Notes under the pieces: generated by a model
The model's database searches: none
What the model was told of the DNA's origin: nothing
The model's input: the letters and a program-made list of their open reading frames with translations, nothing else
DNA from: Polyangiaceae bacterium
GTDB taxonomy: Bacteria > Desulfobacterota > Binatia > UTPRO1
NCBI GenBank assembly: GCA_031400185.1
Contig: JANNPN010000460.1
Span: forward strand, 1-60,646
Direction of reading: 5' to 3'
Length of the DNA: 60,646 nucleotides
Made by a program: the position numbers and the translations under genes
Shown here: positions 1 through 60,646 of the stretch, piece after piece
How the letters are laid out: every line of letters starts with the position of its first letter
How positions within the stretch are numbered: position 1 is the first letter of the stretch

Positions 1-667
1 ATGAAAAACGCGGGCCAGCCGATGCTCTCGGCCAGCACGCCGGCCAGCGGCCCGACGTGGCCTCGATCGTCGCGTACTCGGCGTGTTGCATCAGGGTCGG
101 CGGACGACCCACCGGGTGCTCGCGGAACGGAAGGCCGACGCTCCCGGGGTTCACGATCAGGATGCCGTTGTGCTGGCGGGCCATCTGGAGATGGGTGTGG
201 CCGCCGGCCATGACGGTGCCGCGGCGATGGAGCAGCATCTCGTCGACTTCCTCGGGCGGTGTGGTCGCGAGCAGGTCCTCCATGTGGGAGCGCAGCGTAC
301 CGTGGTAGAGCACGAGCGTCGCGCCATCACCGAGCGGCAGCTCGAGGTTCGGCCTGAACGTGCGGAGGAACGCGACCTCGTCGACGGAGAGCCGGGCGCG
401 GCACCACTCGACGCTGTCCACCACGACCGGAACCTCGGTGTAGCTGTGGATGAGGTCGGGGTTCAGCATGAAGTCGTCGTGGTTCCCGAGTATGCGGTGG
501 GTGGTGCGCTCGCGGAGGAGTTGGATCACGGCGTTCGGCTGCGGCCCGAGCGTCGCGACGTCGCCGAGGCAGATCACTTGATCGCACCCGACGCGATCGA
601 TGTCGGCGAGCACGGCCCGCAAGGCGACCTCGTTGGCGTGAAGGTCCGAAATCAGCGCAATCCGCAT
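1..667 (-). CDS. Metallophosphoesterase (calcineurin-like, YfcE/MJ0936 type), 3' end runs off the window
   Basis: Not in the ORF track. Manual translation from ATG 667: MRIALISDLHANEVAL...CLGDVATLGPQP...ILGNHDD...YHGT...GGHTHLQ...NPGSVG. This contains the DxH, GD, GNH and GHTH metal-binding motifs. Confidence 0.9.
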   Translation of the reverse strand, partial: MRIALISDLHANEVALRAVLADIDRVGCDQVICLGDVATLGPQPNAVIQLLRERTTHRILGNHDDFMLNPDLIHSYTEVPVVVDSVEWCRARLSVDEVAFLRTFRPNLELPLGDGATLVLYHGTLRSHMEDLLATTPPEEVDEMLLHRRGTVMAGGHTHLQMARQHNGILIVNPGSVGLPFREHPVGRPPTLMQHAEYATIEATSGRWPACWPRASAGPRFS

Positions 668-968
668 GGTCTATAGATGCCTCGGCGCCGGCTCGCCGGT
701 CCAGCACCTGAAAAAGGGGGCGAAAGAAGGTGCCATGGGGAAGCACGTTGCCGCGCGTCGCGCGAGGACGGCGCGTCTCCTTTTGCAGCAGATTTCATGC
801 GGGTTTAGGTAAGTCAATCGCATCACGCATCGCATCTGCTGCGGCATCATCCGAGTTGCATGGTCCCGTACGTTTTCCGCGTTGAAGTCCACGACGCACC
901 ATGCCATCCAGGTAGTCGCACAATTCAGCGCCGTGGCGCTCCCACCCCACGGGACTACCGGATCCTGG

Positions 969-3900
969 ATGCTCCTCCCTCTACTGCTGCTCCTCTCCTT
1001 CGTGCTCGTGCACGCGCCCGACGCGGGTGCGGTCGTATTGCCGAGCGGGTTCCAGCAAACGACCGCGTTCTCCGGCCTGACCCAACCGACCGCCGTGCAG
1101 TTCGCGAGCAACGGCCGCGTCTACGTCGCCGAGAAGAGCGGCCTCATCAAGGTCTTCGAGTCGCTCTCCGACACGACCCCGACGATCTTCGCCGACCTCA
1201 CCACCTACACGCACAACTTCTGGGATCGCGGCCTCCTCGGGCTCGCGCTGCACCCGAACTTTCCCGCGACGCCGTACGTGTACGTGCTCTACGCGTTCGA
1301 CCACAAACCCGGTTCGGCGACGCCGACCTGGGGCACGCCCGGCGCGATCTCCGACCCCTGTCCGAGCCCTCCGGGTGACACCGCCGACGGCTGCGTCGTG
1401 CTCGGGCGCGTGTCGCGTCTCACGGCGGTCGGCGACCAGATGCTCGCGAACAGCGAGCAGGTGTTCATCGAGAACTACTGCCAGCAGTACCCGAGCCATT
1501 CGATCGGCACGCTGGCATTCGGCGCCGACGGCGCCCTCTACGTGAGCGGCGGCGACGGCGCGAGCTTCAACTTCGTCGATTACGGCCAGAAGGGGTACCC
1601 GCAGAAGAACCCCTGCGATGACCCGCCGACCGGGATCGGCACGACGCTCGCGCCGCCGACGTCCGAGGGCGGCGCGCTCCGTAGTCAGGACCTCCTCACG
1701 GCCGCCGACCCGCAGAGCTACGACGGCACCGTGCTGCGCCTCGATCCCGTGACCGGCACGCCGATGCCCGACAATCCGCTCGTCGGCGGCACGACGGTCG
1801 CCGACGACCCGATCATCGCGTACGGCCTCCGCAACCCGTTCCGCATGACGACGCGTCCCGGCACGAACGAGATCTGGGTCGGCGACGTCGGCTGGAACGA
1901 GTGGGAGGAGATCAATCGCGTCGCGGCGACCGGCGACATCTCGATCGAGAATTTCGGGTGGCCTTGCTACGAGGGCATCGGCAAACAGCCCGGCTATGAC
2001 GCCGCCAACCTGAACCTCTGCGAGGGCCTGTACGGCGCGCCCGGAACCGCCACCGACCCCTTCTACGCCTACAAGCACAGCGCCAAGGTCGTGCCCGACG
2101 AGGCCTGCGGGACGGGCAGCTCGTCCGTCACCGGCCTCGCCTTCTACGGGACCGGCGCGTACCCGACGAGCTACGACGGCGCGCTCTTCTTCGCCGACTA
2201 CGCGCGGAACTGCATCTGGACGGTGCCGCTCGGCCCGGACGGCGATCCGGACCTCGCGAGTCGCTTCACGTTCGCGTCGGCGGCGGCGACGCCCGTCGAC
2301 CTGAAGATCGGCCCGAACGGCGACCTCTTCTACGTCGACATAAGCGGCGGCAACGTCTTCCGCATCCGCTACACCGCCGGGACCGAGCCGCCGGTCGCGG
2401 CAATCGACGTCAACAAGACCGACGGACCGACGCCGCTCGTCGTGCAGTTCGACGGCTCGGGATCGTTCGACCCCGATCCCGGCGACACGCTCGCCTACAG
2501 CTGGGACCTCGACGGCAACGGCACCTTCGGCGACTCGACGCTGGTCGCGCCGAGCCGCACGTACAGCACGGCCGGCACCTACAAACCGAAACTCCGCGTG
2601 ACCGACCCGCACGGCGCGACCGCCCTCGCGTCCGTCACCATCACCGCGGGGAACACGCGCCCGACCGCGACGATCCTCACCCCGTCGGCGTCGACGACCT
2701 GGCACGCGGGGAGCGTCATCGGCTTCTCCGGGTCCGCGACCGATCCGCAACAGGGCACGCTCGGCTCGTCGGCGCTCACGTGGACGCTCGTGCTGCACCA
2801 CTGCCCAGCGAACTGCCACGAGCACACGGTGCAGTCGTTCACCGGCGCGAGCGGCTCGTTCATTGCGCCCGAGCACGAGTACCCGACGCACCTCGAGCTG
2901 CGACTCACCGCGACCGACGCAGGTGGGCTCACCGACACGAAGAGCGTCTTCCTCTATCCGCAGACGGTCGACTTGACGCTCGCGAGCGACCCGCCCGGTC
3001 TCGTCCTGGCCGCGGGTCCCGAGGAGAACACGACACCGTTCGTCCGCACCGAAATCGTCGGCTCGACGGTGTCGCTGTCGGCGCCGTCGCCGCAAACGCT
3101 GAACGGGAACGCCTACACGTTCGTGTCGTGGTCGGACGGCGGCGCGCGGAGCCACGAGGTCACGGCGCCCGCGAACGCCACGAGCTATGTGGCGCTCTTC
3201 GAGCTCGCGTGCGGCAACTGCGACGACGCGGACGTCTGCACGACGGACGCGTGCGACCCGGAGGACGGCTGCACGCACACCGCGGTCGCCGGCTGCTGCA
3301 CGACGAACGTCCAGTGCGACGACGGTCTCGCCTGCAACGGCGCCGAGACGTGCGAGACCGGGACGCACACCTGCATCCCCGGCGGTCTCACCTGCCCTCC
3401 GACGGCGACCGCGACCCCCTCGGCAACCGCGACCCGTACGCCTACGCCGACGACGACGCCGACGCGCACGGCCACCCGCACCGCGACCCCGACGCGCACG
3501 CGGACCCCAACGCCGACGCGCACCGCGACGCCGACGATCTCCCGCACGCCGACCCCGACGCGGACGGCGTCTCCGACGCGTACCGTCACGCCGACTGCGA
3601 CGATCTCCCGGACGCCGACGCCCACGCGGACCGCCTCTCCGACGCGGACCGCTTCGCCCACGCGGACCGCGTCGCCCACGGGGACCGCGTCGCCTACGGG
3701 GACCGCGTCGCCCACGGGGACCGCGTCGCCCACTGGGACCGCGACCGCCGTACCGACCGCGAGCCCGACGGCGACGGTAACCGCGTCGGCGAGTCCGACC
3801 GGGACCGCAACGCGAACGGCGACGCCGACCGTGAGCGCCACTGCGACGACCACCCCGACCGCCACCGGCACCGTGAGCGCCACCGCGACGCTCACGGTGA

Positions 3901-5921
3901 CACCGACCCCCACCGCAACGATCACCGTGACGCCGAGCGCGACGCACACCACGACCCCGACGCCAACCGCGACGGCGACCGCCACCAGCACCGCGACTCC
4001 GACGGCGTCCGCAACCGCAACCGCGACCCCCGTGCCGACCGCCACCGCGACGGCGACGACGACCGCGCTCCCGAGCAGCACGGGGACCACGACCGCCACG
4101 CCGACGCCAACCCGCACCACGACGGCCACGCCCACGGCCGCCCCAACCACGACGCCGACGGTGAGCCCTACCGCGACCGCCACGCCGACCGCGGTCGCCA
4201 CCGCCACCACGACCGCAACGGTCACGGCGGTGCCGACGACCACGTCGACCGCGACCACGACGGCGACCGCGACGCCGGTCGCAACCGCCACTGTCACCTC
4301 GACCCGGAGTGCCACGCCGACGCAGACCGCGACGCCCGTCCCGACCGCGACGACGACGACGACGACGACGCCGCTGCCGAGCCCGACCGCGACGCCGACC
4401 GCGCTGCCGACGGTCACCGTGACGGCGACCGTGATTCCGACGACGACTGCGACGGCGACGGCGCTGCCTACCACGACGCAGACGCCGCCGCCGGCGGTCA
4501 CCGCGACACCGACGCCCGGTCCCGCGGTCGGCGGATGCGCCGGCGCCGTCGGCATCCCCGCCGCGGGCGGCACGTTCACCGGTACGACGAGCGGCACCAG
4601 CACGCTCGCCGGCGCCTGCGCCGACAGCGGGTCCGCGCCCGAGCGCGTCTTCGCATGGACGCCGGCCGTCTCGGGTCTCGCGACGATCCAGACCTGCAAC
4701 GGCGACGCGACGAGCTACGACTCGGTCGTCTATCTGCGCTCGATCGATTGCGCGAGCGGCCCGGAGGTCGCGTGCAACGACGACGCCGCCGGCTGCTTCA
4801 CGAGCGAGCCGAACGACCACCACGCCTCGCGGCTGACGGCGAACGTCGTCGCGGGCCGCACGTACTTCATCGTGGTCGACGGCTACGCGACGAGCAGCGG
4901 CGACTTCAGCCTGACGGTCACGCCGCCCGCCGCGGGCGGCCCGTCACCGACGCCGACGCCCGTGACCGGCGCCTGCCAGAACCCGACGGTGATCCCGCCG
5001 GACGGCGGCTCGTTCAGCGGCACGACGAGCGGTGGCAGCACGCTCGCGGGCACCTGCGCCAACAGCATCGACGCGCCAGAGCGCGTGTTCCAGTGGACGC
5101 CGTCGGTGTCGGGCGCCGCGCTCATCCAGACCTGCAACGGTACCGACACGGCCTACGACACGGTCATGTACCTGCGCCACGGCGACTGCGCCGCCGGTCC
5201 CGAGATCGTCTGCAACGACGACGCGGCCGGCTGCTTCACGAGCGAGCCGAACGACCACCACGCCTCGCGCCTCACCGCCAACGTGATCGCGGGCGAAACG
5301 TACTTCATCGTCGTCGACGGCTACGCGACGAGCGCCGGCGACTTCCAGCTGTCGGTCCAGCCGCCCGCGACCGGTCCGACCGCGGCCGCGACGACGACGC
5401 CGCTGCCCATCACGACGCCAAACGCGACGACCACGGCGGTCGCGGCGAGCCCGACCGCGGCCGGCCCCACTCCGACGGGGGGTGCCCCGCAGCCGACGCC
5501 GACGAGCACGCCGGTGACCGGCACGTGCACCGCGCCGATCGTGCTGCCCGCGGCGGGCGGCACGTTCACGGGCACGACCGAGGGGACGAGCGCGCTCGCC
5601 GGCAACTGCGCGTCGAGCAACCAGGCCCCCGAGGTCGTCTTCGCGTGGACGCCATCGACCTCCGGCTTCGCGTTCATCAACACCTGCGGCGCCGGCACGA
5701 GCTACGACACGGTGATGTACGTTCGCACCGGCACGTGCGGCGGAGCCGAAGCCACGTGCAACGACGACACGCAGGGATGTACGACCGGCGAGCCGAGCCT
5801 CTACCACGGCTCGCAGGTATCGCTGGCCGTGACGGCTGGCGAGACGTATCTGATCGTCGTCGACGGCTATGCCGAGCGTCGCGGCACGTTCAGCCTGAGC
5901 GTCACCCCGCCGCCGCTGTAG
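969..5921 (+). CDS. Large secreted/surface protein: PQQ-dependent glucose/sorbosone dehydrogenase (GSDH)-like propeller, PKD domain, Cys-rich module, Thr/Pro/Ala stalk and three PPC-like beta-sandwich repeats
   Basis: Signal peptide [21 protein letters not shown] from ATG 969 (track starts at 882). GSDH motifs include [34 protein letters not shown] and YGLRNPFR...[19 protein letters not shown] motif is [10 protein letters not shown]...YSWDLDGNG...TYSTAGTY...LRVTD. Confidence 0.85.
3404..4520 (+). repeat. Low-complexity Thr/Pro/Ala coding stalk (about 370 aa) containing 6 x 18-bp tandem units (ASPT[R/G]T) at 3633-3740
   Basis: Units gcctctccgacgcggacc, gcttcgcccacgcggacc, gcgtcgcccacggggacc and similar are seen directly, with no unique spacers between them. 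Confidence 0.9.
4536..5915 (+). repeat. Three copies of a roughly 130-aa domain (starting near 4536, 4974 and 5526)
   Basis: Shared pattern C...[12 protein letters not shown]...APExVFxWTP...YDTVxYxR...CNDD...TYxIVVDGY...F.L.V.PP. Copies 1 and 2 share [25 protein letters not shown] exactly. Confidence 0.9.
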
Positions 5922-5945
5922 GGAGGCCGCCGGCGTCGCTCCGGC

Positions 5946-6995
5946 TCACTTCGCCGGGACGATGCCCTGCTCGATCATCGTGCGCGCGGTGTCGAGGATG
6001 CTGTCGCGGACCGGACGCATGCGCCAGCCGAGCTCGCGTTGCGCCTTCGCCGAGCTCACGAGCTCGCGGCGCCCGACGAACGTCATGGCGAGATTCACCG
6101 CTTTGTCGAACCAGGCGATGATCCACATGAGGAAATAGGGAAGCTTGCCCGTCGGGACGCGATAGCCGCGCGGGTTGTACTCGGCGGCGAGGATCTTCGC
6201 GATGTCCTGCACCCAGATGTGCTCGCCGGCGCAGATGTAGCGGTTGCCGGGAGCCTCGGGTCGCTCCATCGCGAGACGGTGCGCGGTCGCGACGTCGCGC
6301 ACGTCGACCGGCGCGAAGCCGATCTCGGGACAGGCGGGCATGTCGCGGACCATGAGCTTCCGGATGAGCTCGCCCGAGGTGCCCTGGTCGGCGTTCAGAA
6401 GCGGACCCAGGACGAAGCCCGGATTGATGACGGCGAGCTCGAAGCGCTGGCTCGGCGGAAGCTTCGCCACGAGATCCCACGCCGCGCGCTCGGCGAGCGT
6501 CTTGCTCTTCGGATAGGGATCGCAGTGGGCGGGATCCGACCAGTCGTCCTCGGTACGGACCTTGTCCTGCCCTTGCGTGTGGCCGAACGCGACCGCCGCG
6601 ACCGACGACGTCATCACGACCCGTTTCACGGTGCCCGACGCCGCGCACGCCTTCAGCACGCGCGTCGCGCCGTCGACCGCCGGGCGGATGAGCTCGTTCT
6701 CGTCCTTCGGCACCTCCGGCGGAAACGGCGATGCGACGTGCTGGACGTAGGTGCAGCCCGCAACCGCCTCGTTCCAGCCCGCGTCGGAGCTGAGGTTCGC
6801 CTCGACGAGCTCGAGCGCGCCGCCCATCTGGCTCGCCATGCGGCGGAGGTGCTCGGTCTTCGCGGCGTCCGCGAGGCTGCGAACGGTGCCGCGGACGCGG
6901 TAGCCCTGCTCCATCAGCTCGCGGATGCAGTGACCCGCGATGTAGCCGGTGGCGCCCGTCACCAGCACCAATGGCTTCGTTTGGTCGGCGGTCAT
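5946..6995 (-). CDS. Extended SDR / NAD-dependent epimerase (aldehyde reductase II, dihydroflavonol-reductase-like)
   Basis: VLVTGATGYIAG Rossmann motif, TSS, and YPKSK (YxxxK). AAGGAGG SD lies upstream of ATG 6995. Confidence 0.9.
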   Translation of the reverse strand: MTADQTKPLVLVTGATGYIAGHCIRELMEQGYRVRGTVRSLADAAKTEHLRRMASQMGGALELVEANLSSDAGWNEAVAGCTYVQHVASPFPPEVPKDENELIRPAVDGATRVLKACAASGTVKRVVMTSSVAAVAFGHTQGQDKVRTEDDWSDPAHCDPYPKSKTLAERAAWDLVAKLPPSQRFELAVINPGFVLGPLLNADQGTSGELIRKLMVRDMPACPEIGFAPVDVRDVATAHRLAMERPEAPGNRYICAGEHIWVQDIAKILAAEYNPRGYRVPTGKLPYFLMWIIAWFDKAVNLAMTFVGRRELVSSAKAQRELGWRMRPVRDSILDTARTMIEQGIVPAK

Positions 6996-7035
6996 GCGAT
7001 CGTCCTCCTTCGACACCGTGGTTGGGTCGCGCGGG

Positions 7036-7067
7036 AAGTTGACAGTATGACCAGTTATTGTCAAGTT
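7036..7067. promoter_or_regulatory. Palindromic operator between the divergent SDR and TetR genes (probable TetR site overlapping both -10-like boxes)
   Basis: AAGTTGACAGTATGACCAGTTATTGTCAAGTT contains TTGACA (7039-7044) and TGTCAA (7059-7064) in inverted orientation. TAnnnT hexamers occur on both strands (TATTGT and TACTGT). Confidence 0.7.
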
Positions 7068-7074
7068 CGTCTGC

Positions 7075-7725
7075 ATGGCCGGCTCTGCCCTGGCGCCCCG
7101 TCCGACCCGCCGCGATGCCACCCGCGAGGCGATCCTCGCCGCCGGCCTTCGCTGCTTCGGCCGTGACGGCTATCGTCGGACCGCCCTCGACCGGATCGCC
7201 CGCGAGGCCGGCATCTCCCGCGCCGCCCTCTATCTCCACTTCGCCAACAAGGAGGAGCTGTTCCGTGCCCTCGTCGACGACCTGCACGCGCGCGCGCTCA
7301 CCGATGCGAGCGCCGCCGCGCACGGCGACGGCCCCCTCGTCGACCGGCTGACCGCCGCCATGGTCGCCAAAACCGCCCGCTTCTTCGACCTGCTCCGCGC
7401 ATCCGAGCACGCCGAGGAGTTCCTCGACGAGAACCACCGGCTCTGCGGCGAGATCTCCTCGACCTGCGCCGCCAAGCACGCTCGGCTGCTCGCGCGCATG
7501 ATCGCGGCGGCCGCCGCAGCCGGCGAGATCTCACTGGCTGCGATCGGAGTCTCCGCGACCCAGATGGCCGAGCTGCTTCTCGACACCGCGGAAGGCATCA
7601 AGACCCGCCACCGTACGATCCTGTCGTCGGAAGCGTATCGGCGCCGTCTCGGAGAGTCCGTCCGCATCCTGCTCGCGGGGCTCGACCGTCCGTCCCTCGC
7701 GAAGCGGCGCCGACCGCGCGCCTGA
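7075..7725 (+). CDS. TetR/AcrR family transcriptional regulator
   Basis: N-terminal HTH: REAILAAGLRCFGRDGYRRTALDRIAREAGISRAALYLHFANKEELF. Confidence 0.93.
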   Translation: MAGSALAPRPTRRDATREAILAAGLRCFGRDGYRRTALDRIAREAGISRAALYLHFANKEELFRALVDDLHARALTDASAAAHGDGPLVDRLTAAMVAKTARFFDLLRASEHAEEFLDENHRLCGEISSTCAAKHARLLARMIAAAAAAGEISLAAIGVSATQMAELLLDTAEGIKTRHRTILSSEAYRRRLGESVRILLAGLDRPSLAKRRRPRA

Positions 7726-7886
7726 GGAGCCCACATTCACTCGGTCGGCGTCGCAGCTACACCGGCAGCGACAGCCGCTCCGGATCGACGACGAAGGAAC
7801 GCACCAGCTCTGCGTGCCGCGGGACACCGTCGCGGCGATCACCTACGCCACGATCGTACCGCATCCGGAGAGCACCGCGGCAGCGC

Positions 7887-9380
7887 TCACCCGTCGTCGA
7901 ACGCCTCGGCCAGGCGGACGATGCCCGCCCGGATGTCCGCTTCGGGGAGCGCGCCGTGGCCGACCAGCAGCGCTGCGCGCTCCGGAGGCCGGAGGTGGAG
8001 CCCGGTCGTCGAGTAGATGCCGACCTCGCGCGCGGCGGCGCGGCGGACGAGGCGCTCGACCGTCGCGGAGGCCGAGCGCCTCGGCACGAGCATGACGTGC
8101 AGTCCCGCCGCAGCGCCCGCGACGCGCACCCGGTCCCCGAGGTGCTCGGCGATCGCGGCGAGGAGCGTCGCGCGCCGGCTCGCGTGGCGGCGCCGCGTGC
8201 GGCGGAGGTGCACCTCGAGGTGGCCGCCCACGATGAAGTCGGCGAGCACACGCTGGCCGAAGCTCGCCGAACCGAGGTCGGCGGCCGTCTTGGCCATCGT
8301 CACCGCGCGCACCAGCGCGCGCGGTACGACGAGGTACCCGAGACGCAGCGCGGGGGCCAGGATCTTCGAAAAGCTCCCCACGTAGAAGACCCGGCCGGCA
8401 CCATCGAGCCCGTGGAGCGTCTCGAGCGGCGCGCCGGCGTACCGATACTCGCTGTCGTAGTCATCCTCGACGACGTACGCGCCCGCCTGCCGCGCCCAGT
8501 CGAGGAGCGCCAGGCGGCGTGCAAGCGGCAACACCGCGCCGGTCGGGAACTGGTGCGCAGGCGTGACATAGACGAGCCGCGGGCGGCGCCGCGACGCCGC
8601 GAGCCGCGCGACATCGAGCCCCGCCGCGTCGACGCGGATCGGTACGAGCGCGGCGCGCGCGGCCTCGAACGCCTGGCGCGCCCCGGCGTAGTGCGGTTCC
8701 TCCAGCGCAACGGCGTCCCCCGGCTCGAGCAGGAGGGTGGCCACGACACCGAGCGCTTGCTGCGAGCCGTTCGTCACGATCACCTGATCGGCGTCGCAGA
8801 CGAGGCCGCGCCAGCGCGTCAGGTGGTCGGCGATCGCGGCGCGGAGCTCGTGCAGGCCGGCCGAGTGCGCGTAGTCGAGAGCCGCCGCGTCGTCGAGTCG
8901 AGCGTGGCGTCGAACGAGACGCGCCCACACCGCGTGCGGGAAGTCGCGCCACGACGGCCGGCCGCACGTGAAGTCGTACCGGAGGCCGGGCTTGGTCGCG
9001 GTCCAGGACGCACCCCGCGCGGCCAGGTGCCGGCCGGCGCGCGAAAGGCGCGGCGCGATCGGCGACGGTGCCGTGCGTCGGCTCACTCGCGCGTCCGCCA
9101 CGCGTTCGTTCGTGGGTAGCTCGGACGCGACGTACGTCCCGGACCCGACGCGGCCGACCGCGTAGCCCTCGTCGACGAGCTGCGCATACGCGAGCACCAC
9201 GCGATTGCGGGCTACGCCGGTGTCCGACGCTACGATGCGGGTCGCGGGGAGGCGCGCGCCCGGCCGGATCCGGCCCATGAGGATCGCCCGCCGAAGCGAC
9301 CGATAGAGCTGACGGTAGAGCGGACCGCGGCCGTCCAGCGCCTCGAGCTGCACGGCAAATTGGATCTCATGAACTTTCAC
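7887..9380 (-). CDS. MocR/GabR (PdxR-like) GntR-family regulator with PLP-binding aminotransferase-like domain
   Basis: wHTH region PLYRQLYRSLRRAI...GARLPATR; YVTPAHQFPTG; EDDYDSEYRY; PLP lysine in SFSKILAPALRLG. Confidence 0.93.
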   Translation of the reverse strand: MKVHEIQFAVQLEALDGRGPLYRQLYRSLRRAILMGRIRPGARLPATRIVASDTGVARNRVVLAYAQLVDEGYAVGRVGSGTYVASELPTNERVADARVSRRTAPSPIAPRLSRAGRHLAARGASWTATKPGLRYDFTCGRPSWRDFPHAVWARLVRRHARLDDAAALDYAHSAGLHELRAAIADHLTRWRGLVCDADQVIVTNGSQQALGVVATLLLEPGDAVALEEPHYAGARQAFEAARAALVPIRVDAAGLDVARLAASRRRPRLVYVTPAHQFPTGAVLPLARRLALLDWARQAGAYVVEDDYDSEYRYAGAPLETLHGLDGAGRVFYVGSFSKILAPALRLGYLVVPRALVRAVTMAKTAADLGSASFGQRVLADFIVGGHLEVHLRRTRRRHASRRATLLAAIAEHLGDRVRVAGAAAGLHVMLVPRRSASATVERLVRRAAAREVGIYSTTGLHLRPPERAALLVGHGALPEADIRAGIVRLAEAFDDG

Positions 9381-9406
9381 GAATTGGAAGCTTGTTCAGG
9401 GCCAAT
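9361..9406. promoter_or_regulatory. Candidate MocR operator (direct plus inverted repeats)
   Basis: TGGA direct repeat (9361 and 9385) and ATTGG (9383-9387) / CCAAT (9402-9406) inverted repeat. They lie between and overlapping the divergent MocR and SnoaL starts. Confidence 0.45.
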
Positions 9407-9444
9407 CGACCGCGTAGTCGGCGACGTCAGGAGGAGCCCCATCG

Positions 9445-9888
9445 ATGACCGCTACGGATGCTCACCGCTGGATCGAGTGCTTTCACGCTTACGCCGCCGC
9501 GTTCGAGTCCGCCTACGCGACCGACGACTGGTCCCTGCTCGAGCCCTACTTCACCGAGGACGCCACCTCGGAGCTGAACGGCGCGCGCGTCGACGGCCGC
9601 GCCGCCGTGCTGGCGTCGTTTCGCGACGCGGTCCACATGTTCGACCGCCGGTTCGACTCGCGCCGGATGCGCCTCACGGCCGGCCCGGTCGTCGAGGACG
9701 ATCGGGTTCGCATCACCGCGGCCGTGCGCTACGAGCGCGCCGGGCTGGAGCCGCTCGAGCTCGTCGGCGACGAGTGGTTCACCTTCGAAGGCGACCGCAT
9801 CAAGCGTCACGTCGACCGCGTGCTGAACGGCGCCGAGGTAATGGGCTACCTGGCGCGGCACGGCGAGGCATTGCGCCCCATGGCATGA
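9445..9888 (+). CDS. NTF2/SnoaL-like protein
   Basis: 147 aa with pattern AFESAYATDDWSLLEPYFTEDA...VDGRAAV...EWFTFEGDRIKRHVD. Strong AGGAGGAG SD. Confidence 0.8.
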   Translation: MTATDAHRWIECFHAYAAAFESAYATDDWSLLEPYFTEDATSELNGARVDGRAAVLASFRDAVHMFDRRFDSRRMRLTAGPVVEDDRVRITAAVRYERAGLEPLELVGDEWFTFEGDRIKRHVDRVLNGAEVMGYLARHGEALRPMA

Positions 9889-9890
9889 CG

Positions 9891-12320
9891 TCAGGCCGCG
9901 GTCGCGGACGTCGGTACGACGAGCGGCATGTCGAGCTCGACGGTCGTGCCTTCGCCGGGAAGCGAACGGACCTCGAGCCGTCCGCTCAGCGCTTGCGCAC
10001 GCTCCCGCATGCTCGCGAGCCCGAGGGCCCGCAGCTCGCTCGCCGCGACGTCGAACCCGCGGCCGTCGTCGCTCACGCTGAGGTACAAACGCTCGCCCGC
10101 CACCGCGAGCGTCACCGCCACGTGCCGTGCGTCGGCGTGCCGGACCGCGTTCGTCACGGCTTCCTGCGCGATCCGATAGATCGTGACCTCGATCGATTCG
10201 TCCAGCCGCGGGATGGCCGCCGCAAACGCGGTCTCAACGCTCGTGCGTTCGGTCGAGAGCCCCGTGGCGAGCGCGCGCAGGCTCGACTCGAGCCCGAAAT
10301 CGGCGAGAGCGAGCGGACGGAGATCGCGCGCCAGGAGCCGCAGATGGTCCACCACCTCGCGCAGATAGCGGGTCGCGCGCGTGAGGTCCGCCGCGAGGGG
10401 AGGCGGCGCGGCGCCGAGGCGGCCCGCCACCGACTCGACGAGGATGCCGACCGCCACGAGCTCCTGGCAGACGTCGTCATGCAGGTCGAAGCTCAGGCGT
10501 TTGCGCTCCTCCTCGCGGATCGCGACTTGCCGTTGCGCGAGCATCCGCAGCTTCTCCTGGCTCTGCTGCAGCTCCTCGAGCGACGCGCGCAGGGCGTCCT
10601 GGGCGCGCCGGCGCTCCGTGACGTCGCGTCCGGTCGCTTGCCCCTCGAGCACCATGCCCGAGCCGTCGCTCACGGCGCTTGCCTCCCATTCGAACCATCG
10701 CCACCCGTGCACGGTCCGCGACCGCACCTCGACCGTGTCGCGGTACGGCGGCCGCATCGTCGCCGCGACGGCCGCACGCAGCGGCTCGACGTCGTCCTCG
10801 TGGACGAGCGGCCAGAACTCCTGCCCGATGACATCCTCGCGCGGGACGCCGTACGTGTCGCAGTAGGCGTCGTTGGCGAACGTCACGCGACCGCGCGCGT
10901 CGAACCGGAGCACGATCTCGCGTTGCGACTCGACGAGCCCGCGATAGCGCGCCTCGCTCGCACGCAGCGCCTGCTCGGCGAGCTTCCGCTCGGTCACGTC
11001 GAGCGCCGTCGCGAGCATGGTCGGCACGCCCTCGAGCTCGACCATCGTCACCCTGATGTCCACCCAGCGCGGCTCGCCCGACTTGGTCGCCAGACGGTAC
11101 TCGGCGTAGGGCAAGAGCCGTGCTCCGTCGAGGCGGGCCGTGACCTTGGCGCGCGCCGTCGCGCGCTCGTCCGGGTGGACGAGGTCCCAGACCTGCTTGC
11201 CGAGCAACTCTCCACGGTCGAACCCGGTCATGGCCGAGACGGCGGGGTTGACGTACGTGATGCCGTCACGCTGAGCGATCAGCATCGCGGACGCCATCGA
11301 CTCGGCGAAGCTCCGAAAGCGCTCCTCGCTCGTGCGGAGCGCGTGCTCCGCGAGCCGCTTCTCGGTGACGTCGCGGCTCGAGCCTTGGACGCCGACGACC
11401 TCCCCGTGGGAACCGAGCACGGGGGCGGAGACGGCCTCGACCCAACGCGGGCCGTCGACGGTCGTCATCTGGAGGAGCTGCGGCGGGACGGGCTCGCCGG
11501 ACGCCAGGCGCGCGATCAACGTCGCGGGATCGGGCTGGCCGGGATGATCGACGAGGATGTCTCTGACCGGTTGACCGATCATGCTCGCCACGGTCCGACC
11601 GCAGCGACGCGCGAGCGCCTCGTTGACGTACGTCCACCGCCCGTCGAGGTCGATCGCCCAGATGAAATCGACCGCGTTCTCGGCGAGCGCGCGATAGGCT
11701 CCCAACGACGCGGCGAGCTGACGGTCGAACTCGAGGGCGGCGAAGCGGGCAAGCACCTCGCCGCGAAACGCATGCGACGCCCACTGGCTCGCGACCAGCG
11801 CGATCAAGTTGCCGACCGAGATCGCCGCGACGATCTCGGGCAGCGGCAAGTGGCGCGGCAGGGTACCGAGCGCGACGAACCAGGCGATCGTGAGGCTCCC
11901 TTGAAACACCAGCTGCGGCGCGAGTCCCCACGAGAGCACGAGCGGCGCGGCGCTCAGCATCGAGACGACGCCCGCGGTGAGCATCGACGTCATGGTCGCC
12001 GTGACCGTGAGGATCCACACCCACACGAGACCCACCACGAAGCACGTGGCAACGGCGATCGGAACGACGGCCCCGCCCGTCGGCGTCGACCGACAGAGCG
12101 CGGTGGCACCGGCGAACTCGCCGCCCTGGACGACCAGGATGGCAATGACGACGCCGAGCGGCGCGGCCGACCGCACCGCGTTCGAATCGGCGAGCGCAGC
12201 GAATACGAACCACATGATCGAGCACCCGAACACGACCCATGCGAGGTGCGGGAGCTGCGCGGCGACGCGCGCGCGATGCGCGTCGCGGAGACTCCGATCG
12301 AGCGTCGATTCGGGGGACAT
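9891..12320 (-). CDS. Membrane-bound PAS-PAS-PAS sensor histidine kinase, HisKA_3 (NarX/UhpB type)
   Basis: N-terminal TM helices, three PAS/PAC repeats each ending (R/L)DVTE(K/R)R/K, H-box EERKRLSFDLHDDVCQ, and ATPase RIAQEAVTNAVRHA...VSDDGRGF...GLASMRERA. Confidence 0.92.
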   Translation of the reverse strand: MSPESTLDRSLRDAHRARVAAQLPHLAWVVFGCSIMWFVFAALADSNAVRSAAPLGVVIAILVVQGGEFAGATALCRSTPTGGAVVPIAVATCFVVGLVWVWILTVTATMTSMLTAGVVSMLSAAPLVLSWGLAPQLVFQGSLTIAWFVALGTLPRHLPLPEIVAAISVGNLIALVASQWASHAFRGEVLARFAALEFDRQLAASLGAYRALAENAVDFIWAIDLDGRWTYVNEALARRCGRTVASMIGQPVRDILVDHPGQPDPATLIARLASGEPVPPQLLQMTTVDGPRWVEAVSAPVLGSHGEVVGVQGSSRDVTEKRLAEHALRTSEERFRSFAESMASAMLIAQRDGITYVNPAVSAMTGFDRGELLGKQVWDLVHPDERATARAKVTARLDGARLLPYAEYRLATKSGEPRWVDIRVTMVELEGVPTMLATALDVTERKLAEQALRASEARYRGLVESQREIVLRFDARGRVTFANDAYCDTYGVPREDVIGQEFWPLVHEDDVEPLRAAVAATMRPPYRDTVEVRSRTVHGWRWFEWEASAVSDGSGMVLEGQATGRDVTERRRAQDALRASLEELQQSQEKLRMLAQRQVAIREEERKRLSFDLHDDVCQELVAVGILVESVAGRLGAAPPPLAADLTRATRYLREVVDHLRLLARDLRPLALADFGLESSLRALATGLSTERTSVETAFAAAIPRLDESIEVTIYRIAQEAVTNAVRHADARHVAVTLAVAGERLYLSVSDDGRGFDVAASELRALGLASMRERAQALSGRLEVRSLPGEGTTVELDMPLVVPTSATAA

Positions 12321-12390
12321 ACGGCTTCGACGCGAGTGTTAGCGAACCACCTTCCGTCCGGTCAACGCCGCACGGCTCGTGCCCCGACGG

Positions 12391-15597
<3,207 letters not shown>

Positions 15598-15598
15598 G

Positions 15599-16740
<1,142 letters not shown>

Positions 16741-16744
<4 letters not shown>

Positions 16745-18036
16745 CGCGTGAACCTCCCCTGAAGATCACCGTCAATGACGCGGCCGCCGAGACAGACCGC
16801 GAGCGCTCGCCCGCGCATGGCGCGGGCGGTAAACGGCGTGTTGCGGCTCCGCGAGCGGAACCGTGTCGGGTCGACCGTCCAGCGCGCGTCGGGATCGATC
16901 AACGTGATGTCGGCGATCCGCCCGGCCGCGAGGCTGCCGCTGGCGATGCCGAGCGCGGTCGCGGGGCCGACGGTGAGCGCGCGAATCGCCGTCGCGACCG
17001 CGAGCAGCCCGGCGTGGACCAGCGCCAGCACGAGCGCGAGCGTCGTCTCGAGGCCGACGATGCCGAACGGCGCGTCGTGCATCCCGCGCGCCTTCTCGTC
17101 GGCGTGGTGGGGTGCGTGGTCCGATGCGATCGCGCCGATCGTACCGTCGGCGAGGCCGGCGCGCACGGCGGCGACGTCGGCGTCGGTCCGGAGGGGCGGG
17201 TTCATCTTGGCGAGCGTGCCGTGCTGCGCGACCGCGTCCGCGTCGAGGGTGAAGTGATGCGGAGTCGCCTCCGCCGTAATTCGCGTACCGGCGTCCCGGG
17301 CCGCGCGGACCGCGGCGACGGCGTCGCGCGTGCTGATGTGCGCCACGTGGAGCCGCGCCCCGGTCTCGCGTGCGAGGGCGCAGTCGCGCTCCACCATGAC
17401 GCTCTCGGCGGTCGGAGGCATGCCGGGGAGACCGAGACGATCGGCGACCGGACCCGCATGCATGACGCCGCCGCACGCGAGCGTTCGGTCTTCCTCGTGC
17501 GCGATCACGACGGCGCCGACCTCGCGACCACGAAGCAGCGCGCGCCGCATGACGTCGGGGTGCATGATCGGCATGCCGTCATCGGAGAACGCGACCGCGC
17601 CCGCGGCGCGCAGCGCGACGAAGTCGGTGAGCACCTCGCCGGCAAGCCCTCTGGTGACGGCGGCGATGGGCAGCACGCGCGCGAGCCCGGCTTCCGCGGC
17701 GCGCGCGATCATCCAGCGCGTGATCTCCGGATCGTCGTTCACGGGCGATGTGTTCGCCATCGCCGCGACCGTCGTGAACCCGCCGGCGACGGCCGCCGCG
17801 GCGCCGGTCGCGATCGTCGCCTTGTGCTCCTGGCCCGGCTCCCGGAGATGGACGTGCATGTCGATCAAGCCGGGGGTGATCCAGAGCCCATGCGCGTCGA
17901 TCGCGGCGCGCGCCGGCGGCGGGTCGTCGGTCGTCACGCCGACGATGCGGCCGGCGTCGACCAACACGTGCGCGACGCCATCCAGCTCGCATGCCGGGTC
18001 GAGCACGCGACCGCCGCGGATCACGAGGTCGATCAC
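16741..18036 (-). CDS. pyrC: Dihydroorotase (type I, multifunctional-complex type)
   Basis: [29 protein letters not shown] and IASDHAPH. Confidence 0.95.
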
Positions 18037-19979
18037 GCCGCGACCTTCGGGTCGACGTACGAGTAGATGACCACGCGATCGCGGTGCTCGCGGTCGAGCT
18101 CGCGGAGGCGCACGCGCACGCGCTCGTGCGGTGCCGTCGGCAGGTGCTTCCCGACGTACGTGGGCTTGAGTGGGAGCTGCCGATGGCCGCGGTCGATCAA
18201 GACCGCGAGCCGCGCGGAACGCGGCCTTCCCGCGCGCCAGACGGCCGCCAGAGCGTCCTTCACCGTCCAGCCGGTGTTGATGACGTCATCGACGACGACG
18301 ACGTGGCGGTCCTCGATCGTGACGCTGCCGGTGTCGGTCCCTTGTGTCGCCGGCCAGCGCGGGATCGTGTCGCCACCGCCCTGCACGTCGAGCACCCCGA
18401 GGTCGACCGCGGCGCCCCGCATCACGCGAATGCGCTCGACGATGCGATGCGCGAGAAAGGCACCCGCGGTGCGGATGCCGACGATCACGAGCTCCTTCAG
18501 CTCACTCGTGTCGCGCAGGATCGCGTCGGTGAGCTCGGCGATCGCACGGTCGACTTCCTGCGCCGTCATGATCGATTTCTGCGGACCCAGCTTGTACGAC
18601 TTGTACGCGGCCTCTTCGGCCTGCTTCACGGTGTCGAAGATGACCAGCGCGTCGTCGCGGAGCCACGCGTCGAGGTAGCCGAACATGGGCTCCTCGTAGA
18701 CGTGGAAGTGCTTCGACTTGCGGTTGCCGATCACCTGGATGCGGGTCTCATGGTCGCAGTAGAGACAGACGAGGTGCGCGCGCCCGCCGGCTTCGCGGTG
18801 GAAGCGGAAGCGGCGCTCGGACGTCACTTCTTCCCGACGCGTAATACAGTTGGGGTTGCTGCACCGCGGCCCGATGCGCATGGCGCCGCGCTCGGCGCGC
18901 GCCGGCGGCACCGAGACGCCGCGTCCGGCGCGCTCGGCGAGCACCATCTCGATCAGCGCCATCCGGATGGGGACACCCGACGCGGCTTGCCGGAAGTAGA
19001 GCGCGCGCGGGTCGCGGTCCATCGCCGACGAGATCTCCCCCGTCCGCGGCAGCGGGTGCATGAGGACCGTGTGGCGCATCGCCGGGTCCTGGAACGTGTC
19101 GGTGTCGATGCGCAGGTACTCGACGCCGTCGTCGGTCGAGTCGTCGCGCCGCTCGCGCTGTGGCCGCGTCATGTAGAGCGCGTCGAGCGTGATCGGCTCG
19201 GCTTCGGCGAGGCGTTCTTGCAAGTCGAACTCGGTGTCGGTGAACAAGGTCAGCTGGTGCGGGCGGGCCGGTGCCAGATAAAGCGCATTGACGTCGCGGG
19301 CGAGCGTCTTCAGATCGCTCGGCCGCGCGATCGTCGGCCGGTAGCCGTATTCCTCCGTGACCTTTTGCAGCAACCAGTCGGGAAACTCCATCCCGCGCGC
19401 CGGGATGATGACGATGTTCGCCTTGAAGCGGGCCAGTGCGCGGACGAGCGAATGCGCCGTGCGGCCGCGCTTCAGATCCCCGCCGATCGCGACCGTGATC
19501 CCCCGGAGCGTGCCCTTCGCACGCTTCAACGTGTAGAGATCACAGAGGGTTTGCGTCGGGTGCTCGTGGCTGCCGTCGCCCGCATTGATGAGGGAGACGT
19601 CGGCGTGCTCGGCGGCGACGCGCGCCGCGCCGTCCCAGAAATGGCGGAGCACGAGGATGTCGGCGTAGCTCGAGACGACCTTGGCGGTGTCAGCGAGCGT
19701 CTCGCCCTTGGACGCCGACGAGCTCTTCATGTCGGACGCGCTGATGACGGCGCCGCCGAGGCGCCACATGGCGGCCTCGAAGGAGAGGCGCGTGCGCGTG
19801 CTCGGCTCGTAGAACAGCGTCGCCATGATGCTGCCGGTAGCGCTCCGCGGGATCTTTCCGGCGCCGGAATCCGGCGCCTGGGATTCCGCGAGCGCGGTCT
19901 CCAGCTCCTAGGCGCGGCGCAGGAGGCTCTCGATCTCCTCGTCGGAGAGGTCCGCGAGGGCGAGCACGTGGCGGCTCAT
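18033..19979 (-). CDS. pyrB: Aspartate carbamoyltransferase fused to PyrI-type Zn domain, Ada-like module and PyrR-like PRTase domain; in-frame TAG at codon 24 (19908-19910)
   Basis: MSRHVLALADLSDEEIESLLRRA*ELETAL...GSIMATLFYEPSTRTR is one continuous frame. ATCase motifs STRT, SKGET, LRH, HPTQ, GRT, TRPQ and HPLP are present. These are followed by CSNPNC...CLYC (18756-18863) and then a PyrR-like domain with VVVVDDVINTGWT and LIDRGHRQLP (about 18057-18575). Confidence 0.9.
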
Positions 19980-19989
19980 CGGAGAGCCT

Positions 19990-20523
19990 TCATACGAGCG
20001 CGACTTCGTCGCGGCCGTCGAGCTCGCGGACGCGGACGTGCACGCGTCGAAGCTCGGTGCCGGCGACGTTCTGCCCGACGAAGTCGGCTCGAATCGGGAC
20101 CTCGCGGTTGCCACGATCGACCAGCACCGCCACCTGGATCGCGCGTGGCCGCCCGAGCCCGGCGAGGATGTCGAGCGCGACCCGCACCGTGCGGCCGGTC
20201 GAGAGCACGTCGTCGACCAGCACGACCACCGCGTCGTCGATCGAGAACGCGACGTCGGTCTCCGGACCCTCGATGCGGTCGCGCGGCTCTTCCACGTCGT
20301 CGCGATACGGCGTGATGTCGATCGCCCCGACTGGGACGACTCGCGCCGCGAGCTCCTCGATCTTTTGCGCGATGCGGTGAGCGAGCTGGACCCCGCGCGA
20401 GCGGACGCCGACCAGCACCACGCGCTCGACGCTCCGGTCGCGCTCGAGGATCTGGTGCGCGAGGCGCGCAACGGCACGCCCGATGGCGCCGCCATCGAGG
20501 AGGATCGCAGGCGATTCCGACAC
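19990..20523 (-). CDS. pyrR: Pyrimidine operon attenuation protein / uracil phosphoribosyltransferase
   Basis: RLAHQILER, VGVRSRG, IDITPYRDD, VLVDDVLSTGRT and VDRGNREVPIRADFVG. Confidence 0.93.
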   Translation of the reverse strand: MSESPAILLDGGAIGRAVARLAHQILERDRSVERVVLVGVRSRGVQLAHRIAQKIEELAARVVPVGAIDITPYRDDVEEPRDRIEGPETDVAFSIDDAVVVLVDDVLSTGRTVRVALDILAGLGRPRAIQVAVLVDRGNREVPIRADFVGQNVAGTELRRVHVRVRELDGRDEVALV

Positions 20524-20544
20524 TATCGGGACTCGCGAGACACG

Positions 20545-20578
20545 AAAAAGCCCTCCCGACCGGAGCCGGGAGGGCTTT
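20545..20578 (-). terminator. Rho-independent attenuator terminator in the pyr leader
   Basis: Minus strand reads AAAGCCCTCCCGGC-TCCG-GTCGGGAGGGCTTTTT, a long GC stem plus U tract 21 nt upstream of the pyrR start. Confidence 0.9.
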
Positions 20579-20619
20579 CGAACGAGTAAAAACGGAACGT
20601 GGAGAGGGTCACCGGACCG

Positions 20620-20654
20620 ACCTTTCCTGACCTCGGAGGGTCAGATTAAAAGGT
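20620..20654 (-). ncRNA. PyrR-binding RNA element (anti-antiterminator)
   Basis: Minus strand reads ACCUUUUAAUCUGACCCUCCGAGGUCAGGAAAGGU. It has the CUUUAA...AAAG lower stem and a GACC-CUCCGA-GGUC upper stem-loop resembling the ARUCCNGNGAGGYU consensus. Confidence 0.82.
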
Positions 20655-20662
20655 ACATGGAA

Positions 20663-20691
20663 TTCGTACGCCCGACCGTGGAGCATGTCAA
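20663..20691 (-). promoter_or_regulatory. Sigma70-type promoter of the pyr operon
   Basis: TTGACA (20691-20686), 17-nt spacer, TACGAA (20668-20663), immediately upstream of the PyrR element. Confidence 0.65.
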
Positions 20692-20733
20692 GCTTCAACC
20701 GCGCAGACGGGCGTTGGAGAGCGTCCGTTTGCC

Positions 20734-21153
20734 ATGACACCTGACGACAACAATCGCAAGGATGCGAACGGCCTGACGGAGACGAGGCTGGACCGCTGGC
20801 TATGGGCCGCCCGCTTCTTCAAGACGCGCGGTCTCGCGGCCGAGGCCGTGGCCGGCGGGCGTGTCCACTTGAACGACGCCCGCACCAAGCCCGGGAAAAC
20901 GACGCGCGTCGGCGACACCGTGAGCATTCAGCGCGGCGAGCTCTCGACGGTGGTCGTCGTGCGGGGTCTCGCGGAGCACCGCCGACCGGCGGCGGAAGCA
21001 ATCGCGCTCTACGAGGAGACGCCGGCGAGCGCGGCCGAGCGCACGGCCTTCGTCGAGCGGCGTCGCGCAGCGGCGGCCGGACGGTTCGACCGGCTCGGGC
21101 GCCCGACCAAGCAGGCGCGCCGCGAAAGCATCCGGCTCCGGCGCGGATCCTGA
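20734..21153 (+). CDS. hslR: Ribosome-associated heat shock protein Hsp15 (S4 domain)
   Basis: RLDRWLWAARFFKTRGLA...GGRVHLN...KP...VGD...LYEET...GRPTKQARR. Confidence 0.92.
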   Translation: MTPDDNNRKDANGLTETRLDRWLWAARFFKTRGLAAEAVAGGRVHLNDARTKPGKTTRVGDTVSIQRGELSTVVVVRGLAEHRRPAAEAIALYEETPASAAERTAFVERRRAAAAGRFDRLGRPTKQARRESIRLRRGS

Positions 21154-21159
21154 CGGGGG

Positions 21160-21828
21160 TCAGCCGCCGAACCAGCTCGGGTGGAAATACCGGAGCAGCC
21201 CCGTAACCGCCAGGCCGCCGAGGAGAACTACCGGCCCAAGCTCTCGAATTCCCTCGAGTGTTCGGTCGCCTGTGAACGGGATGAAGGGGGTCTCGCGGTA
21301 GAACGCCGCGAAGCCCGGCGGGCCGGTGACGAGCTTTCGGCGGTCTTGGTGCCAGCAGCCGACGAGTGCAAACAGTGGAAATCCCGCGAAGAAGGAGGCG
21401 ACGTCGGCGGCGTTGCCGTTGGGGATGAGGTGCAGCAGGCCGAAGATCCCAAGACCCATGAACAGGGGGTGGCGCGTCAGTCGGAGCGCGCCCCGCGGCG
21501 TCGGGTCGCCCGGGACGATGTTGCCGGGACTCGGCCGAACGAGACCCGACACCACCAGAACGAACGCGACCACCATCCCGCCGTAGATCACCCAGCGGAG
21601 ACCGGTGCCGACCGGAATCGACCAGAGCAGCGGACCCGCATGCTTGTTCGCGAAGTACGTCCGGACGAGCGGCACGAAGAGCGCGATCGCGAGCACGGAG
21701 TACACCCCGAGGAAGGCGCTCTCCCCAAGCTTGGCCACCAAGGCGCGGCGGATGCCCACGCTCGAGAGCAGCATGTGACTGCCTCCGAACGCGAGCCACA
21801 ACGCGGTGATCGTAGCGGTCGCGGCCAT
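21160..21828 (-). CDS. NnrU family membrane protein
   Basis: FGGSHMLLSS...R..LV..LGE..FLGVYSVLA; LRLTRHPLFMG; HQDRRK; TPFIPF. The start could be as far upstream as 21864. Confidence 0.8.
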   Translation of the reverse strand: MAATATITALWLAFGGSHMLLSSVGIRRALVAKLGESAFLGVYSVLAIALFVPLVRTYFANKHAGPLLWSIPVGTGLRWVIYGGMVVAFVLVVSGLVRPSPGNIVPGDPTPRGALRLTRHPLFMGLGIFGLLHLIPNGNAADVASFFAGFPLFALVGCWHQDRRKLVTGPPGFAAFYRETPFIPFTGDRTLEGIRELGPVVLLGGLAVTGLLRYFHPSWFGG

Positions 21829-21873
21829 GGCGATCGCGTTACCGTCGACCCGCCGCCGGCGCAAGACGCCGGC

Positions 21874-23676
21874 TCACGTTTCGCGAATCACCGCGACATC
21901 GACGGGGGCGCGGCGCGCCGCCCGGAGTTGCACCTTCCGCACGGCCGAACGGGCCGCGGCCGTGACGGTGAAGAGGTCGAGCGACGTCAGCTCCGCCGCA
22001 CCGAGGGACTCAGTCGCGAGGTCCGTCGGCGCGGAACGCGCGGCGGAACGCAGCGCACGGCGATGCGCCCCTTCGTACGTCAGGTACATCCGGAGAAGAC
22101 CCCAGTGCTTCGCCACGATCTCAGCCGCATACCGCGCGTAGAAGACCAGCGGGTTCTCGCGAAGGAGGCCGGGGCGCCGCTCGCGACGATACCTTCGCCG
22201 GAAAATGCCGCTGTCGAGGGGATGGATGCCCTCGATCGTCGCCGCGGCATGAAAGGAGAGCATCATCCACTTCATCTTGTTCGGATCGAATCCCCAGTCC
22301 GCAGCGCGGCGTATGACGGTCTCGACGTGCGCGGGCGTGTAGTAGGCGTCCCATGCTCGACGATAGACGCCCTGCCACTCGTCCTTCGACATGCGCGCAT
22401 GGGGCGCGGTCACGTGCACCGAGTCGTAGCGGTTCATGTCCGGCTCGAGCTCCACGCCGCGCGCGACGAGCTCTTTGTGATCCTGCGACCCGGGCAGCGG
22501 GGTCAGGATGAAGAACTCCAGGAGGTCGACCGGGAGCTCGCGCTGAATGATGCGGATGTCGCGCAGGATGCTCTCGGCGGTGTCGGTCGGAAACCCGAGA
22601 ATGTACCCGGCGAAGGTCAGGGCGCCGATGCCATGCCAGGCCTGCAACATCACGCGGTACTCGGTGATGTCGTTCTGGCGCTTCCGGGCCCCGTCCAATG
22701 CCTCCGGGTTGATGTTTTCGAGACCGATGAACACCCGGTCGACGCCCGCCTGGCCGGCCTTTTCGATGAAGCGTGGGATCTTGTGACAGAGCGTGTCGAC
22801 CTGGATCGTCATCGAGAACGCCAACCCCTCGGCGCGGAGCGCGATCATGCGATCGAACAGCGGCTCCCACGCCTTGTTTCTGGCGAAGTTGTCGTCGGTC
22901 ACGAAGAACTTGTGGACGCCTTGGGCGAGGTTGGCGCGGATGATCCGCTCGACGTCGTCGGCACTCCGGTGGCGCGACTTGCGTCCTTGCACGTTGATGA
23001 TGGTGCAGAAGCTGCAGAGAAACGGACAACCGCGCCCGGCATCGAAGCTCGTACGGGCGCCGGACATGCGGCGGATCTGCGCGATCGGCAGGTACGGGAC
23101 AGGCTGTTCCTCGAGCGCCGGCAGGTCCTTCATGTAATCGTAGAGCGGCTGCAGCTCGCCGCGGCTCGCGTCGCGGAGCAACGCGTCCAGGCGGCCCTCG
23201 AGCTCGCCGGCGTAGAGGGAGATGCCGCGCGCCATCGCCTGCGTGAGGTCGATGGGGAGCGTCGGGAGCATCGCGACGCACCCGCTCGTGTGAAACCCGC
23301 CGATCACGACGCGCACGCCGTGCGCGAGGAACTCCTCGGCAAGGTCGACGGCACGCGGAAACTGATTGGTCTGCACCCCGATCAGCAGCACGACGCCGCG
23401 TTCACCGGCGCGGGCCATTGCTGCGGCGATTCGCCGGGGTACGATGCGGGTGTTCGTCTCATCGTGGGCCGTGACGACGATGTCGACGTCGGGCCCGAGC
23501 ACCCGACGCTCGGCGCAGTCGGCGGTGAGCCCATAGACTGCCGCCATCGTGTTCGACGGGACGCTCGAGCGCGCCCACTGGATCACGTAGCCGTCGTCGT
23601 CGTAGTGCGACGGCTTGATCAGGACGACGCGGAACGTGCTCGTTGCTGCCGTTGCTTCCGTCCCCCTCGCGTCCAT
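21874..23676 (-). CDS. Cobalamin-binding (class B) radical SAM protein
   Basis: CPFLCSFC (CxxxCxxC); N-terminal B12-binding-like region IGVQTNQFPRA...VVIGGFH; FFVTDDNF; FIGLENIN. Confidence 0.88.
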   Translation of the reverse strand: MDARGTEATAATSTFRVVLIKPSHYDDDGYVIQWARSSVPSNTMAAVYGLTADCAERRVLGPDVDIVVTAHDETNTRIVPRRIAAAMARAGERGVVLLIGVQTNQFPRAVDLAEEFLAHGVRVVIGGFHTSGCVAMLPTLPIDLTQAMARGISLYAGELEGRLDALLRDASRGELQPLYDYMKDLPALEEQPVPYLPIAQIRRMSGARTSFDAGRGCPFLCSFCTIINVQGRKSRHRSADDVERIIRANLAQGVHKFFVTDDNFARNKAWEPLFDRMIALRAEGLAFSMTIQVDTLCHKIPRFIEKAGQAGVDRVFIGLENINPEALDGARKRQNDITEYRVMLQAWHGIGALTFAGYILGFPTDTAESILRDIRIIQRELPVDLLEFFILTPLPGSQDHKELVARGVELEPDMNRYDSVHVTAPHARMSKDEWQGVYRRAWDAYYTPAHVETVIRRAADWGFDPNKMKWMMLSFHAAATIEGIHPLDSGIFRRRYRRERRPGLLRENPLVFYARYAAEIVAKHWGLLRMYLTYEGAHRRALRSAARSAPTDLATESLGAAELTSLDLFTVTAAARSAVRKVQLRAARRAPVDVAVIRET

Positions 23677-23830
23677 GACGTGCCCCCCCGGTCCCGCGGA
23701 TCATCGATCGAATCGCAATCCGGGCGGTTCCGGACGACGGCGAAGGCTTCATGTTCTACCAGCCGGACGGACCCGGAGGAAACGTAGCGGCCGGCCAGCA
23801 CGGGCCCACCGCGCCTGCTATGACACGCCG

Positions 23831-25018
23831 GTGCTCGCCTACCGCCCGACCTGCCAGCGCTGCCTCCGGCCGACGTCCCACTGCTATTGCGCGCACTTGA
23901 CGCCGATTCCGAGCCGGACGCGCGTGGTCTTCCTGCAACACCCGCGCGAGTACCGGATGCCGATCGGCACGGCGCGGATGACGAACCTCGGGCTCGCGAA
24001 CTCCGAGCTGCACGTCGGCGCCGATCTGGACCTGCACCCGCGAGTCCGGATGCTGGCGGACGACCCGGGCGGCACCGCCCTCCTCTTTCCGGGACCCGGG
24101 GCGGTCGAGCCGTGGGCGCTTCCCGGCGGGCCGCCCGGGACGCTCGTGGTGCTCGACGGGACGTGGCTCCAGGCGCAGAAGATGCTCGCGCGGAGCCACC
24201 TGCTGCAGCGCCTGCCGCGCGTCGCCTTTACACCGCCGCGCCCGGGCGCCTACCGCATCCGCCGCGAGCCCGCGGCGCACTGTCTCGCGACCGTCGAGGC
24301 CGTCGTCCAGGTGCTCGGACGGCTCGAGAACGATCCCGACCGATTCACGCCGCTGCTGCGCGCGTTCGAGCAAATGGTCGAGCAGCAGCTCCACTTCAAG
24401 ACGGCGCGTCCGAACCCCTACTTTCACGCGCCGCGCGTCCGGCCGTCCGAGCGCGACCGCCTCCGGTCGCAGCTCGCAACGATCCGGGAGCACCTGGTCG
24501 TCGTCCACGCGGAAGCGAACTCACACGCGTGCGCGGCGCCCGCACCTGGCCCGCCCGAGCTCCTGCAATTGGTCGCGGAACGCCTCGCGTCCGGCGAGCG
24601 CTACGAGACCATGCTCGCACCGCGGCGGCCGCTCGCCGCGTCGGTACCGGCGCACCTCGAGTTGCCGCCCGAGCGCTTCGTCGGCGGCGAGGGCGTTGCG
24701 TCCGCCCGCGAGCGTTTCGCCGCCTTCCTTCGCCCCGGCGACCAGATCTGCGCCTGGGGCCGCTTCACGCCCGACCTCCTCCGCGCCGAAGGCTTCGTGC
24801 CGACGGCCGCAACGATCAACCTGCGCGCCGTCGCCGGGCGCGCGCTCCACGGCAGTCCCGGCGGCCCGGAGGACGCGGCGCGAGCGCTCGCCGCTGGCGG
24901 CAGCGCCCGCGCGCTCTGGACCGGGGGCCGTGCCGGGCGGCGGATCGCCGCGCTCGGTACGATCGTGGACGCGATCCTTGCATCCGCCGCAGGGCTGACA
25001 GCGCCCGACGCAGGCTGA
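23831..25018 (+). CDS. DTW-domain tRNA-uridine aminocarboxypropyltransferase (TapT/YfiP-like) with C-terminal degenerate DnaQ-like domain
   Basis: GTG 23831 start; CQRCLRP...CYC; FLQHPRE; VVLDGTW (DXTW); YRIRREP...LATVEA. There is an extra region of about 200 aa at the C-terminus. Confidence 0.85.
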   Translation: MLAYRPTCQRCLRPTSHCYCAHLTPIPSRTRVVFLQHPREYRMPIGTARMTNLGLANSELHVGADLDLHPRVRMLADDPGGTALLFPGPGAVEPWALPGGPPGTLVVLDGTWLQAQKMLARSHLLQRLPRVAFTPPRPGAYRIRREPAAHCLATVEAVVQVLGRLENDPDRFTPLLRAFEQMVEQQLHFKTARPNPYFHAPRVRPSERDRLRSQLATIREHLVVVHAEANSHACAAPAPGPPELLQLVAERLASGERYETMLAPRRPLAASVPAHLELPPERFVGGEGVASARERFAAFLRPGDQICAWGRFTPDLLRAEGFVPTAATINLRAVAGRALHGSPGGPEDAARALAAGGSARALWTGGRAGRRIAALGTIVDAILASAAGLTAPDAG

Positions 25019-26308
25019 CTACTGGAGCTCGAAGCGCTCGCGCAGAAGCCTCAAGAGCGCCACGTTGTCGCTGTGGCCGGTCATGCGCGCCGTCACGAAC
25101 CCGCGGAGCGGCCGGCCGAGTAGATAGAAGTCGCCGAAGACGTCGAGGATCTTGTGGCGCGCGAACTCGTCGGGGAAGCGGAGCGGCGTGTTCACGACCC
25201 CGTTCTCGCCGATCAGGATGCAGTTGTTGAGGCGCCCGCCGCTCGCGAGGCCCATCTTCTCGAGCGTCTCGATCTCGCGGAGGAACCCGAACGTGCGCGC
25301 CGGCGCGATCTCGGCCTTGAAGCGCTCGGTGTCGGTGAACTGGAAGACGTACTCCTGGCGCCCGACCGGCTTCGGGTAGTCGAGGATGTAGCGCACGCCG
25401 AAAACGTCGGCGGGCTCGATGCACAGGTACTCGCCGCCGCCGTCACGGTCGCCGATCTCGTAGCGACGGTCGATCACGATCTCGTCGACGTAGCCGCCCT
25501 GCTCTTCCACGCCCGCGCTCTCGATGAGCGCGCAGAATTCCGACGCGGAGCCGTCGAGGATCGGGATCTCCGACTGCATCTTCACGAGCAGGTTGGTGAT
25601 GCGGTAGCCGTGGAGCGCGGCAAGGAGGTGCTCGACGGTCTTCGCAACGATCCCGTTGTGGTACAGCGTCGTCGCGTAGCCGGTCGAGTCGACGTACTCG
25701 ATGCGGGCGGGGATCGTCGCCGCGTTCGAGATGCTGCCGAAGACGATGCCGCTTCCGGGCGGCAGCGGCTGCAGGATGAGGCCGGTGCGCACACCCGAGT
25801 GCAGGCCCTGCCCGTTCACGACGACGCTCCGTTGGATCGTCCGTTGCGTCCACGGCCACGGGCGCGCGAGGAGGCGGCGCTCGAGCGCGACGGCGCCCGC
25901 CTCGTCGGCGGCGACGGCTTCCGCGTCGATCCCGCCCGCGATCGGCCGCGCGTCGAGCGCGCGATCGACGACGTCGAGCAAGCCGTCCAACGAGAAGGGC
26001 TTCTCGATGAAGTCGAACGCGCCGAGCTTCGTCGCGGTGACGGCGGTCTCGATGTTGCCGTGGCCGGAGATCACGATCACCGGCGTCGACGGATGCGAGT
26101 CGCGGATGTGGCGGAGGAGCTCGATGCCGTCCATTCCAGGCATCCAGATGTCGAGGATCACGAGCCGCGGGTGCTCGTTCGCGATCAGCTCGAGCGCGCC
26201 CCGGCCGTCCTCGGCCTCGAGCACGCGATATCCCTCGTCGGCGAGCACCCCCCGGACGCTGCTGCGGATTCCGGCCTCGTCGTCCACGATGAGAATGGTC
26301 TTGTCCAT
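25019..26308 (-). CDS. lpxC: Response-regulator receiver domain fused to UDP-3-O-acyl-N-acetylglucosamine deacetylase
   Basis: Residues 1-120 form an NtrX-like REC domain (ILIVDDE, D53 in LDIWMPGMDG, SGHG, K103 in EKPF). From residue 155 it is LpxC: QRTI...GLHSG, TVEHLL, EIPILDGS, ARTFG, HKILDVFGD, GHSDN. It is one uninterrupted frame. Confidence 0.95.
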   Translation of the reverse strand: MDKTILIVDDEAGIRSSVRGVLADEGYRVLEAEDGRGALELIANEHPRLVILDIWMPGMDGIELLRHIRDSHPSTPVIVISGHGNIETAVTATKLGAFDFIEKPFSLDGLLDVVDRALDARPIAGGIDAEAVAADEAGAVALERRLLARPWPWTQRTIQRSVVVNGQGLHSGVRTGLILQPLPPGSGIVFGSISNAATIPARIEYVDSTGYATTLYHNGIVAKTVEHLLAALHGYRITNLLVKMQSEIPILDGSASEFCALIESAGVEEQGGYVDEIVIDRRYEIGDRDGGGEYLCIEPADVFGVRYILDYPKPVGRQEYVFQFTDTERFKAEIAPARTFGFLREIETLEKMGLASGGRLNNCILIGENGVVNTPLRFPDEFARHKILDVFGDFYLLGRPLRGFVTARMTGHSDNVALLRLLRERFELQ

Positions 26309-26316
26309 TGTTCCTC

Positions 26317-28614
26317 CTAGTGCAGGACGATTTGCTCGAGCGGCCCTTTCACCGGCAGCTCGACGACGAATCGGCTTCCCTGCGGCTCGTTGTCTTTGAC
26401 GCGCACGAACCCCTGATGATCCGCGACGATCGTCGACACGATGGCGAGACCGAGTCCGGTCCCCCCTTGCTTGGTAGAGAAATAGGGCTCGAAGAGGCGC
26501 CCGCGCTGCTCCGGGTTGATGCCGATCCCGGTGTCGGCGACCTCGAGCGCCACGAACCCGTGGGCGCGGTCGTAGTGCGTTCGCACGTCGATCCGCGGCA
26601 GCGTGCCGTTCACGCGCCGGCCGGAGCCGCCCGCGAGAGCGGACTCATTGCCCACCGCGTCGCAGGCCGCGACCGCGTTGTCGAGCATGTTGATGACGGC
26701 GCGCTTGATGCCTTCGCGGTCGAGCGGCAGCCGCGGCAAGTTCGGATCGCGCTCGAACCCGAAGGCGATCTCGCGATGTCCCTCGCGAAAGAGGACCATC
26801 GCCTCGTCGACCAGCACGTTCAGGTCTTCAGGGGTGTGCTCCCCTGCGGGCATGCGCGCGAAGGTGGCGAACTCGTTCACCAGCGTCTTCAGCTCCTCGA
26901 CCTGGCGGATGATCGTGCGCGTGCACTCCTCGAAGAGCGTCCCGTCCTCCTTCAAGCGCTCGGCGTAGCGCTTGTGGAGGCGCTGCGCCGAGAGCTGGAT
27001 CGGCGTGAGGGGATTCTTGATCTCGTGCGCGATCCGGCGTGCGACCTCGCGCCAGGCCTCCATGCGCTGGACCTTCACGATCTCCGTGACGTCGTCGCAA
27101 AACAACAGCGCGCCGAGCGCCTGCCCCGCGGCGTCGCGCAGCATCGTCGCGGAGAGCACGAGCGTCAGCATGCGGCCGCCGGCGAGGAGCTTCATCTGCC
27201 GCTCGACGCGCCCGCGCGCCGCCGCGAACGAGACGCCGGCGCGGAGCTCGGCGATCATTTCCCGGGCGGGTGCCAGATCCGAGCGCGCGAAGACCGCCAT
27301 GTAGTCGCGGCCGATCGCGGTCGCGCGCTCGATCACGAAGAGCCGCTCGGCGGCCTGGTTCAGCGTGGTGACGCGCCCGTCCGGACCGACCGCGACGACA
27401 CCGGCGGTGAGCTCGGCGAGGATGGTCTCCATCGTGCGGCGGCGCTGCTCGAGCTCGACGTTGCTGGTCTCGAGGTCGGCGGTCATCTGGTTGAACGCGG
27501 TGACGAGCGTCCCGAACTCGTCGTCGGGTGCCACCTGCGTCGCGTCGCCGAGCCCGATCCGGTACTGCCAGTTGCCCTGCGCGACCTCGCGCGTGCCCTC
27601 CGCGAGCTTCTGGATCGGCACCGTGATGCCCTTGGCGAGATAGAAGCCCATCCACGTCGCGCAGAAGATGACGAGCAGGGTCACGAGGACGAGCGTCACC
27701 ACGTAGTTGTTGGTGATCGGCTGCTTCAGGATCTTCAGCTGCCGATACTCCTGAAACGAGCGCGCGATGTCGGCGCTGCGCGTCGCGACGCTCTCGGGCA
27801 CGAAGTACTCGACGACGACCGCGCCTTCGATGCCGCGCGGTCCGGCGATCGGCACGGCGGCCCGGATCACGTCGCCGCGGCCCATCGTCTGGATACGCGT
27901 TTCGGGGCGGCCTTCGAGCGCCGCCGTGAGGAGCGGCGCCGACGGAACCAGCGCCGCCTCGTCCGGGACCGCTTCGGCGCGCGCGGTCGCACGGATGTCG
28001 CGGTCGAGCCCGAAGACCTGGATGGTCCCGACGTTGTACTCGCGCTGCTTGTCGGCAACGAGCGCCTGCAGCCGGTCTTTGGCATCCGCCCCGAGCAAGC
28101 CGTCCTCGCGCATGTGGCCCGCGAGTTGGCGCGCGTGCACGAGCGCGTTCTCGGACGCGTTCCGATAGTACGCCTGCGCGACCTCGAGCGAGCCGGAGAG
28201 CGAGCTCTCGACCTGCACGTTGAACCAGTTCTCGATCGAGCTCGTCATGAAGCCGAGTGCGACCAGGAAGATCAGGATCGCCGGGAAGATCGAGACGGCG
28301 AGGAACGCGAGCACGAGGCGCGTCCGGAGGTGCGAGCCGAGCATGCGGCGGCGGCGCTCGAAGACGAGCTTCAGGAGGTTGCGCGCCACCAGGAACACCA
28401 GCAGCACGAGAAGGATGATGTTGAGGTTGATGAGGAGGAAGAAGATGACGTTGTTGCTGAGCGAGTTGCTGCTCGAGAACTGCGGGAGGCGGGTCTCGAA
28501 GAAGGCGAACAGCAAGACCGCGAGCGCGGCCGACAGGATGATCAGGCCCTCGCGGCGGCGCTGGCGCTCCGCGGGGGGCTCGGGAGCAGTCGGTTGGGCG
28601 GCCGGGTTCGTCAT
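26317..28614 (-). CDS. ntrY: NtrY-like sensor histidine kinase (TM, periplasmic domain, HAMP, PAS, HisKA, HATPase)
   Basis: SHLRTRLVLAF; SSIENWFNVQVE; PIQKLAEGTREVAQGN; AWREVARRIAHEIKNPLTPIQLSAQRL; EPYFSTKQGGTGLGLAIV. Confidence 0.9.
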   Translation of the reverse strand: MTNPAAQPTAPEPPAERQRRREGLIILSAALAVLLFAFFETRLPQFSSSNSLSNNVIFFLLINLNIILLVLLVFLVARNLLKLVFERRRRMLGSHLRTRLVLAFLAVSIFPAILIFLVALGFMTSSIENWFNVQVESSLSGSLEVAQAYYRNASENALVHARQLAGHMREDGLLGADAKDRLQALVADKQREYNVGTIQVFGLDRDIRATARAEAVPDEAALVPSAPLLTAALEGRPETRIQTMGRGDVIRAAVPIAGPRGIEGAVVVEYFVPESVATRSADIARSFQEYRQLKILKQPITNNYVVTLVLVTLLVIFCATWMGFYLAKGITVPIQKLAEGTREVAQGNWQYRIGLGDATQVAPDDEFGTLVTAFNQMTADLETSNVELEQRRRTMETILAELTAGVVAVGPDGRVTTLNQAAERLFVIERATAIGRDYMAVFARSDLAPAREMIAELRAGVSFAAARGRVERQMKLLAGGRMLTLVLSATMLRDAAGQALGALLFCDDVTEIVKVQRMEAWREVARRIAHEIKNPLTPIQLSAQRLHKRYAERLKEDGTLFEECTRTIIRQVEELKTLVNEFATFARMPAGEHTPEDLNVLVDEAMVLFREGHREIAFGFERDPNLPRLPLDREGIKRAVINMLDNAVAACDAVGNESALAGGSGRRVNGTLPRIDVRTHYDRAHGFVALEVADTGIGINPEQRGRLFEPYFSTKQGGTGLGLAIVSTIVADHQGFVRVKDNEPQGSRFVVELPVKGPLEQIVLH

Positions 28615-28636
28615 GGCGCGATCGCTCGTCCGAGGC

Positions 28637-28849
28637 TCATCGTCGGAAAAAGTAGGACATCAAGGAAAACACGAGGCTGAGGAGAAGACATGTTCCGAGC
28701 GGGAGGTAGACGGTCAGGCCGCCGGATCGGAAGGTGAAGTCCCCGGGCAGCCTGCCGAGCCACGGAATCCGGCTCGAGTAGGACACCAGAAGACCCGCAA
28801 CTACCAACACGAGTCCGACCAGGATGAGTGTGCGTCCCAACCCTCCCAT
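28637..28849 (-). CDS. DUF2905 family small membrane protein
   Basis: MGGLGRTLILVG...WLGRLPGDFTFRSGGLTVYLPLGTCLLLSLVFSL; the LGRLPGD and YxPxxTC motifs are typical of the family. Confidence 0.85.
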   Translation of the reverse strand: MGGLGRTLILVGLVLVVAGLLVSYSSRIPWLGRLPGDFTFRSGGLTVYLPLGTCLLLSLVFSLMSYFFRR

Positions 28850-28871
28850 CGTTCGGACCGGGAAAGGCCGG

Positions 28872-28900
28872 ATTCTAGGGGCCTTCCGAGGGCTTGTCCA
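28872..28900 (-). promoter_or_regulatory. Sigma70-type promoter for DUF2905-ntrY-REC/lpxC
   Basis: TGGACA (28900-28895), 17-nt spacer, TAGAAT (28877-28872). Confidence 0.7.
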
Positions 28901-28950
28901 TACAGACACGGCGCGTCATTTTCGTCTCCTCTTCGGCTGTGTACGACAGC

Positions 28951-29973
28951 TCAGAGTAGCCTGGCTTGGCTCCACCGGCTCGGCTCCGTGCGCCCGAAGT
29001 GCCCGAAAGCACGCTCGGTTACGACGCGGCCCTTGGGCGTGCGGGCGAGAAACCCTTCCTTGATCAGGTACGGCACGTAGACGTCCTCGATCGTATCGCG
29101 CTCCTCACCGACCGCCGCCGCGAGTGTATCGAGCCCGACCGGACCCCCGCTGAACTTGTCGATGATCGTGAGCAAGATCGCCCGGTCCATCTTGTCGAAC
29201 CCCCGGCCGTCGACCTCGAGGAGCTGCAGGGCGTCGGCGGCGACGGCCTGCGTGATCCGACCGCCGGCCCGCACCTCGGCGAAGTCACGTACCCGCTTGA
29301 GCAGGCGGTTCGCGATACGCGGCGTCCCGCGCGACCGCCGCGCAATCTCGACAGCGCCCCCCTCGTCGAGCGGCACCTTCAGGATCGCGGCGGAGCGACG
29401 GAGGATCAGACCCAGGTCGCCCTCGTCGTAGAAGTCGAGCCGGAAGTGGGCGCCGAAGCGGTCGCGGAGCGGCGAGGTCAGGAGACCGGTCCGCGTCGTC
29501 GCGCCGACGAGCGTGAAGGGTTTGAGCTCGAGCTTGAGCGTCCGCGCCGACGGCCCCTGACCGACGATGATGTCGAGCTGGAAGTCCTCCATCGCCGGAT
29601 AGAGCACCTCCTCGACGACGCGATTCAGGCGGTGGATCTCGTCGATGAAGAGAACGTCGCCGCGCTCCAAGTTGGTGAGGATCGCCGCGACGTCGCCGGG
29701 GCGCTCGAGCACCGGACCCGACGTGCAGCGGATCTGCACGTCCATCTCCTTCGCGATGATGTAGGCGAGCGAGGTCTTGCCGAGCCCGGGCGGCCCGGCG
29801 AGCAGCACGTGGTCGAGCACGTCGCCGCGCGCTCGCGCCGCCTCGATCGCGACCCCGAGGTTCGCTTTGACCGCCGTCTGACCGACGTACTCTGCGAGGC
29901 CGGTCGGTCGCAGCGACACGTCGAAGCCGGCGTCCTCGTCGGCGGAGAGCGGGTCGATGACGCGTTCGTTCAT
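28951..29973 (-). CDS. ruvB: Holliday junction branch migration helicase RuvB
   Basis: [29 protein letters not shown] and [12 protein letters not shown]. Confidence 0.98.
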
Positions 29974-30566
29974 GTGGCCAACCTCCGCAAGGCCTCCCGG
30001 ATGAGGTCGGCGAGCGCGCGGGTCCCGGCCTCCTCGGCACGGGCGACCGCATGCTCCGCCTCGTGCTGCTTGTACCCCAGGTTGACGAGCGCGGACACTG
30101 CCTCAGGCGCGTCGTCACCGATTCGGACGCTGCCCGTCGACGCGGCGGCGCGGCTCTGCTGCAGCACCCGCACCTTCTCGCGGAGCTGCAGGATCATGAG
30201 CTCGGCCTTCTTCTTGCCGATGCCCGGCACCGCGACGAGGCGCCTGACGTCGCCGTCGGCGATGGCGCTCTCGAGATCCGGCGTGTCCATGCCGGACAGC
30301 ACCCCGATCGCGACCTTGGGGCCGATCGTCGAGACCTGGAGCAGCAACAGAAACAGCGAGCGCTCGGCGGCGTCGGGGAAGCCGTAGAGCTGGAGCGCGT
30401 CCTCGCGGACGTGGGTGTGGACGAACAGGTCGACCTCCACGCCCGGGTTCGGCAGGCGGTAGAACGCGTTCAGCGAGACGAAGAGCTGATAGCCGACGCC
30501 GCCCGCGTCGACGACGATTTGCTCCGGCGCCTTCTCGAGCAGCCGGCCGCGGAGGCGCGCGATCAT
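29970..30566 (-). CDS. ruvA: Holliday junction DNA-binding protein RuvA
   Basis: [12 protein letters not shown]...GGVGYQL...[12 protein letters not shown]...VPGIGKK...[11 protein letters not shown] at 30566. Confidence 0.96.
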
Positions 30567-31102
30567 CGTCGCGCCGCCATCGACAGCACGGTCGCAAGGC
30601 GCGACGAGTACAGATGGCAGAGCGCGATCGCGAGCGCGTCGGCCGCGTCGGGCCGCATGGCCTCGACGACGCGGAGCTCGCGAACGATCGCGCGCTGGAC
30701 CTGCTCTTTCTCGGCGCGGCCGGTGCCGGTGACCGCGAGCTTCACGGTCGCCGGTGGATACTCGGCGATTGCGATGCCGGCGCTCGCCGCGGCGAGCAGC
30801 GCGATCCCGCGCACCTCGCCGAGGCGGAACGCGCTCTGCACGTTCCGGCCGACGAAGTTCTGCTCGAGTGCCAGTACGTCCGGACGCCAGGCGCCGCAAA
30901 GATCGGTGAGCGCGGCGTGGATCGCGGCGAGCTTCCCCGCGAGCGTGAGGCGCGCGTTCGGCGTGACGGCGCCGTGCGCGAGGTGGGTGACGGAGCCGGC
31001 GCGCCGCTCGACCACGCCCCAGCCCGTGACTGCGGTTCCCGGATCGACGCCGAGGACCCGCACGGGCGGCTCGGCTCGCCTGTCCCCTCCCCCCCTCGCC
31101 AT
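30563..31102 (-). CDS. ruvC: Holliday junction resolvase RuvC
   Basis: VLGVDPGTAVTGWG, LALEQNF, VKLAVTGTGRAEKEQV and DAADALAIALCH. Start is 31102 (ATG) or 31063 (GTG). Confidence 0.95.
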   Translation of the reverse strand: MARGGGDRRAEPPVRVLGVDPGTAVTGWGVVERRAGSVTHLAHGAVTPNARLTLAGKLAAIHAALTDLCGAWRPDVLALEQNFVGRNVQSAFRLGEVRGIALLAAASAGIAIAEYPPATVKLAVTGTGRAEKEQVQRAIVRELRVVEAMRPDAADALAIALCHLYSSRLATVLSMAARR

Positions 31103-31170
31103 GAGCCTCCCGTCAATCACAGGTGATCGTGTCCGATCACTACGCGCCCGGCGCTCGGGACCGGGGACCG

Positions 31171-31920
31171 CTATGCGCTCAGCCGCTCGACCTCGTCCTG
31201 CGGGATGTCGGCGTTCGCCGACACCTTCTGCACGTCGTCGTGGTCCTCGAGTGCCTCGAGCAGCTTGAGCGTCTGCTCGGCGTCCGACCCGCGGACCGTG
31301 ATCGTGTTCTGCGCCACCATCGTCACTTCCGCCGAGCCGATCGCGATGCCGGCCTGCTCGAGCGCGCTCTTCACGTCCTCGAGCGCGTCGGGCGGCGAGG
31401 TGACCTCGAACGCCTCGCCAGCGTCCGCGATGTCGTCGGCGCCCGCCTCGAGCGCGACCTCGAACAGCTTGTCCTCGGCGCTCGCGGCCTTGTCGACGGT
31501 AATGATGCCCTTCTTCGAGAACATCCACCCGACGCAACCGTTTTCACCGAGGTTGCCGCCGTTCTTGCCGAAGAGATTGCGGATCTCGGCGACGGTGCGG
31601 TTCCGGTTGTCGGTGAGGATCTGGAGCATGATCGCGACGCCGGCGGGACCGTAGCCCTCGTACTGCACTTCCTCGTACGTCACGCCCTCGAGCTCGCCGG
31701 TGCCCTTCTTGATGGCGCGCTCGATGTTGTCGTTCGGCATGCTCTGCGAGCGCGCCGTCGTGACCGCCGTTCGCAGACGCGGGTTGGCGTTGATGTCGCC
31801 GCCGCCCATGCGCGCGGCGACCGTGATCTCCTTGATCAGCTTGGTGAAGATCTTGCCGCGCTTGGAGTCCTTGAGCGCCTTCTTGTGCTTGATCGTGCTC
31901 CACTTGGAGTGGCCGGACAT
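31171..31920 (-). CDS. yebC: YebC/PmpR family protein
   Basis: [34 protein letters not shown] and DDVQKVSAN. Confidence 0.97.
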
Positions 31921-32085
31921 GACGTTCCCTTTCCCCGTCACGCGCCGCTCGGAACGGGCTCGTCCCTCGGTCGGCGGGTCCGATCGGATGTGGGATTTCT
32001 CGGCGTTGCGCCGATCGGACGGGTAGAGGCTCGTTACCACAGGGCCCGCGAACAAGTAAACGTCGGCGCGTCCGTGCGAATCTAC

Positions 32086-32114
32086 TTGTCGGCGGCCGAC
32101 CTCGTCGCTAGAGT
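32086..32114 (+). promoter_or_regulatory. Sigma70-type promoter of rlpA
   Basis: TTGTCG, 17-nt spacer, TAGAGT, 9 nt upstream of ATG 32124. Confidence 0.55.
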
Positions 32115-32123
32115 CCGCCGCGC

Positions 32124-32798
32124 ATGGGGTGGTGGTGGGGTGAGGTCGCGGGGCGGCGTGGCCGTCGGCATGCGTGGGCATTGTCGTTTGCGCTGGCGAC
32201 GGCAGTGCTCGCCGGGTGCGGCCGCACCGTCGTCGCGCCGACGCCGGGCCATCCGCAGAGCGGCGTCGCGTCGTGGTACGGACCGGGCTTCCACGGGCAA
32301 CCGACCAGTAGCGGCGCGATCTACGATCAGCACGCCCTCACGGCGGCGCACCCGAAGCTTCCGCTCGGCACGCGCGCGCGCGTCACCAACCTCGACAACG
32401 GCAAATCCGTCGAGGTCCTGATCAACGACCGCGGTCCGTTCGCAAAGGGTCGCGTCATCGACCTCTCGTACGCGGCCGCGCGCGAGGTCGGCATGGTCGG
32501 CCCCGGTACCGCGCGCGTGCGGATCGACGTGACGGCCCGGCCGGCCAACGGCGCGTCGCATGTCGCCTACTGCGTCCAGGTCGGCGCGTTCAGCGAGGAG
32601 GAGAAAGCACGATCGCTGCGCGCGCGCCTCGTCCCGCAATACGACGACGTCTACATCAGCCCCGTGCAGGCCCAGTCGGACCGCATGTACCGCGTGCGCG
32701 TCGGGCCGTACGCGGAGCGCGAGCGCGCCGAGAGTTACGCCCAGACGCTCGCCGAGCTCGGTCTTCCGGCGGTCGTCACCGAAGAGCCGCAGCGGTGA
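32124..32798 (+). CDS. rlpA: Septal ring lytic transglycosylase RlpA (DPBB plus SPOR), lipoprotein
   Basis: Lipobox LAGC; [12 protein letters not shown]...[11 protein letters not shown]...INDRGPF..GRVIDLS; SPOR motif VQVGAFS...YRVRVGP. Confidence 0.95.
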
Positions 32799-34252
32799 CC
32801 GTCGCGCCGTTAGGCGCGCCGCTGGCCCCGTTAGGCGCGCCGCTCGCCCGGTTGGGCGCGCCGCTCGCCCGGTTGGGCGCGCCGCTCGCCCCACGACGCG
32901 CGCCGCGGGTCTCGCGCGGCGCGCCGTGGCTCCTCGCCGCGGCGCTCTGCGTGAGCGCATGCAGCGGCTACCGCATCGTCCGCGACGGCGCCGTGCAGAC
33001 CGGCGCCGCCGAGAAGCTGACGCAGCGGCTCGTCGCCGTTCGTGGGCTCACGTTCAAGCAACCGGTGCCGCTCGTCGCGGTCGGCGCGACCGAGGCGCGC
33101 GGCATGCTCGAGCGAGAGATCCGGCACGAGTTCGAGCCCGGCCAGCTCGCGACGATCGGCCGCGTCTACCAGGCGCTCGGCCTGCTGCCCGCGGGCGGCG
33201 ACCTCGAGCGATCCTACCTGGATCTCCTGAGCACCCAGCTCGCGGGCTTCTACGATCCGACCGAGCGCCGGATGGTGCTCGTGAACGAGGCGCTGAAGAC
33301 GACCGGCACGTTCACGCGCGCCCTCGAAAGCGTCATCCGGCGCGACCTCGTGGGCGAGCTCGTGCTCGCCCACGAGCTCACGCACGCGCTCCAGGATCAG
33401 CACTTCGGCCTCGACACCGGACGCGCCGACGTCGGCGAGGACGACGCGCAGCTCGCGAAGCGCGCCGTCTACGAGGGCGACGCGACGCTCGCCGGCTACG
33501 CCACGGTCCTCGGGAAGCTGCGCGGCAGCGCCGCCGTGAGCCTCGCACGCAAGCTCGAGGTTCTCGAGGACCAGGTCGCGCGCGACTACCCCGAGATCCC
33601 GACCCTCATACGCGACAGCCTCGTCTTCCAGTACGTGGCGGGTACCAACTTCGTGTCGTGGGCGTACGAGCAGTCCGGCTGGGACGGCGTGAACGCGGTG
33701 CTGGCACGCCCGCCGCGCTCGACCGAGCAGATCCTGCACCCCGAGAAGTACTACGCGAAGCCCGAGAACCCGCTGCGCATCCAGCTCGGCGCGCTGGCAC
33801 CGTATCTCCGCAGCGAATGGCGGCTCGCCGAGGAGACGACGCTCGGGGAGCTCACGATCCGCATCCTCGCCGAGCGCTTCGTCGGGCGCGCGCGCGCGCT
33901 CGGGATCGCAGCCGGCTGGGACGGCGACCGGGTGTGGGCGGCGACCAACGGCGATGCGATCGCCCTCGTGTGGCTGACCGCGTGGGACACCGAGGAAGAC
34001 GCAACCGAGTTCTTCACGGCGTGGCGCGCGATCGTCGCGACCCGACACCGCGGACACGCAACGAACGCGGGCGACGTGTCGACGCTCGGCGGCGCGGAGC
34101 CCTACTACCTCGAGCGCCGCGGCGCCAAGGTACTCACGGTCGAGGGGCCGCTCGACGACGACCTTTCCGAGCTCGCGGACCGCATCTGGCGGCGCAGCAC
34201 GTTCGAGCCGAACGTGCCGTGGGTGCCGATCGACGTCGCTACGGCGGACTGA
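32795..34252 (+). CDS. Lipoprotein with HEXXH zincin-like motif (uncharacterised)
   Basis: GTG start overlaps the rlpA stop. Lipobox VSAC; LAGFYDP; LAHELTHALQDQHF; EGDAT; FQY..G..FV; PPRSTEQILHPEKY. Confidence 0.75.
   Translation: MTVAPLGAPLAPLGAPLARLGAPLARLGAPLAPRRAPRVSRGAPWLLAAALCVSACSGYRIVRDGAVQTGAAEKLTQRLVAVRGLTFKQPVPLVAVGATEARGMLEREIRHEFEPGQLATIGRVYQALGLLPAGGDLERSYLDLLSTQLAGFYDPTERRMVLVNEALKTTGTFTRALESVIRRDLVGELVLAHELTHALQDQHFGLDTGRADVGEDDAQLAKRAVYEGDATLAGYATVLGKLRGSAAVSLARKLEVLEDQVARDYPEIPTLIRDSLVFQYVAGTNFVSWAYEQSGWDGVNAVLARPPRSTEQILHPEKYYAKPENPLRIQLGALAPYLRSEWRLAEETTLGELTIRILAERFVGRARALGIAAGWDGDRVWAATNGDAIALVWLTAWDTEEDATEFFTAWRAIVATRHRGHATNAGDVSTLGGAEPYYLERRGAKVLTVEGPLDDDLSELADRIWRRSTFEPNVPWVPIDVATAD
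32807..32890 (+). repeat. 4 x 21-bp tandem repeat (VNTR) in the lipoprotein signal N-region
   Basis: ccgttaggcgcgccgctggcc / ccgttaggcgcgccgctcgcc / cggttgggcgcgccgctcgcc x2, encoding (P/R)LGAPLA. Confidence 0.92.
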
Positions 34253-34288
34253 CCCGTCGCGCCGCCGCTCGTCCTGCGACGCTCGACT

Positions 34289-36889
34289 TCATTGACCGAG
34301 GTCGATGCACGGCAGCGCCCCCGCTTCGAGGTGGTTGTTCACGGCGACCTTGGCATCGTCCATCGTGAAACGTCCGTCGCCATTCGCGTCGGAAAGGACG
34401 ACCTCGTGCGGCTCAGGGAACCCGGCCGTGCCCTGCACTTGGTTCCCGACGCGCGCGAGCTCGCGGGTGGTCACCGTCCCGTCCTGATCGAGGTCGCCGA
34501 AGAAATAGAAGCGCTGGTTCGTCTCGCCGGCCGCACGAATGCAGCCCGCCTTCCTGGCGGTCGAGCCGGCATTGGCCACGCCCGTCGCGTAGTCGACGTC
34601 GTCGAACACGCCGTTGCGGTTCGCATCGACCCGGATCATCTCGGCGGGCGTCGGCGTCGCACCATTCTGGAAGTCGCCGAGGCGCAGGCGCTCGCTGAAG
34701 CCGACGATGCCGTCGCCGGTCAAGTCGCCGGCGAGAATGAGCTGGCTCTCCGGCGCCGGAGCGACGGTGTACGCGCGCGCCATGGCGGCATGCTTCAGGA
34801 TCTTGTAGCCGCGGTCGAAATAGCTGACCTGCGGCCCCGGGTTCGCGCCGCAGCCGAGCGCGAGCGACGGAGCGACACCGTACGCCGTGCCGTCGATGAG
34901 GTCGCTGGACCAGCCGTCGGCCTGCCGCATCGCCATGCGCAGCAGGCGGAGGCGGGCATCGGTGTACGCCACGACGACCGGCGTTCCCGACGGGTCGACC
35001 GCGAGATCCAACTCCTCCCCGACCCTCGCCGTGGCGTCGATCGTCTCGCGCGTCCAGACGCCGAGGGGCGTCCGGCGCGCGTACTGAAGGTTCTTCTGGA
35101 TGGGATCGTAGTACGCGACGTGGAGCATGCTCGATCCGTCGACGGCGATCGCGCTCGCGTTGCCGCGCTTCGTCGACGGCCCGACGTCCTCGATGGTCCA
35201 GGTGCCCGACGAGGGCGACCGGATCCCGAGCTTCAAGCGGCGCGTCGTCGCGTCGCCGTAAGTGACGTACACGTTGCCGCTCAGCGAGATGGCGATCGCC
35301 GTCCGAAACCCGGTCTGATTCGCCGCGTCGATCGTTGCGACCTGCCAGGCGCCGCCTGGGCTGCGCCAGGCGTGGCGCAAGTCGCGCAGGCCATAATCCT
35401 GGTAGGCGATGTGCACCGTGCCGTCCCCGGCGACCGCGATCGACGTATGCGGTCCGACCGCGCCCGCGCTATCGATCGTCTCGACCGTCCAGGAGCCGCC
35501 GAGGGCGCGCGACGCGTACCGCAGGTCGCGATAGCTGTCCTTGGCGTAGTAGGCGGCGTGCAGCGTCCCGCTGGCGTCGGCAGCGAGCGAGACATGGTCG
35601 CCCGGCCGCCCGGCGGTGGCGTCGACGACGGCAGGCGTCCATGGATCCTCCGCGACTTGCGCGGCGTGCCGGAGCGTCCGGCCCGCCACGTCGACGTAGG
35701 CGACGTGCAGGTTGCAGCTCGGGTCGACCGCGATCGCGTTGAAGCTGCCCGTCCGGGGCGACCCGTCGGCGGTTTCGACCGTCCACGCGCTCGCCGGCGT
35801 CGGGTCCCAACCGCGGTCGACGGTGATCGTCACGCCGTCCGGCGTCATGGCGCTGACGGACACCTTCACCTCGTGGAAGGGGTCGACGAAAGCGGGCGTG
35901 TCGGGCCGGAGGAGCGGGCGGAGCAGCATGGTGTCGACGTCGACCGTCGGCGAGGAGTTCCGCAGCCGCACGAGCACGCCCTCCGGCGGCGTCGGATTGA
36001 AGGGCGCCGGGAGCGCGTCGAAGCCGATCGGCTGGCGATACTCGAAGAAGTAGAAGCGGGTGGCGTCGAGGGGAACGTACAGCGCCTGGTAGCCGGTCGA
36101 CGGCAGCTCAAAGGGCTTCAGGGTGAACGTGCCGTCCGTGTACGCGGTGGCGATGCGCGCCGGGTCGAGGAAGCCGAACAGCCGCTTGTGGTAGGCCGAG
36201 TAGTGGTGCGCGCCGCTGCCCATGGTGTCGAAGGTGTCCCCGTAGCGCACCGGCGGGCAATCGACGTCGACGCGGTCGAGATCCGGCATGCCGTTGTCGC
36301 AGCCGATGAGACCCGCGTGCATCGCGCCCATCGTGTGGCCGAGCTCGTGTCCCATCGTGTCGATCGAGAACCCCGTGGTGGCGCCGATCAACACGCTGTC
36401 ACCCAGAGCGTATCCGACGGGACCGAATCCATTGACCACGAAGAACAAGCGATCGAAGCCGCCGGCGAACCCGGCCGTTGCGGCCGCGCCGATCGCGTCG
36501 ACCACCAGCTGCCCGAGGTTGCATTCGTACCCGAGCCCCTCGGGTGTGGTCGCCGCACAGTAGAAGGCCACGTCGTGCGGGAGCGTCACCCAGCCGTACG
36601 TCGAGCCCGCGACCGTGTTCCGACCGTACGAGGTTTCCTCGATGTACTCGCGGAGCGTATCCCCGGCGCCGAAGGCGAGCGCGGACGCCGCGGCCGGGCT
36701 GAACGGCTCGCTCGGAAAGCTCGGAAACTTGGCGAGGATCATGCCGATCCGGATCGTACCGGGCGACACGACGCGGGCTCCACGCACGATGGGCGTGCCG
36801 AGCTCCACGAGATCGGTCTCGTCGGCGCGCGCAACGTCCTGCAAGGCGACGGACATGAGCACGAGGGCAAGGACGGCAAGGGCTCGCAT
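34289..36889 (-). CDS. Secreted metzincin metalloprotease (M6/M11-like) with beta-propeller repeats and dockerin/EF-hand-like C-terminal repeats
   Basis: Signal peptide MRALAVLALVLMSVA after a GGAGG SD; HELGHTMGAMH (HExxHxxGxxH); Met-turn DTMG; repeated W..ETID..G..G...SIAV....HIAY units; GDLTGDG, DANRNG, GDLDQDG and DANGDG loops. Confidence 0.82.
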   Translation of the reverse strand: MRALAVLALVLMSVALQDVARADETDLVELGTPIVRGARVVSPGTIRIGMILAKFPSFPSEPFSPAAASALAFGAGDTLREYIEETSYGRNTVAGSTYGWVTLPHDVAFYCAATTPEGLGYECNLGQLVVDAIGAAATAGFAGGFDRLFFVVNGFGPVGYALGDSVLIGATTGFSIDTMGHELGHTMGAMHAGLIGCDNGMPDLDRVDVDCPPVRYGDTFDTMGSGAHHYSAYHKRLFGFLDPARIATAYTDGTFTLKPFELPSTGYQALYVPLDATRFYFFEYRQPIGFDALPAPFNPTPPEGVLVRLRNSSPTVDVDTMLLRPLLRPDTPAFVDPFHEVKVSVSAMTPDGVTITVDRGWDPTPASAWTVETADGSPRTGSFNAIAVDPSCNLHVAYVDVAGRTLRHAAQVAEDPWTPAVVDATAGRPGDHVSLAADASGTLHAAYYAKDSYRDLRYASRALGGSWTVETIDSAGAVGPHTSIAVAGDGTVHIAYQDYGLRDLRHAWRSPGGAWQVATIDAANQTGFRTAIAISLSGNVYVTYGDATTRRLKLGIRSPSSGTWTIEDVGPSTKRGNASAIAVDGSSMLHVAYYDPIQKNLQYARRTPLGVWTRETIDATARVGEELDLAVDPSGTPVVVAYTDARLRLLRMAMRQADGWSSDLIDGTAYGVAPSLALGCGANPGPQVSYFDRGYKILKHAAMARAYTVAPAPESQLILAGDLTGDGIVGFSERLRLGDFQNGATPTPAEMIRVDANRNGVFDDVDYATGVANAGSTARKAGCIRAAGETNQRFYFFGDLDQDGTVTTRELARVGNQVQGTAGFPEPHEVVLSDANGDGRFTMDDAKVAVNNHLEAGALPCIDLGQ

Positions 36890-37032
36890 CGGTCCTCCAC
36901 AAAGTCTGGCTGCTCGTGAGACGCGGAGCGAGCTATAGGCCGAGTCGCGTCGCGGCGGCAATCTTTCTCGAGCGATCGCGAGTCCGTGGTGCAGATTTCC
37001 ATTCGCTCCGAAATAGCGGAGCCGGTGCGACG

Positions 37033-37386
37033 TCAGCCGCGACGCGGAGAGCGTCGAGGACGTTGCGGGGGACTGGTCTCGCCGAGGAGCCACGCGAGGT
37101 ACGGGCGCGCACCCGCTTCGATCGGCAGCACGATCGCCTCGGGAACGTCGTAGCTATGCAACTCGGCGACTCGGGCGATCAGCCGCTGCACGAGCGCGCG
37201 GCGCGTCTTGATCACGAGCAGCACCTCGGCGGCGCGCTCCACCGCGCCCCGCCAGCGATAGATCGACGTGAGTGGCGCCACGAGATTCACGCAGGCCGCG
37301 AGCCGCTCGCCGACGAGCGCCGTCGCGATGCGCTCGGCCTCCTCCTGCGAGCCCGCCGTCGAGAGCACGACGACCGCGCGCGTCAC
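37033..37386 (-). CDS. cutA: Divalent-cation tolerance protein CutA
   Basis: LVGERLAACVNLV...SIYRWRG...E...VIKT...LHSYDVPEAI. Confidence 0.95.
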   Translation of the reverse strand: MTRAVVVLSTAGSQEEAERIATALVGERLAACVNLVAPLTSIYRWRGAVERAAEVLLVIKTRRALVQRLIARVAELHSYDVPEAIVLPIEAGARPYLAWLLGETSPPQRPRRSPRRG

Positions 37387-38495
37387 GACGGCGCGTCGCC
37401 CGGCCGTCCGCCGCTCGCGAGCCACGCGTCGACGAGCCGCGGGTAATCGATCGCGACCGACGGGCGCGCGGTCGCCCCGGACTTCGGCGCCGGCCGGCGG
37501 CGGCGCAGACGCCGCCACAGGCGCTGCGTCCAGCTGCCATACGCGATGGTCGACGGCAGGACGCCGGCCTCCTCGAGATCGCGCCGGAGCGCCGGATCGT
37601 CGCGCTGGAGGTGGCCGCGCCGCAAGAGATCGTCGAGCGAGTTCCGGAGCTGCCCGCGAGTGTACGTCGCGCGGTCGATCAGCGAGTGGCCGACCGCCAC
37701 GACCGCCGCAAGGGGCACCATGCCCTCCTCGTGCAGCACGAGTGCCGTTTGGAAGTAGTTGAACGTCGGTACGAGACGCGCGCCGAAGCTCCGGAACCGG
37801 CCAGGGGGCGTCCGCCGCTGGAGGTTGATGAAGATGTGGCGCACGACGTCCGCGGTCGGTACCCGCCGGGCGAGCGAGCGGATCTCGACGAGCCGTGCCG
37901 GGTCGATGCGGAGTCGGACGAGGATGTCGCCGAGCGCCTGATGATCCAGCCGGCCGCCGACCACGTCCGCGTAGAGCGAGTAGCAGAGCGAGTCCGACTC
38001 CCAGTCGTCGCCGAAGAGGTACTCGATCGCGTCCGCGGGCGCGGCGAGCCGCGCCTTCAAGAGCTCGGCGAGCTTGAAGCCGATCTGCTCGCGCAGGAAC
38101 CGGAAGCGCCCGCGCACGAGGTGCTGCAGCTGGTCCTTGAAGACGATGCCGTCGATCTCGACCCCGTCGAGCGCGAGCTTCTCGCGGATCGCGCGGCCGA
38201 TCTGCGGCGGGCTCGCCGACACGAAATACACGAGCACGCGTCGGCCCTCGGCGCGGGCGCCCGCGCGGAGCGCACGCATCAACGCGACGACGCCGGGCTC
38301 GTCGATTTTGTCCTCGGCGCGCTCGAAGGGCACGCGCATCATCTTCGTGAGGCTCTCGAAGTCGGACTTCAGATACGTCTTGTCGAGGTCCCAACGGTAG
38401 ACGACCGGCGGCAGCGCGACGGCGGCGCGGCGCCGCGGCGTGCGGGCGCGCAGCACGTCGGTCCATTTCGTGCGGGACGCTTGCGGCTTGCTCAT
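37383..38495 (-). CDS. HAD-like phosphatase, App1/DUF2183 phosphatidate-phosphatase-like
   Basis: ATG 38495 overlaps the plsX stop. Motif I WDLDKTY (DxDxT), motif II YFVSASP, Lys in GFK, and motif IV FGDDWESD. Confidence 0.72.
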   Translation of the reverse strand: MSKPQASRTKWTDVLRARTPRRRAAVALPPVVYRWDLDKTYLKSDFESLTKMMRVPFERAEDKIDEPGVVALMRALRAGARAEGRRVLVYFVSASPPQIGRAIREKLALDGVEIDGIVFKDQLQHLVRGRFRFLREQIGFKLAELLKARLAAPADAIEYLFGDDWESDSLCYSLYADVVGGRLDHQALGDILVRLRIDPARLVEIRSLARRVPTADVVRHIFINLQRRTPPGRFRSFGARLVPTFNYFQTALVLHEEGMVPLAAVVAVGHSLIDRATYTRGQLRNSLDDLLRRGHLQRDDPALRRDLEEAGVLPSTIAYGSWTQRLWRRLRRRRPAPKSGATARPSVAIDYPRLVDAWLASGGRPGDAPS

Positions 38496-39511
38496 CAGCG
38501 GACCGCCTGGATGGCCGTCACGATCTCGGTCGCCACGCCGTCGCGCACGGTCTTCGCCGCGAGCTTCACCGCGTTCGCGATCGCGTGCGCGCCCGAGTGC
38601 TCGTGCGCCTTCACGAGCAGCTGCTCGAAGCCGAGAAGCGGCGCGCCGCCGTACTTCGTGTACTCGGTGAGGTGCGCGACCTCGCGGAGCCCGCGCGAGA
38701 GGAGGCGCATCCCGAGCCGCCACAGCAGCCGCTGCTTCACCGCATTGCTCGCGACGTCGTTCACGACGTCGGTGATGCCCTCGATGAGCTTGAGCACGAC
38801 GCTCCCGAGCAATCCCTCGCAGACGATCACGTCGGCGACGCCTTTCGCGACGTCGTTGCCTTCGACGTTGCCGACGAAGTTCACCGAGGGCAGCGCCACG
38901 AGGCGCTGGTGCGCCTCGGCGAGCACGTCGCCGCCCTTGAAAGGCTCGGCACCCATGTTGAGGAGGGCAACCCGCGGCCGCGCGACCTTCGACACGCGCT
39001 CGGCATAGACGCTTCCCATGACCGCGAACTGCACGAGGTCGGCGGCGTCGCAGCGGACGGTCGCGCCCACGTCGAGGAGCAGCGCCAGCTGATCCTGACC
39101 CGGGTGGTCGGTGTGCCGCGGGTAGACGCTCGCGAGGGCGGGCTTCCGGACGCCCTTGATGGTGCGGAACTCGCGCGCGCACGCCAGCAGGCACGCACCG
39201 GTGTTCCCGGCGCTCACGAGCGCGTCGGCGTGTCCCTCGGCCACGAGCTTCGCGCCGACCCGGATCGAGGCGTCGCGCTTCGCCCGCAGGGCCTCGCGCG
39301 GCGACTCCTGCATCCCGACGGTGTCGGCGGCGTGGTGGATCCGGATGTGGGCCGGATCATAGGAAACGGTATCCAAGACCGCTTGAATCCTCGGCTCGTC
39401 CCCCACGAGGACGCATTCGAGCGCGGTCGCGAGCGACGCGTCGGCCACCCCCTTCACCACTTCCTCGGGGGCGAGATCTCCCCCCATCGCATCCACCGCA
39501 ATGACCGGCAT
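38495..39511 (-). CDS. plsX: Phosphate acyltransferase PlsX (divergent)
   Basis: IAVDAMGGDLAP, VSAGNTGA, LLDVGA, LLNMGAE..KG, GNVEG and YGGAPLLG. Confidence 0.93.
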   Translation of the reverse strand: MPVIAVDAMGGDLAPEEVVKGVADASLATALECVLVGDEPRIQAVLDTVSYDPAHIRIHHAADTVGMQESPREALRAKRDASIRVGAKLVAEGHADALVSAGNTGACLLACAREFRTIKGVRKPALASVYPRHTDHPGQDQLALLLDVGATVRCDAADLVQFAVMGSVYAERVSKVARPRVALLNMGAEPFKGGDVLAEAHQRLVALPSVNFVGNVEGNDVAKGVADVIVCEGLLGSVVLKLIEGITDVVNDVASNAVKQRLLWRLGMRLLSRGLREVAHLTEYTKYGGAPLLGFEQLLVKAHEHSGAHAIANAVKLAAKTVRDGVATEIVTAIQAVR

Positions 39512-39522
39512 CGAGGCGGCGG

Positions 39523-39575
39523 ATTATAGACATGCGGCCGTCTGAGTTGACAGCCGCCGGCCCGTCGCGTATCGG
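39523..39575. promoter_or_regulatory. Back-to-back promoters for plsX and rplU
   Basis: Minus strand has a perfect TATAAT (39528-39523) 11 nt before the plsX ATG. Plus strand has TTGACA (39547-39552), 17-nt spacer, TATCGG (39570-39575), 11 nt before the rplU ATG. Confidence 0.6.
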
Positions 39576-39586
39576 TCCCGGTTCTC

Positions 39587-39913
39587 ATGGACTACGCGGT
39601 CATCCGCTCCGGCGGCAAGCAGTATCGGGTGAGCCCGGGCGACACCGTGCGCCTCGAGAAGCTCGCGGGCGAGCCCGGCTCGACTCTCGCGTTCGAAGAA
39701 GTGCTGCTCGCGTCGGGTGACGGCGGGATCCAGGTCGGAAAGCCGCTGGTTGCAGGCATGCGCGTGGTCGGCGAGATCGTCCGTCACGAACGCGCCAAGA
39801 AGATCCTCGTCTTCAAGAAGAAACGCCGCAAGAACTATCGTCGCAAGCAGGGACACCGGCAGAACCTCACCGTCGTCCGGGTCACTGGTTTCGAGGGCGG
39901 CACGGGAGCCTAG
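39587..39913 (+). CDS. rplU: 50S ribosomal protein L21
   Basis: YAVIRSGGKQYRV...FKKKRRKNYRRKQGHRQNLT. Confidence 0.98.
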   Translation: MDYAVIRSGGKQYRVSPGDTVRLEKLAGEPGSTLAFEEVLLASGDGGIQVGKPLVAGMRVVGEIVRHERAKKILVFKKKRRKNYRRKQGHRQNLTVVRVTGFEGGTGA

Positions 39914-39919
39914 GGACCG

Positions 39920-40177
39920 ATGGCCCACAAAAAAGGTCAGGGCAGCAGCCGGAACGGCCGCGACAGCGGCGGACAGCGCCGCGGCGTGAAGGTCTACGGG
40001 GGCGAGACCGCGAAGGCCGGCCACATCATCGTCCGGCAGGTCGGCACCAAGATTCATCCGGGGATCAACGTCGGGCTTGGCCGCGACTTCACCCTCTTCT
40101 CCAAGATCGACGGCATCGTGAAGTACGAGCGGCTTGGCAAGGATCGCCGCCGCGTCTCCGTGTATCCCCCCGCCTAG
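39920..40177 (+). CDS. rpmA: 50S ribosomal protein L27
   Basis: [24 protein letters not shown]. Confidence 0.98.
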
Positions 40178-40302
40178 GCGGGCGAACGATACGCGGCCAT
40201 CTGCTTCGGTGCTCGGGTGGGCGCTTGTGCGGCGTAGCTCCGCTACGCCTCCGCGCACCCACCCTGCGCGCCTCGCATCTGACCACTTCTCCTTCGCCCG
40301 CC
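40177..40302. repeat. Palindromic REP/MITE-like intergenic element (about 126 bp)
   Basis: 10-bp terminal inverted repeats GGCGGGCGAA (40177-40186) / TTCGCCCGCC (40293-40302). Nested inside are GGGTGGG/CCCACCC and a GGCGTAGC-TCC-GCTACGCC hairpin (40231-40249). CATCTG occurs twice. Confidence 0.6.
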
Positions 40303-40374
40303 CGCCTTCCCCGTCCAACTGACAGAAACGGCTCGCTTCGCTTTGCGCTTGATCACATTTCGTTTGGTTGTTGA

Positions 40375-42703
<2,329 letters not shown>

Positions 42704-42707
<4 letters not shown>

Positions 42708-43957
42708 GCACCCTCGAGCAAGACGTCGTCGACCTCTGTCGCGCCGCACGCGCCGCGGCACCCGCGCTCGCCCGCGCGTCGACGGCGGAGAAGGACGCGG
42801 CGCTCCACGCCGGCGCGAAGGCGCTGCGCGCCCGCACCGACGAGCTCGTCGCGGCGAACGCCGACGACGTCGAGGCCGCACGCGCAGCGGGCGGCGCGGC
42901 GGCGTTCCTCGACCGGCTGATGCTGAACCCGAAGCGGATCGACGCGATGGCGGTCGGGCTCGAGCAGATCGCCGCCCTGCCCGATCCGGTCGGCGAGGAG
43001 ATCAGCCGCTGGCGCCGCCCGAACGGCCTCGACATCCAGCAGCGACGCGTGCCGCTCGGCGTGATCGGCATCATCTACGAGTCGCGCCCGAACGTGACCG
43101 CCGACGCCGCCGGTCTCTGTCTCAAGTCCGGCAACGCGGTCGTGCTGCGAGGCGGCAGCGAGGCGTTTCGCACCAATTGCCTCATCGCCGACGTGCTGCG
43201 CGACGCGGCGACCACCATCCCGCGCGACGCGATCGCGCTCGTTCGGAGCACCGACCGCGCCGCGGTGAAGGTCCTCCTCAAGCAGGTCGAGCTGATCGAC
43301 GTCATCATCCCGCGCGGCGGCGAGGAGCTCATCCGGGCGATCACCGAGGGCTCGCGTATTCCCGTGATCCAGCACCTGAACGGCGTCTGTCAGCTCTACG
43401 TCGACTGTGCCGCCGATCTGGCGCTCGCCGAGCGGCTCTGCATGAACGCGAAGACGCAGCGGCCCGGCGTCTGCAACGCGATCGAGAACCTGCTCGTGCA
43501 CCGCGACGTCGCGGCCAAGTTTCTGCCGACGATCGCCGCGAAGCTCACCGCGGCGGGCGTCGAGCTCCGCGGCGATCCCGAGACCGTGCGGCTCGTGCCA
43601 GGCACGAAAGCCGCAGTCGAGGCGGACTGGGGCACGGAATACCTCGATCTCGTGTTGTCCGTGAAGGTCGTCGACGGGATCGACGACGCTATCGCGTTCA
43701 TCCGCCGCTACGGCTCCGGGCTCGCCGACGCGATCGTCACGACCGACCAGGCCGCCGCCGATCGCTTCAGCGCCGAGATCGACTCGGCCGCCGTCTTCGT
43801 GAACGCGTCGACGCGCTTCACCGACGGCTTCGAGTTCGGCTTCGGCGCCGAGATCGGCATCAGCACCAATCGCCTGCACGCGCGGGGACCGATGGGCCTC
43901 CGCGAGCTCACGACGTACAAGTACGTAGTGCGCGGCAACGGTCAGATCCGCACGTGA
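42704..43957 (+). CDS. proA: Gamma-glutamyl phosphate reductase
   Basis: VPLGVIGIIYESRPNVT, LRGGSEA, CNAIENLLVH, NASTRFTDG and LHARGPMGL. Confidence 0.97.
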
Positions 43958-43988
43958 GCCCTGCCACGACGAGCGCGACGAGGGAGTG

Positions 43989-44639
43989 ATGCGCCTCGGG
44001 CTGTTCGGCGGCACCTTCGATCCCGTCCACGTCGCGCACCTGCGCACCGCCGAAGAGGTACGCGAAGCGCTCGCTCTCGATCGCGTCGATCTCGTGCTGT
44101 CGGCGACGCCGCCGCACAAGCCGGCCGGTACGCAGGCGTCCGTCGCGCACCGCCGCCGCATGCTCGAGCTCGCGACCGCCGGCAATGCGCACCTCGCGCC
44201 GAACTTCTGCGAGCTCGAGCGCGAGGGTCCGTCCTACTCGATCGACACCGTCCGCGCCGTGCAGGCGCGCGATCCTGACGCGGTGCTCACCTTCATCCTC
44301 GGCGCCGACGCCTTCGCGGAGATCGGGACGTGGAAGGACTATGCGACCATCCTCACGCTATGTGACTTCTGCGTGATATCGCGTCCGGGAGCCCGCGAAC
44401 GCGAACTTCCAATTGCCGTCGAAAATGCCTTCTGTTATGACTCGAGTCGTGGAGTGTACGCGCATCGCTCCGGTCGAGCGCTCCGCTTCCTGCCGGTCAC
44501 GGCACTCATGATTTCGGCCTCCGACATCCGCCGACGTTGCGCTTCCGGACTTTCCATCCGCCACCTCGTTTCCGACGCGGTAGCCGACTACATCGCGATC
44601 CACGGTTTGTACGGCATGGGGAGGACCGCAGCCCGTTGA
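43989..44639 (+). CDS. nadD: Nicotinate-nucleotide adenylyltransferase
   Basis: GLFGGTFDPVHVAH, PPHK, SYSIDT, FILGAD, WK and ISASDIR. Confidence 0.95.
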   Translation: MRLGLFGGTFDPVHVAHLRTAEEVREALALDRVDLVLSATPPHKPAGTQASVAHRRRMLELATAGNAHLAPNFCELEREGPSYSIDTVRAVQARDPDAVLTFILGADAFAEIGTWKDYATILTLCDFCVISRPGARERELPIAVENAFCYDSSRGVYAHRSGRALRFLPVTALMISASDIRRRCASGLSIRHLVSDAVADYIAIHGLYGMGRTAAR

Positions 44640-45037
44640 CCTCGCTCGACGGCTTGACCAAGGCGCTCCGGTGCGCCGAAGCGGCGCTGGACAAGAAGGC
44701 GGTCGACCTGGTCGTGCTCGACGTCGGCGCGCTGACCTCGATCGCGGACTATCTCATCATCTGCACGGGCCGCTCCGATCGTCAGGTGCAAGCGATCGCG
44801 CAGGCAATCGACGAGCAGATCCGCGCCGACGGCGTCCGCCCGACGGCGATCGAGGGCATGACCCGCGGCCAGTGGGTGCTGATGGATTACTCGGACGTCA
44901 TCGTCCACGTGTTCCAGAAAGAGGTCCGCGAGTTCTACGATCTCGAGCGGATGTGGGAGCACGCTCCGCACGTGCAACTCCCCGAGCCTCTGCGGAGCCA
45001 GGCGCTCGGCTTCAGCAGCGAAACCGCGGCGATCTGA
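44636..45037 (+). CDS. rsfS: Ribosome silencing factor
   Basis: TTG start overlaps the nadD stop, with a GGAGG SD. DKKAVDLVVLDV...ADYLIICTGRSDRQVQAIA...WVLMDYSDVIVHVF...REFYDLERMW. Confidence 0.95.
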   Translation: MTSLDGLTKALRCAEAALDKKAVDLVVLDVGALTSIADYLIICTGRSDRQVQAIAQAIDEQIRADGVRPTAIEGMTRGQWVLMDYSDVIVHVFQKEVREFYDLERMWEHAPHVQLPEPLRSQALGFSSETAAI

Positions 45038-45053
45038 GCGGAACCCATCGCGC

Positions 45054-46355
45054 GTGCTGCGGCTGACCATTCTCCTCTCTTCGATCGTCGCGGCGCTCAT
45101 TGCCGTCGGGTATTTACTGCACCTGAATCCCGCCCCGGTCACCGTCCACTTCACCCCGACGACCGAGTGGCAGGGTCCGCTCCCACTCGTGCTGCTCGGC
45201 GCGTTCCTCGTCGGCGCCGGTGTGACGTTCCTCGCGTCGCTCGTCCGCGCGAGCCGCACGGCCGTGACGGGCTGGCGTGCCGAGCGCACGGCGCGTCGAC
45301 AACGCCGCCAACAGATTCGCAAGGAGCAAGGCCTCGGCTTCGCGTGGCTCGGCGAGCACGACAAGGCGCGCACCGCGCTCGCGAAAGCGCTCCGCGACGG
45401 CCCCGACGATCTCTCCGCCTTCTTGATGTTCGCGCGCACCTACCTCGAAGAGGGCGATTTCCGCGGGGCGCGGACGGTGCTCGAGGAGGGCCTCGACCGG
45501 CGCGGTCCCGATCCGAAGTTGCTGCTGTTTCTCGCCGAAGCGCAGCGCGGCAGCGGCGACGTCGCCGCGGCCATCGAGACCCTCGAGCGGGCACGGCGCG
45601 CCGATCCCGCGAGCCCGCGCGTGCTGACCGCGCTCCGCGACGCGTACACCGCGAGCGCGCGCTGGAAGGACGCGGGCCGCGTGCAGGAGGCACTCCTGCT
45701 CGTCGTCCACGACCCGCCCGTCCGCGCCGACACCGAGCGGACGCTCATCGGCATGCGGTACCAGAGCACGCTCGAGATCACCGATCCCGCGGCGCGCGTC
45801 GCCGAGCTGCGCGCGCTCCTCCGTGCCCACCCGGACTTCGAACCGGCTGCGGTGAGCCTCGGCGACGCGCTTCTGGCCGCCGACCAGCCGCGTCAGGCCG
45901 AGCGTGTCTGGCGTCGCGCCGTGATCCGCGGTGCGCGCGGCGGCACGCTCGAGCGCCTCGAGCACCTGCTCGCCGGCGGTCCGCGCGCGCGCCGTCTCGA
46001 CGTCTTCACCCGCCGTCTCCTCCGCCGCCGTCCCGACGACGGCACCGCGCGACTCTTCCGCGCCCGTCAGCTCATCCGTGGAGGCCAGCTCGACGAGGCC
46101 GCTGCCGAGCTCGCACGCGTCGGACCCCCGTGGAACTCCCTCGCGAGCTATCACGGCCTCCTCGCCGAGCTGCACGTCCGCCGCGGCGCGCAGGAGGATG
46201 CCGTGCGCGCCTTCCGCCACGCGCTCGCGGCGTGCGCCCTCGGGGTCTTCCACTGCCAGGTGTGTGGCGCCGAGAGCGAAGAGTGGCAGGGCTACTGCGA
46301 GCGCTGCCGCAGCTGGGACAGCTACCGCTCGAGCTACGAGGCGCGCACGAGCTGA
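45054..46355 (+). CDS. LapA-domain/TPR/rubredoxin protein (LapA-LapB-like fusion)
   Basis: N-terminal TM-loop-TM (LNPAPVTVHF...PLPLVLLGAFLVGAG), multiple TPRs, and C-terminal CQVCG...W.GYCERCRSW rubredoxin-like Zn/Fe knuckle. Confidence 0.75.
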   Translation: MLRLTILLSSIVAALIAVGYLLHLNPAPVTVHFTPTTEWQGPLPLVLLGAFLVGAGVTFLASLVRASRTAVTGWRAERTARRQRRQQIRKEQGLGFAWLGEHDKARTALAKALRDGPDDLSAFLMFARTYLEEGDFRGARTVLEEGLDRRGPDPKLLLFLAEAQRGSGDVAAAIETLERARRADPASPRVLTALRDAYTASARWKDAGRVQEALLLVVHDPPVRADTERTLIGMRYQSTLEITDPAARVAELRALLRAHPDFEPAAVSLGDALLAADQPRQAERVWRRAVIRGARGGTLERLEHLLAGGPRARRLDVFTRRLLRRRPDDGTARLFRARQLIRGGQLDEAAAELARVGPPWNSLASYHGLLAELHVRRGAQEDAVRAFRHALAACALGVFHCQVCGAESEEWQGYCERCRSWDSYRSSYEARTS

Positions 46356-46363
46356 TCCGATCG

Positions 46364-47578
46364 CTAGCGCGCGCGGCGCTTGCGGGAACGCGGCGCCGCC
46401 GCCGACGCGTCCCCGCCCGCACCCTCCACCCCGAACAGATGTGCATGCATGCGCACGAGGCTCGCCAGGTCGTGCAGGTCGGTGTCGAAATTCGGCACGG
46501 TGACGAACGGGATGCGGCGCGACAGTCCGGCCCGGAACTGCTCCATCCGAAGGGCCTCGCCCCGCGCGAGCAACTGGTAATCGACGAAGTTGGCGGCGAG
46601 CCACGAGACGTGCGCGACCGGCACGCCCGCGTCGAGCAGCGCCGCGCGGACCGCGTCCTCGTCGACAGGCGTCACCGTGCCGGCCCGAAAGGTCTCGGGG
46701 TCGGCGGTGAGCTCGTCGTGCACGCGGTTGAAGACGACCCCACCGAGCGGCATCTGCATCGCCTGCATGCGCTCGGAGAAGAACTCCGCCTCGGTCAGCA
46801 CCTGTTCCTCCGGCCCCGTCACGAGCACGAATGCCGTGCTCGGCGCACGCAGGATCTGGTGGATCACGTCGGTCCGCGCCGTGAACGCGTCGAACATGCC
46901 GCTCATCGCGGAGAAGAAGTCCGACACTTCCGCGAGCGCGCTCACCCCCGTCGCCTCCTCGAGCTTCCGGAAGAGGAAGCCGACGGTGCGGTTCATCGCC
47001 TTCGCGGCCGCCCAGCCCTGCGACAGGTACGGCATCACGAACCAGCGCACGACCTTCCGGTCGAGGAAGTCGCGGATGCGCTCGGGCGCCTCGAAGAAGT
47101 CGAGGGCGCGCTTGGTCGGTGGCGTGTCGAGCACGATCAGGTCGTAGGCGTCGCTCTCGCAGAGCAGGCAGAGCTGCTCGATCGCCATGTACTCGTGCGA
47201 GCCGGCGAAGTTCTGCGACAGGTTCAGATAGAAACGGTTCCGCAGGATCCGCTCGCGGACCTCCTCCGACGGCGCATGGCGCGCGACCAGGCGATCCCAG
47301 GCGTCCTTCTGGTCGAGCATCATCGCCGCAAGTGAGCCGCGCGCCTCGTGGCCGGTGGTCGCGAGGAGCTGCGGGTCGACCTGGCGCGGCTCGTCGCCGA
47401 GCTCGGTGATCCCGAGCGAGTTCGCGAGGCGGCGGGCCGGGTCGATCGTGAGCACGACGGCGCGGCGCCCTTGCAACGCGCCCCAGAGCGCGATCGTCGC
47501 CGCCGTCGTCGTCTTGCCGACGCCGCCCGAGCCGACGCAGACGACGACGCGATGATCGCGGACGAGCTTCGCGAGCAT
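46364..47578 (-). CDS. ArsA/Get3-family ATPase (subunit B of a pair)
   Basis: CVGSGGVGKTT, TIDPARRLANSLG, EYMAIE, VLDTPPT and VFNRV. ATG 47578 overlaps the upstream stop. Confidence 0.9.
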   Translation of the reverse strand: MLAKLVRDHRVVVCVGSGGVGKTTTAATIALWGALQGRRAVVLTIDPARRLANSLGITELGDEPRQVDPQLLATTGHEARGSLAAMMLDQKDAWDRLVARHAPSEEVRERILRNRFYLNLSQNFAGSHEYMAIEQLCLLCESDAYDLIVLDTPPTKRALDFFEAPERIRDFLDRKVVRWFVMPYLSQGWAAAKAMNRTVGFLFRKLEEATGVSALAEVSDFFSAMSGMFDAFTARTDVIHQILRAPSTAFVLVTGPEEQVLTEAEFFSERMQAMQMPLGGVVFNRVHDELTADPETFRAGTVTPVDEDAVRAALLDAGVPVAHVSWLAANFVDYQLLARGEALRMEQFRAGLSRRIPFVTVPNFDTDLHDLASLVRMHAHLFGVEGAGGDASAAAPRSRKRRAR

Positions 47579-48540
47579 CAGGCCGGTCTTTCCGATCGGG
47601 GCGATGGGGCCGCCGGCACCGCCGGCTCGAGCTGGCGGGTCGCGTTCGCCATCAGCGCTCGGATCTCGTCGAGCCCGAACTCCTCGGCGAATACGAACGG
47701 CAGCAGCACCGTCGGCATGGGCACGGCGTCGCGCAGTCGATCGAGATACCGGCGGTTGATCGCCGCCCAGCCCGCTTCCTCGCGGGCGCATCGCAGCACG
47801 TCGGTGACGAACGGCTTGGCCCCGGCGGGCGGCGGGGGAACGTCCGCCGGCGCGAGCGGCGCCTCGTGCACGCGGTTCACGAAGAGCACGCCGAGCGGCA
47901 TCCGCAGGCGATCGCGCAGCTGCTGGTACATCTCGGTCGTCTCGTTGACGGGCATCTCCTCGGCGGTCGTGACGGGGCAGACGGCCGTGCGCAGCGGATC
48001 GACCAGCAGGTTCATCACCTTTTGCGCTTCCCGCCGCACGAGCCCGGGACCGAACGCCTCGGCCGCCGCGCTCGGCATGCGGAGGTACTGGAGGACGTGC
48101 CCGGTCGCGGGCGCATCGACGACGATTACGTCCCACTTCCGCCGGCCCTTCACCGTGAGCTGCTCCTCGTACCAGATCTTGCCGACCGTCATGAGCTCCT
48201 TGAGACCCGGAGCCGCCGCGACGAAGTGATGGTAGAGTTTGCTCTCGACCACCATGCGCTGCACCCGGCGCACGGGCAGCACGAGCCCGAGGTACTCGCT
48301 CAGCGCAGATTCGCCGTCGACGGTGAGCACGCAGAGATTCGGAAGCGCCTCCACCATGCCTTCGGTCCCCTCGATCCCGAGGAACTCGGCGAGGCGCCGG
48401 CTCGGCTCCATCTGCGCGAGCAGCACGTGCTTCCCGGCCTCCGCGAAGGCGACCGCAAGCGCGGTCGCGACCGTGCTCTTTCCGACTCCGCCTTTCCCGA
48501 CCACGAAGAGCACACGACGACCTGCGAGCGCACCGAGCAT
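47578..48540 (-). CDS. ArsA/Get3-family ATPase (subunit A of a pair)
   Basis: VVGKGGVGKS, APGLKELMTVGKIW, VDAPATGH, EEMPVNET and VNRV. Confidence 0.9.
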   Translation of the reverse strand: MLGALAGRRVLFVVGKGGVGKSTVATALAVAFAEAGKHVLLAQMEPSRRLAEFLGIEGTEGMVEALPNLCVLTVDGESALSEYLGLVLPVRRVQRMVVESKLYHHFVAAAPGLKELMTVGKIWYEEQLTVKGRRKWDVIVVDAPATGHVLQYLRMPSAAAEAFGPGLVRREAQKVMNLLVDPLRTAVCPVTTAEEMPVNETTEMYQQLRDRLRMPLGVLFVNRVHEAPLAPADVPPPPAGAKPFVTDVLRCAREEAGWAAINRRYLDRLRDAVPMPTVLLPFVFAEEFGLDEIRALMANATRQLEPAVPAAPSPRSERPA

Positions 48541-48627
48541 GACCCGGTGACGGTAGGGCACGAGCCCACGCCTCGCAAGCGTCGCTGGCCTGGACAGCAC
48601 CGGGAGCCGCGTGGCAGACGCGGACGC

Positions 48628-49530
48628 ATGGCGAGTCCCGAGCTTCAGATGGTCTTGCAGATGCTGGTCGGCAATCCGCTCGAAGGCGAGCGTCCCCCGG
48701 CGGAGATGCGCGCCGGCCTCGAGGCGATGGCCGGCACGTTCGCGGTCGAGCCGGACGTCGTCGTCGAGCGCCTCCCGGTCGAAGGCATGGCGGCCGAATG
48801 GATCGCGTCGCCGGGCGTCTCGTCCGCCCACGCCCTCCTCTATCTGCACGGCGGCGGCTACGTCGTCGGTTCACTGAATACGCACCGCGATCTCGCAGCC
48901 CGGCTCGGCCGCGCCGCGGGGGCGCGCGTGCTCACCGTCGACTACCGGCTCGCCCCCGAGCACCCGCATCCGGCGGCGGTCGACGACGCCGTCGCGGCCT
49001 ACCGCTGGCTCCGCCGCCAGGGATGCGCGCCGGAGCGCCTGGCGATCGCGGGTGATTCGGCGGGCGGCGGGCTCACCCTCGCGACCCTCGTGGCGCTCCG
49101 CGACCTCGGCGAGCCCCTCCCGAACTGCGGCGTTTGCTTCTCACCATGGGTCGACATGGAAGCCACCGGCGCCTCGATGGACGTCAACCTGGACGACCCG
49201 ATGTTGAACCGCGCCCTCCTCCTCCACTTCGCGCGCTTCTACCTGACCGGTGGGGTCGACCCGCGCACGCCGCTCGCGGCGCCGCTCCACGCCGATCTGA
49301 GCGGCCTCCCGCCCCTCTTGATCCAGGCGAGCCGCCACGAGGTCCTGCTCGACGACGCCACCCGCATCACCGAGAACGCCCGCCGGGCCGGCGTCGCATG
49401 CGAGCTCGACCTCACCGACGAGGTCCCGCACGTGTGGCAGATCTTCGCGGGGATCCTGCCGGAGGGTCGGGAAGCGATCGAGCGCGCGGGGGCGTTTCTG
49501 CGGAAGCGGCTCGGCACCAACGCCGGCTAG
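48628..49530 (+). CDS. Alpha/beta hydrolase fold-3 esterase (HSL family)
   Basis: YLHGGGY, DYRLAPEHP, GDSAGG (catalytic Ser), EVLLDD and PHVWQ. Confidence 0.92.
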   Translation: MASPELQMVLQMLVGNPLEGERPPAEMRAGLEAMAGTFAVEPDVVVERLPVEGMAAEWIASPGVSSAHALLYLHGGGYVVGSLNTHRDLAARLGRAAGARVLTVDYRLAPEHPHPAAVDDAVAAYRWLRRQGCAPERLAIAGDSAGGGLTLATLVALRDLGEPLPNCGVCFSPWVDMEATGASMDVNLDDPMLNRALLLHFARFYLTGGVDPRTPLAAPLHADLSGLPPLLIQASRHEVLLDDATRITENARRAGVACELDLTDEVPHVWQIFAGILPEGREAIERAGAFLRKRLGTNAG

Positions 49531-49541
49531 CTGGTACGCGG

Positions 49542-51524
49542 TCAGGCGGCCGCGGCGTACAACCACGGCGCCTGCCGTTCGTCACAGCGCGCGCACGTGC
49601 CGCAGGAGAGGCCACCGAGGTCGTGTCCGCACGACCGGCAGGTGGCGATCCGTGCCGAGATCCGCGCGGCATACCGCCGCATGGCGAGCACCGTCGCGGC
49701 GAGCAGCGGCAGCGCGATCACGCAGGAGAGCCCGAAGTACCAGAGCTCTCGCAGCAGTCGGGCCGCCGTCGGCCCCGCCCCTTCTGGGATGAACTGCATC
49801 CTCGCGAGCACCTCCTGCATCAACAGTCCGTGATACTCGAAGATCGCGAACCGCGCGGAAATGATCGGCCACAGTGCCAGCGTCGCGACCCCGCACCCGA
49901 TCGCCCACACCAAGACGCGCCGCCACGCGCGGGGCGGCACCGCGCGTTCTTCGGACACCAAGAGATACGTCGAGTCGCGCCAGATCGAGAGCAGTGCGCG
50001 CATCGAGAGCGCGACGAGCACCATCCACCCAATGGCGGGAAGGACGCTCGCGCGCATCAGGGGGAACCCGAGCGCCGGCGTGACCTGAAACCCGATCAGG
50101 ACACCGGTCGCGGCGACGACCGCAGTCTGCCAGAGATTCCTGGTCGAGCCCGAGGCGGGGGCCGCCAGTCCGAGAAACGTCCCGCGTTGCGTCTGCACGC
50201 CGAGCGCCGCGAACAATACGATGCCGGGCAGCACTGCAAGCGGCGCCCGCCCGAGGAAGGGCGTCATCGAGAGCGCCCCGTCGACGCTCGCCGCCGTCGG
50301 AAACAAGGGCGTCCAGATCGCGAACGAGCGCCAGAATCCCCACGACAAGACATAGTCCCAGACGATGACGACGCTCGCTGCGAGGACGGCCGCCGAGCTC
50401 AGCATCAACCCGATCAAAAGCCCCACGTGGAACGCGACCGACTGCCATGGCGGTTCATCGTCGAGCGCAAAAAGCGCGTTCGGTCGGCTGATGTACCAGC
50501 GACGGCGACTGGCGGTCGGATGGAATGCGCTCAATTGCCACAGGAGCCGACGCATCCTCGTTCCTGGCACCTCACTCGTCGGCGAAAGCGCGCGCAGGAG
50601 ACCCGATCCGTGACCCGCGACGTTTGCGAACCAATCGGCGTGGAGCTCTCTCGTACGAATCACCGCGGCGAAGAGCGCCATCACCACGAGGATGAGGCTC
50701 GCGACCTGCACGAAGACACCGTACCGCGCGACCAGAGTCGCGTCAGCGAGCGCGACGGCCGCGCCTTGCTGCAGTGGAGTGGAGAACGTCAGCACCAGCA
50801 GGGCCGCCGACACCGCCAGCAGCGGCACCACGAGGACCGCCCACACGGCGAAAGCAGCGTAGCCCCATTCGACGTCGCGATGCTTCACATGCCCGAGCTC
50901 GTGCAACACGAATGCTCGAAAGCGCTGCGCCAACGGATCGTTCGTCGCGAGGCTTACCCGTTCCCAATAGGAAACGTCGAGCACGAGTGAGGCATGCGCG
51001 GACGATCCGATCACGCGCATATTGGGGGATTGGCGTTGGCGGGCGTCGCAGCGCAACGCCGGGACTGGGCAGGAAACGCTGCGCGCGAGCCTTTCGACCT
51101 CGGCTTGCAACGGGTGGTCGGCGTCCACTGGAACGCTACGACGCCGATCCCAGAGGGGAATCATGCGGTAGAGCGCCCATGCCACGAGGGACACCGGCAC
51201 CACCACGATCAGGGGAGCGAGCACACGCAGGATCGAATACGGGATCGCCTGCGCGTACGTCACGACCGCGATCGCCGCAATTGGGCTCCACACGGCAGGA
51301 GGGCTCGCGTCGAGCTGGCGTACTCGCCGGAGCGCTTCCATCTGCACCTTCAAGTCGTTGAGCACGATCGCATCCGGCAAAGGCTCGATCAGCGGAGCTA
51401 CCGCCAGGGAAGCGAAGGTGTAGTAGATCGTGAGCGCGGCGAGGAACAACAAGAAGAACCGCACCGTGGTTTCAGCGGGCGAGAATAGCTGGCTGACGAG
51501 AAGGAACGGTGATCTGGGTTCCAC
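49542..51524 (-). CDS. M48-family (HtpX/BlaR1-like) membrane metalloprotease with multi-TM C-terminus and terminal Zn ribbon
   Basis: Probable GTG start at 51524; VLHELGHVKHRD; RTRELHAD; FHPTASRR; about 12 hydrophobic segments; CRSCG...CARC at the C-terminus. Confidence 0.8.
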   Translation of the reverse strand: MEPRSPFLLVSQLFSPAETTVRFFLLFLAALTIYYTFASLAVAPLIEPLPDAIVLNDLKVQMEALRRVRQLDASPPAVWSPIAAIAVVTYAQAIPYSILRVLAPLIVVVPVSLVAWALYRMIPLWDRRRSVPVDADHPLQAEVERLARSVSCPVPALRCDARQRQSPNMRVIGSSAHASLVLDVSYWERVSLATNDPLAQRFRAFVLHELGHVKHRDVEWGYAAFAVWAVLVVPLLAVSAALLVLTFSTPLQQGAAVALADATLVARYGVFVQVASLILVVMALFAAVIRTRELHADWFANVAGHGSGLLRALSPTSEVPGTRMRRLLWQLSAFHPTASRRRWYISRPNALFALDDEPPWQSVAFHVGLLIGLMLSSAAVLAASVVIVWDYVLSWGFWRSFAIWTPLFPTAASVDGALSMTPFLGRAPLAVLPGIVLFAALGVQTQRGTFLGLAAPASGSTRNLWQTAVVAATGVLIGFQVTPALGFPLMRASVLPAIGWMVLVALSMRALLSIWRDSTYLLVSEERAVPPRAWRRVLVWAIGCGVATLALWPIISARFAIFEYHGLLMQEVLARMQFIPEGAGPTAARLLRELWYFGLSCVIALPLLAATVLAMRRYAARISARIATCRSCGHDLGGLSCGTCARCDERQAPWLYAAAA

Positions 51525-51529
51525 GTCGC

Positions 51530-51976
51530 TCAGCGGCTGACTTGCTTGAGCAACTCGGTAGCCTTGCCGACGAGCTCGCGGGTGACGAGCTCGTCGTACC
51601 CTCGTTGCACTTCGCGAGCTACGATCTCTTCCTCGGCCTGGTTCAGGGCCGCCTCGAGCGACCGTAACGCCTCGGAGGAAAGCGGCGCGCGCGCTGGCGA
51701 CTTCCGTTCCGTCCAGCGTTCCCTCACGAGCAGAAGTTGGTCCGAGACCACCGTCGCGAACATACTCACCACCAGCTGGAAGATGATCTGAACCCACTCG
51801 GGCTCGGGCACGGCGCCCATCGCGAACGGCCCGGATCGCTCCGCCGTCGCGGTCGGCGGATTGTCGATGAAGCGCTCCAGATCGGCGCCGTGCTCGCTCC
51901 ACCAGACCGGTGCGTACTCCTCGAGGAGCGGTGTCGCCAGATGGCGGATCAATTCCCGATCTTCCGAATCGACCAT
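51530..51976 (-). CDS. Small hypothetical protein co-transcribed with the M48 protease
   Basis: 148 aa with a GGGAGG SD. It ends 5 nt before the protease start and has a short hydrophobic helix (WVQIIFQLVVSMFATVV) after SGPFAMG. Confidence 0.7.
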   Translation of the reverse strand: MVDSEDRELIRHLATPLLEEYAPVWWSEHGADLERFIDNPPTATAERSGPFAMGAVPEPEWVQIIFQLVVSMFATVVSDQLLLVRERWTERKSPARAPLSSEALRSLEAALNQAEEEIVAREVQRGYDELVTRELVGKATELLKQVSR

Positions 51977-51998
51977 GCATCCTCCCGTCGAATGACGG

Positions 51999-52013
51999 GC
52001 GAACGCTATGCCA
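51999..52013 (-). promoter_or_regulatory. Possible sigma54 (-24/-12) promoter for the small protein/M48 pair
   Basis: TGGCATAGCGTTCGC has the correct GG-N10-GC spacing but deviates from TGGCACG-N4-TTGC at three positions. Confidence 0.3.
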
Positions 52014-52093
52014 AGGCGAGAGCGCGGGGCAAGGCGGCGATGCGACCCGTCCGCAAAATATAGCGCCAGTTCGAGACGGTTCTTCGACTAACG

Positions 52094-52861
52094 CTACCCG
52101 CGGAGCGTCGCGAGGACCTCGTCGCGCAACCCCGCCGTCGTCGCGAGCGCCGATCCGGCGTAGATCGTCGCCTGGCCGTCCCACGCGCAGAAGACACCGC
52201 CGGCTTCCTCGATGATCGGCTTCACGGCGGCCGCGTCCCACGAGTTCATGAAGGGATCGAGCATCACCTCGGCGCGGCCCGTCGCGACCAGGGCATAGCC
52301 GTAGCAGTCGCCCCAGCCGCGGTGACGCGCGGTGCGCGTCAGGAGACGCTCGAAGCCGGCGTGCTTCTCGCCGAAGTGACGCGGGCTCGCGTCGCTCGTG
52401 AGCACGGTCGCGTCGGCGAGCGACGTCGCCGCGACTCGCGCGGGCGTCCCGTTCACGAAGGCACCCTGCCCGCGTACGGCCCAAAGCGTCTCGGCGAGCG
52501 CCGGCAGCACGACGATGCCGAGGACGCAATCGCCGCGGTCTTCCAGCGCGACGAGCACTCCCCACAGCGGCACCCCCCGGATGAACGACTGCGTGCCGTC
52601 GATCGGATCGATGATCCAGCGCCGGCCGCTCGTTCCGGTGGTCTCGCCGAGCTCCTCGCCGAGGATCCCGTCGGCGGGAAACGCCGCCGCGAGCGTCTTC
52701 CGGAGCTGCTCCTCGGCGCCGCGGTCGGCGATCGTGACCGGGCTCCCATCGGCCTTCGCCTCGACCACGAGCCGCGTCTTGAAGTGCCCGAGCGCGAACC
52801 GCCCTGCCGCGTCGGCGGCGCGCCGGGCGACCGCGAGCTCGTCGGCGTACGGGTCGGACAT
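52094..52861 (-). CDS. hisN: Histidinol-phosphatase, inositol-monophosphatase family
   Basis: KADGSPVTIADRGAE, LGEE, WIIDPIDGTQSF.RGVP.W, WGDCYGY and WDAAA...IIEEAGG. Confidence 0.82.
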   Translation of the reverse strand: MSDPYADELAVARRAADAAGRFALGHFKTRLVVEAKADGSPVTIADRGAEEQLRKTLAAAFPADGILGEELGETTGTSGRRWIIDPIDGTQSFIRGVPLWGVLVALEDRGDCVLGIVVLPALAETLWAVRGQGAFVNGTPARVAATSLADATVLTSDASPRHFGEKHAGFERLLTRTARHRGWGDCYGYALVATGRAEVMLDPFMNSWDAAAVKPIIEEAGGVFCAWDGQATIYAGSALATTAGLRDEVLATLRG

Positions 52862-52883
52862 GGTCGGCTCGCATAGCACGCAG

Positions 52884-52912
52884 TTGCATACGGCGGCGAG
52901 GCCGCTCAGAGT
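52884..52912 (+). promoter_or_regulatory. Sigma70-type promoter of the PaaI-ndh unit
   Basis: TTGCAT, 17-nt spacer, CAGAGT, 8 nt upstream of ATG 52921. Confidence 0.45.
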
Positions 52913-52920
52913 GCGGACCC

Positions 52921-53400
52921 ATGATCGGAACCGGCGGCCACGGACTCGACTTCCCGGAGCTGCCCGAGGCGACGCGCGCCACCATCATCGAGCGCTTCAA
53001 CGGCAACAACCGACGCTACTTCGCCGGCACCATGGGATTCGATGTCGTCGATCTCCGCGCGGGCTACGCGCGGCTCGTCACCCAGAACACGATCCAGCAC
53101 CAGCAGCCGGCGGGGGTCATGCACGGTGGAGCGAGCTTCGGCCTCGCCGACACTGCCGTCGCAGCGGCGCTCTTCACCGTCTACGGCTCCGAGCAGCTGA
53201 TGCTGACGATCGAGATGAAGATCAACTACCTCGAGCCGATCCCACCGGGCGAAGTCGCCGCCGAAGCCTACGTGTTGCGCTCGAGTCGGCGAAGCGCCTA
53301 CGCGGAGGTCGACATCTGGTCGCAGGGGAAGCTCGCGGCCCGCGCCAGCACCACCTACATGATCAAGCCTTCCTCCCCCACGACGGGGACGAAGGGTTGA
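52921..53400 (+). CDS. PaaI family hotdog-fold thioesterase
   Basis: QQPAGVMHGGASFGLADTA; TIEMKINYLEP. Confidence 0.9.
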   Translation: MIGTGGHGLDFPELPEATRATIIERFNGNNRRYFAGTMGFDVVDLRAGYARLVTQNTIQHQQPAGVMHGGASFGLADTAVAAALFTVYGSEQLMLTIEMKINYLEPIPPGEVAAEAYVLRSSRRSAYAEVDIWSQGKLAARASTTYMIKPSSPTTGTKG

Positions 53401-54692
53401 GAGACGACCGCCCGCACGTCGTGATCGTCGGTGGCGGGTTCGGCGGCCTCGCGGCGGCGCGCGCGCTCCGGCGCGCCCCCGTCCAGGTGACGCTCGTCGA
53501 CCGCCGGAACCACCACCTCTTTCAGCCCCTCCTCTACCAGGTCGCGACCGCCGGGCTCTCCCCGGCCGACATCGCGTATCCGATCCGGGCGATATTGAGC
53601 CGGCAAGCGAACGCGCACGTGCTGCTCGCCGAGGCGGTCTCGGTCGACGTCGCGCAGCAGGAGCTCGTCTTGAAAGACGGGCGCCTCGGCTACGACTACC
53701 TGATCCTCGCGACCGGTGCGCGGCATGCGTACTTCGGCCACGAGGAGTGGGAGCCGCTCGCCCCGGGCCTGAAGAGTCTTGAGGACGCGCTCGAGATCCG
53801 CCGCCGCATCCTGCTCGCCTTCGAGAAAGCCGAGCGCGAGGTCGATCCCGACGCGCGGCGCGCGCTCCTCACGATCGTCGTGGTCGGCGGCGGGCCGACC
53901 GGCGTCGAGCTCGCCGGTGCCATCGCCGAGATCGCCCGTCAGGTGATGAAGGACGACTTCCGGGCGATCGACCCGACCGAGACCCGCGTCGTCTTGGTCG
54001 AGGCCGGCCCGCGCGTGCTGGCGTCGTTCCCCGAGTCGCTCTCCGCGCGCGCCCAGGAAGCGCTCGAGCAGCGCGGAGTCGAGGTCCAGACGGGCGTGCG
54101 CGTCACGGCCATTGCGCCCGGCGTAGTGACGCTCGGCACAGAACAGCTGGCGAGTGCGACGGTGCTCTGGGCTGCGGGCGTCGCGGCCTCACCGCTGGTC
54201 GCGTCGCTCGGCGTGCCGCGCGACCCGGTGGGACGTGTGAAGGTCGAGCCCGACTGCACGATCCCCGGCCACTCCGAGATCTTCGTGATCGGCGACGCCG
54301 CGACGGCCGTGCAGGAGAACGGCATCCCGCTGCCCGGCGTCGCGCCCGTCGCGATGCAGCAAGGACGCTACGTCGCACAGACGATCACCGAGAGCATCGC
54401 CGGCGGACCCCGTGAGCCCTTCGTCTACCGCGACAAGGGCAACCTCGCGACGATCGGCCGCGCCGCCGCGGTCGCGCACATCGGCCGCCTGAAGCTCTTC
54501 GGCTTGATCGCGTGGTTCCTCTGGCTCGTCGTGCACATCATGTACCTGGTCGGTTTTCGGAACCGCGTCGTCGTGCTGATCAACTGGGCGTGGGCCTACG
54601 TCACGATGTCGCGCGGCGCGCGGCTGATCACCGGCGACATCGAGCCCGACCCGGAGCCCGCGCCCACCGTGGTGGCGCCGCAGGCGCGATGA
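53397..54692 (+). CDS. ndh: Type II NADH:quinone oxidoreductase
   Basis: TTG start overlaps the PaaI stop. HVVIVGGGFGG, NHHLFQPLLYQVAT, VVGGGPTGVELAG, WAAGV, IGD, APVAMQQG and DKGNLATIGR. Confidence 0.92.
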   Translation: MRDDRPHVVIVGGGFGGLAAARALRRAPVQVTLVDRRNHHLFQPLLYQVATAGLSPADIAYPIRAILSRQANAHVLLAEAVSVDVAQQELVLKDGRLGYDYLILATGARHAYFGHEEWEPLAPGLKSLEDALEIRRRILLAFEKAEREVDPDARRALLTIVVVGGGPTGVELAGAIAEIARQVMKDDFRAIDPTETRVVLVEAGPRVLASFPESLSARAQEALEQRGVEVQTGVRVTAIAPGVVTLGTEQLASATVLWAAGVAASPLVASLGVPRDPVGRVKVEPDCTIPGHSEIFVIGDAATAVQENGIPLPGVAPVAMQQGRYVAQTITESIAGGPREPFVYRDKGNLATIGRAAAVAHIGRLKLFGLIAWFLWLVVHIMYLVGFRNRVVVLINWAWAYVTMSRGARLITGDIEPDPEPAPTVVAPQAR

Positions 54693-54699
54693 CACCCGC

Positions 54700-56291
54700 T
54701 CAGGAGGCGCCCTCCATGAGGAGCACCGGCTGCACCTGGCGGATCATCTCCTCGCGCCATCCGACCAGAACCCCGCGGGCGAGATCGTCGATCGGGTTGT
54801 AGTCGTCGCTCACGACCACGGCGTGCTCGTCGCCCGGGCCGGCCGGGATCTCGTTCAGGGCGAGCGCGGCGAGCGCCTCGTCCGTGCCAAGCGTGGCCGG
54901 GTCCGGCAAAGGCTCGTCGGACGCGACGATGAAGAGATTCGTCACCCGCACCGGCGCCGCGGGGTCGGCCGTGCCCGCGAACGCGCGCACGTGGAGGAAC
55001 GACTCCTGCAGCGTTTTCCGGACGGAGCGCCAGGCCGCCGACGACGGCCCCCACGGCAAGCCGGCCATGTTGATCGCGACGAGGCCGCTGGGCGCGAGGA
55101 TCTCGTCGACCTGCGCGAAGAACTCGCGGGTGAACAGATGGGCCGGATGCGTCTCGGAGCGGAACGCGTCGAGCACCACCAGATCGTACCGAGCGGTCGT
55201 GCGCTCGACGAAGGTGCGCCCGTCCTCGACGTGGACCGGGATCTCGGCGGGGAATCCGAAGTACCGGCGCGCGATCTCCACGATGTCGGGGTCGATCTCG
55301 ACCACCTCGGTGGCGATGTGATGCTTGACGAAGAGCGTTCGCGGCACGCTGCCCCCACCGAGCCCGATGCAGAGCGCCCGCGCCGCCCGCGGACGCGCCG
55401 CCGGCAGATAGCGGAATGCCGCGATGTACGGCGCACGTGATTCGAAGGTCGTCTTGTCGACGAATCCGTTGTCGATGCCGTCGATCAGCAGGACGCGAGC
55501 ATCCTGCACCTCGAGCACCTTCAGGTCGCCGTAGAACGAGTTGCCGGCGTAGAGGACCTCGTCCGCGAGCGGCGCGCCACCGGTCCCCGCCAGCGCGGCG
55601 ACGAACGCGCCGACCGCCGCTGCCGCGCTTCCGAGCACGGAACGTGCGAGCAGCAGCCCGACCGCCCCGAGCAGCAGCAAGACGACAGCGCACGCCACGA
55701 GCAGCGTCGGCACGGAGAAGCTCGGGATCAACACGAACCCGGTGAGGATCGCGCCGATCGTACTGCCGAGTGTCGATACGCCGTAGACTTTGCCGACACC
55801 GCGGCCCAGCACGGCGAAATCGCTGGTGACCAAGCGGATCGCCGACGGCCCGGTCATGCTGAGCATCACGAGGGGCGGACCGAACAGCAGCACGGCGCTC
55901 GCCAACGATCCGCCTTCAAGCCGAGCGGCGTCGTCGACGAGAGCACGACCTGGCGCATCGCGGGAATGAGCAGCAGGTAGAGCGCGCCGCCGATGATCTC
56001 GAGCGCGAAGGTCGAGAGCGGCGGCCAGCGGTCGGCGGCGGCGCCCCCGATGAAGTAGCCGACGGTGAGGGCGCCGAGCGTCACCCCGATGAGGGACGAC
56101 CACACGTAGATGCTCGCGCCGTAGTACGGGCTCATGATGCGGGTCCCGAGGATCTCGACGACCAGCGTGATCGCGCCGACGAGAAATGCGGCCCCGAGCA
56201 CGTAGATCTCGACCCCGGATGCGATCGCGTGCGACGACGCAATGTGCGCTGCGGGGGTCGATCCCTTCTTCGTCCGCGGCGCCTGCGTCAC
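54700..56291 (-). pseudogene. Fused membrane domain/spermidine-synthase-like methyltransferase, split by a 1-bp frameshift near 55912
   Basis: The N-half (LVVEILGTRIMSPYYGASIYVWSSLIG) ends TPLGLK. The C-half begins GSLASAVLLFGPP...VGKVYGVSTLGS..G and continues IGLGGGS, VEIDP, EDGR, DLVVLDAF. The span is 1592 nt (3n+2). Confidence 0.8.
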
Positions 56292-56294
56292 GCG

Positions 56295-57554
56295 CTATGA
56301 CCAGCGCCGGAACACGAGGCACGCGTTCGCGCCGCCGAACCCGAACGAGTTCGAGAGCGCGACCTTCGCGTCGGTCGCGCGGGCGATGTTGGGGACGTAG
56401 TCCAGGTCGCAGGCGGGGTCCGGCTCCTCGTAGTTGATCGTGGGCGGGAGACGGCCGCGTTCCAGTGCGAGGACCGTATAGACCGCCTCGATGCCACCGG
56501 CGGCACCGAGCGTGTGGCCGATCATCGACTTCGTGGAGCTGACGGCGAGCGTCCCGACGTGGGCCCCGAAGACCTTCTGGATCGCCTCGCTCTCGCTGGC
56601 ATCGTTGTACTCGGTCGAGGTGCCGTGCGCGTTGATGTAGTCGACCTCGGCGGGTGCGAGGCCGGCGTCGTCGAGCGCGAGCTGCATGCAGCGCGCCGCG
56701 CCTTCCCCGCCGGGCGCCGGCGCGGTGATGTGGAACGCGTCGGCGTTGGCGCCGTATCCGACCAGCTCGCCGAGGATGCGGGCCCCGCGCGCGACTGCGT
56801 GGTCGAGCGCCTCGAGGACGACGATGCCGGCACCTTCCGACATCACGAAGCCGTCGCGCTGGCGGTCGAACGGGCGACTCGCACGCTCCGGCTCGTCGTT
56901 CCGCGTCGAGAGCGCGCGCATCGCAATGAAGCCCCCGATACCGAGCCCGCAGAGCGCCGCCTCGGAGCCGCCGGCGATCACCGCATCCTGGGAGCCGTCG
57001 CGGATGTAGCGGAACGCCTCCCCGATGGCGTTCGCGCCCGAGGCGCAGGCGCTCGTCGGCGTGAAGTTGACGCCGCGCGTGCCGAAGCGGATGGAGATCT
57101 GCCCGGGGGCCAGGTTCGCGATGACCTTTGCGACGAAGAACGGCGACACTTTGCGGAGCCGGCTCTCGAGGTACAGCGTATGGAACTGCTCGATGCTCGC
57201 GATCCCGCCCATGCCGACGCCGACGATCGTCCCGACGCGATCGGCGTTCGCGGGCTGAATCTTCAACCCCGATTGATCCATCGCCATCTGCGCCGAAGCG
57301 ACGGCGAACTGGATGAACGGGTCCATCTTCTTGATCTCGCGCCGCTCGATCCAGTCCTCAGGCACGAAGTCGCGAACCTCGCCGGCGATCCGCGTCGGAA
57401 AATCGCTGCACTCGAACCGGCTGATCGGCGCGATGCCCGATCGGCCCGCCATGAGCGCCGTCCAGTTCTTTTCGACGCCGGTGCCGAGCGGCGTGACGAG
57501 CCCGGTGCCCGTCACCACGACGCGTCGCGCGGCGCTCTGTGCGCGATCTCCCAC
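56295..57554 (-). CDS. fabF: 3-oxoacyl-ACP synthase II
   Basis: RRVVVTGTGLVTPLG, TSACASG (Cys), INAHGTST, KSMIGHTLGAAG and SNSFGFGG. GTG 57554 is preferred as start because ATG 57566 lies inside the -10 box. Confidence 0.95.
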   Translation of the reverse strand: MGDRAQSAARRVVVTGTGLVTPLGTGVEKNWTALMAGRSGIAPISRFECSDFPTRIAGEVRDFVPEDWIERREIKKMDPFIQFAVASAQMAMDQSGLKIQPANADRVGTIVGVGMGGIASIEQFHTLYLESRLRKVSPFFVAKVIANLAPGQISIRFGTRGVNFTPTSACASGANAIGEAFRYIRDGSQDAVIAGGSEAALCGLGIGGFIAMRALSTRNDEPERASRPFDRQRDGFVMSEGAGIVVLEALDHAVARGARILGELVGYGANADAFHITAPAPGGEGAARCMQLALDDAGLAPAEVDYINAHGTSTEYNDASESEAIQKVFGAHVGTLAVSSTKSMIGHTLGAAGGIEAVYTVLALERGRLPPTINYEEPDPACDLDYVPNIARATDAKVALSNSFGFGGANACLVFRRWS

Positions 57555-57564
57555 GAGCCGCGGC

Positions 57565-57593
57565 ATGCTAGGAAGGGCCCTGTAGGGAGTCAA
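57565..57593 (-). promoter_or_regulatory. Sigma70-type promoter of fabF
   Basis: TTGACT (57593-57588), 17-nt spacer, TAGCAT (57570-57565). Confidence 0.6.
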
Positions 57594-57609
57594 GTTGGAG
57601 GAGGTCACG

Positions 57610-58206
57610 ATGAGTGACGCGACGTCGGTCACGATTGCGCAATGTCGATCGGCAACGATCGCCGGATGTGGATTGGTGCTCGCCCAGGGTGACCTCACCC
57701 AGGTTGCGGCCGACGCGATCGTGAACGCCGCGAACCACAGCCTGCTCGGCGGCGGCGGCGTCGACGGCGCGATCCACCGCCGCGGCGGCCCCGACATCCT
57801 GGCCGCATGCAAGGAGATCCGGGCTACGGAGTACCCCGAGGGTCTCCCGACCGGCGAAGCGGTGATCACGACCGCGGGACGCCTGCCCGCGCGCCACGTG
57901 ATCCACACCGTCGGTCCGGTGTACAGCGGGATGCCCGAGGTGCCCGCGCTCCTCGCCGCATGCCACACGAACGCGCTCGCCCTCGCCCTCCGGGCGGGCC
58001 TCCGGACGATCGCGTTCCCGGCGATCTCGACGGGCGTGTACGGCTACCCGGTCGAGCTGGCGGCGCCGATCGCGCTCGGCGCGACCGTCGCCCACCTCGA
58101 GTCGCACCCGGGCGCGCACGACGAGGTGCGCTTCGTGCTCTTCGACGGCGCGGCGCTCGCGACCTTCGCGGCGGCGCTCGCGACGCTTGGGACCGTCAGA
58201 ACGTGA
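57610..58206 (+). CDS. Macro domain protein (YmdB-like O-acetyl-ADP-ribose deacetylase / ADP-ribosylhydrolase)
   Basis: QGDLT...DAIVNAAN.SLLGGGGVDGAIH; VIHTVGP; IAFPAISTGVYGYP. GGAGGAGG SD. Confidence 0.93.
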   Translation: MSDATSVTIAQCRSATIAGCGLVLAQGDLTQVAADAIVNAANHSLLGGGGVDGAIHRRGGPDILAACKEIRATEYPEGLPTGEAVITTAGRLPARHVIHTVGPVYSGMPEVPALLAACHTNALALALRAGLRTIAFPAISTGVYGYPVELAAPIALGATVAHLESHPGAHDEVRFVLFDGAALATFAAALATLGTVRT

Positions 58207-58765
58207 CCGTCACCCCGCTGCAAACGATGTTGGTGTTGAGGCCCGGGTTCACCTCGTCCTGGCCCGCGTTCGAGATGTGCCGGAAGCGGTAGCCGACCGT
58301 GAGCCCGACGCGCTCCGCGACCGGGATCTCGACGCCGACCGCGCCGTTCACGGAGAACAGCAGGCGCGAGCTCAACGAGAAGTTCTTCAGGTCGTTGTAG
58401 AGCATGCCCACGCCGACCTCGGCGTAGGGCTGCACCCACGGACGCACCCAGCGGTACCGCAGGTACGGGCCGCCGCCGAGCTCCATCGCGCTGTTGGTCT
58501 CATAGAAATGCGTGAAGATCCCCTCGATCCCGAAGCTCACGGCGCCGGGATGGTCTCCCTCCCCGACCCAGATCATGCGGCCGGCCCGCGGCATGAAGGT
58601 CACCGCCTGCGAGTTGTTGGTGACGCCGAAGAGGTAGCCCGCCTGGAGCCCGAAATCCCAGTCGAGGAAGACCGGCGGCTCGGCGGCGCGGGGGACCGTG
58701 GCGCTCGCGAGCACGAGCACGGCGGCGGCAAGTGCAGCGAGGCGAGCCCGGATGCGCGTCGGCAT
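58196..58765 (-). CDS. PagL-like outer-membrane acyloxyacyl hydrolase (lipid A 3-O-deacylase family)
   Basis: Signal peptide, alternating beta-strand pattern, YRFRHISNAG...NPGLN (His-x-Ser catalytic motif) and a C-terminal Phe. Confidence 0.82.
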   Translation of the reverse strand: MPTRIRARLAALAAAVLVLASATVPRAAEPPVFLDWDFGLQAGYLFGVTNNSQAVTFMPRAGRMIWVGEGDHPGAVSFGIEGIFTHFYETNSAMELGGGPYLRYRWVRPWVQPYAEVGVGMLYNDLKNFSLSSRLLFSVNGAVGVEIPVAERVGLTVGYRFRHISNAGQDEVNPGLNTNIVCSGVTVTF

Positions 58766-58963
58766 GGCGACGCTAGTTGCCGCGTCGCACGCCGGCGCGC
58801 AAGGGCGCGCGACGACGGCGGGGCAGCGGGCGACGCTCGCGACGTCGCGTGCGAGCCCATCGTGGCCGCAGCACCCCCGCTCAGCGGCGTGCGGAACACC
58901 GATCCACGGGATTGACTAGCTCTGCCACATTTCCTTTGTAGAGCCTCCAAGGAGGGTACCACC

Positions 58964-60646
58964 ATGCGGCGATCCCTTTCGACGGTCTCGGTAGGCGGTG
59001 CTCTCGTACTGTTGCTCGTCGGCGCCACTCTGGCGCAGGCGGAGACGACGCGGTGCCGAGCGACGATTCTCCGGAACGCAAGCAAGTTCGTCCAGGACAA
59101 GTCCACCGCGCTCCTCAACTGCGAGCGTGACATCGTCGTCGGGAAGCTGCCGCCCTCGACCGATTGCCACGCCGAGCCGAAAGCGGCCGCGAAGATCGCC
59201 AAATCCGAGGCCCGCATGCGGTCGAAGATCGCAGGCGCGTGCGGCGGCACGGACAAGGTGTGCGGCACGGCCGACGGCGACGACGCGCCGGCGTCGCTCG
59301 GCTGGGGCGGGACCTGTCCGAACTTCGAGAACGGCGGCTGCACGAACACGATCAACGACTGCGACGACATCACCGATTGCCTGCTCTGCATCAACGAAGC
59401 GGCGGTCGATCAGGCGATGTCGCTCTACTACGACGCCTTCAACCCGTCGGCCCCCGGGAGCGACCTGAACCGCTGCCAGCGCGAGATCGGACGGAGCACG
59501 ACCGCGTTCATGCGCAGCAAGTCGAAAGCGCTCGCGGCGTGCTGGGCGAGCGTCAACCTCGGCAACGCCACCGACCCGTGTCCCGTCCCGGGTGACGGCA
59601 AGGCCGCGAACGCCATCGCGCGCGCCGAAGCCCGGAAGCAGGCGAACATCTGCCACGCCTGCGGCGGCAACGACCAGACCTGCGACGGCAACAACGATTT
59701 CACGCCGGCGACCATCGGGTTCGTCGGCAGCTGTCCCGCGGTGACGGTGCCCGGCCACGGCTCGTGCGCGGGCCCCGTGACCACGCTGCAGCAGCTCGTC
59801 GACTGCGTCGATTGCGTGACCGAGTTCAAGGTGGACTGCACCGACCGCGCGGCGGTGCCGTGGAACTCCGGCGGCTACCCCGGCGAGTGCAACGGCGGCA
59901 CGCCCCCGACCTTCACTCCCGGCGGACCGACCCCGACGCGGACACCCTCGCCGACGGCCACCGTGACGAGCGGCGCCACCGCGACCCGCACCACGACCCC
60001 CACGCCGACCGTTACCCAGACCGGCGGCGTCACTCCGACCCGAACCGCGACCCCCTCGCCCACGGCCACGCGGACGCCGACACCGACCGTCACCGCGACC
60101 GGCGGCCCGGTCGCGACCACCACGGCGACGGCGACCGCGACCCGGACCCCGACGCCGACGCCGACGGCGACGGCTGCCGCCTGCGGCAACGGCGTGCTGA
60201 ACGCCGGCGAGGATTGCGATCCGAACGGCGGCGCCGCGACGTCGTGTCAGACTGCGTCGAACACGAGCGCCGCGTTCACGTGCAATCCGACGACGTGTCA
60301 GTGCGCGTGTCCGAGCCGCGTGACGTTCGCCGGGAATCCGACCGATCCGGCGAGCGTCCTCGACACCGGCTGGACCGGCATCTCGCACCGCGCCCCGATC
60401 ATCTCGAACGGCGAGGTGACGGTGTCGCTTACGGGTTGCACCGGCTCGAGCCGTCCGTGCGGCACGTGCAACGTGGTCGGCCCGATCCTGAATCCGCAAG
60501 CGGGCACCGGCCAGATCGACAACCGCCGCTGCACGAACGACACCTCGCGCCGGTGCAGCGTCGACGCGACCTGTACCCCGCGCAACTGTCTCGGCGGTTC
60601 CAACCACAACGCGGTCTGCACGACCGACTCGCAATGCCCGAGCGGG
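58964..60646 (+). CDS. Secreted Cys-rich protein with two helical Cys modules, Thr/Pro linker and myxobacterial-type Cys repeat; runs off the window end
   Basis: Not in the ORF track. GGAGGG SD and ATG 58964 give [42 protein letters not shown]...[23 protein letters not shown]...(TP)n...[13 protein letters not shown].... The frame is open to 60646. Confidence 0.88.

Follow-up and report, generated by a model that had tools for sequence, protein, structure and literature searches.

The window, i.e., the whole stretch of 60,646 nucleotides analyzed here, encodes two PyrR-like sequences in one pyr operon. One is a stand-alone pyrR, the other forms the C-terminal part of the adjoining gene, which begins as an ATCase. 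What does a PyrR-type domain do on this enzyme, with a free PyrR encoded next to it? Textbooks use ATCase and its PyrI subunit as their standard example of allosteric feedback. A sequence-only reading of the locus had proposed that the fused copy lost the RNA-binding face of PyrR and kept its PRPP/nucleotide loop, and that the two copies divide the work, one as attenuator and one as ligand sensor or uracil-salvage enzyme. The coordinates and motifs it gave for both copies, on the minus strand, are reproduced by translation. We will refer to Table 1 throughout.

Table 1. Features of the pyr operon and of the fused gene in the window.
Feature	Coordinates	Strand	Description and evidence
pyr leader	20542..20657	-	PyrR-binding loop CCUUUUAAUCUGACCCUCCGAGGUCAGGAAAGG, then intrinsic terminator, directly before pyrR
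pyr leader terminator	within 20542..20657	-	GCCCUCCCGG...UCGGGAGGGC and U run
Stand-alone canonical pyrR	19990..20523	-	177 aa; NCBIfam PyrR NF003549, 195.5 bits (cut-off 138)
Fused gene pyrB::Zn::connector::PRT	18033..19979	-	648 codons and stop; translation
ATCase catalytic chain, residues 1-350	18930..19979	-	TIGR00670, 255.3 bits (cut-off 236.95)
PyrI-type zinc domain, residues 368-428	18696..18878	-	Pfam PF02748, 36.3 bits (cut-off 23.4)
Cys-less connector, residues 429-468	18576..18695	-	LVIFDxVKQAEEAxYKxYKLGPQ; conservation
PyrR-derived PRT domain, residues 469-648	18036..18575	-	Pfam PF00156, E 2.3e-15
Helix 1	18510..18548	-	RAIAELTDAILRD; acidic; counterpart of the PyrR RNA-binding helix; alignment and charge
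Flexible loop, remodelled	18354..18389	-	DVQGGGDTIPRW; YRDD gone; conserved Arg 5 residues downstream
PRPP / ribose-5-phosphate loop	18258..18302	-	VVVVDDVINTGWTVK; D564, D565, V566, G570, T572 invariant
Hood motif	18144..18194	-	DRGHRQLPLKPTYVGKH; D596, R597, G598, H599, R600, P603, P606, K611 invariant
pyrC (dihydroorotase)	16741..18036	-	Start overlaps the stop of the fused gene (GTGA); ORF list and sequence

The fused gene and its operon

Pfam recognizes OTCace_N, OTCace, PyrI_C, and Pribosyltran in the fused protein. More than 500 relatives with the same layout were found, all of them in lineages of soil and groundwater without cultured members (among them Binatia and Methylomirabilota). 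Current annotations list these proteins as "ATCase catalytic subunit" or "PyrR", and no paper on an ATCase-zinc-connector-PyrR-type PRT layout was found in the literature. The fused gene encodes the sole ATCase of its genome. All 101 sequences share the catalytic ATCase residues STRTR, K91, R112-H113, H140/Q143, R173, R272/Q274, and HPLPR, and a Foldseek comparison of the catalytic part with ATCase catalytic chains gives a TMt of 0.88.

In the present assembly, codon 24 of the fused gene (19908..19910, minus strand) is an in-frame TAG. The Logan contig L002, 99.9% identical over 4.78 kb, has GAG (Glu) at this codon, and the frame is open here in all relatives.

We also considered a free zinc-PRT regulatory chain and rejected it. 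The proteins P0125 and P0123 (313 and 327 aa) begin with MALI/MALL inside the ATCase domain, in its final helix, and a 313-aa frame of the same kind in G086 has relatives with open frames of at least 650 aa. These short frames appear to be fusion genes whose calls were truncated or frameshifted.

The stand-alone PyrR is canonical. It matches PDB PyrR chains with up to 175 bits and carries the motifs RAVARLAHQILER, GVRSRGV, DITPYRDD, VVLVDDVLSTGRTVR, and DRGNREVPIRADFVGQN; the helix-1 pattern R-x-x-H-x4-R (RLAHQILER), the YRDD loop, DDVLSTGRT, and PIR are all intact. The leader before it covers the full Rfam model RF00515 (positions 1-115) with 46.4 bits (E 1.9e-05, 351 nt searched), which lies below the gathering score of 54, such that it becomes visible only under an E-value threshold; an Rfam scan of the window at the gathering score returned no match. 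Leaders upstream of pyrR were likewise found in the four related loci L010 (57 bits), L017 (53.4), L008 (46.4), and L003 (42.7). In the window and these four relatives, there is one PyrR-type leader per operon, located 5' of the canonical pyrR only. At the other end of the operon, carA and carB come after pyrC.

Origin of the PRT domain

In the 648-codon frame 19979..18033, the interval 18057-18575 (minus strand) covers residues 469-641. The PRT domain reaches 148.8 bits with the NCBIfam PyrR model NF003549 (cut-off 138) and 39.9 bits with HGPRTase; with each of the other four PyrR models it remains under the cut-off. PDB PyrR chains are matched with 113-120 bits, and the AF2 model has a pLDDT of about 90 or higher across most of the domain. 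The fused domain has the type I PRT fold, derives from PyrR, and is located C-terminally on ATCase.

The domain is under purifying selection, with a dN/dS of 0.13 vs 0.14 for the stand-alone PyrR. Two of its segments exceed the value of the whole domain, helix 1 with 0.21 and the flexible loop with 0.27.

The two copies in the window share only about 37% identity. A quick tree places the fused domains in one clade outside all canonical PyrRs (SH-aLRT 86-96), while the stand-alone PyrR of the window groups within the canonical ones. The fused domains constitute one old clade in this tree and are therefore not a recent copy of the adjacent pyrR. Hence, the wording "two paralogs in one operon" of the sequence-only reading is not to be understood as a local duplication.

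Loss of the RNA-binding signature

Savacool and Switzer reportedly assigned roles to the PyrR residues T18, H22, R27, R141, R146, and K152 in 2002. A one-line summary of these roles is contained in PMC7430163. We compared the residues of 70 canonical PyrR cluster representatives with those of 101 fused domains. When the fused copy of the window is aligned to solved PyrR structures and numbered by B. subtilis PyrR, it carries T18A, R19E, H22D, R27D, and R146K, but R141 is kept, as is K152.

The substitutions are a feature of the whole family. R19 is present in 61 of the 70 canonical sequences vs 5 of the 101 fused domains. H22 occurs in 41/70 vs 0/101, with D or E in 72 fused domains; H22 and T18 are, however, not universal among canonical PyrRs either, e.g., in Binataceae stand-alone PyrRs. 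Position 27 is R or K in 41 canonical representatives and D or E in 99 fused domains. Accordingly different is the net charge of helix 1, 0.0 ± 2.0 in canonical PyrR vs -3.8 ± 1.5 in the fused domains.

In the flexible loop, DVQGGGDT of the window replaces D-I-T-x-Y-R-D-D, such that Tyr-Arg is now Gly. The loop Tyr is found in 53/70 canonical and in none of the fused sequences, the loop Arg in 67/70 vs 5/101. A new Arg downstream of the loop is shared by 94 of the 101 fused domains. Taken by its residues, the helix-1 and loop signature of PyrR is lost family-wide in the fused domain, as had been proposed for the window's copy.

The nucleotide pocket

The PRT site of canonical PyrR accepts both UMP/UTP and GMP/GTP, and the two pairs act in opposite directions. 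The same opposition is stated in the review PMC7430163. In the fused domains, DD, TG.T, and DRGHR are invariant (n = 101). The predicted ribose-5-phosphate pocket with its acidic pair and TG.T is retained together with the DRGHR hood, which upholds the second half of the sequence-only reading for the entire family.

The clade of the window has diverged further. TGRT is changed to TGWT in this clade (57/101), and the PPi-loop Arg is replaced by Ala; the fused copy reads GIRTAGA (18479-18459) and the stand-alone PyrR GVRSRGV. Both Arg replacements could mean weaker nucleotide binding in this clade.

The zinc domain and the connector

The zinc-domain cysteines C373, C378, C405, and C408 are all invariant in the aligned fusion sequences, and Foldseek matches the zinc-domain model to the corresponding domain in regulatory chains of E. 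coli ATCase with a probability of 0.95 (rmsd 2.0 A, 42 columns, E 0.16). The PyrI allosteric domain PF01948, in contrast, has no match in the fused protein, its genome, or 61 genomes of the class; as a control, the same model scores in 7 of 14 control genomes. As none of the 61 class genomes has PF01948, the zinc domain is an old feature of this lineage. There is likewise no evidence that the fusion replaced a local pyrI.

The connector has no family in Pfam. Its VKQAEE and GPQ are invariant (n = 24 sequences), and its dN/dS of 0.024 is the lowest within the fused protein. An Ada zinc domain is not supported as an explanation for this segment: Pfam gave no match, and the likeness to 1wpk (Ada N-domain) is weak, with a Foldseek E of 3.8 and a probability of 0.20.

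With the RNA-binding signature lost and the nucleotide pocket kept, the most likely role of the fused domain is therefore that of a putative built-in feedback sensor of ATCase. We assign a probability of roughly 55% to the reading that it is a PRT pseudo-enzyme acting as a putative nucleotide-sensing regulatory module of this enzyme. The domain order counts against it, as the sensor follows the zinc domain here and precedes it in PyrI. The sequence-only reading was right in that the pocket is kept, but its term "ligand sensor" omits the tether; because a zinc domain connects the PRT domain to the sole ATCase and the PyrI allosteric domain is lacking, the term should read "regulatory domain of ATCase". 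Along the same line, the suggested division of labor stands insofar as the copies differ as predicted and the stand-alone PyrR is canonical and located behind a leader, whereas the uracil-salvage option gained no specific support.

Alternative functions

A weaker rival sees in the fused domain a functional uracil phosphoribosyltransferase, i.e., the salvage enzyme of the cell, merely accompanying ATCase. Canonical PyrR has UPRTase activity, Upp was not found in the genome, and both the invariant PRPP-motif acidic pair, TG.T, and DRGHR and the newly conserved flexible-loop Arg (94/101) would suit an active enzyme. However, nearly all of the 61 class genomes are without Upp, with or without the fusion, and full-length matches occur in 2 or 3 only. 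The idea that the fusion compensates for an absent Upp is thus unsupported. The activity could also come from the canonical PyrR that always accompanies the fusion, with its RSRG, YRDD, and TGRT intact; the window's clade has exchanged the PPi-loop Arg for Ala, the TGRT Arg for Trp, and the loop Tyr-Arg for Gly. Salvage also leaves the PyrI zinc domain and the strongly constrained connector (dN/dS 0.024) without a reason. We regard it as improbable, though ahead of the following alternatives.

Slightly less probable still is a structural or oligomerizing module that joins catalytic trimers and serves neither ligand binding nor regulation. PyrR proteins are dimers, tetramers, or hexamers, and the strong conservation of the zinc domain and the connector is compatible with such a role. 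On the other hand, all 101 sequences retain DD, TG.T, and DRGHR, although identity over the remainder of the domain drops to about 40%, and this pattern is hard to account for without a ligand.

The fused domain might also heterodimerize with free PyrR, such that ATCase would sequester or release the attenuator and thereby pass the state of the enzyme on to operon transcription. PyrR is an obligate oligomer. The canonical pyrR lies directly upstream of the fusion in the window and in 25/25 related loci, and 20/20 genomes of the class that carry the fusion have a second PyrR-type match. This strict co-occurrence and adjacency is accounted for equally well by an ancestral pyrR-pyrB gene order, and an identity of only about 37% between the partners also speaks against pairing; we consider this proposal very unlikely.

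Slightly less credit still is due to continued RNA binding through a reshaped surface, with the pyr leader or a different RNA as target and with ATCase thereby coupled to attenuation or to the control of translation: no fused domain lacks R141 or K152, position 146 is Lys in 95/101, the median pI of the whole domain is 8.0 vs 5.6 in canonical PyrR, and an Arg-rich C-terminal strand (RVRVRLRELDREHRD) is conserved, but the charge of helix 1 is reversed at three positions family-wide, the single PyrR-type leader of each operon precedes the canonical pyrR, and R141 and K152 need no RNA for their retention because both are located in the hood beside the nucleotide site.

Comparison with known systems

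The class B ATCases PyrB6-PyrI6 (E. coli, e.g., 1d09 and 3mpu, archaeal M. jannaschii and P. abyssi) share with the fusion the active-site residues and the four-Cys PyrI_C zinc domain. In both, the zinc domain bears an attached nucleotide-binding domain, a predicted one in the fusion, and the expected logic is feedback on the committed step of pyrimidine synthesis. Differences are the single polypeptide, the PyrR-type PRT fold in place of PF01948, the order from zinc domain to sensor, and the extra conserved connector.

With the PyrR attenuator/UPRTases (B. subtilis 1a3c, B. caldolyticus 1non, M. tuberculosis 1w30), the fused domain has in common the fold and the best sequence matches, the PRPP-loop acidic pair, TG.T, the DRGHR hood, and the location in a pyr operon. 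It differs from them in being tethered, in the acidic residues at R19, H22, and R27, in the missing YRDD, in Lys for R146, and in its own old clade, to which the replaced PPi-loop and TGRT Arg residues are added in the clade of the window.

The PyrBI of the Thermotoga maritima type (NF009916) also combines the catalytic chain and regulatory-chain sequence in a single polypeptide, but it contains a whole PyrI including the allosteric domain; the fused protein scores 94 bits with this model (cut-off 800), with its catalytic part only. Finally, B. subtilis PurR and haloarchaeal GfcR retain the type I PRT fold as a binder of PRPP or nucleotides and not as an enzyme. Their PRT domains control DNA-binding domains, whereas the partner in the fusion is an enzyme, and the match of GfcR to the fused protein is weak (E 5e-05).

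A putative regulatory domain of ATCase

If the fused PRT domain is a regulatory module of ATCase, the following mechanism may be envisaged. The stand-alone PyrR would control transcription of the operon, while the fused domain would no longer bind leader RNA and would bind a ribose-5-phosphate ligand instead. By analogy with PyrR, UMP/UTP opposed by GMP/GTP are the candidate ligands, and PRPP or (p)ppGpp may be considered too. The zinc domain, whose counterpart in PyrI makes the contact to the catalytic chain in ATCase of the E. coli type, would tether the sensor at the place of PyrI's allosteric domain and transmit the ligand signal to the catalytic chain. Should the PRT domains pair in the manner of PyrR, three pairs could bridge two catalytic trimers, similar to (c3)2(r2)3 but built from a single kind of chain.

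More tentatively, Binatia and their relatives might possess a further class of ATCase, a self-contained one-chain hexamer in which dimers of PyrR-derived pseudo-PRT domains, linked to the enzyme by the ancestral PyrI zinc domain and the Cys-less connector, bridge the two trimers and PyrR's control by UMP/UTP versus GMP/GTP replaces that by CTP versus ATP in the E. coli enzyme. One ligand logic would then be used twice per operon, on RNA via the free PyrR and on the enzyme via the tethered copy.

If the regulatory reading is true, a PyrI zinc docking domain would carry a different nucleotide-binding fold, and the sensor half of ATCase would be exchangeable. The family would offer a new system for following signal transfer across the zinc domain. 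In addition, it would represent a clear case in which a regulator that binds RNA, and that itself descends from an enzyme, has been reused as the regulatory domain of another enzyme. As the original regulator, the free PyrR, is retained beside the fused copy, both can be compared directly.

Organization of the fused gene

The pyr operon occupies the minus strand of the window in the order leader, pyrR, a 648-codon fused gene, pyrC, carA and carB. By Pfam and NCBIfam, the fused gene is composed of four parts (see table), and it encodes the only ATCase of the genome. In full-text literature searches, neither an ATCase-PyrR nor an ATCase-zinc-PRT fusion turned up.

Features of the pyr operon and associated sites
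Feature	Window position	Strand	Remarks
pyrR, stand-alone	20523..19990	-	177 aa
DRGNRE and VGQN of stand-alone PyrR	20068-20118	-	H140N, K152Q
Fused ATCase-PRT gene	19979..18033	-	648 codons
In-frame TAG	19910..19908	-	codon 24
Part 1, ATCase catalytic chain			TIGR00670, 255 bits (cut-off 237)
Extra segment, aspartate-binding half of ATCase domain	about 19190-19295	-	residues about 229-262
Part 2, PyrI_C zinc domain			PF02748, 36 bits (cut-off 23.4)
Part 3, connector	18576-18695	-	about 40 residues, no family
Part 4, PRT domain	18057-18575	-	residues 469-641; best models PyrR (NF003549, 148.8 bits, cut-off 138); HGPRTase only 39.9
pyrC	18036..16741	-	start overlaps stop of fused gene as GTGA
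pyrC substitution in L002	17819
3-nt indel in L002, NnrU-like gene	21393-21395

Codon 24 of this sole pyrB is an in-frame TAG, and the whole-genome copy is identical there. L002, a Logan contig with 99.9% identity over 4.78 kb, has GAG (Glu) at this site (position 2683), and the frame is open in genomes of the same genus and in all relatives. The simplest explanation is probably a consensus or assembly error or a minor variant. Besides this site, L002 differs from the window only by the indel and the substitution listed in the table.

Residues of the RNA-binding face

The sequence-only reading held that the fused PyrR copy has lost the RNA-binding face and kept the PRPP loop. Upon re-reading, all motifs it quoted were found, and solved PyrR structures, aligned with HMMER, gave the register. 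Numbered as in B. subtilis, the fused copy carries T18A, R19E, H22D, R27D and R146K, keeps R141 and K152, and has DVQGGGDT in place of the flexible loop DITLYRDD. R19, H22, R27, YRDD and R146 are all retained by the stand-alone PyrR of the window. The latter departs from B. subtilis twice, at H140 and K152, both of which are kept in the fused copy.

When 101 full-length fused proteins and 70 canonical PyrR cluster representatives were aligned to one reference, the loss of the RNA-face residues and the retention of the PRPP loop were confirmed family-wide, clearly beyond chance.

Residue counts in canonical PyrRs and fused domains
Position	Canonical (of 70)	Fused (of 101)
R19	R 61	R 5 (mostly E, A, Q)
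H22	H 41	H 0 (D or E 72)
R27	R or K 41	D or E 99
Loop Tyr	53	0
Loop Arg	67	5
R146	R 40	K 95

All 101 fused domains share the acidic pair, TG.T, D-R-G-H-R and K152 without exception. The net charge of their helix 1 is -3.8 +/- 1.5, compared with 0.0 +/- 2.0 in canonical PyrRs. T18 and H22 are variable among canonical PyrRs too; in the Binataceae, the stand-alone proteins carry K or M/R at these sites.

The flexible loop of the fused domain is remodelled and not simply degenerate; a new Arg, located five residues downstream, is kept in 94 of 101 sequences. In the clade of the window, two more phosphate-contacting Arg are replaced jointly (54/101), with KTRG of the PPi loop changed to RTAG and TGRT to TGWT. 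In the distant fused proteins P0129 and P0241, with tails of 29-39% identity, the F/YRDD loop and TGRT are retained, whereas the Arg/His pattern of helix 1 is already gone, which suggests that the RNA face was altered earlier than the loop.

Absence of the PyrI allosteric domain and of Upp

The PyrI allosteric domain was found neither in the genome nor in any of 61 genomes of the class, and Upp was not found in the genome either. At first glance the latter would favour reading the fused domain as a real UPRTase. However, nearly the whole class lacks Upp, whether the fusion is present or not, and a true Upp (full-length PF14681 match) occurs in just 2 or 3 of the 61 genomes. The absence is thus no specific argument for salvage, and we consider a UPRTase unlikely. 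Any uracil salvage in the class would probably rest on PyrR-type proteins throughout.

Selection on the fused protein

For 28 close pairs, dN/dS (NG86) amounts to 0.10 for the ATCase, 0.14 for the zinc domain, 0.13 for the PRT domain and 0.14 for the stand-alone PyrR. Selection maintains the fused PRT domain, the most relaxed parts of which are helix 1 (0.21) and the flexible loop (0.27), i.e., those defining the RNA and catalytic signature of PyrR. No part of the protein is under tighter constraint than the connector (0.024) at the zinc-PRT junction, a Cys-less stretch reading LVIFDxVKQAEEAxYKxYKLGPQ. That the maintained domain is a purely structural module appears rather improbable; its TG.T and hood motifs are invariant.

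Distribution, origin and pyr leader

The fusion layout occurs in more than 500 metagenomic proteins, with record titles naming Binatia, 'Deltaproteobacteria', Methylomirabilota and others. It is present in 20 of the 61 sampled genomes of the class, all 20 of which also have a canonical PyrR match, and canonical pyrR lies directly upstream in 25 of 25 related genome loci. With a free PyrR so regularly at hand, its sequestration by the fused domain as a heterodimer is conceivable, though we regard it as very unlikely.

A maximum-likelihood tree of 120 PRT domains, built with a quick search, separates every fused domain from the rest by a single branch (SH-aLRT 86-90, and 96 for the core clade), including distant members with YRDD or FRDD still present. 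The stand-alone PyrRs of the fusion operons nest among canonical PyrRs. Consequently, the fused domain represents an old, separate lineage. This placement speaks against a recent copy of the neighbouring pyrR.

The leader of the window contains a strong terminator besides the binding loop. It matches the full Rfam PyrR-binding model with 46.4 bits (local E 1.9e-05), whereas the gathering score is 54. Leaders in four relatives score 57, 53.4, 46.4 and 42.7 bits, one per operon and always ahead of pyrR. In L019, L022 and L024, more distant Binataceae fusion operons, no Rfam PyrR leader was found upstream of pyrR at E <= 1; H22 is missing from their stand-alone PyrRs. The least probable reading, that the fused domain still binds RNA, could draw on its conserved Arg-rich strand RVRVRLRELDREHRD and on the higher pI of the whole domain (median 8.0 vs 5.6 for canonical PyrR), and is set against the family-wide loss of the RNA-face residues.

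Structure models and proposed role

AlphaFold2 modelled the full fused chain with a mean pLDDT of 77.9 and a pTM of 0.67, the PRT domain mostly reaching at least 90. In Foldseek searches, the full-length model matched ATCase catalytic chains. A separate zinc-plus-connector model matched E. coli regulatory chains at their zinc domain, with a probability of 0.95 and 2.0 A across 42 columns; for the connector, an Ada N-domain match (1wpk) was non-significant (E 3.8). The extra segment of the ATCase domain, where Pfam OTCace is split in two, has pLDDT below 50 at residues 229-251 and 259-262 in the full-length model and may be an additional contact element.

In E. coli-type ATCase, the zinc domain joins PyrI's nucleotide-binding half and the catalytic chain, and the fused PRT domain hangs from the same zinc domain. 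The simplest account, to which we assign a probability of roughly 55%, is a division of labour in which work on RNA stays with the free PyrR and the tethered domain serves as a ligand-binding regulatory module of ATCase. The differing motifs speak for such a division, as proposed from the sequence alone; the tree speaks against one arising between recent copies. The tethered domain would bind nucleotides, by analogy with PyrR UMP/UTP against GMP/GTP, with PRPP or ppGpp as possible ligands. PRT domains would pair and thereby bridge catalytic trimers, and their signal would reach the ATCase active site.

Follow-up and report, generated by a model that had tools for sequence, protein, structure and literature searches.

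LpxC catalyses the committed step of lipid A/LPS synthesis and is both a control point of that pathway and a leading antibiotic target. To our knowledge, all characterised control of LpxC is by proteolysis (FtsH/LapB/LapC), by a protein activator (MurA) or by transcription. In CheB and other receiver-enzyme regulators, packing of the receiver on the enzyme domain is switched by phosphorylation state; we found no regulator of this kind with an LpxC output described in the literature. In R. sphaeroides and C. crescentus, the NtrYX two-component system is a repressor of lpxC, and LPS levels are reduced by it (PMC7240162; PMC12444477). A 2025 review of how lipid A is regulated mentions NtrYX solely for its transcriptional control of lpxC. 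An NtrC-family regulator of D. vulgaris has lpxC as its single target, and in S. fumaroxidans lpxC lies beside an operon orthologous to DVU2931-DVU2934 (PMC3333781).

In the stretch of DNA analysed here (60,646 nucleotides, hereafter the window), the gene directly downstream of an NtrY-like kinase encodes a receiver (REC) domain joined to LpxC. The features concerned are the following.

26317–28614, minus strand: NtrY-like sensor histidine kinase, 765 aa, with NtrY_N, HAMP, PAS, HisKA and HATPase_c domains
27715–28242, minus strand: extracytoplasmic sensor domain of the kinase, aa about 125–300, predicted single-Cache/PDC fold
26313–26318, minus strand: Shine-Dalgarno sequence AGGAGG, 5 nt before the fusion-gene ATG, read from the sequence
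25019–26308, minus strand: REC-LpxC fusion ORF, 429 aa, a single uninterrupted frame
25949–26308, minus strand: NtrX-type receiver (REC) domain, aa 1–120, PF00072 match
26150–26152, minus strand: codon of the phospho-acceptor D53, in the receiver domain
25847–25948, minus strand: linker, aa 121–154, about 35 aa
25022–25846, minus strand: complete LpxC domain (predicted UDP-3-O-acyl-GlcNAc deacetylase), aa 155–429
25019–25021, minus strand: fusion-gene stop codon, directly after the LpxC domain with no C-terminal tail
45054–46355: LapB-like protein (TM, TPR, rubredoxin-like), distant, with profile matches below cut-offs

The kinase gene lies upstream of the fusion gene at a spacing of 8 nt, its stop codon TAG (26317–26319) is overlapped by the AGGAGG of the fusion gene, and we take the two genes to be translationally coupled at this locus. 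Pfam profile searches of the 429-aa protein gave a Response_reg match (PF00072) at aa 5–114 with 117.7 bits and an LpxC match (PF03331) at aa 155–422 with 269.8 bits (cut-off 27); the LpxC part also scored 234.6 bits against TIGR00325, exceeding the cut-off of 187.25. A sequence-only reading of this DNA had described an NtrY-like kinase gene, an 8-nt gap, an NtrX-type receiver with an intact acidic pocket including D53 and K103, and a linker of about 35 aa leading into a complete LpxC. Both ORFs and the gap were reproduced at these positions, and the domain matches, the receiver residues and, for the zinc and catalytic residues of LpxC, an alignment to the P. aeruginosa enzyme bore out the remainder.

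The receiver contains D9, D10, D53, S81, F100, K103 and P104, and the quintet D9/D10/D53/S81/K103 was invariant among 116 homologues; among the fused proteins, the acceptor Asp (D53) was retained in 94 of 97, from all lineages. Its top NCBIfam match was NtrX (NF051870) at 145.7 bits, where the whole-protein threshold of 600 was not reached, and the closest solved structures in a PDB search were Brucella NtrX 4d6x and 5m7n. No AAA+ or HTH match was found in the 429-aa protein by Pfam search. By its domain content, this protein is an NtrX derivative and not a member of the NtrX family. Similarity to NtrYX thus extends to the kinase, which has the NtrY layout, to the receiver, which is closest to NtrX, and to long relatives of the fusion that carry a whole NtrX (REC, AAA+ without GAFTGA and Fis-type HTH). 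However, the NtrX proteins known so far bind DNA as transcription factors, and their action on lpxC is indirect, whereas the fusion is without AAA+ and HTH modules and has as its output the LpxC enzyme in the same polypeptide. Between the two domains, aa 122–148 have an AlphaFold2 pLDDT below 50 and are predicted to be disordered. The linker varies in sequence and length, and its consensus holds no conserved residues; a short helix at its end leads into P-x-QRT, with which LpxC begins in conserved form. Other short forms have linkers of about 26 to 70 aa. The length, variability and disorder of the linker rule out rigid helical coupling.

The Pfam match of the kinase to NtrY_N reached 27.8 bits (cut-off 23.2) with partial coverage, and HAMP, PAS_4, HisKA and HATPase_c were also matched. 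Hydropathy gave three N-terminal TM helices, a periplasmic domain and a fourth TM helix followed by HAMP; the phospho-acceptor His530 lies within the motif HEIKNPL. An AlphaFold2 model of the sensor domain built from 11 sequences (pLDDT 85.0, pTM 0.74) shows a long helix and then a sheet of five strands, with the WalK extracellular domain (4ywz, 7dud), CitA and DcuS as top Foldseek matches (TM 0.5–0.76). No other kinase in the genome has an NtrY-type N-terminal region, and none of its 18 NtrC-family regulators adjoins an NtrY-type kinase; the adjacent partner of this kinase is REC-LpxC and not a canonical NtrX transcription factor. The kinase was directly upstream of the fusion in all of the 20 distant class members examined, which answers the question of synteny raised by the sequence-only reading. 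Fusions from Acidobacteriota and Nitrospinota had no NtrY-type kinase adjacent.

On the enzyme side, E226/H227 (TVEH), T339, H385/K386/D389 (HKILD), D393 and H412 align with E77/H78, T190, H237/K238/D241, D245 and H264 of P. aeruginosa LpxC. The zinc ligands H227, H385 and D389 (P. aeruginosa H78, H237 and D241) and the catalytic pair E226 and H412 (E77 and H264) were invariant across the 116 homologues. The AlphaFold2 model of this domain has the two-domain beta-alpha-alpha-beta fold of LpxC and superposes on the A. aeolicus enzyme with a TM of 0.94 and an rmsd of 1.8 Å. A whole-genome search for a second lpxC returned the fused copy as the sole LpxC match in this 100%-complete genome, in which the lipid A pathway is otherwise present (lpxA, lpxD, lpxB, lpxK and msbA). 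The sole LpxC, together with lpxA, lpxD, lpxB and lpxK in the same genome, gives indirect support to a predicted UDP-3-O-acyl-GlcNAc deacetylase activity. The whole chain was modelled with a pTM of 0.80, whereas LpxC by itself explains no more than about 0.61 of the chain (TMq), a gap that suggests, indirectly and at the level of the model, a receiver held in a defined position and packed against LpxC. Only five LpxC positions (T175, G176, K243, C259 and L365) separate fused from stand-alone enzymes; we considered them as evidence of a docking site and dropped them, as they outline no obvious surface patch or interface.

Our working hypothesis is that the membrane kinase would detect, through its periplasmic Cache-like domain, some condition at the envelope or across it and phosphorylate D53 of the receiver. 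A flexible linker ties this receiver covalently to the only LpxC in the cell. The receiver would pack on LpxC in one state and be released or re-oriented in the other, possibly with receiver dimerisation. This arrangement resembles CheB, the GGDEF proteins PleD and WspR, the HD-GYP protein RpfG, and RssB, in which an N-terminal receiver and a flexible linker likewise precede a catalytic domain, and from which one would expect phosphorylation either to relieve inhibition or to bring about dimerisation. It differs from them in that the output is not a signalling enzyme: LpxC, present as a single copy and presumably essential, is a housekeeping enzyme of biosynthesis. We consider it probable that kinase and fusion form a dedicated two-gene device in which phosphorylation of D53 tunes LpxC post-translationally; the phosphotransfer, any effect on LpxC and the sign of that effect are what we infer. 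The published effects of NtrYX on lpxC and LPS and the D. vulgaris regulator with its single target lpxC, along with the unfused operons described below, supply a functional link that is independent of the fusion. The stronger proposal, that His-Asp phosphotransfer from NtrY-family kinases directly gates catalysis by the sole LpxC, without transcription or proteolysis, across Binatota, Thermodesulfobacteriota, Nitrospinota and Acidobacteriota, we advance more tentatively, at somewhat short of an even chance.

A receiver on LpxC might instead set the stability of the enzyme and not its catalysis, with phosphorylation exposing the protein to, or hiding it from, FtsH with a LapB-like adaptor, Lon or ClpXP. 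E. coli LpxC is under proteolytic control, and in some alphaproteobacteria Lon probably degrades LpxC (PMC12444477). The genome encodes an FtsH (55% identity), and the LapA/LapB-like protein encoded 19 kb away in the window has a TM segment, TPR repeats and a CxxC...CxxC knuckle. However, the fusion protein stops about 7 aa past the Pfam LpxC domain and has no C-terminal tail of the kind that serves FtsH as a degron; P. aeruginosa and E. coli LpxC run about 20–25 aa further. The match of the LapB-like protein was 17.8–22.7 bits against family cut-offs of 363–474, and LapC/YejM was not found in a search of the genome. The locus differs from both enterobacterial FtsH/LapB/LapC(YejM) control and P. 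aeruginosa MurA control in that a C-terminal degron and a LapC match are missing and the one LapB-like protein is distant; the input to REC-LpxC would be a His-Asp phosphotransfer built into the enzyme. Control of stability is an unlikely account of the fusion.

Phosphorylation might also act through assembly or location, leaving intrinsic catalysis unchanged, if LpxC were moved into or out of a complex of lipid A enzymes by receivers that pair along the alpha4-beta5-alpha5 face, like those of NtrX and PleD, or by docking on the membrane-bound kinase. We know of no studied species in which LpxC is other than active as a soluble monomer, which, along with the intramolecular REC-LpxC contact that the pTM of 0.80 suggests for the modelled monomer, argues against such a role. 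The receiver is, on the other hand, of the NtrX type, NtrX receivers dimerise (the closest structures being those named above), and the flexible linker would suit tethering. In addition, the LapB homologue of N. meningitidis has been proposed to localise LpxC (PMC12444477). On balance we regard an effect confined to assembly or location as distinctly unlikely.

The 429-aa protein belongs to a large family in which NtrX (REC, AAA+ without GAFTGA, and HTH) is fused to LpxC in proteins of about 730 aa, found in Thermodesulfobacteriota, Nitrospinota and Desulfomonile. Long relatives of 720–745 aa keep the AAA+ and Fis-type HTH modules, REC-HTH-LpxC intermediates exist, and independently shortened forms occur in Binatia and Acidobacteriota. 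In a tree of LpxC, a strongly supported branch separates all fused domains from stand-alone LpxC, and a tree of the NtrX part gives the same clusters. On these comparisons, the protein is the stripped-down end of the NtrX-LpxC family, and AAA+ and HTH have disappeared on at least four independent occasions with the receiver left in place. The sequence-only reading had suggested that the fusion may have arisen by deletion of the NtrX core from neighbouring ntrX and lpxC genes. That proposal did not hold, as the long and intermediate forms point back to an ancestor that was already a fused, full-length NtrX-LpxC, and the unfused operon seen in some genomes has the order lpxC-ntrY-ntrX and not ntrX-lpxC. 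The reverse course, in which the short form is ancestral and AAA+-HTH was inserted repeatedly, was also rejected, given that REC, AAA+ and HTH together make up a contiguous NtrX and that the NtrX-part and LpxC trees agree. The S. fumaroxidans operon adjoining lpxC fits these unfused lpxC-ntrY-ntrX operons. DVU2931-DVU2934 of D. vulgaris, from the same broad bacterial group, likewise represents a two-component system dedicated to lpxC, but one that consists of separate proteins and acts on transcription.

It might be argued from this history that the receiver is a leftover of the NtrX fusion without effect on LpxC, or a mere phosphate sink, and that LpxC is constitutive and regulated elsewhere. 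Domain decay is common, AAA+ and HTH decayed repeatedly in this family, and the acceptor Asp has been lost in three of the 97 fused proteins. Yet a receiver with an invariant acceptor pocket has been kept across several phyla while its neighbouring domains were lost, the kinase adjoins the fusion in 20 of 20 cases, and an essential enzyme would not have carried 150 useless residues intact for so long, all of which makes this account very improbable. Loss of the AAA+ and DNA-binding modules from a full-length NtrX-LpxC ancestor indicates, rather, that the link from receiver to LpxC is the part kept by selection.

The fusion recurs among relatives: all 41 related genomes had the same uninterrupted frame, near-complete assemblies of 2–20 contigs among them, and full-length fusions came from 13 families of the class Candidatus Binatia (the name in the public record). 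Both Pfam domains (PF00072 and PF03331) were found in all of the best 120 matches, which derive from many independent metagenome assemblies. That assembly or gene calling joined two separate genes can be dismissed for practical purposes, for although the source is a draft genome of 473 contigs, these comparative data across independent assemblies rule out misassembly. Of 16 further genomes with the fusion that were searched, 15 had a single LpxC, and each of three genomes with the unfused operon had one lpxC. The organisms concerned are uncultured. A search of the literature found no published description of a REC-LpxC or NtrX-LpxC fusion. The central claim of the earlier reading, a two-component system apparently wired to LpxC and as yet uncharacterised, therefore stands on the ancient and conserved fusion, the sole LpxC, the retained acceptor Asp and the constant neighbourhood of the kinase in the class.

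The architecture points to a putative direct control of outer-membrane synthesis by phosphorylation. If entire phyla control their only LpxC through a receiver in the same chain, this would add a fourth mode to those known for the enzyme, and a structurally simple one. The gene fusion is also a physical link between NtrYX and lipid A synthesis, one that would explain the envelope and LPS phenotypes of alphaproteobacterial NtrYX mutants, and the series from full-length NtrX-LpxC to REC-LpxC would represent a transcription factor turned stepwise into a post-translational regulator of an enzyme. If direct gating of LpxC is true, these fusions would serve as a Rosetta stone, in that the ancestral job of NtrYX across phyla would be outer-membrane (lipid A) homeostasis and not nitrogen control.

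An NtrY-like kinase gene is followed after 8 nt by a gene that joins an NtrX-type receiver to a complete LpxC; the sequence-only reading had described this pair and its residues, and its observation is accurate throughout, with Pfam and NCBIfam scores and residue alignment in agreement. The features concerned are as follows.

26317-28614, minus strand: NtrY-like kinase, 765 aa (Pfam NtrY_N, HAMP, PAS, HisKA, HATPase_c)
27715-28242, minus strand: periplasmic domain of the kinase, predicted single-Cache/PDC fold (AlphaFold2 model and structural matches)
25019-26308, minus strand: REC-LpxC, 429 aa (Response_reg at aa 5-114, 117.7 bits; LpxC at aa 155-422, 269.8 bits)

REC-LpxC scores 234.6 with TIGR00325, against a cut-off of 187. 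In an alignment with P. aeruginosa LpxC its residues E226/H227, T339, H385/K386/D389, D393 and H412 match the general base, the zinc ligands and the general acid. The receiver residues D9, D10, D53, S81, F100, K103 and P104 are intact. NtrX is the top-scoring NCBIfam receiver model (145.7 bits) and Brucella NtrX (4d6x, 5m7n) the closest solved relative, so that by sequence the receiver is NtrX-like. When the host genome (7.07 Mb, 100%-complete) was searched with PF03331 for a second lpxC, the REC-LpxC gene alone was matched. Other lipid A genes (lpxA, lpxD, fabZ, lpxB, lpxK and msbA) lie elsewhere in the genome; host contigs C110 and C388 carry two LpxA-like genes, one adjoining fabZ, that are 47% and 40% identical to E. 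coli LpxA.

Kinase and fusion genes are co-directional, an AGGAGG overlaps the kinase stop codon TAG, and the REC-LpxC ATG lies 8 nt past that stop. By hydropathy the kinase has three N-terminal TM helices and, after an extracytoplasmic stretch (aa ~125-300), a fourth; beyond this lie the cytoplasmic signalling modules, where His530 in HEIKNPL is the phospho-acceptor by sequence. The extracytoplasmic AlphaFold2 model (pLDDT 85, pTM 0.74) consists of a long helix and, after it, a sheet of five strands. Structurally it is closest to WalK (extracellular domain), the sensor kinase for the cell wall in Firmicutes, with CitA and DcuS next, and these matches suggest a single-Cache/PDC sensor fold, the WalK match at TM about 0.5-0.7 denoting likeness of fold only. 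This is the one kinase in the host genome with an NtrY-like N-terminal region, and none of the genome's 18 NtrC-family regulators adjoins an NtrY-type kinase; REC-LpxC is therefore its only obvious partner. Nor does any of these 18 exceed 44% identity to the REC-LpxC receiver.

The fusion was present in all 40 relatives searched, drawn from 26 genera in 13 families of the same class, Binatia, with identity down to 53%. This conservation rules out misassembly of the junction, and from these comparisons we take the fusion to be real and old. An NtrY-like kinase also lies directly upstream in 20/20 distant class members, as the proposed ntrY synteny would have it, and in 14 of these 20 the order and strand of the ruv block, kinase and REC-lpxC are kept (yebC was not detected in two). 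Public records label close homologues Candidatus Binatia or 'Deltaproteobacteria bacterium'. In a few long-read assemblies the fusion gene is broken by an in-frame TGA or frameshifts (G007:C1:757460-758749, G017:C1:2689064-2690333, G014:C9:481713-482982 and L046 3005-5667); these relatives are assembled in very few contigs, and the interruptions are most likely long-read indel errors, not pseudogenes. In the window a yebC/ruvC/ruvA/ruvB/(DUF2905) block (28637-32181, minus strand) precedes the kinase gene. On the other side, a gene for a DTW-domain protein (23615-25018, plus strand; 467-aa ORF, Pfam DTW at aa 77-259) converges on the REC-LpxC gene, and the two ends abut at 25018/25019; the protein's C-terminal extension of ~200 aa is without a family match.

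When 1.84 billion representatives were searched exhaustively and without a profile, the architecture was found well beyond the class in long, intermediate and short forms, among them many proteins of 650-745 aa whose N-terminus matches the receiver and whose C-terminus matches LpxC. Database annotation calls the family proteins plain LpxC or NtrX. The long forms carry Pfam REC, Sigma54_activat, AAA_lid_14 and LpxC. An alignment of 14 shows Walker A present, Asp-Ser/Ala replacing the Asp-Glu of Walker B, GAFTGA absent, and a Fis-type HTH ~12 aa ahead of the QRT start of LpxC; the long form is an entire NtrX-like regulator joined to LpxC. Intermediates include REC-HTH-LpxC proteins of 505 and 491 aa and others with a decayed AAA+. 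Among species-representative genomes, carriers of the long form are Thermodesulfobacteriota, Nitrospinota, Desulfomonile and unclassified MAGs, and carriers of the short form are Binatia and Acidobacteriota (Thermoanaerobaculia, Holophagales, Terriglobia); MAGs labelled Syntrophobacter with the short form nest inside Binatia. Three species-representative genomes have an unfused operon, with one lpxC each.

L053 1619-6359; L062 293-5273; L066 1149-6341: unfused lpxC-ntrY-ntrX (one 'Deltaproteobacteria' MAG and two Acidobacteriota MAGs)

Within Thermoanaerobaculia the unfused arrangement exists alongside the short fusion, implying that native lpxC was replaced through horizontal transfer in certain lineages. 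Of the 16 other fusion-bearing genomes searched, 15 have no LpxC but the fused one; the exception, G056 (Terriglobia, genome of locus L065), has an extra stand-alone LpxC (334-aa frame, 315.7 bits) and could offer a natural setting in which to ask what fusion contributes.

In a tree of 137 LpxC domains inferred by maximum likelihood, a branch of length 0.44 with 100% SH-aLRT separates all 50 stand-alone enzymes, including those encoded beside a free ntrX, from every fused LpxC, whether long, intermediate or short. Long and short forms are interleaved, strongly supported branches forcing at least 4 changes of state: P0132 (REC-HTH-LpxC) is sister to the long P0131, and the short P0139 groups with the long Desulfomonile clade. 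The short forms of Acidobacteriota fall in a clade of their own (100%). Proteins from Binatia group in a single clade (28 rows, 96%), so that in this class shortening took place one time only, at its base. The NtrX parts, placed in a tree of their own, gave the same clusters, with free NtrX apart from fused NtrX. The simplest history these trees suggest is linkage of lpxC to an ntrYX operon, one fusion giving NtrX-LpxC, and repeated loss of AAA+ and HTH.

The AlphaFold2 model of REC-LpxC, built from a 116-sequence alignment, has an overall pLDDT of 85.8 that falls below 50 in the linker (aa 122-148), in agreement with the linker's lack of sequence conservation. Superposition of its LpxC part and A. 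aeolicus LpxC gives TM 0.94. Whole-chain pTM is 0.80, whereas LpxC alone accounts for only ~0.61 of the chain, which suggests that the predictor gives the receiver a definite placement against LpxC; such a placement is what CheB-like intramolecular docking would give. We consider it reasonably probable that phosphorylation of D53 by the adjacent kinase tunes LpxC post-translationally, and prefer the version in which phosphorylation would directly gate catalysis. Alternatively, the receiver may act through dimerisation or localisation of LpxC. Control might instead lie in regulated proteolysis, as FtsH is present in the host genome and the window encodes a distant LapA/LapB-like protein.

45054-46355, plus strand: LapA/LapB-like protein, 433 aa (two N-terminal TM helices, LapA-like; TPR repeats; C-terminal CQVC-x10-CERC knuckle)

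This protein has the LapB layout but scores only 17.8-22.7 bits with LapB models (cut-offs 363-474); it may be LapA and LapB fused in divergent form, and is a candidate for a partner of REC-LpxC or for a regulator that counters it. Against proteolysis, REC-LpxC lacks the C-terminal tail that serves as FtsH degron, and LapC was not found in the host genome. A vestigial receiver is the last alternative; against it stands the retention of the acceptor Asp in 94 and the Lys in 96 of 97 fused proteins, a pattern suggesting that the receiver-LpxC pair is what selection preserves. The Asp is lost in the sisters (LpxC tree) P0144 (N) and P0146 (S, plus K to Q) and in P0215 (E), D to E being a classical phosphomimetic change; all three may be naturally occurring locked-state variants, of use in experiments.

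REC-LpxC resembles a known kind of response regulator, one with an enzymatic output (CheB, PleD, RpfG, RssB), the output here being the committed enzyme of lipid A synthesis. NtrYX influences lpxC transcription (PMC7240162; PMC12444477), its loss in alphaproteobacteria leading to higher lpxC mRNA and LPS (PMC7240162), and lpxC is the sole target of an NtrC-type regulator of D. vulgaris (PMC3333781). The sequence-only reading knew of no characterised example of such control, and our literature search likewise found no paper on an LpxC fused to a receiver or to NtrX; a 2025 review of lipid A regulation nowhere uses the terms 'fusion' or 'response regulator'. The architecture itself is real, and from it we infer that REC-LpxC would function as a response regulator with the committed lipid A enzyme as its output.
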